Assembly: GCA_963702895.1 (NCBI GenBank)
Contig: OY969767.1
Coordinates: 1,216,001 to 1,280,000, forward strand
Source of the DNA: an uncultured Elusimicrobia bacterium
Lineage (GTDB): Bacteria; Elusimicrobiota; Elusimicrobia; 2-01-FULL-59-12
DNA length: 64,000 bases
Reading direction: 5' to 3'
Position 1 is the first letter of the stretch; each line of letters begins with the position of its first letter. Under the pieces are notes generated by a model, which saw only the letters and a program-made list of their open reading frames with translations, did no database searches and was not told the origin of the DNA. Both the position numbers and the translations under genes were made by a program. Of this stretch, positions 1 through 64,000 are shown piece after piece.

Positions 1-278
1 TGCGCTGCAAGGTACTTCCCGATCATTCCGCCATCCACGGCATTCGAATAGGCCAAGGAATCGATGCCCACGTACTTGAACTCTTTGCAATGATGCATTT
101 CAATAATCACTGGTACCGCAAATCCGCCAGCCTGGAATCCAATTTCAAGCACTCGTGAGCGCTCGTTCAGCTTGAGCCATTCGACGGCGAACTGTTCCAA
201 GGAAGGGTGCTCGGCGCCGATGTGCCATCGGTCTTTTGGTAGTCCAATCTCTGTGTAGTGATCTACCAAGAGTTTCAC
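1..278 (-). CDS. Class I SAM-dependent methyltransferase, N-terminal part (runs off the window edge)
   Basis: Not in the ORF track; translated by hand from a GTG overlapping the upstream stop (GTGA): MKLLVDHYTEIG...SRVLEIGFQAGGF...YVGIDS. It carries SAM motif I and a post-II acidic residue and stays open to position 1. Confidence 0.7.
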   Translation of the reverse strand, partial: MKLLVDHYTEIGLPKDRWHIGAEHPSLEQFAVEWLKLNERSRVLEIGFQAGGFAVPVIIEMHHCKEFKYVGIDSLAYSNAVDGGMIGKYLAA

Positions 279-1330
279 GGGATCCTCTGTGCAGCCAGAC
301 ACTTACGGATGGCTGTCACATATGCTTCGCACATGCGCTCTCCGGAAGGCGCGTTCGCCAAGACCCTTTGCCGAAGTGCCGCGTACTTGGACATCATTTC
401 AGAGAATGCCTCTGTCAAGTTATTGCGAAAGCCGATGCCGAACTCCCGTCCAAGCTCGGGAATCGCGCCTCCGTCGGAATGGTAGAGGAGCGGCAAGCCG
501 CATTGCAAACCTTCGATGAAATGCATCCCACCAGGCTCCCAGCGTGAGGCCGTGATGTAGACATGGCAAGAGCGAAGCAAATCGGCTAAAGCGGAGCCGT
601 ACCGTGGAGGATGGCATTCCGCTGATTTCCATCGAACCGACGAAGGCCACCGGCCAATGACCACCAACTGAATCCCTGGGAGCTCGCCCGCGGCAATCAT
701 GCGGTCGACCATCTGGTATTCCTCGAAACCTTTCATGGGATTATCGGACCAGTGGTGAGTGACGACGCGCATTACGGTTCCCGGTTGCCAGGGACGATTG
801 CCTGTCGGATGAAAGATGCGCGGATCGGCTCCGTTGAGGATCACCTCATGCGGCTTGGATTGATCAAACCAGCGCGACGCATGGTAATCGCGTAACCAGC
901 TCGAAATAAAAATCGTATAGTCTGCCGTCCTATTGGCATCCTGCAGGGACGCATCCATGAAATCTGTGCCTTTTCGCAGATCGTTTTCATTGACCCGGTG
1001 CAACACGGTAGTGTTCGAATGTGCCTTTTTGTACTGCCCTATGTCGTCGACGCCAAAGCTCGCCCTGGAAGAAGGACGGGCGGCCACCAATAAGATGCAG
1101 TCGACAGGTCTTTGCAGATCAAAACGTACGGAATAGCCCATCTTGCGTAGATGCCGTGTTATTTGGACAAGCCATTGATTGCCACCACCCCAAGGTTGTT
1201 CGATGGGTTGCATATTCAGCGCGACACGGGCGATTGGATCCTGAGGATCTGGGAAATCATTCAGAGATCCATCGGATCTGAGCGTAAGTGACCTAAATTT
1301 GGAGATTATGTTTCGGGAAAGTTTGATCAT
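275..1330 (-). CDS. Glycosyltransferase family 4 (GT-B)
   Basis: PWGGGNQW N-terminal motif, ILNGADPRIF, and C-terminal YITASRWEPGGMHFIEGLQCGLP (E-x7-E type signature). Confidence 0.85.
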   Translation of the reverse strand: MIKLSRNIISKFRSLTLRSDGSLNDFPDPQDPIARVALNMQPIEQPWGGGNQWLVQITRHLRKMGYSVRFDLQRPVDCILLVAARPSSRASFGVDDIGQYKKAHSNTTVLHRVNENDLRKGTDFMDASLQDANRTADYTIFISSWLRDYHASRWFDQSKPHEVILNGADPRIFHPTGNRPWQPGTVMRVVTHHWSDNPMKGFEEYQMVDRMIAAGELPGIQLVVIGRWPSSVRWKSAECHPPRYGSALADLLRSCHVYITASRWEPGGMHFIEGLQCGLPLLYHSDGGAIPELGREFGIGFRNNLTEAFSEMMSKYAALRQRVLANAPSGERMCEAYVTAIRKCLAAQRIP

Positions 1331-3786
1331 AGGGTGTTACAACTTTCAATGACTCGCCCCATGGCGTTTGCGAGGTGCTGCTCGCTAAAATGGTTGACGA
1401 CAGCTTCCCGCGCGCGCAGACCGATGCTGTGTAAGCGTTCCGGTTGCCGCCAAAGCGTATGAATGGCTTCTTTCAATGCTCGCACATCACCCGGAGGGAC
1501 AAAAAGGCAATGAACTCCGTCTTGTAAAAAGTCCCCCCCCCACCAACCGCGGGTCCGTGTCACGATGACGGCTTTGCGGCAGGCCATGGCTTGCAGAACC
1601 GAGCTTTGTCCGGAAGGCTGATCTTGGTCGTGCAGAGGAATAACAATGAAGCTTGCTTCCGAATACATTTTTCGCAGTTCAACAGAGGGATGACGGCTGG
1701 TCTGACGAATGTTTGGGTATAGGTCAATTCGCAAGCGTTGGCGGCTGATGATATGGAGAGGCAAGCCTTGAGACGCTTCAAAAAGTGTCGGATAATCGCG
1801 ACCCTGATCTGAGCCGACGCTGAGAATTTCCCTTGCGGTGGCGGTCGTTCCGGTATGAGCCCAAAATTGGGTGTCGACACCAAATGGAATTACCTCAATG
1901 TGCCCGGGGTCAAGCCGCAAACAATCTGAGAGGCCCTGACGGGCTCCCTGCCCCAGTACGACGAAACGATCGACTTCAGAGTTGAGCAATCGGATCACTT
2001 GACGTGATAGCCATTTCTCCAACCCATAACGCTGAAGGCGGTCGCTTAAGCCTTGGCTCATGTAAACTAATCGCGTCCGCAACAAGCCAACTTTCTTTAG
2101 AAGAGCCACAGGCAGACCACAAGCATCGTTTGTCGCGATCACCACACGGGCCTGCCGAAAGGCATCGATGTGGCGTAGTGCCATCGGAAGGGCACAGCCT
2201 AACCCTACACGACGGCTAAAGATTTTCTCGATCGGATGCCAGAAGATCTGAAACGGATTCCATCCGCCATCTTCCGCGAAGGCCGTGCCATAGTGTCTCG
2301 CCAAGGACATCATTCCGTAAAAGAATTCCGAACCTTCTTCACCCTTCTCAAAGTTAGCCAGCCGTTCCTTGCGTCCCCGGCGATAAACCCAAAGGACACG
2401 GGAGGGGTTTTGGGTGGACAAAGATCGCGACTGCAACTGCTGACCGATCAAGGCATTCAATCGCTCACCATACGGCGCGGCGCTAGTCTCCACAAAAAAT
2501 CGGCACTGTGCTTTTAGGCGTTCGGGCAGACCAGGCGTGTTGGTCATTTGGAGAAGGCGGGAACAGTCATCCACCAGTTTCTCTCGAACTTCCACTTTAA
2601 TGCAGTCAACCTGCTCCAGAAAGTCTTTGAAGTGGGCCATATTCGCCATTGTGAATAGGAAGGTGTTCGCGCGAAGGTCCTCATCAGGAATATAAACCGC
2701 GATCGGCTTCCCATGCATCGCCGCTTCAAGGAGCATTGTGGATAGTGGCGAGATGACAGCATCTACTGCATTCAAAACGACATGGGTATCTTCATAATCG
2801 GCTAATTCCACATACATCCGCTCACCAGAGCGTCCTTGTCGATAGCACTCTCCCATATGAGGGTCCATAAGTACATTTTTAAAATGCACCTTAAAGAAAT
2901 CCTTTTCTTCGGAGGGGTACTGACGCCATGGGTGGGGTCGATAAAGGATCCGGCAGGTTGGCATGCGGCCTTCTGTGACGGCTTGGTCCAGGATCTCTAG
3001 ATGCCGTGCTTCATTCAGTCCCTTGCTCGAGCCCGCATAGAGAAGGACTTTCTCTTCAGGGCCGATACCTAACCGTCCGCGGAAAGACGCGCAATCCTCT
3101 TTGGGAGGTCGTTGATAGACATCAAACTGCGCACCCCCCAGACAAATAATCTTTTCGGCTGGGATTCCGAGGCGTGTGATAGCGAGATGCTTCGAATGTT
3201 CACCCCAAACAACGAGTCGATCAGGTGAGCCCACCATCATCGCTTTCGTCGCGGGGTTGTCCCATGAGTTCATGAGGAAAATAGTGGGTGTCCCATGTGC
3301 TTGTCCCCATCGCAGTAGATCTGACACGAAAAGGCCTTCCAAAACGGTCGGATGGAGTAGTAAAGACGGCTTCTCTTCCGTCAAGAGTTGTTCAAGGGGC
3401 AGGTTTCGACCGATGCGAGCGAGCAGCTGTCTGCGTCGTAAAGGGAAAGTGACGGGCCACGAAAAGAGCCAGGCTTTGAAAAAGTCCCGCCGTCCAAGAC
3501 TATCTTTCCAGAATTGGAAGGCGGATCGTTTGTCGGGTGTACGACGCATGCGCTTCAGTACAGCGGAGTGATAAAGGCGTCGATACAAGATGACGCGGTC
3601 GTTGGAGACGGCGAGTGTGCGGTATCGGGGAATAGGGAGATTTCCGAGATTGCTTTTCACCCGTTTATGGTTTTCGGGAAAGATATAAACCACCTCATGC
3701 TCCCGCTCAAGTGGAGCGAGGACACGGTTCAGCACAAAATGCCGGATCATAATATCGTGGTCTATGAAAATCGCGATCTTAGCCAT
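1327..3786 (-). CDS. Two-domain glycosyltransferase: N-terminal GT-B domain (CDP-glycerol/ulosonic-acid transferase-like) fused to a C-terminal GT4 domain
   Basis: N-half has MNSWDN, LVVWGE, YRPHP and STMLLEAAMHGKP. C-half has IPFGVDTQFW, SVGSDQGRDY and SGQSSVLQAMACRKAVI. Start placed at ATG 3786 (MAKIAIF), which overlaps the upstream stop. Confidence 0.75.
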   Translation of the reverse strand: MAKIAIFIDHDIMIRHFVLNRVLAPLEREHEVVYIFPENHKRVKSNLGNLPIPRYRTLAVSNDRVILYRRLYHSAVLKRMRRTPDKRSAFQFWKDSLGRRDFFKAWLFSWPVTFPLRRRQLLARIGRNLPLEQLLTEEKPSLLLHPTVLEGLFVSDLLRWGQAHGTPTIFLMNSWDNPATKAMMVGSPDRLVVWGEHSKHLAITRLGIPAEKIICLGGAQFDVYQRPPKEDCASFRGRLGIGPEEKVLLYAGSSKGLNEARHLEILDQAVTEGRMPTCRILYRPHPWRQYPSEEKDFFKVHFKNVLMDPHMGECYRQGRSGERMYVELADYEDTHVVLNAVDAVISPLSTMLLEAAMHGKPIAVYIPDEDLRANTFLFTMANMAHFKDFLEQVDCIKVEVREKLVDDCSRLLQMTNTPGLPERLKAQCRFFVETSAAPYGERLNALIGQQLQSRSLSTQNPSRVLWVYRRGRKERLANFEKGEEGSEFFYGMMSLARHYGTAFAEDGGWNPFQIFWHPIEKIFSRRVGLGCALPMALRHIDAFRQARVVIATNDACGLPVALLKKVGLLRTRLVYMSQGLSDRLQRYGLEKWLSRQVIRLLNSEVDRFVVLGQGARQGLSDCLRLDPGHIEVIPFGVDTQFWAHTGTTATAREILSVGSDQGRDYPTLFEASQGLPLHIISRQRLRIDLYPNIRQTSRHPSVELRKMYSEASFIVIPLHDQDQPSGQSSVLQAMACRKAVIVTRTRGWWGGDFLQDGVHCLFVPPGDVRALKEAIHTLWRQPERLHSIGLRAREAVVNHFSEQHLANAMGRVIESCNTL
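1533..1541 (-). repeat. G9 homopolymer in the coding strand of the fused glycosyltransferase
   Basis: Nine consecutive C on the + strand (codons TGG GGG GGG GAC). Confidence 0.9.
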
Positions 3787-4489
3787 GGCTTGAATGCATT
3801 TCTGTTTCCACGCGAGCAAAATCCTCAAGAGTGTCAATGCTAATCAGCGGTTCACGGATAATGACGGCGCCCGTTTTACGGCCCTTGATCGTCTTTTGTT
3901 CTAAAAGGCATGCGCGGGTTAGCGCATAGGCCGCACCATTGCGATGGTAAACGGCTGAGAGTTGCTGTCGAGCAATAATGTCAGCCGCGCGTTGGTCGTA
4001 ATACTCCAAAGAACCATGAGAGTCCACCAGCAGCTGCTTGAGGGGGTGGTATTTTAGATCCGTCTCTGAAACTGTCCAAACAGAGTCGTAACTTTCTGCC
4101 ATCAGTTTCTCGACCACGCTTTCGATATGGCGAGCCCTGCGTAATGGAGAAGTGGGTTGCAGGAGCACGATAATGTCATAAGTTCGTTTATCGAATCGTT
4201 CGACTTCCCCCAAGGCATGGCGGAGAACCGCATAATCACTGATGAGATCTCCAGATAAGTCCTGGGGACGCATAAAGGGGGCCTCGAGTCCATATTGCAT
4301 GGCCACAGCGGCGATCTCAGAGTCATCTGTTGAAACAATAGCCCGATCGAAGATCCCCACCTCGCGGATGATGTCGGCAGTGTAAGCGAGTAGGGGCTTG
4401 CCGCATAAGGGGTGAATGTTTTTACGTGGAACACCCTTGCTGCCACCACGAGCGGGTACGATCGCGATCACGTGGCTATTTCGATACAT
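3779..4489 (-). CDS. neuA: Acylneuraminate cytidylyltransferase family (CMP-ulosonic acid synthetase)
   Basis: AIVPARGGSKGVPRKN, VSTDD, LLQPTSPLR, RNGAAY, SIDTLEDF. Confidence 0.9.
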   Translation of the reverse strand: MYRNSHVIAIVPARGGSKGVPRKNIHPLCGKPLLAYTADIIREVGIFDRAIVSTDDSEIAAVAMQYGLEAPFMRPQDLSGDLISDYAVLRHALGEVERFDKRTYDIIVLLQPTSPLRRARHIESVVEKLMAESYDSVWTVSETDLKYHPLKQLLVDSHGSLEYYDQRAADIIARQQLSAVYHRNGAAYALTRACLLEQKTIKGRKTGAVIIREPLISIDTLEDFARVETEMHSSHG

Positions 4490-4724
4490 GGTGAAAAGGT
4501 GTTTCCGAGTGTTGAGGCTTCATCTCAGGGAGATCTACTAAAACTAACTGTTCGGGGTTTAAACTCAACAAACGTCGAGATTCAGGCCCATCTTTGGAGC
4601 TGATCTCAAGAATGCGACGTATCGGCAACTGGCCACGCACAACCTGTATTTCTTCAAAAAGAAGTTTGCGGTACTCCCACGGATCTTGTGGTGCGCGCAA
4701 GGCTCGCCAAATCATTTTACGCAT
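4476..4724 (-). pseudogene. Probable truncated methyltransferase remnant (82 aa)
   Basis: RILEISSKDG...LVLVDLPE resembles a degenerate SAM motif I plus the following beta strand. The ORF ends long before a full Rossmann fold and overlaps both neighbours. Confidence 0.45.
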
Positions 4725-5370
4725 AGACAGTATTTTCCTGGGCCAGAAGGCCTGGTAGCTGGCGGAGCGATTGGATCAAAGTTGGTGGTCGGCTCTTGAA
4801 ATCGTTGAAAGAATTCTCGAGACCAGCAAAATGACAACCGACGAGCACGGCGGCGTTCCAATCGGTCTGATGGTCTCCGATGAAAAGAGAGTCTCGTGGC
4901 GCTGTGCCTGCGTCCGCTAAAATCGAGTGTAGATTTTGGGCTTTGGACTCGGGCCGGCCTCGGATAGCGCGGAACCAACTCTCCCAGCCCCTTTGACGGA
5001 TAATACGTACAAGGATCTTGCGTGGTGTGTCCGAATTCACCGCGGTCACGTATCTTCTTGCCAAATCCGGCAGGATCTCAGATGCGCCGTCGATCTCAGG
5101 GCACTTCACTGTCGATTCTTCGCAGAGTTCATTGTATTGCGCTGCGAGAGATTTCAAAAGGTTGGCAGACTCTTTTGCCAGCCAGTGTCTATTGCTCAGC
5201 ACCGCACGGATGACTCCGAAGCGATCCGCGTGAGGATGGGATCGAATCGTTGCTTCGACAACTTCCGCTGGCACATTCAAAGGCTTAAAAATATGGAGAT
5301 AAGCATTCTGTTTGATCGCATTGGAATCCACCAGGACGCCGTCAAAATCAAATATAAGCGTACGGATCAT
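4717..5370 (-). CDS. HAD-superfamily hydrolase (probable sugar-phosphate phosphatase)
   Basis: LIFDFDGVLVDS motif I, VNS motif II, PESK motif III, FIGDHQTD motif IV. Confidence 0.9.
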   Translation of the reverse strand: MIRTLIFDFDGVLVDSNAIKQNAYLHIFKPLNVPAEVVEATIRSHPHADRFGVIRAVLSNRHWLAKESANLLKSLAAQYNELCEESTVKCPEIDGASEILPDLARRYVTAVNSDTPRKILVRIIRQRGWESWFRAIRGRPESKAQNLHSILADAGTAPRDSLFIGDHQTDWNAAVLVGCHFAGLENSFNDFKSRPPTLIQSLRQLPGLLAQENTVYA

Positions 5371-6932
5371 TGGTTCTGAGTGGTCGATGCTGGTAGTGGT
5401 GAGAGGTGCTCCGGAGCAATTTGATAGCGGCCCCAGTTGTTTACGACCGTCTTGCGCGCTGAACGTTCTAACTTGTTAATGTCCTTGTCTTCATAAAATG
5501 AATCGTCGTTGAAGTGCGTGGATGAGATCTCTTCGAATATCGCACCTTGGTCAGACCAGAACCGATGCCATACGCCCTGTGGGACAAGTTGAATATCGCC
5601 GGGATAGAGTGTGCGTGCATGCCCTTCCACCTCAGTCTCAAGGATGCCATGGAGGACTTGGAAGGTTTCTTCCTTGCGCTTGTGGAAGTGAAGTGGATGC
5701 TTCTGACCAGGCAGCATGATCAAGAGCTTTTTGCAGTAATCGCGATTTATGCATTCGATGATCGTCGTACCGAATTTCGGGAACTCTGTTATACCGTAGT
5801 GGTGTGAAAACTCCGCCTTGAAATCTGTGTTTAGCGCAATGCGTGCTTCGTTGAGCATCCCCTTGATGCTATGGATAGCCGTATAGAGAACCTGAGCATC
5901 TGGGTTATGAGGAATCTTGACCTTTGCTCGCACGATCGCAGAGTCTGCCGTGACGGGTTCAAGCGGTATCATCCCCTCCTTCCACTCGCCAGCAGGAAGC
6001 TGTCCGTCGACGAGGGGCATTGCAAAATAAACTCTATCGCGGCGGATAATCTCTCCAGGTTTCAAAGACTGTTGTGCATAAATGCCTCTCTTTAACGAGG
6101 CGAGACTCTCTATTTCTTCAGGAATGACGAGTCTCTCCCGTTCACCGCAGATCTTCTTGGCCTCGAGCGCAGCTTGAACCCATCGGTCCACCTGTTCTGG
6201 TGTGCTCGAATAGTGATTAAGCTGAATGGAATCCGTTGGAAGACCGACGTGTCGTTCGAAGATCTCAGCACCCTTTGAGACTGCAACCTGCACCGGCAGC
6301 ATCCATTCGGGGTTTTCATGAGACGAAAGGCCGATCGTCTGATTGGGGTATCGTTGTCTGAGAAAATCAATCTGATTGAGCTGAAGCTTATCTGCTGGTG
6401 TCGGATAAAGGGCGACACAATGCATAATCGCAAAGTGAACTTTGCGGTGGTCAAAGAAACTGACCAGATCATCAATCTGCTTCACGCTTAAACCGCCAGT
6501 AGAGAAAATGACGGGCTTGTTAGTTCCGGCGATCTTCTCAATGAGAGGCCAATCCGTGGCCGAGCAGCTGCCAACCTTGATGACTTCTATGCCCTGCGAC
6601 ATAATCTCATTCACGGAGGCTTCATCAAAAGGCGTGCAAACAGAAATGAGTCCAGAGCGCTTAACCGCTTCCAGCATGGTGGCAAACTCAGGCGAGGAGA
6701 GTCGTGTGGAGACAAAGCGTGAAATGTGTTTGTTGTTGGAGGCCTGTCGGTGGCTGGGGTGGATCATGGTGTCAAGACTTCGGAATTGGAACTTGACTGC
6801 TCCTCTGATGCGGTGATGCTTGGCGATTTGCGACATCGCCTGGATGATGCGCAATCCGTGCTCAACGCTTCCCTGATGGTTGTTGGCCATTTCAAAGATA
6901 AATAAATTACGAAAATCAAAATATGTATTCAT
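5367..6932 (-). CDS. NeuB-family PEP-dependent ulosonic acid synthase with SAF and C-terminal cupin domains
   Basis: IFEMANNHQG, AVKFQFR, CTPFD, IKVGS, IFSTGG, MHCVALYP, IFERH. C-terminal cupin motifs HPLHFHKRKEETF and VPQGVWHRF. GGAG RBS upstream. Confidence 0.88.
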   Translation of the reverse strand: MNTYFDFRNLFIFEMANNHQGSVEHGLRIIQAMSQIAKHHRIRGAVKFQFRSLDTMIHPSHRQASNNKHISRFVSTRLSSPEFATMLEAVKRSGLISVCTPFDEASVNEIMSQGIEVIKVGSCSATDWPLIEKIAGTNKPVIFSTGGLSVKQIDDLVSFFDHRKVHFAIMHCVALYPTPADKLQLNQIDFLRQRYPNQTIGLSSHENPEWMLPVQVAVSKGAEIFERHVGLPTDSIQLNHYSSTPEQVDRWVQAALEAKKICGERERLVIPEEIESLASLKRGIYAQQSLKPGEIIRRDRVYFAMPLVDGQLPAGEWKEGMIPLEPVTADSAIVRAKVKIPHNPDAQVLYTAIHSIKGMLNEARIALNTDFKAEFSHHYGITEFPKFGTTIIECINRDYCKKLLIMLPGQKHPLHFHKRKEETFQVLHGILETEVEGHARTLYPGDIQLVPQGVWHRFWSDQGAIFEEISSTHFNDDSFYEDKDINKLERSARKTVVNNWGRYQIAPEHLSPLPASTTQNQ

Positions 6933-6941
6933 GGAGCTCTC

Positions 6942-8078
6942 CTAGGATGTTGAAATGAAAGGCATGCTTAAGTCTGTCTTTGCTTCTGCCCGTAAGGCAT
7001 CGTTCGTGAAACCTTGATCATAATCCAGATAAATTGTGGATCCATTGGCTGCTGATTGGTGACTGGCAGCCAGAACCAGCATTGTCTCAAGCCCGCGCTC
7101 AAGACCTAAAGGTGAGGTCTTGGACGGATTCTCAAGATGCTCCTGTAGATGTTTAAGCTCTTCGAGGAAATCATCGGGCCTTGTCTTTGGAAATATCTGA
7201 ATCTGATCTGCTTGACCTGGACGGCGGTGGATGACGGCATCGCCTTCTGCGCTATAGTTGATCGCCCACTCAAGGCTTGATTCCGTTCCCTGGACAAGCA
7301 CGCGTTTCCTGGAAGGAATTGTGACCACATCCTGAACAACGCGCCCCAAAAGACCGTCTTCGGTGCGCAGGGTGGCGAAATAAAGTTGGTCATACTCAGC
7401 TTTCCCTTCTTTCGCGTATTGCATACAGGCACTCACAGCTTGGACGCGGCCAAATCCAAGCGCATGCGTAAAATGTTGCCATAGATTGAGTGCGTGTGAG
7501 TGCTCACCGCTAGCACCACCTCCTTGCTCCCAGTATCCGAGATAGGTATCTTCGGGTCCACGAAGCCAGGGATGGGCCTTAAAGATTCCGGCCCAATGTT
7601 CTCTGAATTCCACGTCAAGCGTTAACACGCGACCCAACTGACCTTCGCGGAGGAGCCTTTCTACATAGCGTGAGGCTCGACTGACGACATGATCGTAACC
7701 AACGAAGATCTTTGTTTGGGACCGAGCCGAGGCTTCATACAACTCTTGTGCGCCGATCAAGGAGGGCAGACAGAGTGGTTTCTCAATCATGATGGCCCGA
7801 GGGTTCTCATGAAGGGCCTGTAACGCAAGCGGGACATGATACGGTGGAGGAGTCCCGATCAGAATAAGGTCATAGCCTCCTCGAGGGGCAGAGTCATTAA
7901 CAAACTGCTGAATAGTCTTGTCCCAAGAACCGTAGCGCAAGGGGTAAATGTCCTCCCTCATACGCAACAGCGCAGCTTCACTTACATCACAAACGGTCAC
8001 CTCCCACCCCAGGCTTCGCGAGGCATGCGCCAAATGGTTGCCAATCGATCCAGCGCCGAAGATCTTTACTCGAATCAT
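6942..8078 (-). CDS. Gfo/Idh/MocA family oxidoreductase
   Basis: KIFGAGSIG Rossmann motif, IGTPP..H, IEKP, GGGA..EHSH. Start placed at ATG 8078. Confidence 0.88.
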   Translation of the reverse strand: MIRVKIFGAGSIGNHLAHASRSLGWEVTVCDVSEAALLRMREDIYPLRYGSWDKTIQQFVNDSAPRGGYDLILIGTPPPYHVPLALQALHENPRAIMIEKPLCLPSLIGAQELYEASARSQTKIFVGYDHVVSRASRYVERLLREGQLGRVLTLDVEFREHWAGIFKAHPWLRGPEDTYLGYWEQGGGASGEHSHALNLWQHFTHALGFGRVQAVSACMQYAKEGKAEYDQLYFATLRTEDGLLGRVVQDVVTIPSRKRVLVQGTESSLEWAINYSAEGDAVIHRRPGQADQIQIFPKTRPDDFLEELKHLQEHLENPSKTSPLGLERGLETMLVLAASHQSAANGSTIYLDYDQGFTNDALRAEAKTDLSMPFISTS

Positions 8079-8147
8079 GTGGTCTTTTGAATGAAGCACA
8101 TATGATCTAGGCTAAAGGCTCTGTATCCCATATATCTTTCCTTAAAC

Positions 8148-10067
8148 TCATGATAGCGGTTGCACTGGTGTTCGCCCGAATTCAGATGCCATCTGTTGGA
8201 AAACTGAGACGTTGGCTTGCAGAGTGTGGTACGTTCCCTCTCCGGCGAGGCGTCCATGGTCCAAGACAAAGATTTTATCACAATCCATGATCATCGTCAG
8301 ACGATGAGCGATGATAAACAAAGTCATCTGCCCACGCAGCTCTTTGAGAGTCTCTAAGATCTCACGCTCGGTTATGGCGTCAAGTGCACTCGTTGCCTCA
8401 TCAAAGATTAAGACGTCGGGGCGGCAGTACAGAGCCCTAGCGATGGCGATCCGCTGCCTTTGCCCTCCGGAAAATCGAATGCCGCGTTCACCTAAGCGGG
8501 TGCTCGCGCCGTCCGGCAGCGTCTGGACAAGAGACGTTAAATGCGCCGTGCGTATACATTGGTCCAGCCATGCCTCATCCACCGCCGAAGGTGCCACCCC
8601 GAAGGCAATATTAGCCCTGAGGGTATCGTCCAATATATAGGGGGATTGCGAGACATACCCAATTCGCTGTTGCCAGGTGCGGCGATCAAACTCATGGAGC
8701 GACCTTCCGTCTATTAGCAAACGTCCTTCAGAAGGCTCTAGTAAACCCACTAAGATATCGACTAGCGTGCTTTTGCCTGCGCCAGAACGTCCGACAAAGG
8801 CGTAGTATCCGGCTCGTTCAAGGGTCAATGAGATCTTTTGCAGTGCCCACTCGTCGGTGTCGGGGTATCGATAACTGATCTCGGATGCCTGGAGCGTATG
8901 CCAGTTGTGAATCGGCAATTTGTTTTCGTTGTCGATAGCTTCTAGCGCTTTCGAAGATTCAATACTTTCTAGAATCGCATGAATACCTTCGATTTGCGGC
9001 AAGGCATTGGCCAGGATGGTCCAAGATCTAGAGATATTGCTAATTGAAGGGATGATCTTTGAAATGACGATAACCAACAATGCCAATTGTGCGGCAATCT
9101 GCCCGGGTGTCAGACCAATGCGCCAGAAGGTAAGCGAAATGCCGATGAGGGTCAATTGCCCTAGCGTGACGAGAATAATACCGGGTGTCTCTTGGCCTAC
9201 CGTCAAGTAAGAATTCACTTTCGATAAAATGTCAAACGATCGCTCAAAGAGTCCTATAAAGAAACTTTCGCGTGAGCTCAGCTTTACGTCTCTCATTCCT
9301 GCGAGAGCTTGTTGCACCGAAAGCATAGAGTCGTCGACGGCTTTTCGCTTAATCATGCTCCAGCGCCGCAGAATGGGCCTCACGAATGCGAACCCAAGCA
9401 GGGCTAAGGCGCTGATGACCGCAAACGCGATTAACCCGATCTTTGGTGAGAGTGTGATGACCAGCCCTAATGCTAAGAGACTTGAGACTACATCGTTTCC
9501 ACTGATTAACGTACGCTGAATGAAGGAGCGGCTCCACGTCAGAGCATCTTCATAAATGAGACGCGACAAGACAGTGCTGTTGCGTGAGAGAAACCACGCA
9601 TAGGGAGCGTGAATGCATCTCTTTAATAAGTCGCAAGCCAAGCGAGTCTGGCAAGCGGCAACATAAAGATTCAACGCATAGATGAACAGCCATTTACACG
9701 CCGTGCCGACCAGGATAATGCCGATTAACACGAGCCCAAGAGCTGGCATCAAGTGCTCAAGAGCAGGACTTCCCAGCCGGGCATACAGATTAGCTAGGCG
9801 ACTATTGGTCTGCAGGCTTTCCGGCTGGATAAGAATATTGATAAACGGGAATATGCAGGCCACGGCAAGGAGTTCCAAGAAACTGCTGATAACAGCGGCG
9901 ACTGACAGCGCGATCCCTTGTCGGAGTTCCTTGGGTGTCCATAGGTCATAACCCATGCGCAAGGCTTTAAAGAATCGTCGGTGCCAAGATGCTCTTGCGA
10001 TTGATTCGCTGTTATTCATGGCAGACTTCAGAACTTCTTTCCGGGCTAAACGTGCGCTGGATCTCAT
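8148..10067 (-). CDS. ABC transporter permease/ATP-binding fusion (MsbA/PglK-like glycan flippase)
   Basis: N-terminal TM helices, Walker A GRSGAGKST, signature FSGGQRQR, Walker B LIFDEATSALD, IAHRL. True start may be 10019. Confidence 0.9.
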   Translation of the reverse strand: MRSSARLARKEVLKSAMNNSESIARASWHRRFFKALRMGYDLWTPKELRQGIALSVAAVISSFLELLAVACIFPFINILIQPESLQTNSRLANLYARLGSPALEHLMPALGLVLIGIILVGTACKWLFIYALNLYVAACQTRLACDLLKRCIHAPYAWFLSRNSTVLSRLIYEDALTWSRSFIQRTLISGNDVVSSLLALGLVITLSPKIGLIAFAVISALALLGFAFVRPILRRWSMIKRKAVDDSMLSVQQALAGMRDVKLSSRESFFIGLFERSFDILSKVNSYLTVGQETPGIILVTLGQLTLIGISLTFWRIGLTPGQIAAQLALLVIVISKIIPSISNISRSWTILANALPQIEGIHAILESIESSKALEAIDNENKLPIHNWHTLQASEISYRYPDTDEWALQKISLTLERAGYYAFVGRSGAGKSTLVDILVGLLEPSEGRLLIDGRSLHEFDRRTWQQRIGYVSQSPYILDDTLRANIAFGVAPSAVDEAWLDQCIRTAHLTSLVQTLPDGASTRLGERGIRFSGGQRQRIAIARALYCRPDVLIFDEATSALDAITEREILETLKELRGQMTLFIIAHRLTMIMDCDKIFVLDHGRLAGEGTYHTLQANVSVFQQMASEFGRTPVQPLS

Positions 10068-10180
10068 TATGTGCGAGACCTTGCCGGTCTGAGTAGCGGA
10101 GATGCTTATAAACGTTATAGCTTCTGACTTCGGAGGCTACCCAGGACTCCTTCATGTTCCGTTCCTTCCTCATGTTGTTT

Positions 10181-11836
10181 TTATTCCGCCAAATCCATTT
10201 TATACGTATTGTAAAAGCGGTGTGCTGAAGCGTACCATTCGCGAAGGCTAGTAGCTTCGCGATTTAGCGCGTCTGGGCATGCGCGCAACATATGGCCGAG
10301 AGGCTCGTAGAGGTCGCATTTTAATGAGTCATCTTTCATCAACAGCTGACCTTGCCAAGAGGGATGTCCAAAATACCAGCCCGCGAATGTACGTGCTCGC
10401 TTCGTGGTGTCTTCTAGTGATAGCGATTCCCACCAAGGTCCAGCGAGCGCGCTGAGATATTCCTGGCGTGATTTAGGCCAAAATGCAAATCCCGCATCAT
10501 GGTACCAGCCCCGATCCGATAGAAGGACAGGTTTTCCTAAGGCTGCAGCCTCGATACCTACGGTCCCATGATACGTCACGACGCCATCAAGCGCACGGAG
10601 CAAATCCCCCCCATTCCATGCGAGCTCTGCCAGTGCTATATGTGGTAGTGGGTTCGCGGGGAAGAGGTCACAAAGCGTGCTCCCACCGTACCATGCGTCG
10701 CAAGGGTGCCCTTTGAACAGCCAATAAACCTCTTTGTTTTCTTCAGCTATCTTCAGTGTCGTGTCAAGCCAATCGCGAAAATCACGGAAATGGGTCATGC
10801 CCGAGCTGTGTGGATAATCAAACCAGTTCGATGCATATACGCCGACCACTTTGCGCCGTTCATCCCAGCCCAATTGCTTATAAAGCAACTGCTTGTTGAT
10901 GAGCTGCTTAGGTGACTGATAGGCGTATCGGCTTCCGATGTCTTGAGTCGAGCCCCCTAGACGCATCTGGAGGTATTGCCAGCCGATCCTTTCAAAATCC
11001 TTCTGGCGATCCGGAGACAGTCCATTCAATTCCTCGCCGCTCGGCCGATCGATCATATCCATGATGTCCGCTGGTACATTTAAGCGAGCAAAACGTGGGA
11101 CACCGTAATTCCCAGAAAGAATGATGACCGACACGCCACGTTGAAGAGCCGTCCAGGCAAGAGCGCCGCACTCCAGATTGATGGCATGGCTGAGCAGGAC
11201 AAGGTCAAAATCGGTTTGTTGAAAGATCTTTTGAGCGATGTCGAGATACCCCAGCGATTCTGCTACATCGGATTGGATATGAGGATGATGGAGATCAACG
11301 ACGGCTGAACGCTGGCGCTTGAGCAAAGCATCATAAACCCAGCTTGCCGGAAAGTGCTCTGGGAGCTGCCATTGAAGAATGTCGCCGGGATCTGATGTAT
11401 GGGCGAGATAGCTTTTGGCTTGTTCGCGGAACTGATCTAGAGAGGACTTCCATTGCAACAAGCTTCGGGTGCTTTGTATCCCGAATCGCTCAAAGGTCCG
11501 TTGGCAATTCATGGTGTTATAGCGCCCGGTGATACCGATTTCGTGTGCCTGCGATAAACCCAATGCCCGCCGGACGAGCATCACGCGATACCAATAATTG
11601 GGGTTGTCCCACGTACCATCTACGAGGATGGTGCGGGCCAAAGGTTTTTGATCGGCTGTCTTGCTGAGACTGGCGAGCAGATGTTCTGTTTCTTGACGTT
11701 TACGAGAGGTGCGGTAATTCCCATAGAAGCGCGATGGACTCCAGGTTCGCAAACGGCGCACCAGCCCTTCCGCCATTCGGCGAGGGCTCTTAATCGGATG
11801 TAGCTTTCGAGGCGTTGTCAGCATCATCGATTTCAC
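10181..11836 (-). CDS. Putative capsule/LPS glycosyltransferase (KpsS/Capsule_synth-like GT-B C-terminal domain)
   Basis: WLFKGHP and VVTYHGTVGIEAAALGKPVLL motifs, typical of ulosonic-acid transferase-like GT-B proteins; operon context. Confidence 0.55.
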   Translation of the reverse strand: MKSMMLTTPRKLHPIKSPRRMAEGLVRRLRTWSPSRFYGNYRTSRKRQETEHLLASLSKTADQKPLARTILVDGTWDNPNYWYRVMLVRRALGLSQAHEIGITGRYNTMNCQRTFERFGIQSTRSLLQWKSSLDQFREQAKSYLAHTSDPGDILQWQLPEHFPASWVYDALLKRQRSAVVDLHHPHIQSDVAESLGYLDIAQKIFQQTDFDLVLLSHAINLECGALAWTALQRGVSVIILSGNYGVPRFARLNVPADIMDMIDRPSGEELNGLSPDRQKDFERIGWQYLQMRLGGSTQDIGSRYAYQSPKQLINKQLLYKQLGWDERRKVVGVYASNWFDYPHSSGMTHFRDFRDWLDTTLKIAEENKEVYWLFKGHPCDAWYGGSTLCDLFPANPLPHIALAELAWNGGDLLRALDGVVTYHGTVGIEAAALGKPVLLSDRGWYHDAGFAFWPKSRQEYLSALAGPWWESLSLEDTTKRARTFAGWYFGHPSWQGQLLMKDDSLKCDLYEPLGHMLRACPDALNREATSLREWYASAHRFYNTYKMDLAE

Positions 11837-12540
11837 CGTTGATAGGCGTATCGGCCCAGGGCCAATTTCTGAACGACTTCTTCCATCACCTTGGACTCGA
11901 TCACTTTGAAATAACGACCGCTTCCCTGCGCCGGCAGTTGCTTGACGGACAACCCTTCATCCACAATTCGACGAACCCCTTTTGCCAGGAGATGTAGGGC
12001 ATGTTGATAGACTTTCACACGGACATCGACATAGGTGTCGGTTCGTCGGAAGGTTAATCCCTCTTGCAGCACAATAGGACCTTCGTCGATGCCTTCGGTC
12101 ATGAAGTGGACTGTGTTTCCGATCTGCTCGTCCAGATAGACCGCCCATTCCACACAAGTACAGCCACGGAACTGAGGGAGTAGGCCAGGATGACAATTCA
12201 CGACGCCGACGCGTGGAGCGCGTAAGATCGTGTTTGTGAGAATCCGAGGTGTTCCCGCATTGATCAGTAAATCGATGTTGAGTCGCGCGACCAATGCTGC
12301 TGTGATCGGAGATCGATGGTCATCGACAAAATAAAAAGGGATTCCTTCTTTAGCGAACTGATGAAGTGGGATTTCAGGGAAATGCCCCGCGGTCCTCTCC
12401 TGGAAGATCTGGAGGTCTTTGTCACTCATGACTTTCGAGTCCATGAGGATCGCATGGATGGCAGTGTTTTGCTTTAAAAGTTCTGCGATCTGGTAGCCCA
12501 AGAGCGGCTCGCGATTATTACTCAGAAGGGCAATTCGCAT
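11833..12540 (-). CDS. Formyltransferase (GART/Fmt family), probable sugar N-formyltransferase
   Basis: VVNCHPGLLPQFRG, GNTVHFMTEGIDEGPI. Start ATG 12540 in a TAATG overlap. Confidence 0.88.
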   Translation of the reverse strand: MRIALLSNNREPLLGYQIAELLKQNTAIHAILMDSKVMSDKDLQIFQERTAGHFPEIPLHQFAKEGIPFYFVDDHRSPITAALVARLNIDLLINAGTPRILTNTILRAPRVGVVNCHPGLLPQFRGCTCVEWAVYLDEQIGNTVHFMTEGIDEGPIVLQEGLTFRRTDTYVDVRVKVYQHALHLLAKGVRRIVDEGLSVKQLPAQGSGRYFKVIESKVMEEVVQKLALGRYAYQR

Positions 12541-13715
12541 TAACGTAAGGCCTCTTGAACAATGGTGTTTTTGACACATTGAGCGACTCGATGAGCGGCT
12601 CCGTCGACGTTCAGGGGCTTTTTCGGGATCGAGCGAAGGCTGTCCCAGTTCCCTGAGGCGAATTCCCCGGCGGCCCAACGAAGAGCGGGGAGATCTTGAA
12701 TGAGACGCGTATACCCGAGAATGTTACTCACGCACGGGTCTGCCTCTTGGGAATCTTGAAGACCGATTTCGATACTCACGGATGGACGCCCAGAGACAGC
12801 CGCCTCTAGCAAAACAATCGACATCATCCCGAAAACTGCGTTTGATGCAGCAATCCACTCCGCGGGTTTTCGATCTGTGCGAATACTGGTGGTGAGACTG
12901 TTGCGCGATCGTTCTTGGAGCACTTGTCGTAACGGTGACTCCTCTTCCATGGGATGGGGCTTGACGATCACATGGCATCTTTGATGCGCTGATTCAAACG
13001 CGCGGGAAAGCTCGTCCAGACAAAGTCTTAACATGCTGGTGGATGTATAGCCATAGCGAGAATGAAGCGGGTCTTTCATGAGCCCCCCCACACCTAGCGA
13101 TGGCTGTCCGTCCGGTTTTAAAAAGAAGGGGTCGGAGAAGAATGTCAACACAGGGACTTGAGAATTGAAGCCTTCATCTCGCCGAATCTTTTCCGGCGAG
13201 ATCGCGGCCACTTGTTTCTTGCTGTATTCTAAATTGACGGGGCCTGTCATAAGGACCCGTTGTATCGGAAAGCCCATGGTGATGATCCCCAATCGCGAGA
13301 TGTCATCCATCGCGCACACCCAATCTGGCCATGAACGCAAGAGACCCTCGGGTGTGGAGCGTTGGAAACGGTCTGGGTAATTCAACCAGGAATCGAGGAC
13401 AGCAATGACAGGAATGGATCGTCTTTGGGATGCCATCCGGACGGTATGTTCTAATCGATTGTAGAGGCCGCTCCCTGAAACAACTGCTGCAGCTCTCGAG
13501 CCGGCAAGCAAATCAAGCGCATCGTCTTCATTCAAATGATCGGTAACTTTACGAGCCGGTATCTCTGGCCATTCATGTGACCATATGTCATAGGCCGGTC
13601 CCGCTAAGAAAGGCTCGATCGCGAATCCGTCCTGCAATAATTCTTGCGCCACTGGGAGGATGGCGCGCGCCGATCCTGCATCGTGTGCGACAAAAACAAG
13701 CGTCATGCGATTCAT
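12540..13715 (-). CDS. Surface-carbohydrate biosynthesis protein, GT-B-like fold
   Basis: VFVAHDAGSA, AVLDSWLNY, IVKPHP, GMMSIVLLEAAVSGRP; translational coupling on both sides. Confidence 0.55.
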   Translation of the reverse strand: MNRMTLVFVAHDAGSARAILPVAQELLQDGFAIEPFLAGPAYDIWSHEWPEIPARKVTDHLNEDDALDLLAGSRAAAVVSGSGLYNRLEHTVRMASQRRSIPVIAVLDSWLNYPDRFQRSTPEGLLRSWPDWVCAMDDISRLGIITMGFPIQRVLMTGPVNLEYSKKQVAAISPEKIRRDEGFNSQVPVLTFFSDPFFLKPDGQPSLGVGGLMKDPLHSRYGYTSTSMLRLCLDELSRAFESAHQRCHVIVKPHPMEEESPLRQVLQERSRNSLTTSIRTDRKPAEWIAASNAVFGMMSIVLLEAAVSGRPSVSIEIGLQDSQEADPCVSNILGYTRLIQDLPALRWAAGEFASGNWDSLRSIPKKPLNVDGAAHRVAQCVKNTIVQEALR

Positions 13716-15025
13716 GCCCGCGAAGTCTCCAGAAGTGATGCACGTTGTTCGTAGACTTTTTGGAAGGCTCGAACGACATCTTTCATGTCCTCAACCGTCG
13801 AGGGAGGTCGCATAAATTCGGTTTCGATGATTCGATGATCTTCAATTTCTTCGGTGATCGGACAACTCCCCTTCCGATAACTCTTGAGTGTTGAGTCCTG
13901 GGCGAGTTGGAAGGGAAATCCGGAGCGTCCCATGGCGATCCTGTTTTGAAACATGGGCAGAAAGTAAAGAGGTTTGCCATAACCGGCGTTGATCAGTGGC
14001 CAATCTCGGTCTGTGGCGGTCGGCAGTTCAGCAACGATGGCATTCACAAATTGATGACGAGGCACGCCAATTGTCTCCTCATCGAACAGAAACGCTTGCG
14101 TGTAATAGACATGTTTGCATCCGGGTCGAACAACCGGGGGGTGAATCCCGGGGAGTTTCTGAAGTTCTTGGGAAAGATACTCTGCATTGCGAAGGCGTGC
14201 TTCAAGCAAAGATGGTAATTTCTTCAGCTGCTCGATGCCAATGGCAGCGGTAATCTCAGTCATTCGGAAATTGAATCCGTAGGTGTTATCAAGTCGACCG
14301 ACACCTTTATCTTGGACAACAGCTTCCCCGTGATTCCGAATGAGTTGAAGACGTTCCGCGAGCTCGGCATTGTTGGTCGTCACCACCCCTCCTTCGCCTG
14401 TGTGAATATGTTTATGGTAATTCAAACTAAACACGGTCATATCCCCAAGACCACCAACCAATCGCCCTTTATACACTGCACCGGGCGCTTGTGCTGCATC
14501 CTCAATGGTGAGGAGATGATGTTCGCGGGCGATTGCAAGTATCGCATCCATATCGGCGGGATGACCGAAGAGGTGAACCACCATAATGGCCTTGGTTCTA
14601 GGTGTAATCTTTCGCTGGACATCGTTTGGGTCCAAGCAGAACGTGTCGGCTTCAATGTCAGCAAAAACGGGCAATCCCCCATAAGCGATGATGGCGGTGG
14701 CAGTCGCGGACATGGTGTACGGCGTGCAAATGACCTCATCCCCTGGCCCTATGCCAGCAGCCCCCACAGCGGCCAAAAGACCTGAAGCAGCCGAATTGAC
14801 AGAGATCGCATGACGCACTCCAAGGAAATCCGCCCAGGCGTGTTCGAAGCCTTGAACACGCGCTCCTCCAAAGAAGTCCGCGTGCCAGGCACCCAGAAAG
14901 CGTGATAAGACCCCGCTCTCTAAGACTTCAAGGGCTGCTAATCTTTCTTCACGGCCTATAAAGTTCGGAGCGGGGAAGGGTGTGGTACGGATCGGTTTCC
15001 CGCCAAAGAGCGCCAGACGTGTCAT
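13712..15025 (-). CDS. DegT/DnrJ/EryC1/StrS PLP-dependent sugar aminotransferase
   Basis: IEDAAQAPGA, FSLNYHKHIHTGEGG, RNHG, GFNFRMTE. Confidence 0.93.
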   Translation of the reverse strand: MTRLALFGGKPIRTTPFPAPNFIGREERLAALEVLESGVLSRFLGAWHADFFGGARVQGFEHAWADFLGVRHAISVNSAASGLLAAVGAAGIGPGDEVICTPYTMSATATAIIAYGGLPVFADIEADTFCLDPNDVQRKITPRTKAIMVVHLFGHPADMDAILAIAREHHLLTIEDAAQAPGAVYKGRLVGGLGDMTVFSLNYHKHIHTGEGGVVTTNNAELAERLQLIRNHGEAVVQDKGVGRLDNTYGFNFRMTEITAAIGIEQLKKLPSLLEARLRNAEYLSQELQKLPGIHPPVVRPGCKHVYYTQAFLFDEETIGVPRHQFVNAIVAELPTATDRDWPLINAGYGKPLYFLPMFQNRIAMGRSGFPFQLAQDSTLKSYRKGSCPITEEIEDHRIIETEFMRPPSTVEDMKDVVRAFQKVYEQRASLLETSRA

Positions 15026-15996
15026 GAAAGAGCCTCCGTTGAAAACTGTTGTGAGTAATTCGCAAATCTTCGAATAAAACGCTGGGAGCGCATTTCGCGT
15101 TCTAGGCAGTCGGAAGCGTAAACGGGATCTTGGATCGATTGATGAACATCGTTCAAGACAGAATTCAGGAGCGACCCAGCTTCCATGTCAAAGACACCTA
15201 CTGTCCGAAAGACATGGAAGTCATGATAAAGCGGGTGCGGAAAAGATTCAGCGAAAAGCATTTTCTCAGGGCTCTGCGAGATCTCGACTTTGCCGTGTGT
15301 GCCATAGGCATGTAATTCAAAGATATATGGAATATGTGCAGACGGTTCCAGAAGGACCAGGGGCAGAGCGATATTGCCCTGGTGAAGCTCAAACGTCTTC
15401 ACATGTTTCGCTTCATGAATGAAACGGACTTCCCAGTCTGCACCCCACCACTGTGCGAACAAGTCAAGAAGATGGATCCCGTTGTGCAAAAGACCATTGG
15501 AGTAGCTCATGACTATGGCTGTGGCTTTGCCAAAATGGCCGCCTCGGATCCATTGAGCTATTTCGTGTGTTCCAGGATGGTGTCGTCGTGGACAGTTCAT
15601 CATGACAGGGATCTTTGCGTGCGTGAGGACGTCCAAGAGACCATCAATGTCGTCAGCGTCCGTCGTCAGAGGCTTCTCGATCAGAATCGCTTTCGGTCGT
15701 GCGGCCAGAGCGTCAAGAAGATCGAGTTTATGATGGTCATCCGGTGTCGCAATATAGATGACATCCCAAGGTTCCTTGAGCCAAGTGGAACGGTCTCGTG
15801 GCGATAGGGGGCAATGCCAACGCTCTTCTGCCGCCAATGTGCGCGAAGAATCCGTGTCAAAGAACCCGCCCAGGTGAAAGTGGGAACTCTTGGAAATCGC
15901 GTGGGCCATACTCAAGACATGATCGTCACCAGGATGGTCATAGCCCTGCGCGATCTGGCCGGCTCCCAATATCCCTACGGAATAAGAGGTTGTCAA
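15022..15996 (-). CDS. Gfo/Idh/MocA family oxidoreductase
   Basis: VGILGAGQIA, IATPDDHH, ILIEKP, NGIHLLD. Start reassigned to TTG 15996 with a GGAGG RBS; the longer ORF-track start lies inside the upstream gene. Confidence 0.82.
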   Translation of the reverse strand: MTTSYSVGILGAGQIAQGYDHPGDDHVLSMAHAISKSSHFHLGGFFDTDSSRTLAAEERWHCPLSPRDRSTWLKEPWDVIYIATPDDHHKLDLLDALAARPKAILIEKPLTTDADDIDGLLDVLTHAKIPVMMNCPRRHHPGTHEIAQWIRGGHFGKATAIVMSYSNGLLHNGIHLLDLFAQWWGADWEVRFIHEAKHVKTFELHQGNIALPLVLLEPSAHIPYIFELHAYGTHGKVEISQSPEKMLFAESFPHPLYHDFHVFRTVGVFDMEAGSLLNSVLNDVHQSIQDPVYASDCLEREMRSQRFIRRFANYSQQFSTEALS

Positions 15997-16036
15997 ATGT
16001 GTGTCCTCCACGACGGCTCGTAAGTGTGCGGAATGC

Positions 16037-16822
16037 TCATGAATGTCCTGCGATGGGGCTCCATGTCGTTCGTTCTCGTACGCGACGGCATGCATTGTGC
16101 AAATCGGGATGAGCCCTGATCCATGAGGCGATCTCCTCGACACCATACTCTTGGCGTTCGCCGCTAAGGTCTTCGTGCAAAGCGCGAATGAGCTCATAGT
16201 CTTCGCGATAATCCAGCGTGACGAGCAAGTCTTCGGTGCCACGTGCGCGGTCGTGTGTAATGAAGCGGGGTTTGAATCGAGTTCCAGATTCCGGCCGATA
16301 GAAGCCGTAGGAAACGTGTTCTCGATCGAGTGGATCCTGTGTCTCATCATTGAGCTGGTAAAGAGCATTGGCCTTAAACACTTGGACATCCAGGCCTGCT
16401 GGAACGGATCGGTGAGGATCGGAATTGCTGACATACGGATGAATCGAACGTGTCGCAAGATAGGCTTCGATGGCCTCCTGGACGATTGCGGGATCCGTAA
16501 GCGGACAATCCGCTGTGATCTCGACACAGACATCAGCCTGTGTTGCCTGCAGAGCGCCGCATACACGTGCAAGCACATCGTTTTCACTCCCCCGATGGGG
16601 CGGTATGCCAAGATGAGCCGCCAACTGAGCAATGGGTTCATCCACTGCGTTGAGAGTTGTTGCGATAATGATGCCGTCCAGGCGCCTCACGCGCTGTAAT
16701 CTCTTGATCAGAATCTGCAATAAAGGCTCTCCGCCTGCGGTCATCAAGACTTTCCCAGGCAAACGTGTCGATGCCATGCGTGCTTCAATCGTTGCGATAA
16801 CTCTTAAGCGATCATGTTCCAT
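16037..16822 (-). CDS. SpsF/PseF-like cytidylyltransferase (second copy)
   Basis: IEARMASTRLPGKVL, RGSENDVLAR, ITADCPL, REHVS, VTLDYREDY. Confidence 0.88.
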   Translation of the reverse strand: MEHDRLRVIATIEARMASTRLPGKVLMTAGGEPLLQILIKRLQRVRRLDGIIIATTLNAVDEPIAQLAAHLGIPPHRGSENDVLARVCGALQATQADVCVEITADCPLTDPAIVQEAIEAYLATRSIHPYVSNSDPHRSVPAGLDVQVFKANALYQLNDETQDPLDREHVSYGFYRPESGTRFKPRFITHDRARGTEDLLVTLDYREDYELIRALHEDLSGERQEYGVEEIASWIRAHPDLHNACRRVRERTTWSPIAGHS

Positions 16823-17895
16823 GTCAATGCAGTACCTTCCAAGATATCTTGTGTAGCCTTCTTCCCAATCACTGTGTCGTAATACTTCGGAGGTAATCCC
16901 AGGCCCGGACGGATCACACGCACATTCTGGGGAGTCAATGTTTCACCATTCTTAATATTCTTCGATACATAGATCGAGCGGCGATAGATAAGCGACATTT
17001 GCTCGGATGGGGTTGGGCCGAACTGAACGTGCCCGATAGCCTCCCAGGCCGACTTGGATTCGCGGACCAGCTGCTTGAGTTCATGCGGTTCTAATGAAAA
17101 TGGCGCATCAACCCCACCGTCGTGACGGGCCAAGGTGACATGCCTCTCAATAACCTCAGCGCCCAAGGCAATGGACGCAAGCGATGCGCCGAGTCCCAGG
17201 GTATGGTCTGATAAGCCAACATGACACCGGTACCGCGAGCGCAGTTCTGGGATGGTACGAAGATGGGAGTCGCTTGAAGGCGCAGGGTAAGAGCTGGTGC
17301 ACTTGAGTAAAACCAGCTCTCGGCACCCGTTGTGTCGTGCTGCGTCAACGGCCTCGGTAATTTCCTCCGTTGTGGCCATTCCGGTTGAAAGGATGATGGG
17401 TTTGCCGGTCTGTGCGACGTAGCGAATCAGTGGCAGATCAATATTTTCGAATGATGCAATCTTATAGAGAGGCACACTAAGCTTTTCAAGGTAATCCACA
17501 GCGCGTGGATCAAAAGGTGTGCTGAAGCCAATAAGTCCAAGCTCGCGGCATAGAGAAAAGATAGACTGATGCCATTCCCACGGCGTATGCGCTTTTTGGT
17601 AGAGCTCATAAAGGCTCTGGCCGTTCCATAGACTTTGTGGGTGATTGATGAGAAATTCTCCTCGCTTGATATTGAGCGTCATGGTATCTGCGGTATAAGT
17701 CTGAATCTTAAGTGCTTGTGCACCAGCCTCCGCTGTCTTGCGGACGATCTCTAAGGCACGTTCGAGGGATTGATTGTGATTGCCCGACATCTCAGCGATG
17801 ATAAAAGGTGCGCCATGACTGCTGATGCGGATATCTCCGAAGACGATGTCAGAAGTTGTATCGATAGTATTCCCTAAAGAGTTAGACATGGGCAT
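16804..17895 (-). CDS. pseI: Pseudaminic acid synthase
   Basis: IIAEMSGNHNQSLERA, LKIQTYTADT, AHTPWEWH, KIASFE, GLSDHT, DGGVDAPFSLEP, C-terminal SAF domain. Confidence 0.92.
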   Translation of the reverse strand: MPMSNSLGNTIDTTSDIVFGDIRISSHGAPFIIAEMSGNHNQSLERALEIVRKTAEAGAQALKIQTYTADTMTLNIKRGEFLINHPQSLWNGQSLYELYQKAHTPWEWHQSIFSLCRELGLIGFSTPFDPRAVDYLEKLSVPLYKIASFENIDLPLIRYVAQTGKPIILSTGMATTEEITEAVDAARHNGCRELVLLKCTSSYPAPSSDSHLRTIPELRSRYRCHVGLSDHTLGLGASLASIALGAEVIERHVTLARHDGGVDAPFSLEPHELKQLVRESKSAWEAIGHVQFGPTPSEQMSLIYRRSIYVSKNIKNGETLTPQNVRVIRPGLGLPPKYYDTVIGKKATQDILEGTALTWNMIA

Positions 17896-18436
17896 GGCTC
17901 CAGAGTTCTTTTGCAAGGTTCATGCTATACATCTGCCACCTTGCTTTTTGAAGGACAAGACGTATCACGAGCTCAGTTTTGCCTTGCTTTATTTGATGGA
18001 GTTCATTATTTGTTTTTTGGAAGCCGAGATTCTCTTGAAATCGAAGTGCCCGTGAGTTGAACGCAAAAGTATCTGCGAAGATGCGCTCGACCTGTAATCG
18101 CGAAAAGCCAACCTCGAGCCCTAAGAGAGCCATCGCCTTACCAACGCCTGAGGTCGCCGTCCGTGCCAGGTAGAATCCCCAAAAACAAGATGACCGTGTG
18201 TCATCCATCTTGTTAAACGAAACGGTTCCAAGAGGAGTCTTGCAATACTCAAAGATCAGGCATAAGTCGGTCGGGCTCGTTGCGAGACGTCGATACCATG
18301 CTCGATGTTCTTCGGGAGTGATCAGGTGATCAGAAAACATCACATCACGAATCGCGTCAGAGTTCCTCCAGAGCAAGACCTGGTCCAGGTCGGACTCTTC
18401 AAGAGGTCGTATGAGGCAATCTTCACGCCTGAGCAT
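17882..18436 (-). CDS. pseH: PseH-type GNAT N-acetyltransferase
   Basis: WRNSDAIRDVM...ITPEEHRAW, WGFY, GVGK, FNSRALRF..LGF; located between pseG and pseI. Confidence 0.82.
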   Translation of the reverse strand: MLRREDCLIRPLEESDLDQVLLWRNSDAIRDVMFSDHLITPEEHRAWYRRLATSPTDLCLIFEYCKTPLGTVSFNKMDDTRSSCFWGFYLARTATSGVGKAMALLGLEVGFSRLQVERIFADTFAFNSRALRFQENLGFQKTNNELHQIKQGKTELVIRLVLQKARWQMYSMNLAKELWSHAHV

Positions 18437-19532
18437 GGTGGAATTCCATAATCTTTCCTGCCACAAAGTCCGCGCCCTTGTAATGAGCTCCGCCCATCAG
18501 CCCCCTGGCGGCTTGACTCATCGAGTGTGCTTGCTCTGGCGACCGGAGCAATCTCCTGAGCGTCTCTACGATCGCTTCCGTCTGGAGGGAGGCGTGCCAT
18601 CCAAGGTTGATCGCCGCGCCGCATGCGGCGACGGATTCGGTGACTTGTTGTTGATTCTTGGCAAGGATGATGCTGATGGAAGGTAAGCCCATCATGCAAC
18701 GTTCCCAAGTCGCGGTCCCGCCGCCCCCAATGGCGAGATCGGCATGAGCCATAAGGTCCGCCATGGTGTTGATGCTTTGGAATACCCGAATATGATGCTG
18801 GTCTGAACATCTCATTTTGATTGATGTCGCGTTGGGATTGGCGGCGCCAAGCACGAGATCGACCGATATCTCCTGGTCCGTGAAATGATCAAGCGCATCA
18901 AGCACCTTCGCGGTGGCGTTGTCGGGATCGACCCCGCCAAGAAAGACGAGGATCTTTGGAGGGGTATGGTAATCGGTTCTTCGCGCAGGACGGGTTTTCA
19001 GGAATTCCTCCCGCAGAAGAGCATACTCGGGCCCGAGCAAGATTTCGCAGGTGTTCGGAACCAGCTTGTCATAACGATGACCGTCTTTGCCGATGTTTTG
19101 ATCGAGCAACAGATTGCATGCGTGGCGGCGGTCTGCCAGATCATCAATCACCATCAGTTTTGGGACTCTTTTCGAGAGTCGTCTTTCCCATCGCGCATCG
19201 AGACCATAGTGATCGACGATCAGCCAATCGATCTCTAGCGAGGCGTGCCGGATCGTATCCTCCGTATCTTGCGCATCTTTTTCCCAGGTGGCATTGAGCC
19301 AACGGGCGTAGAGCAGGTCCCCTGCTGACGCGTCATGGGAAGTGCGCTCAGGCAAAAGAATATAAGGAATATGGGCGTGACGTAGAGGCTCCGTAATCTC
19401 TGGACTTGTTGGCTGCAGAAGAAACTGGACCGCTGCATGATGCTTTTGCAGTGCTAAGGCTAACGTCAGACAGCGTGTGAAGTGTCCGAGACCTGTTTGT
19501 GGCGTGGCGTCGACCCTAAAGAGAACGGTCAT
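18423..19532 (-). CDS. pseG: UDP-2,4-diacetamido-2,4,6-trideoxy-beta-L-altropyranose hydrolase
   Basis: FRVDA...GLGHFTRCLTLA, WLIVDHYGLD..WE, VIDDLADR, LGPEYALLR, LGGVD, GGGTATWER. Confidence 0.92.
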   Translation of the reverse strand: MTVLFRVDATPQTGLGHFTRCLTLALALQKHHAAVQFLLQPTSPEITEPLRHAHIPYILLPERTSHDASAGDLLYARWLNATWEKDAQDTEDTIRHASLEIDWLIVDHYGLDARWERRLSKRVPKLMVIDDLADRRHACNLLLDQNIGKDGHRYDKLVPNTCEILLGPEYALLREEFLKTRPARRTDYHTPPKILVFLGGVDPDNATAKVLDALDHFTDQEISVDLVLGAANPNATSIKMRCSDQHHIRVFQSINTMADLMAHADLAIGGGGTATWERCMMGLPSISIILAKNQQQVTESVAACGAAINLGWHASLQTEAIVETLRRLLRSPEQAHSMSQAARGLMGGAHYKGADFVAGKIMEFHHAQA

Positions 19533-20320
19533 GGAGTCGCCACCTCTACCGTTTGAGTTTTTGAAGAGCGGACAGGAAGACCCCTTTGATGTAAATATTG
19601 CTTGGCTCCGAGTGGTGTTTGCTCTGTAAAGTGGAACAAGCTCGCAGCGGCAACAGCGGAGACATTCCCCACCGTTAAGGCCTCATGCATATGCGCGTAA
19701 TTGCCAGCGCCACCGGAAGCGATCACGGGTATTTGAACAGAATCCGTGATGGAGCGGATTAACGCCAGATCGTATCCGTCCATTGTGCCATCGCGATCGA
19801 TCGATGTGATCAGAATCTCGCCCGCTCCACGGTTCTGCATTTCTCGTGCCCACGTGGAGGGGCTTACGCCTGTTGGCCTGGTTCCGCTACGCGAATAGCA
19901 TTCGTAGGAGCCATCCGGGAGGAGTTTGGCGTCGATACTTGCGACGATGCATTGAGAACCGAACCGTTGAGCTGCTTCTTCAATCAAGGACGGCGCTTCG
20001 TAGCAAATGCTGTTTAAAGCGACCTTATCTGCCCCAGCCAAAAGCAGTTGACGGATGTCTTCGATCGTTCGCACGCCGCCGCCGACGGTCAGAGGCATAA
20101 AGCACTCACGGGAGAAATCTGCGACGGATTCATAATCGGGCCGGCGTCCCTCAGCGGTCGCCGTGATGTCGAGAACGATGAGTTCATCAACTTCTCGTGT
20201 GTTATAGACTTTGATCGCAGGCAACACGGTGCCCACTCTGCGCCAACTATCAAAACGAACCCCCTTCACCAGACCCACTTGCTTCCATAAAAGCGTTGGG
20301 ATGATCCGATGCTTAAGCAT
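19529..20320 (-). CDS. HisF-like cyclase subunit of a glycan amidation system (WbuZ/HisF2 type)
   Basis: [38 protein letters not shown]. Adjacent to the WbuX-like gene; the canonical hisF is at 56.4 kb. Confidence 0.88.
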   Translation of the reverse strand: MLKHRIIPTLLWKQVGLVKGVRFDSWRRVGTVLPAIKVYNTREVDELIVLDITATAEGRRPDYESVADFSRECFMPLTVGGGVRTIEDIRQLLLAGADKVALNSICYEAPSLIEEAAQRFGSQCIVASIDAKLLPDGSYECYSRSGTRPTGVSPSTWAREMQNRGAGEILITSIDRDGTMDGYDLALIRSITDSVQIPVIASGGAGNYAHMHEALTVGNVSAVAAASLFHFTEQTPLGAKQYLHQRGLPVRSSKTQTVEVATP

Positions 20321-20951
20321 GAAAAGTGCGCGCCATTTGAACGAAATTACTCAAAAACCGAAGTCCTGGTTTCTGACTCTTTTCCGGGTGGAACTGAACG
20401 CCGATCAAGTGGTCGCGCTGAACCGCAGAAACGAATCCACCCGCATAAGCTGTCGTCGCAAGGGTATGTTCTGTTTGGGACGGATGAAATTGATAACTGT
20501 GCACAAAATAAAAGTCTGTCATATCCGTAATACCCTCAAAGAGCAGAGATGACTTGAGTTGCCGAACTTCATTCCAGCCAACGTGAGGTATTCTTTCATC
20601 CCTAGAGGTGGCTGCTAGTCGATTCACATATCCGGGGATGAGCCCAAGGCCTTGTGTCCGGCCCCCTTCTTCTCCCCAATCGGACAATAGCTGCATTCCT
20701 AGGCAGATGCCCAGGAGAGGCACGTTCCGTTCGAGGACCGTCTTCTTCAAGATAGGGATCCAACCAGCGTTGCCCAAACGTTTCATGCCATCGGCGTAGG
20801 CTCCGACACCTGGCAAGACAATGGCGTCCGCACTTGTGAGTGCATGGGGATCGTTTGAAACCATGGGGCAGGCACGGCACTCCTCAAGAGAGCGCTTTAA
20901 TGAACCCAGGTTCCCCATCCCGTAATCGATGAGGATGACTTTCATTGGCAT
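20313..20951 (-). CDS. HisH-like glutamine amidotransferase (WbuY type)
   Basis: DYGMGN, LPGVG, GICLGMQ (catalytic Cys), PHVGWN, YFVHSY, QFHPEKS. Confidence 0.9.
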   Translation of the reverse strand: MPMKVILIDYGMGNLGSLKRSLEECRACPMVSNDPHALTSADAIVLPGVGAYADGMKRLGNAGWIPILKKTVLERNVPLLGICLGMQLLSDWGEEGGRTQGLGLIPGYVNRLAATSRDERIPHVGWNEVRQLKSSLLFEGITDMTDFYFVHSYQFHPSQTEHTLATTAYAGGFVSAVQRDHLIGVQFHPEKSQKPGLRFLSNFVQMARTFHA

Positions 20952-22104
20952 GATTCGCCTCGTTGTCGTAATTGATCTTGGTCAAATGACCATTCTGATC
21001 TTTCAGAAGGTTGCCTTTGGCGTCCTTAAGAAACAGCTTCTTATTAGTAAACCGGTCACAGATCTGGACAAACGTCTCAAGACTGAGATCAAGCGGTTGT
21101 AAGATCTCTTCCAAGGGTTTGCCTAAATAGGTCCAAGGAAACTTTCCGTCATGCTTCCGGACCAGATCCATGGCATCTTTCCTCAACAGGCGGCCGCGTC
21201 GGATGTGGAGGGAGGCGATGTCGCTGGCGCGTCCAAAGCCAAACTTCAAGAATTTAAAATAATCATGGATGCCGGTCTGATGATTGTCGAGGTTTTCATA
21301 ATTCACCAAAGAACCTTCGACCGTTGTCACGTGTGTTCGAAAGCCGTAGGCTTGCGCAACCAAGGCATTGGCATAACCATCCCAAGGGACGAAATAACCG
21401 AGGAAAAGGCCCGTGACACCGACTTTTTCGAGCTCCTGATCGGTCGGGTATTGATAGGGAATTAAATCGCGGAGTTGAATGCCGTCCTGGCCCACGAGGT
21501 CGGAGACTCGCAGTCCTAGCAATCCCCCAAACTCTTCCAACCATCGTCGATTCAGGACCCGGCCCTCACTGGCTGTCGCCGGCCCACCGTATTCATTTTG
21601 GGAGTTTTCTCCCCAGATGAGAAGCCGAATGCCAAATCGGACAGCCAATGATACGGGGAGGGTGAAAATCCCGACATGCTCAGGCCAGGAAATGTCTCCG
21701 ACCAACTCCAGCCCTATACGGTTGAGCTTCCTCCGGATGATGGGGTCTGGCGAAAAGGCGACATGATCGACCCCAAGGTTTTTAAGATTTTCGATATTCT
21801 GTCGACCGATCTCTGAGAGATTGCAGGTGGTCGAGGTCACACAAAGGGGCTTCATTCCATACTGCAGCATACGAATAACCTGATAAGTGCTGTCTTTACC
21901 TCCGCTTACAGGAATAATGCAGTCCCACGTCTGACCGTGGCTGCGGTATGGATCAAGGACCGAAAGCAGTTCCTTTTCTCGTGCGTTCCAATCGATGGAC
22001 TGCCGTTGTTCGTAGCTGCGGCATGCGTTGCAGATCTGCTGATCATCCATTCGGAGATCAGGTTTCGTGTCGGGCATCACACAACGTCGACAGTAGTGAA
22101 TCAT
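20884..22104 (-). CDS. N-acetyl sugar amidotransferase (WbuX/WbpG/PseA family)
   Basis: YCRRCVMPDTKP, CNAC, DCIIPVSGGKDS PP-loop, WGEN..EYGG, HDYFKFLKFGFGRA. Start 22104 has a GGAGG RBS and an ATGA overlap. Confidence 0.9.
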   Translation of the reverse strand: MIHYCRRCVMPDTKPDLRMDDQQICNACRSYEQRQSIDWNAREKELLSVLDPYRSHGQTWDCIIPVSGGKDSTYQVIRMLQYGMKPLCVTSTTCNLSEIGRQNIENLKNLGVDHVAFSPDPIIRRKLNRIGLELVGDISWPEHVGIFTLPVSLAVRFGIRLLIWGENSQNEYGGPATASEGRVLNRRWLEEFGGLLGLRVSDLVGQDGIQLRDLIPYQYPTDQELEKVGVTGLFLGYFVPWDGYANALVAQAYGFRTHVTTVEGSLVNYENLDNHQTGIHDYFKFLKFGFGRASDIASLHIRRGRLLRKDAMDLVRKHDGKFPWTYLGKPLEEILQPLDLSLETFVQICDRFTNKKLFLKDAKGNLLKDQNGHLTKINYDNEANHANESHPHRLRDGEPGFIKALS

Positions 22105-22751
22105 GAGCATACCTCCGGGGACATGGAAGAAGTCCTTTTCTCGAGCAAAAACCACGTGAGATCATCTTGAGGAAAGGAAGGATCACGATGGTAAACAAAA
22201 CCATAGTCGCGCAGATGGAGATCGCGGAAACGTTCTAAGAGTTCACCCGCAAAATCACGTTTAAAGAGCTTGCCCTTGTGTCCACGATAGGGGATTTCGA
22301 CGGGTGTTGGGTTGTAGTACTCGACCACGCAGAGAAAGCGCCCGGCACACTGGTGCAAGAGATCATAGGTTTGAGAGAGCCGTTCGGGTGCCATATGGAT
22401 GAGGACGCCTTTGACCAGCACAAGATCTCTCGGATAATCCGGTTGAAAAGCGAGTATCGATTGGGGATAGACCTTGATGTCTTTGATCTTGCGCAGCTCG
22501 GCAGTTGCCGATGGATTAATTTCAATTGCAGAGAGCTTGACGCACGGGATCAACTGTCGGATCGCCATCAAGTTAAGACCGATATTAGAGCCAAATTCGA
22601 GGACGGAACGCACCCCGGTCGCATGCCTCAGAATCTTTGAGAAAAGAGCGACATTGCTGGATAAGAGGTTCTCTGTCTTATTGCGTTTCACATAGTCTGT
22701 GCCGAATTTGCCAGCCCAGAATCGCTCTTGGTCTGTCGTAAATGTTCTCAT
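22101..22751 (-). CDS. Pseudaminic acid biosynthesis-associated methylase
   Basis: QERFWAGKFGTDYVKRN, VLEFGSNIGLNL, IEINP, KGVLIH, EYYNPTP, YRGH...LFKRDFAG, DDLTWFL. Confidence 0.88.
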   Translation of the reverse strand: MRTFTTDQERFWAGKFGTDYVKRNKTENLLSSNVALFSKILRHATGVRSVLEFGSNIGLNLMAIRQLIPCVKLSAIEINPSATAELRKIKDIKVYPQSILAFQPDYPRDLVLVKGVLIHMAPERLSQTYDLLHQCAGRFLCVVEYYNPTPVEIPYRGHKGKLFKRDFAGELLERFRDLHLRDYGFVYHRDPSFPQDDLTWFLLEKRTSSMSPEVCS

Positions 22752-23485
22752 AGGGTTTTTTGCTCCACGTGCGCATTGATTCGAACGAGTTCGGGATGGT
22801 TGGACAGCCAAGCAACGGCCTCTTTCCACGTGAACAAGGGGTTCTTCGGGATGAGGGCTTCGAGCATCTGTTTCACCAGTTCAAAATCCTCAAGCGTGTC
22901 AACCGCCCAGCGATAATGGCTCCAATCATCAGGTTGTTTATAGCTCCGGAGTCGAAATGATTCCGGGTGTTTGTAAATATAAGGCGTGACATGCTCTCGC
23001 TCCGATGGCAGGGTCGCATGCTTGTGAGCTTGTCGCAAGGCATGGATACTGAAGACTTCGCAATCAAGCCCTCGTGGATAGCTTCGCTCAAGGACATTGG
23101 ACGCATAATCGCATGGAGGGTTGACGCTCACATAATCACCGACGAGCTGATCGATAAGTCCCGGGTCAATCAACGGGCAATCGGACGTGACACGCACGAC
23201 ATGGTCAGCTTTGTAGGCTTCAGCCGCACCCAGGAAGCGCTCGAGGACATCATGTTGCGATCCACGATAATAAGGCTGATGGTGTTTCTCGCAAAAGTCG
23301 ACCAGGGGCGCATCGGATTCTTCTCGCGTCATGGCCACGATCACCCCATCCGCACGCCGGGTAGATTTCAGCCGTTCTAAATGGTGTTGGAGCAGTGGCT
23401 TTCCCAAGACCATCTTCAGGACTTTGCCAGGAAGGCGCGTTGAGTCCATGCGTGCCTGGGTGATGATGATGGTTTTCGGCGACAT
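22748..23485 (-). CDS. pseF: SpsF/PseF-like cytidylyltransferase
   Basis: QARMDSTRLPGKVL, RGSQHDVLERF, RVTSDCPLID, YPRGLD, REHVTPY, VDTLEDF; directly after pseB. Confidence 0.8.
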   Translation of the reverse strand: MSPKTIIITQARMDSTRLPGKVLKMVLGKPLLQHHLERLKSTRRADGVIVAMTREESDAPLVDFCEKHHQPYYRGSQHDVLERFLGAAEAYKADHVVRVTSDCPLIDPGLIDQLVGDYVSVNPPCDYASNVLERSYPRGLDCEVFSIHALRQAHKHATLPSEREHVTPYIYKHPESFRLRSYKQPDDWSHYRWAVDTLEDFELVKQMLEALIPKNPLFTWKEAVAWLSNHPELVRINAHVEQKTL

Positions 23486-23488
23486 GGA

Positions 23489-24502
23489 TTAAAAGACCGG
23501 AGAGGCAGCTTTGATATGCATCTCAGCAGCCACGTTGTTGATGAGTGCATCAAGATCATCACCGGAAAGCCACTGGGTGTTTTGATCACTTGAATAACGG
23601 AAATGGTCTGGGAGTTTCTTCCCCCCTTTCCAATGATCGCCGCTCCACCAATCATGCTCTGGCTCGATAATGTACTTGTCAGCCAACTCAATACTGTGTC
23701 GCGATTCTTCTTCCGTCAAAAGGACTTCGTGAAGTTTCTCTCCAGCGCGTATGCCGATTTCCTTGATGCTGCAGTCGGGGCCGATTTTCTTTGCCAAGTC
23801 AATCATTCGTAGACTTGGAATCTTAGGGACAAAGATTTCTCCGCCGTGAACATGGGCCAGAGCATCCAAAACCAGTGCAATCGCCTGGTCCATCGTGATC
23901 CAAAAACGAGTCATACGCTGATCGGTCAAGGTCAGTTGGCCCGTGGCGCGTTGTTTTAAAAAAAGCGGAATCACACTCCCACGGCTCCCCACGACATTGC
24001 CATAGCGAACGATGCCGAATCTGGTGGGCGCGCCTCCAATATAAGCATTGGCATCGACGAAAAGCTTTTCAGCGCACAATTTTGTCGCGCCGTACAAGTT
24101 GCAGGGGTTGACCGCTTTGTCTGTACTGAGCGCGATGACGGTCTGGACTCCGCAGTCGATGGCGGCATTGATAATGTTTTGAGCTCCGAGGACATTGGTC
24201 TTGATGGCTTCGAAGGGGTTGTATTCGAGGGTAGGGACTTGTTTGAGGGCAGCCGCGTGTATGACGCAGTCCACGCCTCGAAAGGCCCGATATAAACGTT
24301 CGCTGTCACGAACATCACCGAGAAAGAAACGCAGGGCTGGGTGTTCCCCATACTGCTGCTTAATCTCAAACTGCTTCAGCTCATCACGACTGAAGATAAT
24401 TACTTTCTTGGGGTAGTGTTGGGTCAGCAGTGTCTGGATGAACTTCTTCCCAAAAGAGCCGGTCCCTCCAGTCACCAAGATGGTCTTTTCTTTGAGGTTC
24501 AT
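23489..24502 (-). CDS. pseB: UDP-N-acetylglucosamine 4,6-dehydratase (inverting)
   Basis: TGGTGSFG, SRDELKQ, HAAALKQVP, STDKA.NP.NLYGATK, RYGNVVGSRGSVIP, MTRFWI, GEKLHE. Start 24502. Confidence 0.95.
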   Translation of the reverse strand: MNLKEKTILVTGGTGSFGKKFIQTLLTQHYPKKVIIFSRDELKQFEIKQQYGEHPALRFFLGDVRDSERLYRAFRGVDCVIHAAALKQVPTLEYNPFEAIKTNVLGAQNIINAAIDCGVQTVIALSTDKAVNPCNLYGATKLCAEKLFVDANAYIGGAPTRFGIVRYGNVVGSRGSVIPLFLKQRATGQLTLTDQRMTRFWITMDQAIALVLDALAHVHGGEIFVPKIPSLRMIDLAKKIGPDCSIKEIGIRAGEKLHEVLLTEEESRHSIELADKYIIEPEHDWWSGDHWKGGKKLPDHFRYSSDQNTQWLSGDDLDALINNVAAEMHIKAASPVF

Positions 24503-25671
24503 CGGGTACCTCCATGAGTTGGGAGTGACACAGCGTCTGTGATGCATCGAAGAACGTGCTCGGCCATGGCGTGTGTCATGGTCGGAAAAATAGGGAGAGA
24601 CAGAAGTCGTGAAAAGGTGGCTTCACTCTGCGGGCAATCGCCTGGTCGCCAACCCATACGATGATAATAGGAATGCAGGTGGATCGGTCTGTAGTGTACA
24701 TGGACGCCAATCCCTTTGGATCGCAACTGAGAAAACACTTCATCCCGCTCGAGACCCAGTTGTTCGGTCAATAGGCGAATAATGTAGAGGTGCCAGGCAT
24801 GTTTATCCCCAGGACGCGCGTGGGGTGGGCGCTGGATGGCTTTGATCTTTCCAAGGCCCTCATCGTAGCTCTTCGCGATCGTTTCACGGCAGTCCAGAAA
24901 GCGGTTCAACTTGCAAAGTTGTGAGATACCCAGCGCGGATTGAAGATCAGAGAGGCGATAGTTATATCCAAGCTCGGTCATGTCATAGCGCCACGATTGT
25001 CTGGCATCTCGATCTCGAACATCGATATCAATGCCGTGGTGGCGGAATTGGCGCAAACGACGGGCCAGATCGGCGTGAGGTGTCGTGACCGCTCCCCCCT
25101 CAGCGGTGGTAATGGACTTGACCGGATGAAAACTGAAGACGGTCATATCGGAAATGGAACCGATCATTTTGCCTTGGTGGATGGCACCAAAGGCATGCGC
25201 TGCATCCTCAATCACCAGAAGTCCTTGTTCTTGAGCAAAACGATGAACGGCGTCCAGATCGACAGGTTCTCCAGCAAAATGCACAGGAACGATCGCCTTG
25301 GTCCGAGTGCTGACCTTTCTTCGCGCATCTTCAAGGTCAAGGTTAAAGCCGTCACGAACAGAATCGACAAAGACAGGTTTAGCCCCAACATAGAGTGCCG
25401 CGTTGGCGGTCGCCAGAAAAGACATGGTTGGCACCAGGATTTCATCCCCTTGCCCAATTCCTGCAACCGCATAAGCCGCGTGAAGTGCAGCCGTACCGGA
25501 CGAGAACGTGACGGCATGCGCTACAGAAAGTCTTTGTTCGATGACCAATTCGAATTCTCGGACTTTAGGGCCTGTGGTGAGATAAGCAGAGCGCAGCACG
25601 TCGACGACTGCTTGCACGTCATCTTCTTCAATCGTCTGGCGCCCGTAAGGGATGAAATCAGGGGGATTCAT
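24499..25671 (-). CDS. pseC: UDP-4-amino-4,6-dideoxy-N-acetyl-beta-L-altrosamine transaminase
   Basis: IPYGRQTI..DD, LTTGPKV, IEDAAHA, FSFHPVKSITTAEGG, LGYNYRLSD, VHYRPIH. Confidence 0.92.
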   Translation of the reverse strand: MNPPDFIPYGRQTIEEDDVQAVVDVLRSAYLTTGPKVREFELVIEQRLSVAHAVTFSSGTAALHAAYAVAGIGQGDEILVPTMSFLATANAALYVGAKPVFVDSVRDGFNLDLEDARRKVSTRTKAIVPVHFAGEPVDLDAVHRFAQEQGLLVIEDAAHAFGAIHQGKMIGSISDMTVFSFHPVKSITTAEGGAVTTPHADLARRLRQFRHHGIDIDVRDRDARQSWRYDMTELGYNYRLSDLQSALGISQLCKLNRFLDCRETIAKSYDEGLGKIKAIQRPPHARPGDKHAWHLYIIRLLTEQLGLERDEVFSQLRSKGIGVHVHYRPIHLHSYYHRMGWRPGDCPQSEATFSRLLSLPIFPTMTHAMAEHVLRCITDAVSLPTHGGTR

Positions 25672-26255
25672 CGTATGTCTCGCGTGGTCGCTCGAGTTCC
25701 TTGCACCTTCAACCTCTCCGTCAGTGTGCTCATAATATTGATCGTATTTCTGGAATCGCTTAAATTGGGCTTCTGGTTTGTCGAAGCGTCTATGACGAGC
25801 GTCTTATCGTCTTGCATGGCAGGCGGTTGTAACGAAGAATCAACGATGCAAGCAGTGCCCGAACAAAGCTCTTGTAAGATCGTTCGTACGAGATCCGCAA
25901 GATCCCCTTGGCCAACCACAATGATTCGACGAATGCCGGGATGGAATTCTTCTTGGAGAAGACTCCGGATCTGGGCTCGGATGAGGCCAAAGCTCTCGAT
26001 GGTCTTGAGCGTGTAGTGATAGGTCTTCTGAGCCTTTTGGGCTATGCTGCGAGGCGTGACGAGGTATTCGACTTTCTTACGGTTGAGCTGCTTGATGCGC
26101 AGAAACCCTTTCGTCGCAAGACGTCTTAAGAGAAGATTGGTCATCCCCAGAGATAATCCGACATGATGGGACAGTTCCCTCTGATTGGCGCGAAAGCCAT
26201 CAGCGAGAACATTGATAATCTCGAATTCTTTTTCAGTGAGTATCGTTTTGTTCAA
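25668..26255 (-). CDS. EPS-associated MarR-type winged-helix transcriptional regulator
   Basis: NQRELSHHVGLSLGMTNLLLRRLATKG....YLVTP..IAQKA; heads the pse operon; TTG start. Confidence 0.85.
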   Translation of the reverse strand: MNKTILTEKEFEIINVLADGFRANQRELSHHVGLSLGMTNLLLRRLATKGFLRIKQLNRKKVEYLVTPRSIAQKAQKTYHYTLKTIESFGLIRAQIRSLLQEEFHPGIRRIIVVGQGDLADLVRTILQELCSGTACIVDSSLQPPAMQDDKTLVIDASTNQKPNLSDSRNTINIMSTLTERLKVQGTRATTRDIR

Positions 26256-26270
26256 TGAGTGAACATTATA
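26250..26270 (-). promoter_or_regulatory. -10 box (TATAAT) followed by a GTTCA-N5-TGAAC palindrome overlapping the regulator start codon
   Basis: Minus strand reads TATAAT GTTCA CTCAT TGAAC; the TTG start codon lies inside the palindrome. Confidence 0.65.
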
Positions 26271-26427
26271 TTAAAAATACGAGTATAACGGTGCAGTAAA
26301 CAAATAGAAATCGAAACGGTGGTCACATGTACATCTGGAAATACGCTATGCACGCCCTAGACGATAGAACGACAGTCCTTTATGAAGAAGACGACAACCA
26401 GATAGAAGTAGGAATACTGCAGGAAAG

Positions 26428-27495
26428 TTAAAGATCATGCCTCGAAGTGGACTTTTTCAAGAACAAGACGATCGAGTCCATGCTTAGCGCTGCTAAGAGC
26501 GAAGCAAATGGCATGACCCAAACAAATTGTCTTTGAAGGAACCAATAGGATCCCTTGATATCTTGAAGGAACAAGATGGCAATAGGAATGGCAATCAAAC
26601 AGATCATATAGAGAATACGCCTGCTTCGGCCTGGCAGAGGCAGGGCGACGCCTCCTGCGATCAGGAGCGCAGGCAATAGCCAGCCATAGCGGATGGAGAT
26701 ATCACCGAGATTGGCGACGACGAACTTCAAAACCGACACCGCACCTTCTCCGGAAAACTCGAAAGTATCGACACCATATTGGAATCCAAATGAAGACCGT
26801 ATGAAATACCAAAGTGGGAGCAGGCTGATGAAAACCCCGGCGATCGTGGGGGCAAGAAGACGCTTGAGAGCTTGGAGTCGGTCTGCACGTGTGTGATTGT
26901 AAGCCCAGACGGAATAGCCAACCACAACCAGGCACATCCAAAGCCCGTACGCATGAAAAAGGAGCGTGAAGGAGACGAGTGCCGCCCAGGCATAAGGCAT
27001 GGGTTTTGACCAGGAGCGCCCCACCGTATTCCATTGACTCGAAACCCAATACAGGCAGAGCGCAAGCGCGGGGAGAACGGCATACGGGCGTAGTTCGAGC
27101 GCATGGAAAATGAGATTGGAATTAAAGGTGAATAGACTCAAGGCCACGAACCGACCCGGCAGAGTGACAATATCGCGTCGGACAATAAGAAAATACAAAC
27201 CGTAGGTGATCAGCAAGGCGCTCGCGTGGGGGATGGCCAGAACCCACTTGTTGGTCGAAAATTGCGCTAAGGGCTATGTCAACAGATAATCACCGGGGTA
27301 ACCGCCCGGGATGCCGGGCAGATAAACGGTCAAGAGATTGCGCAGGGGCATCGCCAGGCTGCGTAATTGCTCTAGTTCGTCTACCCATAGCGAACGGCCA
27401 TAGAGACTTTGCCAACGCAAGAATAGACCAATGGGCGCCAATGTGAGAAACATGGCGTTGTAGGGGTCTTTTAGACGAAGCCAGAGGCGTTTCAT
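26428..27495 (-). pseudogene. GT-C/PMT-like membrane glycosyltransferase interrupted by an in-frame TAG at 27274-27276
   Basis: The 87-aa and 262-aa ORFs are in the same frame: ...RSLWVDELEQL...YPGDYLLT*PLAQFSTNKWVLAIPH...HALELRPYA. LWxDE and ELRPYA are GT-C-like motifs. ATGA overlap at the start. Confidence 0.75.
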
Positions 27496-29075
27496 GAGGA
27501 TGGCCCATCGTAAATCGGTAGCTCGGGCAGAATCCACATCGTGTCTCGGTCTACGACCCGGACCATGGACTCCGCATACGCTGCTTCTTTCCTATCCACA
27601 CGGAGACGAGCACCTTGCGGCAGCTTCTCGGTCGTTTCTTTAAGCTGTCTGTCAACGGCTCGAATTGGGAGGGTGGGTAAGCGCAGGACATCATCACCAT
27701 GCGTCCGATAGACTGAAACGGAGGTCATCAAGAGGGCGAGGGAGAGGCCCCAACGCATCAAGAATCGATCAGAAAATAATCTTTCTGAGAGTGTCAAGAT
27801 CAACATCAGCAGTAAGGAGACGTAGAACCAGCGTGATTGCTGACTTCCCATCCACCATGTGGCCCACCAGAAGACCACGATCCAAGCAAAAAACGACAAT
27901 TCCCGCTGCTTGAGCGATCGCAGGAACAAGAAAACGAATGGGCCAAGGCAGAGTAAATAAGGCAGACCAAGTGGATAATCAAAACGATTATTGACACCTT
28001 GCTTGGGTACGGCCAGCGCCCAGAAGTGGCTCAAGAAAGCTTTTAACGATCTGCCTTCACCATAATCGTCACGTGTTTGGTGGTGAGATCGGGCTGATTC
28101 AAGCACGGCTTGTTTGGTGACGGGTGATTCCGACAATTTCCCATTCCAATGGAAAGTGGCAAAGGGAAACAGGGGTGTCCCAACTTCTCTCATGGACTTG
28201 GCGATGAAGGGGCCGCCAATGAATAAACTCAATATGGCCCAGACCAGCAAGACTCGTCGCCAAGGAATCGATGGCAATGGCCTATGCTCCTGAAATCCTA
28301 GCATCCACCTCCCATCCATGAATCGCCGGGTCATCTCCAGAGCGAGAAAGCCCAGTAACAAAAGAGTGATTTGAATCGGCATGAAGGCTTTGGACCAGAA
28401 TAAGAATGTGAACTCGACACTGCCGATGATCCAATTCTTATTGAGGAGGCTATCGAGACAGGCCAGAGCAAGGTAGGCAATGGAGATGTCCAGCATAGCA
28501 AGACCAAACTGGACCGCAAGACCATGTGATCCTACGATGGCGCTCAGGAGCAAGAGGCTGGGAGGGTTCTTTTGAGGCGCTACTTTGCGAAGCATAGAGA
28601 GACTCACCAAAAGTAAGCCAACAAGAAAAATGAACTGTGGGAACTTGTTTGGCCATGGTGTGGAGAACCAAAAGGGGGCCAGCGAGAACTGTAGAGGCAA
28701 TGGCCATAAATCGGCTATGGCCCAGGGCATGTGTTCAAAGGTGCCAGAAATGAGATGCTGCCGTGGCATCGTGAGGTGGTAATTCAAAGCATCGATTTCT
28801 TGAATGAGATGGGGTGGCAAAAGAGAGGCCACGCATGCGATCGTAAGAATCACAAGAATTAAGAGGATATTCAGGTGGTCAGGTATCGTTCGACGAGCGT
28901 GTGACTTTAGGAGTGGGATGACTCCTTTATCTTTCCAGCCTACATGGACGGCCACGAGCAGGAAGAGGGCGGGCGCAAGGGCCGAACTGTGCGCTCCCGG
29001 GCGGAGATACATCTCGAGCCAAAAGATGGGATAGCCAATGATTAAGAGCCACGTAGGTAGATGCCCGATTCTCAT
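27492..29075 (-). CDS. Polytopic membrane protein, putative GT-C glycosyltransferase
   Basis: Many hydrophobic helices; DALNYHLTMPR, GTPLFPF and SQQSRW motifs. Start 29075. Confidence 0.6.
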   Translation of the reverse strand: MRIGHLPTWLLIIGYPIFWLEMYLRPGAHSSALAPALFLLVAVHVGWKDKGVIPLLKSHARRTIPDHLNILLILVILTIACVASLLPPHLIQEIDALNYHLTMPRQHLISGTFEHMPWAIADLWPLPLQFSLAPFWFSTPWPNKFPQFIFLVGLLLVSLSMLRKVAPQKNPPSLLLLSAIVGSHGLAVQFGLAMLDISIAYLALACLDSLLNKNWIIGSVEFTFLFWSKAFMPIQITLLLLGFLALEMTRRFMDGRWMLGFQEHRPLPSIPWRRVLLVWAILSLFIGGPFIAKSMREVGTPLFPFATFHWNGKLSESPVTKQAVLESARSHHQTRDDYGEGRSLKAFLSHFWALAVPKQGVNNRFDYPLGLPYLLCLGPFVFLFLRSLKQRELSFFAWIVVFWWATWWMGSQQSRWFYVSLLLMLILTLSERLFSDRFLMRWGLSLALLMTSVSVYRTHGDDVLRLPTLPIRAVDRQLKETTEKLPQGARLRVDRKEAAYAESMVRVVDRDTMWILPELPIYDGPSS

Positions 29076-29091
29076 GCCATGGAGCTCGATG

Positions 29092-30591
29092 CTAAGGTTT
29101 TTCAGCAATAATAAGGACAGACAATCCGAAGGGAGGGCTGACATAGCGTTCCATGCCTAAGAGGAGGATGATCAAGTCAAAAAGACGGATTTGGCGACTT
29201 GGGATCAGCTTTTTCCGCAAGAGGCGCCCGTTCACGAACCATCCGATCGCTCCAATCCAATTCAGATAGCGGCTACGGATTACTTTGAACCCGGCATTTT
29301 CTAAGACGCACGACAAACTATTTTTCGTATAGCGTCGGAAGTGACCCAAATGGCGGTCCATTTCAGAAAACAACCAGGCATGCGCCGGCACAAGAATCAC
29401 CAGGCGACCTTTCGCGGGCAGCAGACTATACATATGCTTGACGGCAAGCTGATCGTTCTCGATGTGTTCCAGCATGTTCATCGACAATATGGTGTCGATA
29501 TCCTTTGGGTGGCCAAATCGCTTCACAGAATCTTCCTTCGTAAGATCAAGAGCTGCAATCTTGAGGTTTTGGAAGTGCCAGAATTTGCTGCGCAGCTCTG
29601 AAACATACTCGTCGGAAAAGTCGGTGACGACCACCGAAGGCTTATGAAGGAGGAGCTTGGTGATATTTCCGACACCTGCTCCCACCTCAAGGACATGCTC
29701 GCCCAGATGTGGCTTGCATTGATCAAAGAGCCAGCGGTTATAGGCTCCAGCGCCTTCCATGATACGTAGGGTGCGCAGGCCAGCGGATTCTCCATAAAGA
29801 TCATCCACGAGCCAGAACCAGAGCATCACGAAGATGGCCTTGACACCATCCCACGCCGTGATCTTTTTCCCCTCTTCGTAGCTGCGGCCGTAATACGAAA
29901 TGGGCACCTCATAAATACGGCAGCGCAGCTTCGCTAGCTTAGCCGTGATTTCGGGTTCAAATCCAAAGCGGTTCGAACGGATCGGGATGGATTGGAGGAT
30001 GGACGTGCGGAACATCTTATAGCCGGTCTCCATGTCCGTTAAGTTAAGGTCCGTGAGGATGTTGGAAAAAAGCGTCAGCATTTTATTGGCTACGGCGTGC
30101 CAGAAAAAGTGAATACGGGCTGTTTCCCCTCGGAACCGCGAGCCGTAGACCACATCAGCATGTCCAGATTGGATGGGTTTCAGGAGCTTCACGTAATCCG
30201 TCGGATCATATTCCAGGTCCGCATCCTGGATGATGGTGATTTGGCCTGTGGCGTGGGCAATGCCCGTACGAATGGCAGCGCCTTTTCCCTGGTTCTTTTC
30301 ATGGAAAACAATCTTGAGCGTCATCGGGGCACTCGCCTGGGACGGGAAGTGAGCCTCGGGGTGTTCCTGGAGACGCTTAAGGAATTCACGCGTGCCGTCG
30401 GTTGAGCAGTCGTCCACAATAATGATTTCTTTGGAAATGGGGACTTCCTGAACGCGTCTTAAGATCTCACCTATGAATAAGACTTCGTTGTAAACCGGAA
30501 TGAGGACGGTCAGGATATCCGAGACGCCTCTCGAAGGTCCCTGATGGGCAGTCCCTTTGAGCGTCATAGGCGGTCTCGCAAGGTGTTCCAT
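29092..30591 (-). CDS. GT2 (DPM1-like) glycosyltransferase fused to a C-terminal class I methyltransferase
   Basis: LIPVYNE, VDDCSTDGT, NQGKGAA, IQDADLEYDP, DMETGYK, FGFEPEITAK; then VLEVGAGVG, NMLEHIEND, GHFRRY. Exact start uncertain. Confidence 0.88.
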   Translation of the reverse strand: MEHLARPPMTLKGTAHQGPSRGVSDILTVLIPVYNEVLFIGEILRRVQEVPISKEIIIVDDCSTDGTREFLKRLQEHPEAHFPSQASAPMTLKIVFHEKNQGKGAAIRTGIAHATGQITIIQDADLEYDPTDYVKLLKPIQSGHADVVYGSRFRGETARIHFFWHAVANKMLTLFSNILTDLNLTDMETGYKMFRTSILQSIPIRSNRFGFEPEITAKLAKLRCRIYEVPISYYGRSYEEGKKITAWDGVKAIFVMLWFWLVDDLYGESAGLRTLRIMEGAGAYNRWLFDQCKPHLGEHVLEVGAGVGNITKLLLHKPSVVVTDFSDEYVSELRSKFWHFQNLKIAALDLTKEDSVKRFGHPKDIDTILSMNMLEHIENDQLAVKHMYSLLPAKGRLVILVPAHAWLFSEMDRHLGHFRRYTKNSLSCVLENAGFKVIRSRYLNWIGAIGWFVNGRLLRKKLIPSRQIRLFDLIILLLGMERYVSPPFGLSVLIIAEKP

Positions 30592-30666
30592 CGTGAGACG
30601 AGATAACACGTCGCGACGATGAAGAAATAGAGATTCCACCAGAACGAGGCAGGAAGCTTCTTCATA

Positions 30667-31626
30667 TCAAAGCGGTCCATTTCCCCCATGGCTTTGAATA
30701 TACCAGTCCATGGTTCGCTTCAGGCCAGTCGTAAGAGGGGTCTTAGCACGGAAACCGAAGGATGATGCGGCGCTTGTATCCAGCCGGCGCTTCATCTGTC
30801 CATCCGGCTGGGACGTATTCCATCGGATCTTGCCCCCATAGTGAAGCAAAGAACAGATCTCGTGAACGAGCGCCTTAATGGTGATAGCCTTCCCGGTGCC
30901 CAGGTTGACCGGCGCGGCACCGTTATAGCGCTGGGCCGCTAGCAAGATTCCTTTTGCGGCGTCATCGGCATAGAGAAATTCCCGGCTTGCCCGCCCGGTG
31001 CCCCAGACCTCAATGCTTGCTTTGTGGTGGATCTTGGCTTCGTAGACCTTGCGGATGATCGCTGGAATGACGTGGGATGACTTGGGATCGAAATTATCGC
31101 CCGGTCCGTAAAGGTTCGCGGGCAAGAGATAAATGGCGTTAAAACCGTACTGGGTGCGGTAGGCCTGTGCTTGAACGAGCAACATCTTCTTGGCAAGCCC
31201 GTAAGGGGCGTTCGTTTCCTCGGGATAGCCCTTCCAGAGGTCGGACTCTTTGAAGGGAACAGGCGTAAACTTGGGATAGGCGCAAACCGTGCCCACCTGG
31301 ACGAATTTCTTAACGCCATGGCGGCGTGCCAATTCCATCAACTGAATGCCCATCACCGCGTTATCGTAGAAGAGCTCTCCCGGACGCTCCCGGTTTTTTC
31401 CAATCCCACCGCAATTAGCAGCCAAGTGAATAATCAGGTTGGGTTTGACGGTAGACAGGTAGCGATCAATGACTCGGGCATCGCGCAGATCAGTCTTGTG
31501 ATGCTCGGGGATGCTGATGTGCCTGCACCCGAGATTCTTGAGACCTTCTACAACATAGGATCCGAGGAATCCTTTGCCTCCGGTGACCAGCACGCGCTGG
31601 GAGGACCAATGGAAGGGTAATGACAT
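30667..31626 (-). CDS. fcl: GDP-L-fucose synthase
   Basis: HLAANCGGIG.N...PG, GTVCAYPK, TNAPYGLAKK, NLYGPGDNF..SSHVIPA, WGTG..SREFLY, PDGQ. Confidence 0.95.
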   Translation of the reverse strand: MSLPFHWSSQRVLVTGGKGFLGSYVVEGLKNLGCRHISIPEHHKTDLRDARVIDRYLSTVKPNLIIHLAANCGGIGKNRERPGELFYDNAVMGIQLMELARRHGVKKFVQVGTVCAYPKFTPVPFKESDLWKGYPEETNAPYGLAKKMLLVQAQAYRTQYGFNAIYLLPANLYGPGDNFDPKSSHVIPAIIRKVYEAKIHHKASIEVWGTGRASREFLYADDAAKGILLAAQRYNGAAPVNLGTGKAITIKALVHEICSLLHYGGKIRWNTSQPDGQMKRRLDTSAASSFGFRAKTPLTTGLKRTMDWYIQSHGGNGPL

Positions 31627-31628
31627 GC

Positions 31629-32657
31629 TTAGGGTTGCCGAAGGGGTGCCGTCATCTTGCGGGTGCCGTCCAGCTCGGTTTGCACGCGTTGGAGGTCCGC
31701 GTCAACCATGAGTCGAACAAGTTCCTTGAACTTCACACGAGGCGTCCACTTGAGCAGGTTCCTCGCTTTGGTTGCGTCACCGATGAGGAGATCCACTTCG
31801 GTCGGGCGGAAGTAGTGAGGATCGATCCGGACATAAGTCTTCCAATCCAACCCGACGTACGAAAAGGCTTCCTGGCAGAACTCTTCTACAGTATGCGTCT
31901 CACCGGTGGCAATGACGTAATCATCCGGCCGGTCCTGTTGGAGCATGAGCCACATGGCCTCGACATACTCCGGTGCGTAACCCCAGTCACGCTGAGCTTT
32001 CAGATTGCCAAGATAAAGATCTTTGTCGAGCCCGGCTTTGATGCGGGCAACGGCTCTTGTAATCTTACGCGAAACAAACGTCTCTCCACGGCGTGGAGAT
32101 TCATGGTTAAAAAGGATGCCGTTGCATGCAAAAAGCTTATACGCTTCTCGGTAGTTGACCGTCAGCCAATACGCATAGAGTTTGGCGCATCCGTAGGGGC
32201 TTCGGGGGTAGAAGGGGGTGCGTTCCGTCTGCGGCGTTTCCTGCACTTTTCCAAACATCTCACTTGAGGACGCCTGGTAGAATTTCGTTTGAACACCGCT
32301 GTCTCGAATGGCATCCAGGAGCCGCAGGGTGCCGAGTCCGGTGACATCGCCCGTGTATTCCGGAATGTCAAAACTGACACGGACATGGCTTTGGGCGCCC
32401 AAATGATAGATTTCGTCGGGTTTAATTTGCTTCAGCAGCTGGTTTAACGCGCTGCCATCGGTCAGGTCACTGTAATGGAGAAGAAGTTTTGGATGAGGGG
32501 CGTGGGGGTCCTCGTAGATATTGACTAAGCGACCCGTATTAAAGGAACTCGAGCGACGAATGATGCCGTGTACCTCATAACCCTTGCTGAGCAAAAGCTC
32601 AGCAAGATAAGAGCCGTCTTGGCCTGTAATGCCGGTGATCAGCGCGCGTTTGCTCAT
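31629..32657 (-). CDS. gmd: GDP-mannose 4,6-dehydratase
   Basis: [63 protein letters not shown]. Confidence 0.97.
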
Positions 32658-32678
32658 AAGCAATTTAGGGTGTGCGAC

Positions 32679-32687
32679 ATTTTAGCA
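32679..32687 (-). promoter_or_regulatory. Extended -10 element upstream of gmd
   Basis: TGCTAAAAT (TGn-TAnnnT) ending 21 nt before the gmd ATG; no clear -35. Confidence 0.5.
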
Positions 32688-32726
32688 CAAGCTCCGTCGT
32701 CTCTCCTTGAAATCCGGAAGGCGCGG

Positions 32727-33220
32727 AGCAGGAAATCATTAGGGGGGTCCTTTCTATCCCATGGAGCAGGGGCCTGCTCGCTCCGGCGAAATTTCCCCCT
32801 CCATAGCCCAGATCAAGCCGGGCTACAGAGGGTCAGCGTTATGGCGAGGGCAGCCTGCGGAACTCGGGACTTCCCTAGATTTGTGCAAAGGATGCCCTCA
32901 CACAGTCCTCGGCTGGTCACGCCCTCGCCAAAACGCTTGAAATTTCGAGTCGCTCGCTAGACCCCTGCTCCATGGAAAGAAGTTCTACTCATACAATTAC
33001 GCGAACACTTCTTGCCGCGGGGGAGTGAGGCAGCGAACGACTCGCGGACGGCGGCGGGGCGACGAGAGCGTTTTGCCGAGGATGGATGAGCCTCGCCCTC
33101 TAGTCTACAGGAAGGAGGCGAGTTCCGCAGGCAGCTCGAGACGCACCGCCGGGTTGTCCGGGAGCGCCGGAGTGAGATGCCTCACTCCCCCGCGGAAAGG
33201 ACCCACAAAAGTTTCCTGCT
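32727..33220. repeat. Large nested-palindrome element (MITE/REP-like or structured RNA)
   Basis: Outer inverted pairs AGCAGGAAA/TTTCCTGCT and GGGTCCTTTC/GAAAGGACCC enclose domain A (14-bp IR, 32759-32772/32962-32975), a small hairpin (32977-33013) and domain C (18-bp perfect IR, 33015-33032/33178-33195). Confidence 0.8.
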
Positions 33221-33309
33221 ACTCTTAAGACGCCACCGCCAGGCGCATCGCTCTATGCTTCTGCAAGCAGGAAGCCAGAATTAGAAGCCTCGTGCCACCC
33301 CGCACGACG

Positions 33310-33447
33310 TGAATAGGTGATGAATAGGTCATGAATAGGTCACCTTGGTGGGTTTATCGTCTGAAAGAAGGCACACCTATTCATCGTGAATAGGTCGGAC
33401 ATACATGAATAGGTGATGAATAGGTCGTGAATAGGTCATGAATAGGT
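33310..33447 (+). repeat. Array of nine TGAATAGGT boxes, mostly at 11-bp spacing
   Basis: Direct copies start at 33310, 33321, 33332, 33387, 33406, 33417, 33428 and 33439; one inverted copy at 33375-33383. Confidence 0.95.
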
Positions 33448-33457
33448 GAGGTGCGGG

Positions 33458-34156
33458 TTATGCCAGGTCCTTGGGTGAAGGGAGTTTAGCGATCTCATAG
33501 CGGCGCTCGCGCGTATTGGAGGAAGGGCTTTGGCGCGCGTTGCCAGTTTTCACAAGATCCTCCAGGCTCCGCCAGGCGGTCGGTTGGGAGATCCCTAAAC
33601 GGGCGGCAACCTCTTCACTCGTCAGCGGCCCCTGCTCATTGAGCAGCCGGATCAGGCGCACGCGTCGGTCACTGGCGGCCTGGTCGAGCGGCGGCGAGGC
33701 TGCTCCAGGAGTTTTTCGCGAGGCTTGGCGTAGGCTCGCGCTCACCCCCGTCGCGGCAAAGATGCCCAGCACGCCGAGCGTGATGGTCTTCAATTCCTGC
33801 GGAAGCGACCATCGTGTCGAAAGGTTCGCACACGCGGCGAGCGCCAAGTAGAGCGCAAACCAGAGTCCGATGAAAAGTTCGCCACGCCGCAGGCGCATGA
33901 TCGATTCGTCGGCCCCAAGCCACTTGGCGCCTTCCCGTTGTGCCGCGTAGCCGCCAAGAAGCGCTAAATACACATCCCCCCAGGGAACGCGCGAGGCATA
34001 AGTCCCGCCTTTAAAAAACTCATACAGTTGAAAGGCAAAGATGACGGCTGTATATCCCAACGTAATAGGGTAGAGCGCTCGGTCCATGGCATGCAAGAAG
34101 GTTCGGGACTGCACTTGCGGGGTGGTTCCGGACGGTTGTGACGTATCAGTGTTCAT
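33458..34156 (-). CDS. Membrane protein (about 4 TM helices) with a C-terminal winged helix-turn-helix domain
   Basis: Hydrophobic segments in residues ~27-140, a Pro/Ala linker, then RLIRLLNEQGPLTSEEVAARLGISQPTAWRSLEDLVKTG...RERRYEI. AAGGAAGG upstream. Confidence 0.8.
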   Translation of the reverse strand: MNTDTSQPSGTTPQVQSRTFLHAMDRALYPITLGYTAVIFAFQLYEFFKGGTYASRVPWGDVYLALLGGYAAQREGAKWLGADESIMRLRRGELFIGLWFALYLALAACANLSTRWSLPQELKTITLGVLGIFAATGVSASLRQASRKTPGAASPPLDQAASDRRVRLIRLLNEQGPLTSEEVAARLGISQPTAWRSLEDLVKTGNARQSPSSNTRERRYEIAKLPSPKDLA

Positions 34157-34245
34157 GACAGGAGCCCCTTCCTTGGAGAGGTAACGACGGGTTGATGCGC
34201 TGTAATTAAACCAAAGAAAAGGAACATCACTGAGCGCGAAGTGGC

Positions 34246-35367
34246 TTAATAAAAGGCTTTGATCTGATCTGAGACGAAGTCCACATCATCCGTTGACATG
34301 AAAGGGTACAACGGGAGACTTAGAGTTTGTCGTGCCAGCTTTTCACTTACCGGGAAATCATTCACGTGATGACCGAGATGACTCAGCGCTGGGAGCAAGG
34401 GTAGCGTGATAGGATAATGAAGGCCTACCGAAATCTTCTTCTGTTCCAGAAACGTCTTGAGTTCATCGCGACGCTCGGATTGCACGGTATACAAATGATA
34501 AACGTGCTCCCGATCAGGAGATTCGTGAGGCAAAATGAGCGGCAGACCGGCCAGGGCCTTGGTGTAATGTTTGGCCAGATTCTGGCGTCGACGATTCCAT
34601 TCATCAAGGTGCTTGAGTTTTAAGCGCAAGACCGCGGCCTGGATCTCATCTAAGCGTGAGTTGTAGGCGACTTCATCGTGGTGATACTTGATCTTGGCTC
34701 CATGGTTGCGAAGGTTTCGGACACGCTCCGCGAGCTCATCAGAAGAAGAGATGACAGCGCCAGCATCGCCGCAGGCACCCAAGTTCTTGGTTGGGTAGAA
34801 ACTAAGACAGGCGATCGAACCCCACGAGCCAATCTTTTTATTTCGATAAGTGCTGCCGATGGCTTGTGCCATATCTTCAATCAGTGGAATGTTATGTTCT
34901 TGGGCAATCTCTAATAGCGACTGCAGGTCAGCTGGCAAGCCATAAAGATGCACAGCGATGATGGCCTTCGTTTGCTTTGTGATCTTCTGCTTGATGAGGG
35001 CTGGATTAATCGCGTACGTTTTAGGGTCTATATCAACGAAGACAGGTTTTGCTCCCAAGAGGACAATGGGTTCAACGGTCGCAAAGAAGGACATCGCTGG
35101 GACAATGACCTCATCCCCACCCGCGATATTCAGCGCCCGAAGGGCTAGGTGGATGGCATCTGTGCCGCTGTTGACACCGATGGCGTGACGAGCGCCAAGA
35201 TAAGCGCTCAGCTCATGTTCAAAGGCGCTGAGTTCCTTCCCAAGGACGTAGGACCCCGAGCTGAGAATCCTGTCGAGGACGGGCGTTAACTCTGATTTGA
35301 TCGTGTCATACTCACGGCCCAGATCGGTGATGGGGACGCGCCTCGGTATGTCTGGAGGTTTGTTCAT
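34246..35367 (-). CDS. DegT/DnrJ/EryC1/StrS aminotransferase
   Basis: [50 protein letters not shown]. Confidence 0.93.
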
Positions 35368-36302
35368 ATCTGACGCACGGAATCTGAAAAGTACTTGATG
35401 GTCTTTCTCAATCCTGTTTCAAGAGGGACGCGGGGTCTCCAACGAAGTTGCTTCGTGGCAATCGAAATATCAGGACGGCGAGTGCGAGGATCATCAACGG
35501 GTAAGGGACGATGGACCAGTTTGCTCTTTGACTTGGTGAGCCGCCTGACCGCGTCAGCGAGTTGATTCAGCGTCATCTCGTTGGGGTTGCCAATATTGAC
35601 GGGTGAGTTGATCTTAGAAAAGAGCAGCTTGTAGAGGCCCTCCACAAGATCTTCTATATAGCAGAAGCTTCGTGTTTGTGAGCCGTCGCCATAAATCGTG
35701 ATCGGCCTATTCTGGAGAGCCTGGCCAATAAAGTTCGGGATCGCTCGTCCATCGTTATGGCGCATCCGCGGACCGTAGGTGTTAAAGATTCTGACGATCC
35801 TCACTTGCATATGGTGATAGCGGTGATAAGCCATGGTCATCGCTTCGGCAAAGCGCTTCGCTTCATCGTAGACGCCTCTTGGCCCCACCGGGTTCACATG
35901 GCCCCAATAGGTCTCAGGCTGGGGACTCACCAAAGGATCGCCATAAACTTCAGAGGTCGAGGCAAGCAAAAAGGCGGCCTTTTTCTCTTTGGCCAATCCC
36001 AAAACTTTGTGCGTTCCAAGCGCGCCCACCTTGAGTGTCGGAATGGGGTACTCCAGGTAATCTCGTGGCGACGCGGGACTCGCGAAGTGAAGGACCGCAT
36101 CGAGCTTTCCCGGCACATGAATGAAATTCGTCACGTCATGCCGGATGAACTGAAAAGACCTTTTCCCCATCAGGTGCTCAATGTTTCGCATGGCGCCGGT
36201 CAGGAGGTTGTCCATGGCAATCACGCTATGTCCTTTGGCCAAAAAGAAGTCACAAAGGTGGCTGCCAATGAAGCCTGCCCCTCCCGTAATCAGGACACGC
36301 AT
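35364..36302 (-). CDS. uxs: UDP-glucuronate decarboxylase (UDP-xylose synthase family)
   Basis: [69 protein letters not shown]. Confidence 0.9.
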
Positions 36303-37606
36303 CAGGCAAACCTCCCCATTCCACGGTATTCAAAACCAAGGGCTTTGAGTTTAGAGCCATCGAGGGCGTTGCGGCCATCAATGAGGATCGGATGTGTCAT
36401 CTGTTGTTTGATCTTGGTAAAGTTGAGCCGCAAAAACTCCGGCCATTCCGTCACGAGGACCAAGCAATCGGCATGATCGGCGACTTCGTAAGCGTTTTTG
36501 CAATAGACAATGTGTTGGGTGATCTGTTTGGCCTTCTCCATAGCGACCGGATCATAGGCTCGAACCTTGCAGCCATGATCAAGCAAGCGGTCCATAATAT
36601 CGAGAGCAGGAGCAAAACGAATATCGTCTGTAAAAGGTTTGAAGGCGATGCCCAAGAGGCCAACGGTTTTCCCCTTCAGGTTCCAGAGGGAGTCTTCAAT
36701 GATTTTGATGAGATGCAGACGTTGTTGTTCGTTCACCTCTTTGACAACGCGAAGCAACTCAAAGTCATAACCGACGCGTCTCGAGATATAGTGAAAGGCC
36801 TCCAGGTCTTTCGGCAAGCAAAACCCGCCAAAGCCTAGCCCGGCGTTAAGAAACGATCGTCCTATGCGCGGATCCAGCCCCATGCCTTCAGCAACCTGTT
36901 TCACGTCAGCGCCCACGAGCTCGCAGACTCTTGATACGGAATTCATGAAGGATATCTTGGTCGCAAGAAACGAATTCGAAGCGTGCTTAATGAGCTCCGC
37001 ACTCTTGAGGTCCGTCAAAATCAGCTTCGCTTTAAGCGGTGCGTAAAGATCCGTCATCACCTTGGTGGCGCGCTTGGACTTGGAGCCGATCACAATACGG
37101 TCTGGCTTAAGGAAATCATGAACCGCAGTCCCTTCACGCAGGAACTCGGGGTTTGACACCATGTCAAACGGTACTTGTTTTCGATTGAAGCGTGTGATGG
37201 TGCGTTCGACCTGCTCTCCTGTTTCAACAGGGACCGTTGACTTTTCAGCGATGACCGTGTACGCCTTCAAATTCAACGCGATGTCTTTGGCGACCGCCTC
37301 GATATAGGTCAGATCGGCGGAACCGTCGGAGCGCGGAGGGGTACCCACCGCAATAAAAACAATCTGAGCGTTTTCCATGGCACGGGCCAGGGTCGGCTCA
37401 AAGGATAGGCGTTTGTTCTTCACATGACGGGCGACGAGCGCGTCCAGGCCTGACTCGTAAATCGGGATGCGGCCGGCTTTGAGCGCTGCGATCTTCGACG
37501 CGTCATTGTCGACGCATACCACCTGGTGGCCTATTTCGGCCAGGCACGCGCCTGTCACAAGGCCTACATACCCGCAACCGATCACACAGACATTCATTGA
37601 TTTCAT
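36302..37606 (-). CDS. ugd: UDP-glucose 6-dehydrogenase
   Basis: [54 protein letters not shown]. Confidence 0.95.
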
Positions 37607-38496
37607 GTCGTCACCTTCTTTTGACTAAAGTGTTCTTGCATGGCTTCTTGCCAGGGTCGCAAAAGTGGAAAACCATCAAGCCTCCAAGCCAGATTGTCTA
37701 ATCCAGCAAACGCTGGACGTTGGGCCGGTAAACCCAATTCAGAAAGGGTCATTTTACGCAAACCACGGTAGGGCGTCATCTTGTGAAGTCGCAGCACCTC
37801 TTCGGCCAGCTCAACACGCGAGCAAAACCCATGATTGGTGACATGGTAGATTCCATAATGTCGGCTCTCCGCGAGCCGCAAAAGCGCGGCCGCGAGGTCC
37901 GGGGTGTAGGTGGGTGCGCTGACCATGTCGGTCACAGCCTGGATGGGGGCATCGCGACGCGCCGCGTCTATGACACTGTCCACCCACGTGTTGCGCGCAG
38001 GCCCAAAGAGCCAAGAAGTCCGAACGATAAAGTATTTCGACAAGAGGTCCTTCACAAAGATCTCCGCCCAGAGTTTCGAGTGTCCGTAAGTACTGATGGG
38101 TCGGCAGGTGTCATACTCACGATAGCCGCTCGGCAGGGCATCGGTCCCGCTAAAGACATAATCGGTCGAGACGCTAATGAGGGTGGTGTCAAAACGTTGG
38201 CAGGCGAGCGCGATGTTGCGCGTGGCCAGCGCGTTGCCTCGAAAGGCGGCATCGGGATCCGATTCCGCGCCATCCACATTATTGTAGGCCGCGCAATGCA
38301 CCACAAGATCAGGATTGTCTTTGGTGATCGTCGCATACGTGAGGGCGGCGTTCGTGAGATCGCACGCCCGGAAGCGCTCATGGGCGATCCAGGCAGGTCT
38401 CGTGATGTCGATCGCGATGATCTCATGGCTCTTTTCAAACAAGATCGAGACATCGTGTCCAAGCAGGCCGCCAGCTCCCGTCAAAACGATCTTCAC
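37603..38496 (-). CDS. rmlD: dTDP-4-dehydrorhamnose reductase
   Basis: TGAGGLLG, CAAYNNVDGAE, STDYVFSG, YGHSKL, RTSWLFG, PTY..DLA, AQRP. GTG start in a GTGA overlap. Confidence 0.92.
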   Translation of the reverse strand: MKIVLTGAGGLLGHDVSILFEKSHEIIAIDITRPAWIAHERFRACDLTNAALTYATITKDNPDLVVHCAAYNNVDGAESDPDAAFRGNALATRNIALACQRFDTTLISVSTDYVFSGTDALPSGYREYDTCRPISTYGHSKLWAEIFVKDLLSKYFIVRTSWLFGPARNTWVDSVIDAARRDAPIQAVTDMVSAPTYTPDLAAALLRLAESRHYGIYHVTNHGFCSRVELAEEVLRLHKMTPYRGLRKMTLSELGLPAQRPAFAGLDNLAWRLDGFPLLRPWQEAMQEHFSQKKVTT

Positions 38497-39506
38497 CTGG
38501 CCCTCCCCGCGTATTGAGAACGATAATATTTTCGATAGGACGATGAACGGTAGAGGATCGATTCCCACCAGGCCTGGTGCTTCTGGTACCAGGCGACGGT
38601 CTCAACGAGGCCATCCTCGAAGCGGATCTTGGGCGTCCAGCCTAGCTCACGTCGGATTTTCCTGGCGGATAAGGCGTAACGGCGATCATGCCCAGGTCGA
38701 TCGGGTACGTGCTGGATCAAGGCAGCAGGTTTCTTGAGCTCGCGCAAAAGCATCTTCGCGACGGATAGATTGGTCCACCCTCGGCCTGTCCCAATGTTGT
38801 AAACCCCGCCAGGGCACCCTTTTCTCAATACACGCTCAATCGCCAGGCAATGGTCCGTCACATGAAGCCATTCGCGGACATGCAAGCCGTCTCCATATAA
38901 CGGCAAGCGTTCATCTGTGAGTGCGCGTGTGATAAAAAGCGGTAAGAACTTTTCCGGGTATTGGTAGGGGCCATAATTGTTGCCAGAGCGTGTAATGAGC
39001 GTCGGGAGTCCGTAGGTGTGATGATAGGCTTGAACGAGGTGATCGGCAGCGGCTTTGCTCGCGGAGTACGGGCTTCGAGGTTCGAGAGGCGACTCTTCGG
39101 AAGCAAAGCCGCGCGCTAAGGAGCCATACACCTCATCGGTTGAGATTTGCAAAAAACGTTGAACCTGAAAGCGCTTGGCGGCCTCTAGAAGAGTATGGAC
39201 GCCTACCACGTTGGAATGGAGGAAAGGAGCTGCGTCTTGGATCGATCGGTCGACATGTGTTTCCGCGGCAAAATTGACCACATGGTCAACCTGACGCATG
39301 AATCGTGACACGACCGTATCGGATGCGATGTCGCCACGCACAAAACGATATTTTGAACTCTGCTTGAATTCGCGAAGGCCTTCCAGGTACCCCGCATAGG
39401 TAAGCTTATCGAGATTGATGATCAGCCGCACATCCTGCCGCTTGATCATGAGTCGGATAAAATGGGACCCAATAAAACCAGCCCCACCTGTGACGAGGAG
39501 TCTCAC
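38493..39506 (-). CDS. rmlB: dTDP-glucose 4,6-dehydratase
   Basis: DKLTYAG, NFAAETHVDRSI, STDEVYGS, SPYSASKA, NNYGPYQYPEK, DRPGHDRRY. Confidence 0.96.
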   Translation of the reverse strand: MRLLVTGGAGFIGSHFIRLMIKRQDVRLIINLDKLTYAGYLEGLREFKQSSKYRFVRGDIASDTVVSRFMRQVDHVVNFAAETHVDRSIQDAAPFLHSNVVGVHTLLEAAKRFQVQRFLQISTDEVYGSLARGFASEESPLEPRSPYSASKAAADHLVQAYHHTYGLPTLITRSGNNYGPYQYPEKFLPLFITRALTDERLPLYGDGLHVREWLHVTDHCLAIERVLRKGCPGGVYNIGTGRGWTNLSVAKMLLRELKKPAALIQHVPDRPGHDRRYALSARKIRRELGWTPKIRFEDGLVETVAWYQKHQAWWESILYRSSSYRKYYRSQYAGRAR

Positions 39507-40432
39507 GACTTATTGAACCATTCCCAAGTCCTTTTGAGCCCCTCTTCTAGGCCGACTTGGGGCTTGTAGCCAAGCTGTTTCTTGGCTTTACGGATATCCG
39601 CCCATGTCATGCGAACATCCCCTGGCCTGGGTGGCGTGTGGTGGCGCGTCACTTTGTGCCCGGCAAGCTTTTCGAGGACGCTGATAATGTCCAGAAGCGC
39701 ATAATTCTTTCCATTGGCGATATTAAAGACCTCTCCCGAGATGTTGGGGCGTTCGGCGGCCAAGAGATTAGCCTGGACGACATTCTCGATATAGGTGAAA
39801 TCTCTTGACTGCTTGCCGTCGGAATGGACCTCCAGGGGCTTGTCGTCTTTGACAGACTGGAGAAATTTGGGGATGACCGCCGCATACTGCGATTCAGGGT
39901 GTTGTCTGGGCCCAAACACATTAAAGTAGCGTAAGGAGACGGTCTCAAGACCAAAGGATTTCGCAAAAACGATACTGTAGTGCTCTGCCGCGAGCTTCGA
40001 CACAGCATAGGGAGACAGGGGCACGCACGGCATGGTTTCGATTTGGGGAAATTTCTTTTGATCGCCGTAGACTGACGAGGAGGAGGCGTACACGACGCGC
40101 CGCACTCGAGCGTCACGCGCCGCTAGAAGCAAACCTAGCGTCCCAACGACATTGACGTCATTAGACGATGTCGGGTCATCCATCGATCGTGGGACAGAAC
40201 GCAGGGCCGCCTGATGGAAGATGACTTCCACATCCCGAACAGCCTTTTCGAGGTCCACTTTTTCGCGAAGATCGCCACGAATGAAGTCAATGCGAGATCC
40301 AAAAGCCTCGATGGTCTCTGGTCTGCCCGTGGTCATGTTGTCCAAAACACGCACAGAATCCCCGCGCGTAAGCAAGGCTTCGACAACATGGGAACCGATG
40401 AACCCGGCACCGCCGGTCACTAAGCACTTCAT
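39503..40432 (-). CDS. NAD-dependent epimerase, WbpP-like UDP-GlcNAc 4-epimerase
   Basis: HQAALRSVPRS, ASSSSVYGD, SPYAVSK, LRYFNVFGPRQ.P...YAAVIP, SRDFTY. Confidence 0.85.
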   Translation of the reverse strand: MKCLVTGGAGFIGSHVVEALLTRGDSVRVLDNMTTGRPETIEAFGSRIDFIRGDLREKVDLEKAVRDVEVIFHQAALRSVPRSMDDPTSSNDVNVVGTLGLLLAARDARVRRVVYASSSSVYGDQKKFPQIETMPCVPLSPYAVSKLAAEHYSIVFAKSFGLETVSLRYFNVFGPRQHPESQYAAVIPKFLQSVKDDKPLEVHSDGKQSRDFTYIENVVQANLLAAERPNISGEVFNIANGKNYALLDIISVLEKLAGHKVTRHHTPPRPGDVRMTWADIRKAKKQLGYKPQVGLEEGLKRTWEWFNKS

Positions 40433-40501
40433 CTCTTGATTAGTCCGAAATCTTCCTTTGGGAAAGCTTTATCGTCCGGCCCTGCTACACTTTTCTGTGC
40501 T

Positions 40502-40620
40502 GTCATCCCGGCGAACGCCGGGATCCATCATGTCCGTCGTAGCACGATAGACCCCGTCCGCCACACGGCAGGACGGACGGCCCGCCGGATGTGTGGAGGG
40601 CCGGCTTTCGCCGGGGTGAC
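40502..40620 (+). repeat. REP/RPE-like palindromic element, copy 1
   Basis: GTCATCCCGGCGAACGCCGGGATCCA ... CCGGCTTTCGCCGGGGTGAC; homologous to the reverse complement of 45716-45832. Confidence 0.88.
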
Positions 40621-40665
40621 GTCTACTGAAGATTCTAGGTTGATAATTTTACATTATTTGAAATT

Positions 40666-41223
40666 TTAGATACTAAAGGCGCTGGACAGGTCACGTTCGA
40701 TCTGTCTTATGGTCACACCTTGTTGATCTTTAACGGAGAGGACAGGATTTCGTATGGGCCAGGCTATGGCAAGATCCGGATCATTCCAGGCCAGATGGAT
40801 TTCGCTCGAAGGATCATAGAGATCCGTACATTTGTATTGCACTTCAGCCGCCTCACTGAGCACACAAAATCCGTGCGCGAAGCCAGCTGGGATGTAGAGC
40901 TGGCAAGGATGCTGTTCGGAAAGTGTAATGCCGTACCATTTCTTATAGGTAGGAGACGATGGACGAATATCGACGGCCACGTCCCAAATCTCCCCTGTCA
41001 CGACATGGACAAGTTTGCCCTGAGGACGAACGAGCTGAGCATGCAGCCCGCGTAACGTCGACCGCGAAGATTTCGATATATTGTCCTGAACAAACGGGCC
41101 TGTGATGCCGGCTTGCGCGTATTTGGCGGCGTGATAACTTTCTAAAAAGTACCCCCGTGGGTCACGGTAGACGTCGAGTTCGATGTGGATTACGCCCGGC
41201 AAGGGTGTCTCGCTAAACTTCAT
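40666..41223 (-). CDS. rmlC: dTDP-4-dehydrorhamnose 3,5-epimerase
   Basis: D.RGYFLE, VQDN.S.S..TLRGLH, QGKLV, DVAVDIR, GFAHGF, YKC, WNDP. Confidence 0.95.
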
Positions 41224-42086
41224 GAGAGCAGTCGCAGAAGATGTTGGCCGTAATCTGTCTTGGCCATGGGACGAGCGAGCTCACGGACGTGGTCGGCACT
41301 GATGTACCCGAACCGATAGGCGATTTCTTCAAGACAACCCACTTTGAGTCCTTGCCGCTGTTCTATGGCTTGAATGAAGTTCGACGCTTGAAGGAGTGAA
41401 TCATATGTGCCCGTGTCGAGCCAAGCGATGCCGCGCCCTAGCTCAACCACATGAAGAGATTTCTTTTTCAAATACACTTCAATGACATGGGCAATTTCGA
41501 GCTCTCCACGTTGGGAGGGCTTGAGCTTCTTGGCAACCTCAATCACATCCGAGCTAAAGAAATAAAGCCCCGGGACAGCGTACGACGAGCGCGGCTTGGT
41601 AGGCTTCTCTTCGATGGAGAGCGCCCGGCCTCTCTGATTGAACGTGATGACACCGTAGTGTTCGGGATTTTTGACTTGATACGCGAAGATTGTGGCGCTT
41701 CGGCTCTGTCGGGAGGCCTTCTGGAGCTGGGCGGTCAAGCCATGGCCATAAAAGATATTGTCGCCCAGGATGAGGGCCACGGGGTCGTGGCCGATGAACT
41801 CCTCGCCGATCAAAAACGCTTCGGCAATGCCTCGCGGGGACGGCTGCACCGCGTAGGAAAGACGAAGACCGAGCCAAGAACCATTCCCCAGCAGCCGAAT
41901 AAATCCTTCCTGCTCATGCGGCGTCGTGATGATCAGGATCTCCCGCACGCCCGAGAGCATCAGTGTGGAGAGCGGGTAGTAGATCATGGGCTTATCATAG
42001 ACAGGGAGCAATTGCTTGCTCGCTGCTCGAGTGATCGGAAAGAGCCGCGTCCCGCTACCGCCGGCCAAAATGATCCCTTTTCTCAT
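41220..42086 (-). CDS. rmlA: Glucose-1-phosphate thymidylyltransferase
   Basis: [56 protein letters not shown]. Start 42086. Confidence 0.97.
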
Positions 42087-42097
42087 AGGAGGCCCTC

Positions 42098-42109
42098 TAA
42101 GTATACTTA
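42098..42109. promoter_or_regulatory. Palindromic, putatively bidirectional -10 element
   Basis: Perfect 12-bp palindrome TAAGTATACTTA gives TATACT on both strands within the 29-bp gap between divergent rmlA and the ArnT-like gene. Confidence 0.65.
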
Positions 42110-42115
42110 ACCAAC

Positions 42116-43558
42116 TTGCGTTGGACGAATACCACATCGTCGTTTTGGTTGATTGTGCTCTGGAGTTTCGCCGTGCACCTCCCGGGATTATTTTCTCCCC
42201 TACGAGACTACCATGCCTACCGGCAGTGTCAGACCGCATCGATGGCGAGGAACTATGCGCAGCACGGCATGCACTTTCTATCACCCGAAGTCGACACCGA
42301 AGGGCCTCCGGTGCGAGCCGGGACCGAATTTCCCCTTTACAGTTATCTCCTGGCCATGCTGTTCAGTGCTTTTGGAACGAATGAGTTATTCGGCAGACTC
42401 TTGAGCATGGTCTTCGCCGCGTGGGGCGCATGGTATCTCTATCGTTTGGTCCAGCCACGTCTCGGCGAAACGATTGCCTTCTACAGCGCCCTGGTTCTCT
42501 GCGCGATCCCGATCCACATCTATTTCACCCGTACGGTGCAACCGGAACCGATGGCCCTCTGGGGGCTCATCGGATTCGCCTGTTACGCCGACCTGTGGCA
42601 ATCCGGCAAGAGGAAGGCGATTTATTGGATCAATGCGCTTCTTCTTGCGGCCATCGCGCCGCTCTTGAAACTTCCCTTCCTCTATCTGATTGTCGGCCTG
42701 TGGTTTTTTATTGCTTATGATCATGGGAAATGGCGTGCCGTCTTCCAGCTTTCTTGGCTGGCGCTCCTGCTCAGCGTTTTGGGGCTTTGTTTCGCCTGGT
42801 ACGACTATGCGAAGAGTGCGCCCGTGGTCCTTCTTCCCCTTGGCCTTTCCGATCATCTGGCTAATCTTGCCCCTGTCTTCTCCGTTGGCTTATGGAAAGA
42901 CCAGTTTTGGTCCCGTTTTCCAGAACTCGTGTTTACTTACCCCGGGTTGCTCTTGGCCGGCGCCGGGTTTTACAACCTGCGCAAGGCCAAGTCTTTATTC
43001 CTTTTAGCGGGCTGGACGCTGACGAGCCTTGTCTATGTTGTGCTTCTTGGCGGCTACGGCCTCATGCACAAATACACGCTCTTGCCCGTGGCTCCTGTTG
43101 CAGCGGTTTGGATCGCGAGCGGCATTGGCATGCTCAAGGGGTATGCCCAAGGGAGATTCATCCGAAGCGTCTTTCTTCTGATTCTGGTGATTGGAATCCC
43201 CGTGCATGCGGCATTTCGAATTGGCCATTGGTATCGTGTTGAATACGACTATCTGTCCCGCGTGAAAGAAGCGATTGATCGACGAGCCCAACCGAAAGAC
43301 CTCGTACTCGTCATCACGCATGAAAAGCCACAACACCTTTATTATCTCCATCGCTATGGGTACAGTCTCGAGCCTTCCCGATGGAAGAAGGACGACGTGC
43401 TCACCATGCTCCATCAAGGAGTGCGCTTTATTCTCATTCCGACCTTCGACAACGCCAAAAGACTCACGGAATGGCGGGCTTTGTTGAGAGGGAAAGCCGA
43501 GCTAATTGAAGAGGATGACGATTATTTGCTCTATCAGTCTGTTGCCCGCCAAGGATAA
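42116..43558 (+). CDS. ArnT/PMT-family (GT-C) membrane glycosyltransferase
   Basis: [33 protein letters not shown]; many TM helices; the only real + strand gene. Confidence 0.82.
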
Positions 43559-45957
43559 AACTGCGCCTCAAACTCCCTGTCACTTTTCTCACGTGCCTTC
43601 TGAGCACCCATCCTCAAATTAAAGAGAACGGAGTATTCCCGTGTTACGGGTGGCAGGTTTTTGTAAATGAACTGGATGTCCCAGCAGTGCATGTTGCGCG
43701 TGACCACAAACTGCGATTGGAGGAGCGAGGCATACCGGAGGTCACCCCAACGGGTGTTCGGTATGAGCGAATTGAGGATGGCCTCGACGCGCCATGAGCT
43801 CGAATAGTAAAACGCCGCCGTATTGTTCCACGTGAGATAACCGGCCTGGCCGGCGTTGTAGGAGAGTCCTGTCTGCAAGGACGTATTGTGCGGCCATTTC
43901 CACCTTGCATCGGCTTCCCAGAGAAGGCTTCGCGTAGGGTAATAACCCATCTGATGGCGGAAGAAATAACTATGGGGGGAACCCGATCGCTGGATGGTCA
44001 ACTCATTGGTCCAGGGATCCACGCGCCTCTGACTGTATTGATAGGGGTCTTCATCCTCGAGGGATCTTAAATCATAGCCCGAGAAAGAGCGAAGCAAGAT
44101 CTGACGGGATGGCCTGAAATAGAGCAGCCATCTTAAGTGGTTCGTCTCCACCCCGCCGTCCGAGAGCGAGCGATCAAGCGCGAGCGCATTGGGCTCCATG
44201 CGGAGCGTGAGATTATAGTTTTGGTCAAGCGTAATCGGCGACCATGGCCTGTAGCGGAGATTGCCGGTGCCGCCCAAGCGTCCCTGGTAGCCGCGAAAAT
44301 AACCCGACGGAATTTCCACAGGCGCACCGGTTGACGTGCTGACAAAGGGATCGTATTTGTCCTGCCATTTCAAGGAAGGGGTAAGGGTTGTCGACAATGA
44401 CCATTGACGTGAGAGGTTGACCGGTAGCGAAAAAGTGGCCGCGGCATTGGCGCGCCAGCGGGTCTGGTCATCAATCCGCGAATAAGAGTTTTCCAAATTC
44501 CCATTGCCGGAAAGCTGCAGGGCGCCTACATGGTGGGGGTGTAAGACCTGTTCTAAGGTGTCGGTCGAGACACGCGGGGCCCAAAGAGGACGCTGGAAGA
44601 AACTGGCCTCATAGCGAGGCAAAGAAGCCTCCTGGATATGCGTTTCTCCGTAAAGCGGATCAGCGCCGGCATCAGGCGCTTCCAGCGATTTAAAGAGAAC
44701 ACGGTGGGTCGATTTTTTACTGGAATGCGTCAGGGCGACCGAATTGTTGATATCGGTCACGGATTGATTCGTGTCCTGCGTGAAGAACTGGTTGTTAAAG
44801 GAAACATTCTTACGGTGGTTGACATTGGACTGGAACGTGAGCGTTGGCGATACCTGTTGCCAGTGGTAAGAGCGAATGTTGTACTGCTCGGTCTTCGGCG
44901 CTCCAATGAGCTCGGGGGTCCCTTTAGGGTCGATATAGTATCCAAAGAGAGAACCCTTATAGTCTGGCCGAGAATAATTAAACTCATTTCCGAAACCCGT
45001 GCCAGAGACCGTGTAGAAATCGAGCAGGACTTTGTCGTAAATGCCGTCACGGATCCTGACGGTGGTCGTCGTCCGGGCGAAGGACCCTTTGACCGTGTCG
45101 TGCCCTGGCTCGACCTGGAACACAACGCGCTTGGGCTCAAAGGACTTGTACATAAAGGGCGAGTAGAAAATAGGCGTTTCGTCGATGTAGAAGCGGTTGT
45201 CCCATGCCCAGAAAAAGCGGTCTGGAATCAGATGCACGCGGCTCGAGCGAACATGGTAATGAGGGTCAATCAAGTCACAGGACGTAAACGACGCTTGGCG
45301 CCCGAGATAATAATCGAGGTTCTTTTCCCAACGGGCCCCTTGGAAATACCAAGGCGATCCATAACCTTTGCCGTCTGTCATTTCGCCTTTTTGTAAGGTG
45401 AGATCATAGGCCAGTTGATTTCCTGCGAGGACCGATCCCTGGTCCCTTAAAAAGACGTTGCCACGTCCTAGCAATCGATTATGCAGGCGGTCGTAAATGA
45501 CGAGGTCGGCGTGGAGTGTCGAACTGCCTTGCAGAACCACCACATGACCTTCGGCGGTCAGTTCTTGTGTCTCATCGTTGTATTCCAGAACGTCCGAGGA
45601 AATGTCGAAGGGATGGTGAGCGTTGAAAGCTTGGAGGATGCCTGGTCTTAGGACGACGGAGAACACGATCAACGCTAGCAGGCTGCCGAAAAAGTGTATC
45701 AACGTCTCTTTTGACGTCACCCCGGCGGAAGCCGGCCCTCCAGACACCCGGCGGGCCGGGTCGCCGGACTTGTGGAGACCCGGGGTCCAGTTCACCGACG
45801 ATGTTCTGGATTCCGGCTTTCGCCGGAATGACGCCTGTAAGACCTTCGGAAGGATTTTTCGGCAGCCGGCTAGCCGAGCGAAGAAAACCAGAGGTCTAGG
45901 GTACAACGATTCGAGCGGTAGGGGGCAGAAGCGCTGAGGACTATCTGAAAAGTTCAT
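43534..45957 (-). CDS. lptD: LptD-like LPS-assembly outer-membrane protein
   Basis: N-terminal jellyroll-type segment (LTAEGHVVV...LHAD...GNV) and FTSCD...PHY....V...P....A....FYIDETPIFYSP; beta-rich C-terminus with HCW. Start uncertain (ATG 45957 or TTG 45702). Confidence 0.75.
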   Translation of the reverse strand: MNFSDSPQRFCPLPLESLYPRPLVFFARLAGCRKILPKVLQASFRRKPESRTSSVNWTPGLHKSGDPARRVSGGPASAGVTSKETLIHFFGSLLALIVFSVVLRPGILQAFNAHHPFDISSDVLEYNDETQELTAEGHVVVLQGSSTLHADLVIYDRLHNRLLGRGNVFLRDQGSVLAGNQLAYDLTLQKGEMTDGKGYGSPWYFQGARWEKNLDYYLGRQASFTSCDLIDPHYHVRSSRVHLIPDRFFWAWDNRFYIDETPIFYSPFMYKSFEPKRVVFQVEPGHDTVKGSFARTTTTVRIRDGIYDKVLLDFYTVSGTGFGNEFNYSRPDYKGSLFGYYIDPKGTPELIGAPKTEQYNIRSYHWQQVSPTLTFQSNVNHRKNVSFNNQFFTQDTNQSVTDINNSVALTHSSKKSTHRVLFKSLEAPDAGADPLYGETHIQEASLPRYEASFFQRPLWAPRVSTDTLEQVLHPHHVGALQLSGNGNLENSYSRIDDQTRWRANAAATFSLPVNLSRQWSLSTTLTPSLKWQDKYDPFVSTSTGAPVEIPSGYFRGYQGRLGGTGNLRYRPWSPITLDQNYNLTLRMEPNALALDRSLSDGGVETNHLRWLLYFRPSRQILLRSFSGYDLRSLEDEDPYQYSQRRVDPWTNELTIQRSGSPHSYFFRHQMGYYPTRSLLWEADARWKWPHNTSLQTGLSYNAGQAGYLTWNNTAAFYYSSSWRVEAILNSLIPNTRWGDLRYASLLQSQFVVTRNMHCWDIQFIYKNLPPVTREYSVLFNLRMGAQKAREKSDREFEAQFYPWRATD
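45675..45873. mobile_element. MITE-like element with terminal inverted repeats, containing REP/RPE-like copy 2 (45716-45832)
   Basis: CTAGCAGGCTGCCGAAAAA ... TTTTTCGGCAGCCGGCTAG (one mismatch), CTAG at both ends; internal GTCACCCCGGCGGAAGCCGG...TGGATTCCGGCTTTCGCCGGAATGAC. Confidence 0.8.
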
Positions 45958-46897
45958 GCGCCAAGAGCCCTGCGCCAACCATGCCGAGGTCCTGATCCAA
46001 CCGGGAGATGACCAGTTTCACAGCTCTTGCGGGGGTGTGGAAACTTCTCTCCAGAATGGTGCGTTTCAAGGGCTGGAGCAAGAGGGGACCCGCACGGGAT
46101 AGCCCACCCGCAATCACGATCCATTCGGGGTTCAGCAAATTCACGACGGATGCCAGCGTCGTTCCCAGCCGTGTCCCGGCCTGTTCCCAGAGGTGCAGTG
46201 CGAGGGAATCACCCGCGCGCGCGGCTTTCTGGATGATATGAGGAGATAATTTCGACCAATCGCCATGGACTTGCGTTGAGAGGAGACTCTTCGTACCGGA
46301 CTTGATAGCCAGGACCGCTTCCTGGCACATCGCTTTCGATCCGACATAGCGCTCGGTGCATCCCTGGTTGCCGCAGGGACAAGGGACTCCATTTGGACAG
46401 AGTGTCATATGTCCGAGCTCGCCAGCGCTGCCCGTCGCGCCATGATAAAGCTTGCCATCGATGACCAGGCCCCCGCCAACCCCTGTGCCGACCGTGACGC
46501 AGAGCAGATTGCTGACGCGCCTTTTGGCCTCCACCACATATGCGGCCCAGGCGGCGACGTTGGCGTCGTTATCCACCAGGATGGGGACGTGGAGTTGTTC
46601 GAGCAGCATGCGCTTCAGTGGGACATTCTTCCAAAGCAGATTGGGAGACATCCGCACAACTCCTTTGCTGGAATCGATATCGCCCGCACAACCTACCCCA
46701 ATGCCTTTGATGTGCTCCTTGCCAATTTGTCTGATCACCGCTCGTGCGAGTTCCACCACAGGCGCGATGATCTCTCTCGACGTGGCCTTCAGGGGCGTAG
46801 GTAAACGGGAGGACTGATGGATCTTGCCCTTCTGATCGACCAGCGCAACCTTGATGCCAGTTCCTCCCATATCAATTCCTAGCGTGAACTTAGACAT
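45941..46897 (-). CDS. ROK family sugar kinase (glucokinase-like)
   Basis: GIDMGGT, DNDANVAA, GTGVGGG, AGELGH, CPCGNQGCTE, AGGLS. Confidence 0.92.
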   Translation of the reverse strand: MSKFTLGIDMGGTGIKVALVDQKGKIHQSSRLPTPLKATSREIIAPVVELARAVIRQIGKEHIKGIGVGCAGDIDSSKGVVRMSPNLLWKNVPLKRMLLEQLHVPILVDNDANVAAWAAYVVEAKRRVSNLLCVTVGTGVGGGLVIDGKLYHGATGSAGELGHMTLCPNGVPCPCGNQGCTERYVGSKAMCQEAVLAIKSGTKSLLSTQVHGDWSKLSPHIIQKAARAGDSLALHLWEQAGTRLGTTLASVVNLLNPEWIVIAGGLSRAGPLLLQPLKRTILERSFHTPARAVKLVISRLDQDLGMVGAGLLAHELFR

Positions 46898-48140
46898 GAA
46901 TCGCCCTCGATGTTGGGTTGGTGCCTATCGTTTGTAAAGCGGTTCCGACGAGTGATAACGATCCTGTGATCACGATCAGCCCGTCTTTCGGCGTATCACG
47001 CCGCGATGCCAAATAAGCCGACTCAAAGTCGTGAAAAGTGCGCACCGGTATTCGTGGTGCATGGATCGCCTTGCGCAAGTCGTTCAACGAGGCAGCCCGA
47101 TGGCCGGACAATGGACAAAGGCATACCTCATCGGCAACGCGAGAGATCATGCGGCCCATGGAGGGGATGTCTTTATCCTTAAAAGCGCTGAAAATGAACG
47201 TCTTGGGAGCCTTCCGGTAGACAGAGCTGCGTAAAGCTTGGAGAAGCATCTTCATGGCCGATGGATTATGCGCGCCATCGAGTAAGACGGTTGGTCCGCG
47301 TGGGGAGGTGATCACCTGAAAGCGGCCAGGCCATTCGACATGTCGGAGCGCGGCTTGCATGGTGTCCTTGGGAATGACCCAGGCTTGCTTCGTGAGCTCT
47401 TGAAGTGCGGCGAGAACGATGGCGGCGTTATGGAGCTGAAACCCACCCGAGAGCCCAAAAGGAATCCTTTGAATTTTGAAATCCCTCCCCAGTTGGAGAA
47501 GCGTGCATTGTTTAAGGCGCGCCTCGTTGGCTACCACCGTTTTGGGAGATCCTTGGACACCGGATAGGGCTATCGTGCCCCTTCGAAAGATCCCGCATTT
47601 ATGTCGCGCAATCTCTTCCAACGTCTTTCCGAGGTAATCCGTATGGTCGAGTCCGACCGATGTCAGGATGCTCAAGAGAGGCGATCGAATGACGTTGGTC
47701 GCATCCCATCGGCCCCCCATGCCACATTCAATCACAGCGATTTCGACGGCGGCCTGTGCGAACACATGGAAGGCGGCTGCTGTGAGGAACTCAAAATACG
47801 TGAGCTTGACACGAACCTTGGCTTCGGCCGAGCGGATATCGCGACCAGCCGTGAGGAAGGTGTGCTCACGGATGGGTTGTCCATTGATTTTGATACGTTC
47901 GAGCAAATGAATGAGGTGGGGCGAGGTGTAAAGCCCGGTCTTGTAACCGCTGGCCCGTAACACAGACTCAAGGGCAGCCGCAACGGAGCCCTTGCCATTG
48001 GTGCCGGCAATCAAAAGAGCGGGCACACGGTCCTGTGGGGAGCCCAGAGCCGCGAGCACCTTGCGTATGCGGCCCAGCCCCGGGCGGATCCGGAAGACAT
48101 CACGGCGAGCAAGAGCTTTGATGAACGATTCGTAGCTCAT
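46890..48140 (-). CDS. folC: Dihydrofolate synthase/folylpolyglutamate synthase
   Basis: AGTNGKGS, YTSPHL..LERI, TYFE..T, E.GMGGRWDATNV, LDH..YLG, WPGR, LDGAHNP, TGSL. Start 48140. Confidence 0.95.
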   Translation of the reverse strand: MSYESFIKALARRDVFRIRPGLGRIRKVLAALGSPQDRVPALLIAGTNGKGSVAAALESVLRASGYKTGLYTSPHLIHLLERIKINGQPIREHTFLTAGRDIRSAEAKVRVKLTYFEFLTAAAFHVFAQAAVEIAVIECGMGGRWDATNVIRSPLLSILTSVGLDHTDYLGKTLEEIARHKCGIFRRGTIALSGVQGSPKTVVANEARLKQCTLLQLGRDFKIQRIPFGLSGGFQLHNAAIVLAALQELTKQAWVIPKDTMQAALRHVEWPGRFQVITSPRGPTVLLDGAHNPSAMKMLLQALRSSVYRKAPKTFIFSAFKDKDIPSMGRMISRVADEVCLCPLSGHRAASLNDLRKAIHAPRIPVRTFHDFESAYLASRRDTPKDGLIVITGSLSLVGTALQTIGTNPTSRAIHV

Positions 48141-49012
48141 GAAGTGGGGGGTTGGCCGGATGCTTTCTCTGCTGGCACATTCGTCTTCTCTTCCGTTGCA
48201 AAATAAGCCAGCATCTTCCCGAGGCAAGAACGTAGGTCTTTGCGCTCGACAATGGCATCAATCATGCCATGGGTCAACAAGAATTCAGAAAGCTGAAAGC
48301 CTTCGGGGAGCTGCTGACGGATGGTCTGTTCAATCACCCGGGGCCCCGCAAAGGCGATGAGGGCCTTCGGTTCAGCAAGGATAATGTCACCCAACATCGC
48401 AAAGGAGGCCGTGACGCCACCCGTTGTGGGATCAGCAAGCAGAGAAAAAAACGGGATGCCCGCTTCGGAGAGTCTTGCGAGCGCGGCACTCGTCTTGGCC
48501 ATTTGCATCAGGGACAAAATAGACTCCTGCATGCGCGCTCCGCCTGAGGCCGAAGCGATGAGGAGCGGATTCCTCGATTTGAGGGCCATCTCGATCGCGA
48601 GAGTCACTTTTTCCCCCACAACACTCCCCATGCTGCCGGCCATAAAGTCAAAGTCGAGCAGCGCGGCGACAAGAGGACGCCCCTCGACCGTGCCTTGACC
48701 ACAGAGACAGGCATCGCGCTGTCCTGTCTTTTTTTGGCTTTGTTTTAAGCGGGTCGCGTAAGGTTGAATATCGACAAAACCGATGGGGTCGCTCGGCATG
48801 ATGTTCTGTCCCAACTCTTGAAAGGATCCTTCATCGAATAATTGCTTGACGCGCTCCCTGGCGCTCAGTCTGAAATGAGCGCCGCATTTGGGGCACACGC
48901 GAAGATTGTCTTCGAGTTCCTTGTTGTAAATAATTTGTTCGCATTTATCACATTTAGTCCAAACCCCCTCAGGGATGGCCTTTTTTGTTCTGGCCGATGG
49001 TTCAAGAGGCAT
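48137..49012 (-). CDS. accD: Acetyl-CoA carboxylase carboxyltransferase beta subunit
   Basis: WTKCDKC...VCPKC zinc finger, GSMGSVVGEK, SGGARMQE, PTTGGVTASF, FAGPRVIEQT. Confidence 0.97.
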   Translation of the reverse strand: MPLEPSARTKKAIPEGVWTKCDKCEQIIYNKELEDNLRVCPKCGAHFRLSARERVKQLFDEGSFQELGQNIMPSDPIGFVDIQPYATRLKQSQKKTGQRDACLCGQGTVEGRPLVAALLDFDFMAGSMGSVVGEKVTLAIEMALKSRNPLLIASASGGARMQESILSLMQMAKTSAALARLSEAGIPFFSLLADPTTGGVTASFAMLGDIILAEPKALIAFAGPRVIEQTIRQQLPEGFQLSEFLLTHGMIDAIVERKDLRSCLGKMLAYFATEEKTNVPAEKASGQPPTS

Positions 49013-49802
49013 GCAGTGCTCCTTTCAACGAACGAACGAGCTGGAGAACATCCCGGAAATGTTTGGACTTGGATCGTTCAGCCGCGCGAATGAGGGCAGA
49101 CCCCACAATCACGCCCTCGACCGTGCGGCCAACCCTTTTGGCCTGCGCTGGGGATGATATCCCAAAGCCTACCGCGACAGGCCTCCGGGAAGCGGCTTTC
49201 ACGGATTTTAGGAACTGATGCAAATGGAGGGGCAAGCTTCGTCGAACTCCCGTCACACCGGTCTGAGAGACGGTATAGAGAAATCCGCGGGACTGGGCAG
49301 CGATCTGACGCAAGCGCTTCGGCGGAGTGGTTGGCGCGACCAGGTAAATGAGGTGAACATGGTGCTTGCGCGCCGCTTGATGATAGGGCAAGCCTTCCTC
49401 AGGAATGATATCCGGAATAATCACGCCATCCACACCTGCGGCACTGCAGCGTTCAAAGAAACGAGAGATGCCCATCGCATAAACGGGATTGGCATAGCTC
49501 ATCAGAATGATGGGAATTTGAAGCCCCCCCCTGCGCCAAGCGTGCACTTCACGGAAAATCCAGTCAGGCGAGATTCGGTAACGCAGAGCTCTTTGTGATG
49601 ACTGTTGAATGGTAGGACCATCGGCGATGGGGTCCGAAAAGGGCACACCGATTTCAATCATATCGAGTCCCGCCTCCGCCATGGAAAGGACTAAGCGGTG
49701 GAATGCCTTGGGTGTTGGAAATCCTGCCGTCATATATCCAATCAGAGCTTTATGGCCATTCGCTTTTAATAGCGCAAACGTTCGATCAATACGATTACGC
49801 AT
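49002..49802 (-). CDS. trpA: Tryptophan synthase alpha chain
   Basis: [45 protein letters not shown]. Start 49802. Confidence 0.96.
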
Positions 49803-50979
49803 AGTGGCCCTGTAATATAGGCATGTCTTTGTCGCCGCGTCCCGACAGATTAAGGATGATGATATCGCTTGTTTTAAAGCGCGACTTATGTTTCCTGAGA
49901 TAACCAATCGCGTGCGCCGGTTCAAGCGCTGGTAAAATCCCTTCGGTCCGGCACAGGAGCTCAAAACCGTTGAGGCATTCCTGATCAGAAGCGACTCCAT
50001 ACTCCGCGCGATGCGAATCTCTGTAATAGGCATGCTCCGGCCCGACGCCCGGATAGTCGAGCCCAGCCGATATGGAATGGGTCGCCTGGATTTGGCCCTG
50101 TCGGTCCTGAAGGACATAGCTCAGAGCGCCGTGCAGAATACCACGCGAGCCTTTGGCGAGTGAAGCCGCGTGATGTCCGGAAGCGAGTCCCCTCCCGGCA
50201 GGTTCGACACCGATCATGCGAACCGACTGATCCTTAAAAAAGGGATGAAACAGGCCGATGGAGTTCGATCCGCCCCCCACGCAAGCGACGAGATAATCGG
50301 GCAGGCGACCCTCCTCGCGCAAAATCTGCCGGCGTGCTTCCCGCCCAATAACAGACTGAAAGTCACGGACCATCATGGGGAACGGATGGGGCCCGACGAC
50401 AGAGCCCACCACATAATGGGTGGTTACGACGTTGGTGACCCAGTCTCGCATCGCCTCATTGATCGCGTCTTTCAGGGTCCTGGTGCCACTCTTAACCGGA
50501 ATGACACGCGCACCAAGGCGCTCCATGCGAAAGACATTGGGTGCCTGCCGCCGGATATCTTCTTCCCCCATATACACATCACAGGCGATGCCAAAGAAAG
50601 CCGCTGCAGTTGCTGTCGCGACCCCGTGCTGTCCCGCCCCGGTTTCCGCGATGACGCGCTTTTTTCCAAGGTGGCGCGTGAGCAGCATTTGCCCCAGTGC
50701 GTTATTAATCTTGTGGGAGCCGGTGTGGCAAAGGTCCTCTCGCTTGAGATAGAGGCGACCGTGTCCAAGCGCCGCACTCAGCCTCTTCGCATACATCAAA
50801 GGTGTCGGTCGGCCGGCAAAGGTCCTGAGGTGGTAGGCCAGTTCCTTCCTAAAGGTCGGGTCCTGTCGGGTTCTTCGATACGCGTCTTCAAGCTGCTGAA
50901 GAGCGGGCAAGAGAGTCTCCGGGATAAACCGTCCGCCGAAGGGGCCGAAGTAACCTCGCTTGTTAGGCAGGGCTCTCAT
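49795..50979 (-). CDS. trpB: Tryptophan synthase beta chain
   Basis: [55 protein letters not shown]. Confidence 0.98.
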
Positions 50980-51608
50980 CGCACCGATTTGGCTATCTGG
51001 ATAAAGTTCTTCATCGCTTCATAGTCTTTTCTCGTTTGAGATTTCTCAACACCACTGCACACGTCGACCATGGGGGGATGGACAGCCTTGAGCGCTTCGA
51101 GAATATTGCCGGGGTGAAGCCCTCCAGCGAGAAACCAGGGCTTGGAATAGAGCTCAAGCGCCTTCAGCCAATCCCAGGAAAAGCTCAGCCCGGTGCCGCC
51201 CGGCATATCGACGGAATAGGTATCGAAGAGAAAATAATCGACATGCTCTTCGTAAGGCGTCAGTTCGGCGAGCTCGAGGGGCTTTTGTAAACGAAGGGCC
51301 TTGATGAGCTTGACACCAAGCGCCCGAGCGTCACGGCAATACTCAGGAGATTCCATCCCATGCAATTGAATGATTTTAAGTGGCACTCGTTTGACAGTCT
51401 TGGCCAGGGACTCCATTGGTTCATCAACAAAGACGCCCGCCAGACCCACGAAAGGTGGAATTTGCGCGGCCAGTTCTTTCGCGTGCTGAAGGGACACTTT
51501 CCTGGGACTTTGAGGACAGAAATTCAATCCGAGAAAGTCCGCTCCAAGGTTGGCCGCCCACAGAGCGTCTTGCGCGTTGGTCACACCACAGATCTTTACT
51601 TTCGGCAT
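50976..51608 (-). CDS. trpF: Phosphoribosylanthranilate isomerase
   Basis: VKICG, SPR, GVFV, QLHG.E, GGTG..F.W, LAGGL, VDV.SGVE. Confidence 0.96.
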
Positions 51609-52387
51609 GCTTGGACAAACTCCCTTACGAGAAATTCCGGATGTTCTGATCGCATCAGTGCTTCACCGACCAAGACGGCATGGGCCCCCAGATCTTGCAG
51701 GGGGCGCAGCTCAGCTGGACTTTGGATGCCGCTTTCAACCACGATCGTAAGGCCTTTCCCCGTCGCCTTGGGGAGGAGTTTTGTCGCGGTAGAGGTGTCA
51801 ACGCGCAGCGTGTGGAGATTTCTGTTATTGATGCCGATGATCGCAGCTTTCGAAGCCACGGCATGTTCCAGCTCCTGGAGGGAGTTCACTTCAACGAGGG
51901 CATCGAGCCCGCAACCCTCACACTCTACGATAAAGTCTCTCAAGAGCTTTCCAGGCAAGAGGCTCGCGATCAGCAAGAGAGCGTCGGCCCCGAGCGTTTT
52001 GGATTCCAGGATCTGATAGAGGTCGATGATGAAGTCCTTACGAAGGATCGGGAGGTTGGTATGCTTTCGGGCGTTTTCCAGAAGCTGCGGGGAACCATGG
52101 AAGTAGTCTTCTTCTGTGAGAATAGACAGAGCGGCAGCCCCGCCCCGTGCGTAAGCTGAAATCTGAGCGGGGATGTCCTCCACCTTTCGGATCAGACCCG
52201 CGGACGGTGAGGCCTGCTTGAGCTCCGCGATGAGCGAGACCCTGCCGGGCTGCTCAATCGCTTTTCTGAAAGATCGGACGGGAGTGGTGGGAAGGTGCGC
52301 TCGCAAGACGGGGACCGGGACCCGCGCTTTTTGGACATCGACACGCTTTCGTGTCTGGGCCGTGACTTCTGCGAGGAAATCAGACAT
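51596..52387 (-). CDS. trpC: Indole-3-glycerol phosphate synthase
   Basis: IAELKQASPSAG, SILTE..YF.GS, LRKDF, GADA.LLI, LVEV, GINNRNL, ESGI, LVGEALM. Confidence 0.96.
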   Translation of the reverse strand: MSDFLAEVTAQTRKRVDVQKARVPVPVLRAHLPTTPVRSFRKAIEQPGRVSLIAELKQASPSAGLIRKVEDIPAQISAYARGGAAALSILTEEDYFHGSPQLLENARKHTNLPILRKDFIIDLYQILESKTLGADALLLIASLLPGKLLRDFIVECEGCGLDALVEVNSLQELEHAVASKAAIIGINNRNLHTLRVDTSTATKLLPKATGKGLTIVVESGIQSPAELRPLQDLGAHAVLVGEALMRSEHPEFLVREFVQACRK

Positions 52388-53429
52388 GCTCGTCCTCAAC
52401 GGGCGTGAGCGCTCGCTTTAATTGCTCATATTTGCGGAGGGCCGCTTTCGAGTCGAGGCTCTTTTGCGCCATGACGGCGCCATCCTTAAGGGTCATTGTT
52501 TTGGACCCCCCGGATTTGGTGCGCGCCGCAGCGCGGATGGCAGCGCCGGCGTTCATACAGACTGTATTTCTCAAATAGCCCTGGCGGCCATTTAACACTT
52601 CCAACAAGGCCCTGGCAAAATCCGCCGGGGTTTTCGACAGAGGCTCTTCCCGGACTTGAGTTTTGTAGCCAAAGTCTTCCGGTCTCCAGGTGTCGGTCCT
52701 CACCGTGTCCTGAGACAGTTCTGCCACTTCGGTAGGGCCACAAAGCGAGATTTCATCTTCTCCTTGACCATGGACAACACAGGCGGACTCGCAGCCCAAT
52801 CGCTTCAAGACTTCCGCCACAGGTTTTAACCAGATCGGGTCATAGACACCCATCAATTGAACATTAGGTTTTGCGGGATTCGAAAGCGGGCCAAGCAGGT
52901 TAAAGATCGTGCGCGTGGCCAGCTCCTTGCGCACCGGCATGGCATGCTTCATGGAAGGATGGAAAGCCGGAGCGAAGAGAAACGCAAGGCCCTGATCGGA
53001 CAGACATTTCTCGGCAATGGAGGCCTGCTCGAGCATCGGGAGGCCCAGAGCCTCAAGGACATCGGCTGAGCCGCAGGAGGATGAGACAGAACGATTGCCA
53101 TGTTTAGCGACGGTGTAACCAGCGCCTGCGACCACAAAAGCCGCCGCGGTGGAAACGTTGAAAATACTTTTCCCATCCCCACCGGTCCCGCAGGTGTCGA
53201 CGAGCGGCATTTTGTTTGTTACGACAGAGACGGAGGCTTCCCGCATGGCTTCGGAAGCACCTGTTAATTCGTCGATCGACTCCCCTTTCACGCGCAAGGC
53301 AGAAAGAACGGCAGCCAGATGGACGGGAGAAAGCTCTCCCTTCATGATCAACAGGAAGAGCTCTTTGGCTTCCTGTCGCGTGAGGGCCCGACGGTCCAGG
53401 AGTTTATGGAGAAACGGCAGTACGCTCAT
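52380..53429 (-). CDS. trpD: Anthranilate phosphoribosyltransferase
   Basis: [45 protein letters not shown]. Start 53429. Confidence 0.96.
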
Positions 53430-54010
53430 GTTGACACTCCCGTGCGCAGCGTGAGAAAGTTGGCCAAAAGGCTCTTTCCGTCTAAGGTCATAATGGACTC
53501 CGGGTGAAACTGTACTCCCTCGAGGGCTGGTAGGGTCTTGTGCCGTATCCCCATCACTTCGCCTTCTTCGGTCCAAGCGCTGACCTCAAGACAAGATGGA
53601 AGCGTCGCTTTCTCCACGAGCAAAGAATGGTAGCGCGTGGCGGTAAACGGATTTGGAAGTCCCGCAAAAAGCGCCTTCGTATCATGCCAAATGGGGGAGG
53701 TCTTCCCGTGCATGAGACGCTCTGCGCGCACGACCTTGCCACCATAAGCATAGCCAATCGCTTGATGACCCAGACACACACCCAAAACAGGAATTCTTCC
53801 AGCAAAACGCTGTATGGCCTCGACCGAAATACCCGCTGAAGTCGGCTCACCGGGTCCCGGCGAGATCACCAGATGAGAAGGCCTTAGCTCTTCCATACCA
53901 CTCGGGGTAATCGCATCATGGCGAAACACTCGCACATCCTGTCCCATCTCCTGGAAATATTGAACCAGGTTATAGGTGAAAGAGTCGTAGTTGTCGATCA
54001 TGAGAATCAT
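53426..54010 (-). CDS. trpG: Anthranilate synthase component II
   Basis: [38 protein letters not shown]. Start 54010. Confidence 0.95.
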
Positions 54011-55488
54011 ACGAGCTCCTGTGCCATTTGGACAGCGGCGAAGAGCGCGGCAGCTTTTTGCTGGCATTCCCGGAATTCGCGTTCCGGCACGGAGTCTGCC
54101 ACAATCCCGGCACCGGCCTGCATATACGCTTTCCCCTGACAGAAGACAAGCGTTCGAATCGTAATCGCCATATCCATATCCCCCGTATAGGAATAATAGC
54201 CAATGGACCCGGCGTAGGGCCCGCGTCTGACGGGCTCGAGCTCATCGATGATCTGCATCGCTCGGACCTTCGGGGCGCCGGACACCGTCCCTGCCGGAAA
54301 GCAAGCTTGAAATAGATCAAAGGCATTCGCGGATGCACTCAATTGTCCGGTGACGGATGAAACGAGATGCATCACGTGAGAATATCGCTCGATCGTCATC
54401 AGCTCTGGCACCTGGACCGTGCCGGGTTCACAAACCCTTCCTAAATCGTTACGACCCAGGTCCACTAACATCAAATGTTCGGCACGCTCCTTTGGATCGT
54501 GCTCTAACTCTTTTGCGAGCGCCGCGTCTTCGGCGGGGCTTTCCCCGCGGCGTCTTGTCCCCGCGATGGGTCTTGTTTCAGCGCGTTCCCCCTCCTTGCG
54601 AACGAGGAGTTCAGGACTTGAACCCACCAAATCCACACCGGGAAAGTGAAGCAGGTACATGTAAGGAGAGGGGTTGACCATCCGCAGGGCACGGTAAACC
54701 TGAAAGGGCGTGACCTTAGGGGACATTTCCCATCGCTGAGAAAGCACGACTTGAATGATATCCCCCGCACGAATATAGTCTTTGGCCTTTTCAACCGCGA
54801 GTTCAAACTCGTGCTGCTGGGAGAGTGGTCGCGGCGGTGGCATCGACTTCATGACAGTCTTGGTCGTCGGCCGATGTCTCCCAAGAAGCGAAATCTGACG
54901 GTCAATCGAACGCAAACCCTTTGTATAGAGCCGCTTGAGGGCAGCCGAGGAGGTTGCGTTTTCAGGGATATGGATATTAGCGATGACCTGGGCCGTTTGG
55001 GAGAAGCGGTCAAACGCGACGATTTCCCCGGACAGTTGGAAAGCCCCTGTCGGGCATGAAAGAGCATCCCGTTTGGAGGACGGAAGGTTCTCGAAGAACC
55101 GGACCGTGTCATAGCCCCAGTAGCCTACGGCGCCACCCCAGAAACGAGAGAGATGTGGGTTCGGCGCTGCTTTGATCTTTGAAAAAATCGATTTCAGTTC
55201 TTTTAAAGGGTTCTGAGACTCAAAGCGACGAATACGTCCGGACTCCTCATACGTGATCGAATGGCCGTGGCAAGTAAAAACGGCATGAGGCCTTTGTCCG
55301 ACAAAAGAGTATCTTCCGAAGCGTTCCCCACCCTCAACGCTTTCCAGCAGAAAGGCATAAGGCTCCTTCGCTTGCAGCCGCTCATAGACCGACACGGGTG
55401 TGACACGGTCCACGACGCATTCTTTCGAAATCGCAATCAGATTGTACGTCCGGGCCAGTTTCAAGAACTCCGCAAACGTTGGTGTCAT
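54007..55488 (-). CDS. trpE: Anthranilate synthase component I
   Basis: [58 protein letters not shown]. Confidence 0.96.
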
Positions 55489-55997
55489 GGGATCTGAATC
55501 ACCCTGCCCTTGATTTTTGAGAGAGCCAAGAAGAAGATTCGTTCGCCGGTTTGGGAGTCCTTCCAGGTTGTGGAGTCAAGTGACTCGTCCCGGTTGTCGC
55601 CTAGAACAAACACATGGCCCTCCGGCACTTTCAAGGGCCCGAGATTGTCGCCGTCAAGCAGTTCTTCGGGGCGTTTATAAACAACGTACGGCTCTTCTAA
55701 TGGCTTATGGTTTAAAACAACTTTTTTCTCGCGCAATTCGATCGTGTCGCCCTCGAGCGCGATCACACGTTTGATCGATCCTTTCTTGTGATCGACAGGG
55801 CTCAAAAAGACGATGATATCGCCGTGTCGGGGTCGCGAGAAGCGATAAACCAGTCGGTTCACAAGATAATGGGTCCCAACCCCGAGTGTCGGCTCCATGG
55901 ATGCCGAGGCGACGGAGATCGTGTCAATGAGAAACGTCCTCAGGATCAGCGTGATCCCCACCGCCAGGGACACGAGAAAGAGGATTCTCTTGATCAC
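55485..55997 (-). CDS. lepB: Signal peptidase I
   Basis: SASMEPTL (Ser), [10 protein letters not shown] (Lys), [12 protein letters not shown]; one N-terminal TM helix. Confidence 0.92.
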
Positions 55998-56377
55998 CCG
56001 TAGACCTTTTTGGGGTCAAAAAGTGGTTTGCCCATGGTCTTAAGCCTGGCCCCAGCGACCACTTTACGATAGAAGCATGATCTGTGGCCACTATGGCAGG
56101 CCGCCCTGCCCACTTGCTCGACTTTGATCAGCAAACAGTCCCCATCACAGTCAATCCTGATCTCCTTGACCTTCTGGACATTGCCGGAACTCTCACCTTT
56201 AAGCCAAAATGCGCGACGAGAGCGGCTCCAGAACACGCTTTTTTTGAGCCGCAGGGTGCGCTTGACGGCTTCCCGGTTCATGTAGGCGACCATCAGCACC
56301 GTCCCGTCCTTCGCGTCTTGCACGACAACGGGAATCAGTCTTTTATCATCAAACTTAAGAGTCTGATACAGATTCAT
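55994..56377 (-). CDS. hisI: Phosphoribosyl-AMP cyclohydrolase
   Basis: [13 protein letters not shown]...W.KGESSG, DCDGD, ACHSG..SCF. Confidence 0.96.
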
Positions 56378-56378
56378 A

Positions 56379-57140
56379 TCACGAGCACCGGACAGCGATT
56401 CCTTTCTTTTTCAGATATTGTTTGAGCTCGCTGATGCGTAGTTCTTTGCGATGAAACAAGGACGCCGCCAGCGCCGCATGGGCATGCCCTTTGGCAAAAG
56501 CGTCAAAGAAATGCGCATTCTTGCCAGCCCCGCCGGAGGCAATGACAGGGATCTTGACTTTCTGGCAAAGAGTACGCAGCAGGGCGATGTCATAGCCTGC
56601 CTGAGTGCCGTCGCGGTCCATCGACGTCAAAAGGATCTCCCCCGCTCCCAGACGTTCGGCTCGCCTGGCCCAGACGATGGCATCGATGCCTGTCTTTTGG
56701 CGACCCCCATAGGTGTAAACATGCCACCCGCCCCCTGATTGTCGTTTGGCGTCAATCGCCACCACGATGCATTGAGACCCGAATCGCCGTGCACCGTTCG
56801 TGATGAGACTCGGTTCTTCAACCGCAGCCGTGTTCAGGGAGACCTTGTCCGCTCCTGCATTCAGCAGGGCCCTCATGTCTTCAACAGTCCTAATCCCTCC
56901 CCCTACCGTGAGCGGAATAAAGACTTGCTCGGCCGTACGCTCGACGACTTTAAGTAAGGTCCCTCGCTTCTCTGCAGAAGCGGTGATGTCAAGAAAGACC
57001 AGCTCATCGGCGCCTTCAACGTTGTAGCGCCTCGCCAATTCAACGGGGTCGCCCGAGTCCACCAAATTGAGGAACCGAGTCCCTTTGACCACACGCCCAG
57101 CATCGACATCGAGGCAGGGAATGATGCGTTTGGCGAGCAT
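56379..57140 (-). CDS. hisF: Imidazole glycerol phosphate synthase cyclase subunit
   Basis: [53 protein letters not shown]. Confidence 0.97.
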
Positions 57141-57145
57141 GAGAC

Positions 57146-57874
57146 TTAGCTCCCTGCGACTTGAATGGCCTCTTGCAGGGTGATCTTCTGATCATACAAG
57201 GCCTTACCGATGATCACCCCGTCAAGTCCCAGAGGTTCCAGTTCTTTAAGTTGCCAGAGATCGTCTGCCGTTGTGATCCCTCCCGAGGCAATGACCGATG
57301 TGCCAACAGCTTCCTGCAAGAATAATTGGATGGCGCCGAGATTAGGTCCCGACAAGGTCCCGTCTTTTCGGGTGTCTGTAAAGAGCAGCGATTGGACACC
57401 CAAGTGTTTCATCTTTCGAACCAGCACATCAAACGTAATCGCGGAGATGTCCTTCCAGCCAGACACAGCGACAAAATCTTCAGAGACATCAATGCTCACC
57501 GCGATGGCTTTACCGTATTGTCTGACCGCTTGGGCCACAAGGTCGGGGTTATGAACAGCAGCCGTTCCGAGGACGACTCGGTCAACACCCGCGGCGAAAG
57601 CGGCCGCGATCGTTTCCATGGACCGGAACCCTCCGCCCATCTGGATGGGGATGGACACAATCTTTTTCATGCGTGCCACTTTATCAAGATTAGAAGGGCT
57701 CCCCTGGAAAGCACCATCCAAATCCACGATATGCAGCACGCGCGCCCCTTGTCCCGCCCAAAAGGAAGCCATCTCGACAGGGTCCTTCGAGTAAACCGTC
57801 TTGAGCTCATCGCGCCCCTGATAGAGCCTCACGCATTGGCCATGCCGGATGTCGATCGCTGGGATTACAAGCAC
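57146..57874 (-). CDS. hisA: ProFAR isomerase
   Basis: [48 protein letters not shown] start 57874. Confidence 0.96.
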
Positions 57875-58509
57875 CGTGCGACCTCTTGAACGAAGTTCTT
57901 GAGCAGAAGAAGACCTTGCTGGCCGCTTTTCTCCGGATGAAATTGGCACGCGAACAACCGTTCGAGTGCGACGGAGGAACAAAAAGAGCGGCCGTAGCGT
58001 GTCGCGGTCGCCACAACACCAGGCTTGTCTGGCTGTGGGAAAAACGAATGAACGAAATAAAAATAGGTCCCTGTTCGAAGCCTCCGCAGAAGGGGTGTGT
58101 GGACGGTCTGGGATTTCTCAATCTGATTCCATCCCATATGGGGCACTTTAAGATAGGCGTTCATCGAACAAGGAAACCGAAGAACGCGGCCCTTCAAGAA
58201 TCCCAGCCCCTTCTCGCGTGGACTTTCTTCGCTGGATTCAAAGAGAAGCTGCAAGCCCAAACAAATCCCAAGGAACGGTTTGCGCCGCTCAAGAGCATGG
58301 CCAAGAGCACCCATCAGTCTTAATCGTGTAAGCCGTTTCACCGCCTCACCAAAGGCCCCGACGCCCGGCAAAACAACAGCGGATGCTTGACGAATAAGAG
58401 CCGGAGAGCTTGTGACCTTGACCCGCCCTCCAACGATTTCGAGGGCTTTGCTCACACTGTGGAGATTGCCCATCTCATAGTCGACCACAGCAATCAGTGG
58501 CTTGTTCAT
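57865..58509 (-). CDS. hisH: Imidazole glycerol phosphate synthase amidotransferase subunit
   Basis: DYEMGNLHSV, LPGVGAF, GICLGLQ, PHMGWN, YFVHS, QFHPEKS. Start 58509. Confidence 0.96.
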   Translation of the reverse strand: MNKPLIAVVDYEMGNLHSVSKALEIVGGRVKVTSSPALIRQASAVVLPGVGAFGEAVKRLTRLRLMGALGHALERRKPFLGICLGLQLLFESSEESPREKGLGFLKGRVLRFPCSMNAYLKVPHMGWNQIEKSQTVHTPLLRRLRTGTYFYFVHSFFPQPDKPGVVATATRYGRSFCSSVALERLFACQFHPEKSGQQGLLLLKNFVQEVARCL

Positions 58510-59702
58510 CTCGACATCCTCAAGCGTAGCGACGCGGCGTGATTTTCCATCCCTTCGGTTTGTCCCATGACCAACGCCGCCTCCCAATCCGGCTTTTCTG
58601 CTGGTTGGGCGGCATAGGCGATGACGCTTGAACGTTTAAAGAAACTCGCCACAGACAGGCCACTGGAATATCTCGCGGAACGGTTGGTAGGCAGGACATG
58701 CGAGGGGCCTGCCACATAGTCTCCGAGGGCCGCCGGGGTGGTAGGCCCGAGAAAAATCGCGCCCGCATGCCGGATGTGCGGCAAGACTTTCTTTGCGTCT
58801 CGAAAGAGCAGTTCGAGATGCTCCGGCGCGATCTCGTTGGCAAGCTCGATGGCTTTCGGAATGGAGTTAACGTAACGTAATTCCACCCGCTTCATCAGAT
58901 CCCTTGAGAGCCGCTCTTGCACGCGCTTGATCAGGAGCCGATCGGTCGAGAGCAGGAGAGATCGCGCTTCGGGATCATGCTCCGCCTGAGCTTGGAGATC
59001 GAGTTGTACGTATTCCACGGGAGTGTCCCGGTCAGCGACAATGACCACTTCGCTTGGGCCCGCTAAAGAATCGATACCGACATCACCAAAAACCTGTCTC
59101 TTCGCTTCTGTCACATATTGATTGCCAGGGCCAACGATGAAATCGACTTTTTGTATGCGCCGGGTCCCGTAGGCTAGCGCCGCGATGGCGCCGGGGCCAC
59201 CCACACGGTAGACCGCTTCACACCCTGCCAATTGAGCTGCCACGAGAACTTCGGGGGTAAGGTTCTTGGACGGGCTGGCCATCACGATACGCCGAACACC
59301 CGCCACCCGGGCAGGGATGGCGCTCATCAGAACAGTAGAAGGATAGGGGAATCGTCCGCCCGGAATGTAGAGGCCCGCGCTCTCGACAGGCCGAATCAGT
59401 TGACCGACGGAAACGGTGCCATGCGCGAACAGCCAACTTTTGCTGAGCCGCTTGAGTTCATAAAGTGCAAAAGCTTCAATGCTTTTAGCGCATTTCTTAA
59501 TCGCTTTTAGATAGGAATCGGAAACGTACTTATGAGCGCTCGCAAGTTCCTGTTTGGACAAAACGATTTGGCTTGGGGAAAGCCGAACATGGTCATACTG
59601 TTCTGCTAACTCACAAAGAGCACGATCCCCCCGCCTGCGGACGGATTTGATGATCTTGCGGACGATGACGGATGGCTCACTCATAGTATCGAATTTTATC
59701 AA
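58506..59702 (-). CDS. hisD: Histidinol dehydrogenase
   Basis: GLYIPGG..YPSTVLM, GPGN.YV..AK, IDSLAGPSE, QAEHD, APEHLE, GDY.AGPSHVLPT. Confidence 0.93.
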   Translation of the reverse strand: MIKFDTMSEPSVIVRKIIKSVRRRGDRALCELAEQYDHVRLSPSQIVLSKQELASAHKYVSDSYLKAIKKCAKSIEAFALYELKRLSKSWLFAHGTVSVGQLIRPVESAGLYIPGGRFPYPSTVLMSAIPARVAGVRRIVMASPSKNLTPEVLVAAQLAGCEAVYRVGGPGAIAALAYGTRRIQKVDFIVGPGNQYVTEAKRQVFGDVGIDSLAGPSEVVIVADRDTPVEYVQLDLQAQAEHDPEARSLLLSTDRLLIKRVQERLSRDLMKRVELRYVNSIPKAIELANEIAPEHLELLFRDAKKVLPHIRHAGAIFLGPTTPAALGDYVAGPSHVLPTNRSARYSSGLSVASFFKRSSVIAYAAQPAEKPDWEAALVMGQTEGMENHAASLRLRMSR

Positions 59703-59716
59703 AAAGACAATGTGTT

Positions 59717-60970
59717 TTACTCTTCGGATCGGGTGATGTTTGCTCCGAGTGAAGTAAGTTTTCTTTCCAGATCTTCATAACCGCGGTCTAAGTGATAGAG
59801 CCGGTGAATGACCGTTCGTCCCTTCGCCGCTAAAGCAGCCAGGACCAAGGCGGCGCCAGCGCGCAAATCAGAAACCATCACGTCAGCGCCAGAGAGCGAA
59901 TCAACACCCTGGATGGTCGCCGTGTTTCCCTTTGCCTGGATCTTCGCACCCATGCGCTGAAGTTCTGGCACATGCATAAATCGGTTCTCAAAGACCTGCT
60001 CCGTGACCTGCGAGACACCCTCCGCCAAGGACATCAGGGCCATCCACTGCGCCTGCAAATCGGTTGGAAATCCCGGATGGACAGCCGTTTCGACGCTGAC
60101 GGCGCGAATGGTTTTGGGTCCCAGGACACGGATCGAGTCGCCGGCGTCTTCGATCGAGGCACCGGCCTCTCTCATTTTGGCCATCAAGGCCACCAGATGC
60201 GAGGGACAGACCTGTCGAAGCCAGACATCACCTCGGGTCATGGCGGAGGCGATCATGTAGCTGCCGGTTTCAATTCGATCCGGGATGACTTCATGCGACG
60301 CACCCGAGAGGCGCTTCACGCCCTCGATCTGGATCCGTTCGGTCCCAGCACCACGTACTCGGGCTCCCATCGCGTTGAGGAATTCGGCCAGATCTTCGAT
60401 TTCCGGTTCACGTGCGGCGTTGTGGAGATCGGTTTGACCTTCGACAAGCGTGGCCGCCATCATGAGGTTCTCCGTCGCTCCCACACTCGGAAAATCGAGA
60501 TGGATGGCTGCGCTGTGCAAGCGTTGAGAAGAGACTTCCACATAGCCCTGTTCGAGCCCAACCTCAGCACCCAAACGCTTGAAGCCCTCAAGATGCAGGT
60601 TGATGGGGCGCCCACCAATGGCACAGCCACCGGGCAATGACGCCTTGACCTTGCCGAGACGGGCGAGCAGCGGCCCCATCACGACAATACTCGCCCGCAT
60701 TTTGCGCACCAGCTCGTACGGCGCCTCAGCGTAAAGCGTCGGCCCGGCGCTCACTTCGACCACTGGACCATTCCGGACCACATGCTTCCCGAGAAAAACA
60801 AGGAGGGCTATCACGGTCTCGATATCATCCAAACGGGGAACGTTCCGGATCACACACGGCTCGTCGGTTAAGAGCGTGGCAATCAAGATAGGCAGGGCTG
60901 CGTTTTTGGACCCTGAGACCGTGATTTCTCCCTGAAGCCTGTGGCCGCCTTCGATGGTGAATATATCCAT
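59717..60970 (-). CDS. murA: UDP-N-acetylglucosamine 1-carboxyvinyltransferase
   Basis: SGSKNA, MRAS, PGGCAIGGRP (active-site Cys), SVGATEN, EPE, PDRIE, PGFPTDLQ, DLRAGA, RGY. Confidence 0.98.
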   Translation of the reverse strand: MDIFTIEGGHRLQGEITVSGSKNAALPILIATLLTDEPCVIRNVPRLDDIETVIALLVFLGKHVVRNGPVVEVSAGPTLYAEAPYELVRKMRASIVVMGPLLARLGKVKASLPGGCAIGGRPINLHLEGFKRLGAEVGLEQGYVEVSSQRLHSAAIHLDFPSVGATENLMMAATLVEGQTDLHNAAREPEIEDLAEFLNAMGARVRGAGTERIQIEGVKRLSGASHEVIPDRIETGSYMIASAMTRGDVWLRQVCPSHLVALMAKMREAGASIEDAGDSIRVLGPKTIRAVSVETAVHPGFPTDLQAQWMALMSLAEGVSQVTEQVFENRFMHVPELQRMGAKIQAKGNTATIQGVDSLSGADVMVSDLRAGAALVLAALAAKGRTVIHRLYHLDRGYEDLERKLTSLGANITRSEE

Positions 60971-60973
60971 GGA

Positions 60974-61840
60974 TTATCCCTTTCCTCGGGCCACCACAAC
61001 GCGCGGCAGTCCTGCCAAGTCTTGATGGATGATGATATCGCGCCAATGACCTTCTTGTTCCAGGATCTGCCGCACGTCATCCGCTTGGTCAAAGCCAATC
61101 TCAAGGACGAGCGCCCCGCCAGGCTTCATCAGGAACTTGGCCTGCTGAATGCAGGGCTCGATCAGCCGGAGCCCATCAGGACCACCATCCAAGGCCATCG
61201 CCGGCTCCCATTGTACTTCGGGTTCCAACGTCGGTATGACGCTGGAACGGACATAAGGAAGATTGGCAGCAATGAGGTCAACCTTCAGGCCACTCTCTTT
61301 GAGACCGAAGAGCAAATCAGCGTGCCGCCACTCGATCGGGATGCGTGTGCCGATATGCGCCGCATTTTGCCTCGCCACAAGCAGAGCTTCTGCGGACTTT
61401 TCGATGGCCATCACACGCTTTAACGTTGCATGGCCCGAGAGAGCAACGGCAATATTGCCTGAGCCGGTCCCCACATCGATGACGGTCTCGGGACGGCCCA
61501 TTTGGCCCAGGAGCTCCAGGCCTTGTTCGACGAGTAATTCTGTCTCAGGTCGGGGCACCAGCACGGACGTCTGGACCTTCAGGCTCAAGTCACAGAAGGC
61601 TTGCTCCCCTGACACATAGGCGAGCGGCATTCGATCTTGGCGTTTTTTGACCCAGGCGCGTATGCCATCGCATTGGGCTTCAGACAGAAGGGTCTGTCGA
61701 TCAAGGACCAGCCTGGCGCGAGGAATACGCAAAAAGGCAGCAATCAGGAACTCCGATTCCCGCCTTGGCTGATCGATCTTGGCCCGCGAGAGCGCGCGTT
61801 CGGAGAGCGTAATCATGGAGGCGACCGTTGTCATGGTCAC
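60974..61840 (-). CDS. prmC: Release factor glutamine methyltransferase
   Basis: PLAY..G, VLVPRPETE, DVGTGSG, ANLPY, EP..ALDGG.DGL, LEIG..Q, DLAG..R. Confidence 0.95.
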   Translation of the reverse strand: MTMTTVASMITLSERALSRAKIDQPRRESEFLIAAFLRIPRARLVLDRQTLLSEAQCDGIRAWVKKRQDRMPLAYVSGEQAFCDLSLKVQTSVLVPRPETELLVEQGLELLGQMGRPETVIDVGTGSGNIAVALSGHATLKRVMAIEKSAEALLVARQNAAHIGTRIPIEWRHADLLFGLKESGLKVDLIAANLPYVRSSVIPTLEPEVQWEPAMALDGGPDGLRLIEPCIQQAKFLMKPGGALVLEIGFDQADDVRQILEQEGHWRDIIIHQDLAGLPRVVVARGKG

Positions 61841-62922
61841 GGATGATCTCGGGTCGCGAGCTCTGTCAAAAGGCGTTCTTCTTCCCGCTTCTGGAGTTCC
61901 TGAATGAGGGGATCCAGACGACCTTCCATAACGGCAGGTAAATTATGAAGATTAAAGTTAATGCGATGATCCGTAATGCGGTCCTGAGGGAAGTTATAGG
62001 TCCGGATCTTTTCAGACCGGTCCCCCGTACCGACCTGATTACGTCGGTTTTGTGAGATGTCCTGAGCTTGCTTCTCCTGGACTTGAGCCAGGAGCTTGGA
62101 GCGCAAAAGTTTCATCGCCTTGACGCGGTTTTTTCCTTGACTGCGCTCGTCCTGACAGGCCACCACGATACCACTGGGAATATGGGTAATACGGATGGCG
62201 CTCTCGGTCTTGTTCACATGCTGGCCACCCGCACCTGAGGCTCGATAGGTATCGATGCGCAGCTCCGAGGGATCGATGCGAACATCCACGTCCTCTGCTT
62301 CAGGCAGGACGGCGACGGTGGCGGTACTCGTATGGATACGGCCGCTGGCCTCCGTGACCGGCACACGTTGGACTCTGTGGACGCCACGTTCATACTTGAA
62401 TGACGACCAAACACCAGCACCTGAGATCTGGACCACGACTTCTTTGATCCCGCCACGCTCGGAAACGCTGGAGTCCATGGGTTCCACAACCCAGCCATGC
62501 GCTTCCGCAAAACGAGTGTACATTCGCAAGAGGTCCGAGGCGAACAACCCCGCCTCATCCCCGCCGGCGCCCGCTCTGATTTCGAGAATGATATTTCGCT
62601 CTTGATTGGGATCTTTGGGCACCAGAGCGAGTTGGAGAGTCTTCTCAAGTTCAAGGCGTTCCGCCTCCAATCGAGGGAGCTCCTCAGCAGCGAGATGCTG
62701 GAGATCGGTGTCCTGGGTCTTGAGGAGACCCAGAAGGTCATCTTGTTCCTGGAGACACTTTCTGTAGCGTTTGAATTTTTCGATGAGAGGCGCAAGGCGG
62801 GCATGCTCACGACTCAGGCTCTGGAGTTTGTCGGGATTGCCCGAGACTTCAGCTGAGGCGAGCTCCTGTTCGATGTGCGCCAGGCGATTTTTTAGGTTTT
62901 CAAGCGGTTTAATCAGATCCAT
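61837..62922 (-). CDS. prfA: Peptide chain release factor 1
   Basis: EIRAGAGG.EA, HRVQRVPVTE (PxT), GAGGQHVN, DRSEKIRTYN.PQ. Start 62922. Confidence 0.98.
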   Translation of the reverse strand: MDLIKPLENLKNRLAHIEQELASAEVSGNPDKLQSLSREHARLAPLIEKFKRYRKCLQEQDDLLGLLKTQDTDLQHLAAEELPRLEAERLELEKTLQLALVPKDPNQERNIILEIRAGAGGDEAGLFASDLLRMYTRFAEAHGWVVEPMDSSVSERGGIKEVVVQISGAGVWSSFKYERGVHRVQRVPVTEASGRIHTSTATVAVLPEAEDVDVRIDPSELRIDTYRASGAGGQHVNKTESAIRITHIPSGIVVACQDERSQGKNRVKAMKLLRSKLLAQVQEKQAQDISQNRRNQVGTGDRSEKIRTYNFPQDRITDHRINFNLHNLPAVMEGRLDPLIQELQKREEERLLTELATRDHP

Positions 62923-62936
62923 AAGCCCCCCCAAAT

Positions 62937-62968
62937 AAAAAAAACAGCCCCTGGAGGACCAGGAGCTG
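62937..62968 (-). terminator. Intrinsic terminator between rpmE and prfA
   Basis: Minus strand CAGCTCCTGG-TCCT-CCAGGGGCTG followed by T8. Confidence 0.8.
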
Positions 62969-62986
62969 CTTCGGACAAAATATCAG

Positions 62987-63352
62987 CTAATGAGCTTTCG
63001 TCGTGGCGGGCTTGGCCGTGACTTTTGAGGCGGCACCTGGCGCGGATTTGGCTTTGACGGGCGCTGAACTCAGAATTTTCACATTCTTTTTCGGAGCCGC
63101 TTTTTGGCCTTTGGCCACGACATGGGTCTTCTTGGACTTCACTGTTTCTCCACCGGTTTTCGCAAATCGCTTCTGGAAGCGCTCCACTCGCCCTGCGGTA
63201 TCGACAAATTTCTGGCGACCGGTAAAGAAGGGATGACAATTCGAGCAGATTTCCAATTTGATGATGGAGCGTGTCGAGCGTGTAACAAATGAGTTGCCGC
63301 AAGCACAAGTGACTGTGCATTCCACATAATCCGGATGGATGCCTGTTTTCAC
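62987..63352 (-). CDS. rpmE: 50S ribosomal protein L31 (zinc-binding type) with a long basic C-terminal tail
   Basis: [38 protein letters not shown] start with a GAGGA RBS. Confidence 0.96.
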
Positions 63353-63431
63353 GTCGAATTCCTCTTTCACTGATGTGGCGGAGACACCGCCTATTTCGTA
63401 CGACGCCAGATGGGGTCGTTCTCAGGCGTGG

Positions 63432-63440
63432 ATTATAACA
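63432..63440 (-). promoter_or_regulatory. Extended -10 promoter for rpmE
   Basis: TGTTATAAT directly after the upstream stop codon. Confidence 0.65.
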
Positions 63441-63442
63441 AA

Positions 63443-64000
63443 TTACAAATAGTTGTTCGGATTAGCGGCTCGGCCTGATTCGTCGCGGACTTCAAAGTGA
63501 AGATGCGACCCCGTGGTCATCCCCGTGGAACCTACTCGGCCGATGAGTTGGTAGAGACGCACCCGCTGGCCTTGCTGAACAAGGATATCGGAGAGATGAC
63601 CGTAACGGGTGTAGAGGACCCGTGTGCCAGATTTGCGCTTAATGACATGGCGAATCTCAATCATATTGCCGTAGCTGCCCAGCCATCCTGCAAAGGTGAC
63701 GGTTCCTTCCCTGGCGGTGAGCACGGGGCTGCCATACGGCTTCGCTAAATCGACTCCGGAATGCATCCGCCGGGTCTGCAGGACGGGATGCCGCCGAGAT
63801 CCATAGGAGGAGGTCCGACGAAAGTGCATGTCCCGAAAGGGGAGCCCGAGGCCCGTTGGTTTAAAGGCGAGCGGCAGAAATAGGCAGGTCCCTGGTTTAA
63901 AACAGAACGTTGGATCTTTGAAATCCGGCTGTGGGAAGTCATTGGCTTGAAGGATCTCCGACTCGTAGGCCGCGCCGAGCGTTTTCCCCCGGGAGTAACC
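63443..64000 (-). CDS. M23 family peptidase, C-terminal part (5' end beyond the window; possible LysM-like segment)
   Basis: Frame is open to 64000 (…EILQAND…KPGTCLFLP…); HSGVD, YGN...IRH, YGHL, GSTGMTTGSHLHFEV. Confidence 0.9.
   Translation of the reverse strand, partial: GYSRGKTLGAAYESEILQANDFPQPDFKDPTFCFKPGTCLFLPLAFKPTGLGLPFRDMHFRRTSSYGSRRHPVLQTRRMHSGVDLAKPYGSPVLTAREGTVTFAGWLGSYGNMIEIRHVIKRKSGTRVLYTRYGHLSDILVQQGQRVRLYQLIGRVGSTGMTTGSHLHFEVRDESGRAANPNNYL

Follow-up and report, generated by a model that had tools for sequence, protein, structure and literature searches.

Plasmid partition sites such as P1 parS (with ParB and IHF), R1 parC (with ParR) and tubC (with TubR) consist of two arms of phased boxes with a spacer between them, and the specificity differs between related protein-site pairs; P1 parS includes a host bending site. 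ToxR, TcpP and CadC consist of an N-terminal OmpR-type domain, a single transmembrane segment and a sensor in the periplasm; they act on promoters. Transmembrane transcription regulators need their target DNA to be brought close to the membrane (PMC10269533). Two papers describe Streptomyces TraB as an FtsK-like motor that binds 8-bp clt repeats as well as clt-like chromosomal copies (PMC4447253, PMC12857230).

Below we compare these systems with a locus in the genome (G000, a single contig of 2.72 Mb) of an uncultured Elusimicrobia bacterium. "The window" denotes the whole stretch of 64,000 nucleotides that was analysed. Its relevant features are:

31629..32663, minus strand: gene for GDP-mannose 4,6-dehydratase (gmd), downstream flank
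32727..33220, no strand: MITE-like dispersed repeat of 494 bp with 9-bp inverted ends, between array and gmd, not part of the proposed cassette
33310..33340, plus strand: distal block of three TGAATAGGT boxes with an 11-bp period
33341..33374, no strand: 34-bp spacer holding TTTATCGTCTGAAA (33353-33366)
33375..33395, no strand: inverted pair of boxes, 3 bp apart
33406..33447, plus strand: gene-proximal block of four TGAATAGGT boxes with an 11-bp period
33458..34156, minus strand: open reading frame of a 232-aa protein (P0001; predicted four-helix membrane domain, linker and winged helix)
33491..33688, minus strand: winged helix-turn-helix (wHTH) domain, residues 157-222
33569..33589, minus strand: predicted start of the recognition helix, SQPTAWR, residues 190-196
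33713..34111, minus strand: predicted membrane domain, residues 16-148
34246..35367, minus strand: gene for a DegT-family aminotransferase, upstream flank

The array comprises nine exact TGAATAGGT boxes: 33310, 33321 and 33332 (plus strand), the inverted pair at 33375 (minus) and 33387 (plus), and 33406, 33417, 33428 and 33439 (plus). Ten bases (33448-33457) separate the stop codon of the gene from the first box. These positions bear out the original prediction of nine boxes in blocks of four and three around a palindrome, and a count confirms that the 64-kb window holds no further exact copy. Matches with one mismatch number 16 in the window (against 9.07 +/- 2.97 expected), a value reached in 0 of 100 shuffles. 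The bracket formed by CCCGCAC (33299-33305) and GTGCGGG (33451-33457), which had also been pointed out, is present here but is not kept in a second array of the same genome. A search of positions 32500-34400 against Rfam gave no match at E values up to 1.

The arms are separated by 33-34 bp in the window array, in the second array and in the loci L002 and L031. A TTTATCGTCTGAAA-like spacer motif recurs in arrays of distant homologues that use other boxes. Starting from hand-picked seeds, the motif was higher on the array side in 17 of 27 non-seed loci (Wilcoxon p 0.049), and its conservation appears weak to moderate. The genome contains two genes of the HU/IHF family; spacer motifs of this type misfit the IHF consensus. 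By analogy with P1 parS, the spacer may be a host bending site.

The AlphaFold2 model of P0001 (pLDDT 82.5) consists of N-terminal helices at residues 16-48, 59-79, 90-112 and 120-148 and the wHTH, and has no sensor-sized loop. The early description of about four transmembrane helices, a linker and a C-terminal wHTH is thus borne out; only three of the four N-terminal helices are clearly hydrophobic (Kyte-Doolittle peak >1.0), helix 2 being more polar. HTH_IclR matches residues 163-210 (E 1.4e-7), and Pfam gives no match to an FtsK/SpoIIIE ATPase domain in the protein. For the membrane domain there is no Pfam family and no PHROG family. Foldseek against the PDB returned generic bundle matches only (best E 0.76), the best VIA-align hit is a soluble bundle (Z 10.3, rmsd 2.8, 125 aligned; the tool's bundle level is ~13), and the Atlas search found only unnamed or HTH clusters. 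P0001 has 26 homologues with 46-70% identity (the closest named one, from an Elusimicrobia MAG, at 69%). Conserved positions of the membrane domain include Y63, L67, Y70, E75, W79, G92, W99 and P119. The SQPTAWR stretch is hypervariable across the family, with the exception of the nearly invariant R196.

Likeness to TraB/clt lies in a predicted membrane-bound protein whose C-terminal domain would read short direct repeats specific to each element, and such member-specific repeats do occur beside the family genes. TraB, however, is an FtsK-like hexameric translocase of ~770 aa found on conjugative plasmids, whereas P0001 measures 232 aa, has no ATPase, is chromosomal and has no transfer or spread genes alongside. 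With ToxR, TcpP and CadC it shares a helix domain for DNA binding that is predicted to be held at the membrane, and it falls within the broad definition of a transmembrane regulator (a DNA-binding domain and membrane helices predicted in one chain). Unlike in ToxR and CadC, the wHTH is C-terminal and follows four helices with short loops, the N-terminal OmpR-type domain is missing, and most arrays of the family start at the stop codon of their own gene, in many cases opposite a convergent gene. Partition centromeres are resembled in the helically phased boxes, the two arms, the spacer and the pair-specific box sequences; unlike parABS, ParMRC or TubZRC, the locus has no NTPase alongside (its flanks are DegT and gmd), the binder is predicted to be membrane-bound, and several orthogonal copies occur per chromosome, far from the origin. 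The system works like TraB/clt deprived of its motor or like a transmembrane regulator deprived of its sensor, yet it belongs neither to TraB/clt, nor to the partition systems, nor to the ToxR type.

A central question is whether array and gene belong together. The genome is rich in short-repeat clusters (116, many of them intergenic and palindromic arrays built from a small number of words that recur), so that control regions are needed for judging any array beside a gene. When 400 control stop regions were used to set the threshold (95th percentile), an array was found beside 54 of 72 family genes, drawn from Elusimicrobiota and Kiritimatiellia, against 16 of the 400 controls, where the family genes had two sides to pass on; for the downstream side alone the number is 50 of 72. 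The remaining 18 family genes were below the threshold, and at members lacking the wHTH no array was found (0/4). Homologues are therefore flanked by arrays of their own with other boxes, as the original prediction had proposed to check. In a first set, 34 of 36 regions held a significant 7-mer cluster, although the side was chosen by eye and the rows include partial genes and close relatives; five of its arrays, all in one branch, lie upstream of the gene. The blind set (31 intact genes, left after removal of three membrane-only loci and three that were broken or cut) had a downstream cluster in 22/31 and an upstream one in 3/30. Over 63 arrays, 189 of 354 spacings measure 10-12 bp and echoes appear at 20-21; in 49 of 58, the distance from the stop codon to the first box is at most 25 bp. 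A search for the exact TGAATAGGT pattern retrieves only the genome itself (1 of 401 genomes of the phylum) and would be misleading if used alone, because homologues use other boxes. Overall, these observations support that the array belongs to the gene.

Exact TGAATAGGT boxes occur 21 times genome-wide, nine of them in the window array and nine in the second array:

C1:431,818-431,965 (L001:9819-9966): second array, same plan, nine boxes, 818 kb from the window array

This array is flanked by a DUF2492 gene and, ~150 bp beyond its end, by a lipoprotein-like gene, and no family gene was found near it. Comparison of the two arrays reveals identity at 81/81 box bases, at 20/48 other inner bases outside the 9-bp spacer motif and at 21/74 flank columns. 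Given that box bases were kept while other bases diverged, selection on the boxes is indicated. This favours a binding site that is used in trans over a VNTR that slips; the unstable repeat unrelated to the gene that had been named as a refuting outcome is thereby contradicted.

Three more intact paralogues, at 1,111, 1,394 and 1,601 kb, were found by a profile search of the genome, which also revealed a remnant at 1,108 kb that consists of the wHTH only. Behind each of these four lies a separate array whose box differs and whose period is longer. The box of the 1,394-kb paralogue is also present in two gene-less arrays at 2,037-2,038 kb. Around these (L037:2269-6522, ~2,035-2,039 kb), tandem YhcG (DUF1016) copies lie beside tmRNA, and two of them are cut short by the arrays. 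Further longer-period arrays without a family gene are seen at C1 506, 705, 1,856, 1,428 and 2,698 kb, the one at 506 kb after a transposase-like ORF and the one at 705 kb after a YhcG-like ORF. Gene-less arrays are also found in G401, where they may represent trans sites or remnants. The 494-bp MITE-like repeat beside the window array has strong internal hairpins and seven other near-full copies (73-84%) plus partial ones; copies are intergenic wherever checked, have no Rfam match, and no transposase was identified.

If the wHTH reads the array, box and recognition helix might be expected to change together, as the original prediction had suggested. Aligned boxes mostly start with TG (the alignment was seeded on the box of the window). 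In G064, the membrane domains of the paralogues L016 and L018 are nearly the same (end branches 0.025 and 0.021), while their wHTHs share 44% identity and their boxes differ. L016 combines SQPT, as in P0001, with a TGAATA box, yet lies in another clade, and L033 belongs to the P0001 clade and has an SRTT helix with the box TGAAACA, common to L005. A domain swap behind these convergences was rejected, since the wHTHs of both L016 and L033 stay nearest to their own clades. When helix position 6 is tryptophan, box position 4 is A in 14/14 cases (against 8/49); the rule was derived from the first set and held true for the five W genes, all of one lineage, of the second set. Similarly, Q at position 2 goes with TGAATA (4/4 against 0/59; two clades) and R at position 3 with TGGC (5/8 against 1/55). 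These rules run in the same direction in separate clades and were never opposed by independent pairs, but with only 2-3 informative pairs per rule (p 0.25-0.5) they are not significant after phylogeny. Unbiased scans are mixed: out of 196 windows, those of the recognition helix rank 4, 8, 9 and 20 for Elusimicrobiota and 157-178 for Kiritimatiellia, they are outside the top 12 of 197 in a cross-clade pair scan, and mutual information ranks the helix columns 84-159. The expected co-variation is suggestive only. We judge cognate binding of helix to box to be likely. At L005 and L033 the helix starts with SRS/SRT, as in ParB, and their shared box matches a half-site of the parS consensus; this likeness to ParB/parS is possibly a convergent recognition code.

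The family is patchily distributed. Profile matches were obtained in 16 of 401 genomes of the phylum Elusimicrobiota and in 18 of 301 genomes in the class of a Kiritimatiellia genome, and on this ground it is not core chromosome machinery. A representative library holds 285 clusters at E 1e-10, and classification of 145 proteins gave 93 with both domains, 39 with just the membrane domain (one of these is named as Patescibacteria) and 13 with wHTH matches alone. Gene numbers per genome reach eight in G064, seven matches in G401 and four intact genes in the genome studied here. The locus search used the alignments A1 and A6 (A3 was too divergent). No relatives were found in viral contigs, nor in plasmids with the one query used. 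A tandemly doubled membrane domain, seen in L072:7938-9362, P0141 and P0174, hints that the domain may form pairs. In L054 the membrane domain stands behind an N-terminal HTH-like segment, with inverted repeats upstream. No description of the protein family was found in the literature covered (search listings of mostly non-subscription papers), and the family is real, conserved and apparently undescribed.

Genes next to the family are unrelated between loci: glnS, mutS, galK, lpxB, tlyA, pfk, integron integrases, Fic and toxin-antitoxin genes are found, and also restriction-type genes. The ORF next downstream is convergent at 12 of 30 loci, with glnS, galK and mutS as examples, and an array located there cannot be the operator of that next gene. 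In L083 and L091 the family gene lies immediately 3' of an integron-type integrase. The DegT-gmd slot is filled differently in other genomes: a glycosyltransferase-like ORF lies between the two genes in G258 and G336, and follows DegT directly in G366 and past a short insertion in G064, while G353 differs. Consequently, gene, array and MITE-like repeat here occupy a position in an operon that works without them. A dedicated regulator of the glycan operon, as originally proposed, does not agree with neighbours that vary by locus or with the convergent ORFs. The glycan cluster also contains a MarR-like winged-helix gene (window 25668-26255), a more ordinary candidate for its regulator.

GC skew places the origin near its minimum at base 660 and the terminus near its maximum at 1,390,472, so that the locus, at 1,250 kb, is 140 kb from the terminus. 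The four intact paralogues are no more than 280 kb away from the terminus (a post hoc observation in one genome); accessory DNA tends to gather there. The only FtsK gene over the cut-off is at 1,340 kb, and parB with a parS-like site is at 126-127 kb. ParB-family genes over the cut-off number five (C1 127, 642, 850, 887 and 2,485 kb), and dnaA is at 2,610 kb, ~115 kb from the skew minimum. Neither a recurring ATPase (50 neighbours scanned at E 1e-40, and further neighbour ORFs inspected) nor recurring transfer genes were found among the neighbours. No KOPS- or Ter-like polarity of the boxes by replichore was seen, and the motifs used revealed no dif-like site.

Gene and array are best read as a mobile, motor-less cassette of a protein plus its site, which likely tethers DNA to the membrane. 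That the predicted membrane protein docks on its own array and so anchors the locus to the inner membrane has, in our estimate, a probability of about 0.5. Any DNA binding by a membrane-embedded protein would tether, and the readings differ in whether tethering is the purpose or a by-product of another role. It would be a by-product for a transmembrane one-component regulator whose binding to the array controls local transcription, be it as a roadblock or terminator aid at the 3' end, by autorepression where the array is upstream, or by control of a downstream gene, for example gmd or, at the second array, the lipoprotein gene. Such regulators are widespread (PMC10269533), the wHTH resembles those of MarR, ArsR and IclR regulators, the five upstream arrays lie where an operator would be, and lipoprotein-like ORFs follow in L005, L053 and L055, as behind the second array. 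Since no target gene is conserved among the neighbours, many of the downstream genes are convergent, and the glycosyltransferase in the DegT-gmd slot of G258 and G336 implies an operon that works without the family gene, this possibility seems rather unlikely to us, even if it deserves to be taken seriously.

The patchy, multi-copy occurrence with diversifying specificity, the toxin-antitoxin, Fic, integron integrase and restriction-type neighbours and the conserved polar residues in helix 2 might instead suggest that DNA serves as the antidote in an addiction or defence unit. The protein would stay sequestered on the array until phage attack or cassette loss degraded or removed the array, and would then form a harmful membrane oligomer. 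PADLOC, however, has no match for the membrane domain and only weak matches to the wHTH region in one of five proteins, wHTH-less members exist without array or partner (three in the same gene context), and many neighbours are housekeeping genes, which makes this reading unlikely. More doubtful still is a role in DNA transfer or export as an adaptor without a motor of its own, the motor (for example FtsK) being provided in trans. It would account for the TraB/clt layout (membrane part, C-terminal DNA-recognition domain, short direct repeats and chromosomal copies; PMC4447253 and PMC12857230) and for paralogues that share the terminus region with ftsK, but P0001 has no ATPase domain, and recurring transfer genes, viral or plasmid relatives (plasmids with one query) and boxes polarised by replichore were not found. 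Least credible are the centromere of a partition system, which the 11-bp phasing in two arms recalls, and a neutral repeat unrelated to the gene, as might be supposed in a genome so rich in short arrays. The former, already raised in the original prediction, conflicts with the position near the terminus, a separate parABS and the lack of a recurring ATPase neighbour, and the latter with the family-wide linkage of gene and array and the selective retention of box bases; together these observations largely refute both, and we consider them very improbable.

According to the anchoring reading, the protein would insert into the membrane near its own gene, and several copies would load along one face of the DNA, with one wHTH per box. 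The 33-34-bp spacer would be bent, possibly by a host protein of the HU/IHF type, so that both arms could reach the membrane. Paralogous pairs would be kept orthogonal by rapid change in helix and box, and gene-less arrays with the same box would be extra anchor points served in trans.

Sequence-specific attachment of bacterial DNA to the membrane is known from few proteins. It might tentatively be argued, though we would not count on it, that the family forms a new class of programmable chromosome-to-membrane anchors (motor-less, sensor-less and mobile) in which orthogonal helix-box pairs and gene-less satellite arrays stake chosen loci to the envelope in phyla that have been little studied, and whose membrane domain stands alone in Patescibacteria. 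The family provides a first handle on this membrane domain and comprises dozens of natural protein-site pairs with predicted boxes, each as compact as a 232-aa protein and a 140-bp site in the case described here. Such pairs offer a natural winged-helix recognition code and candidate orthogonal tools for pinning loci at the membrane.
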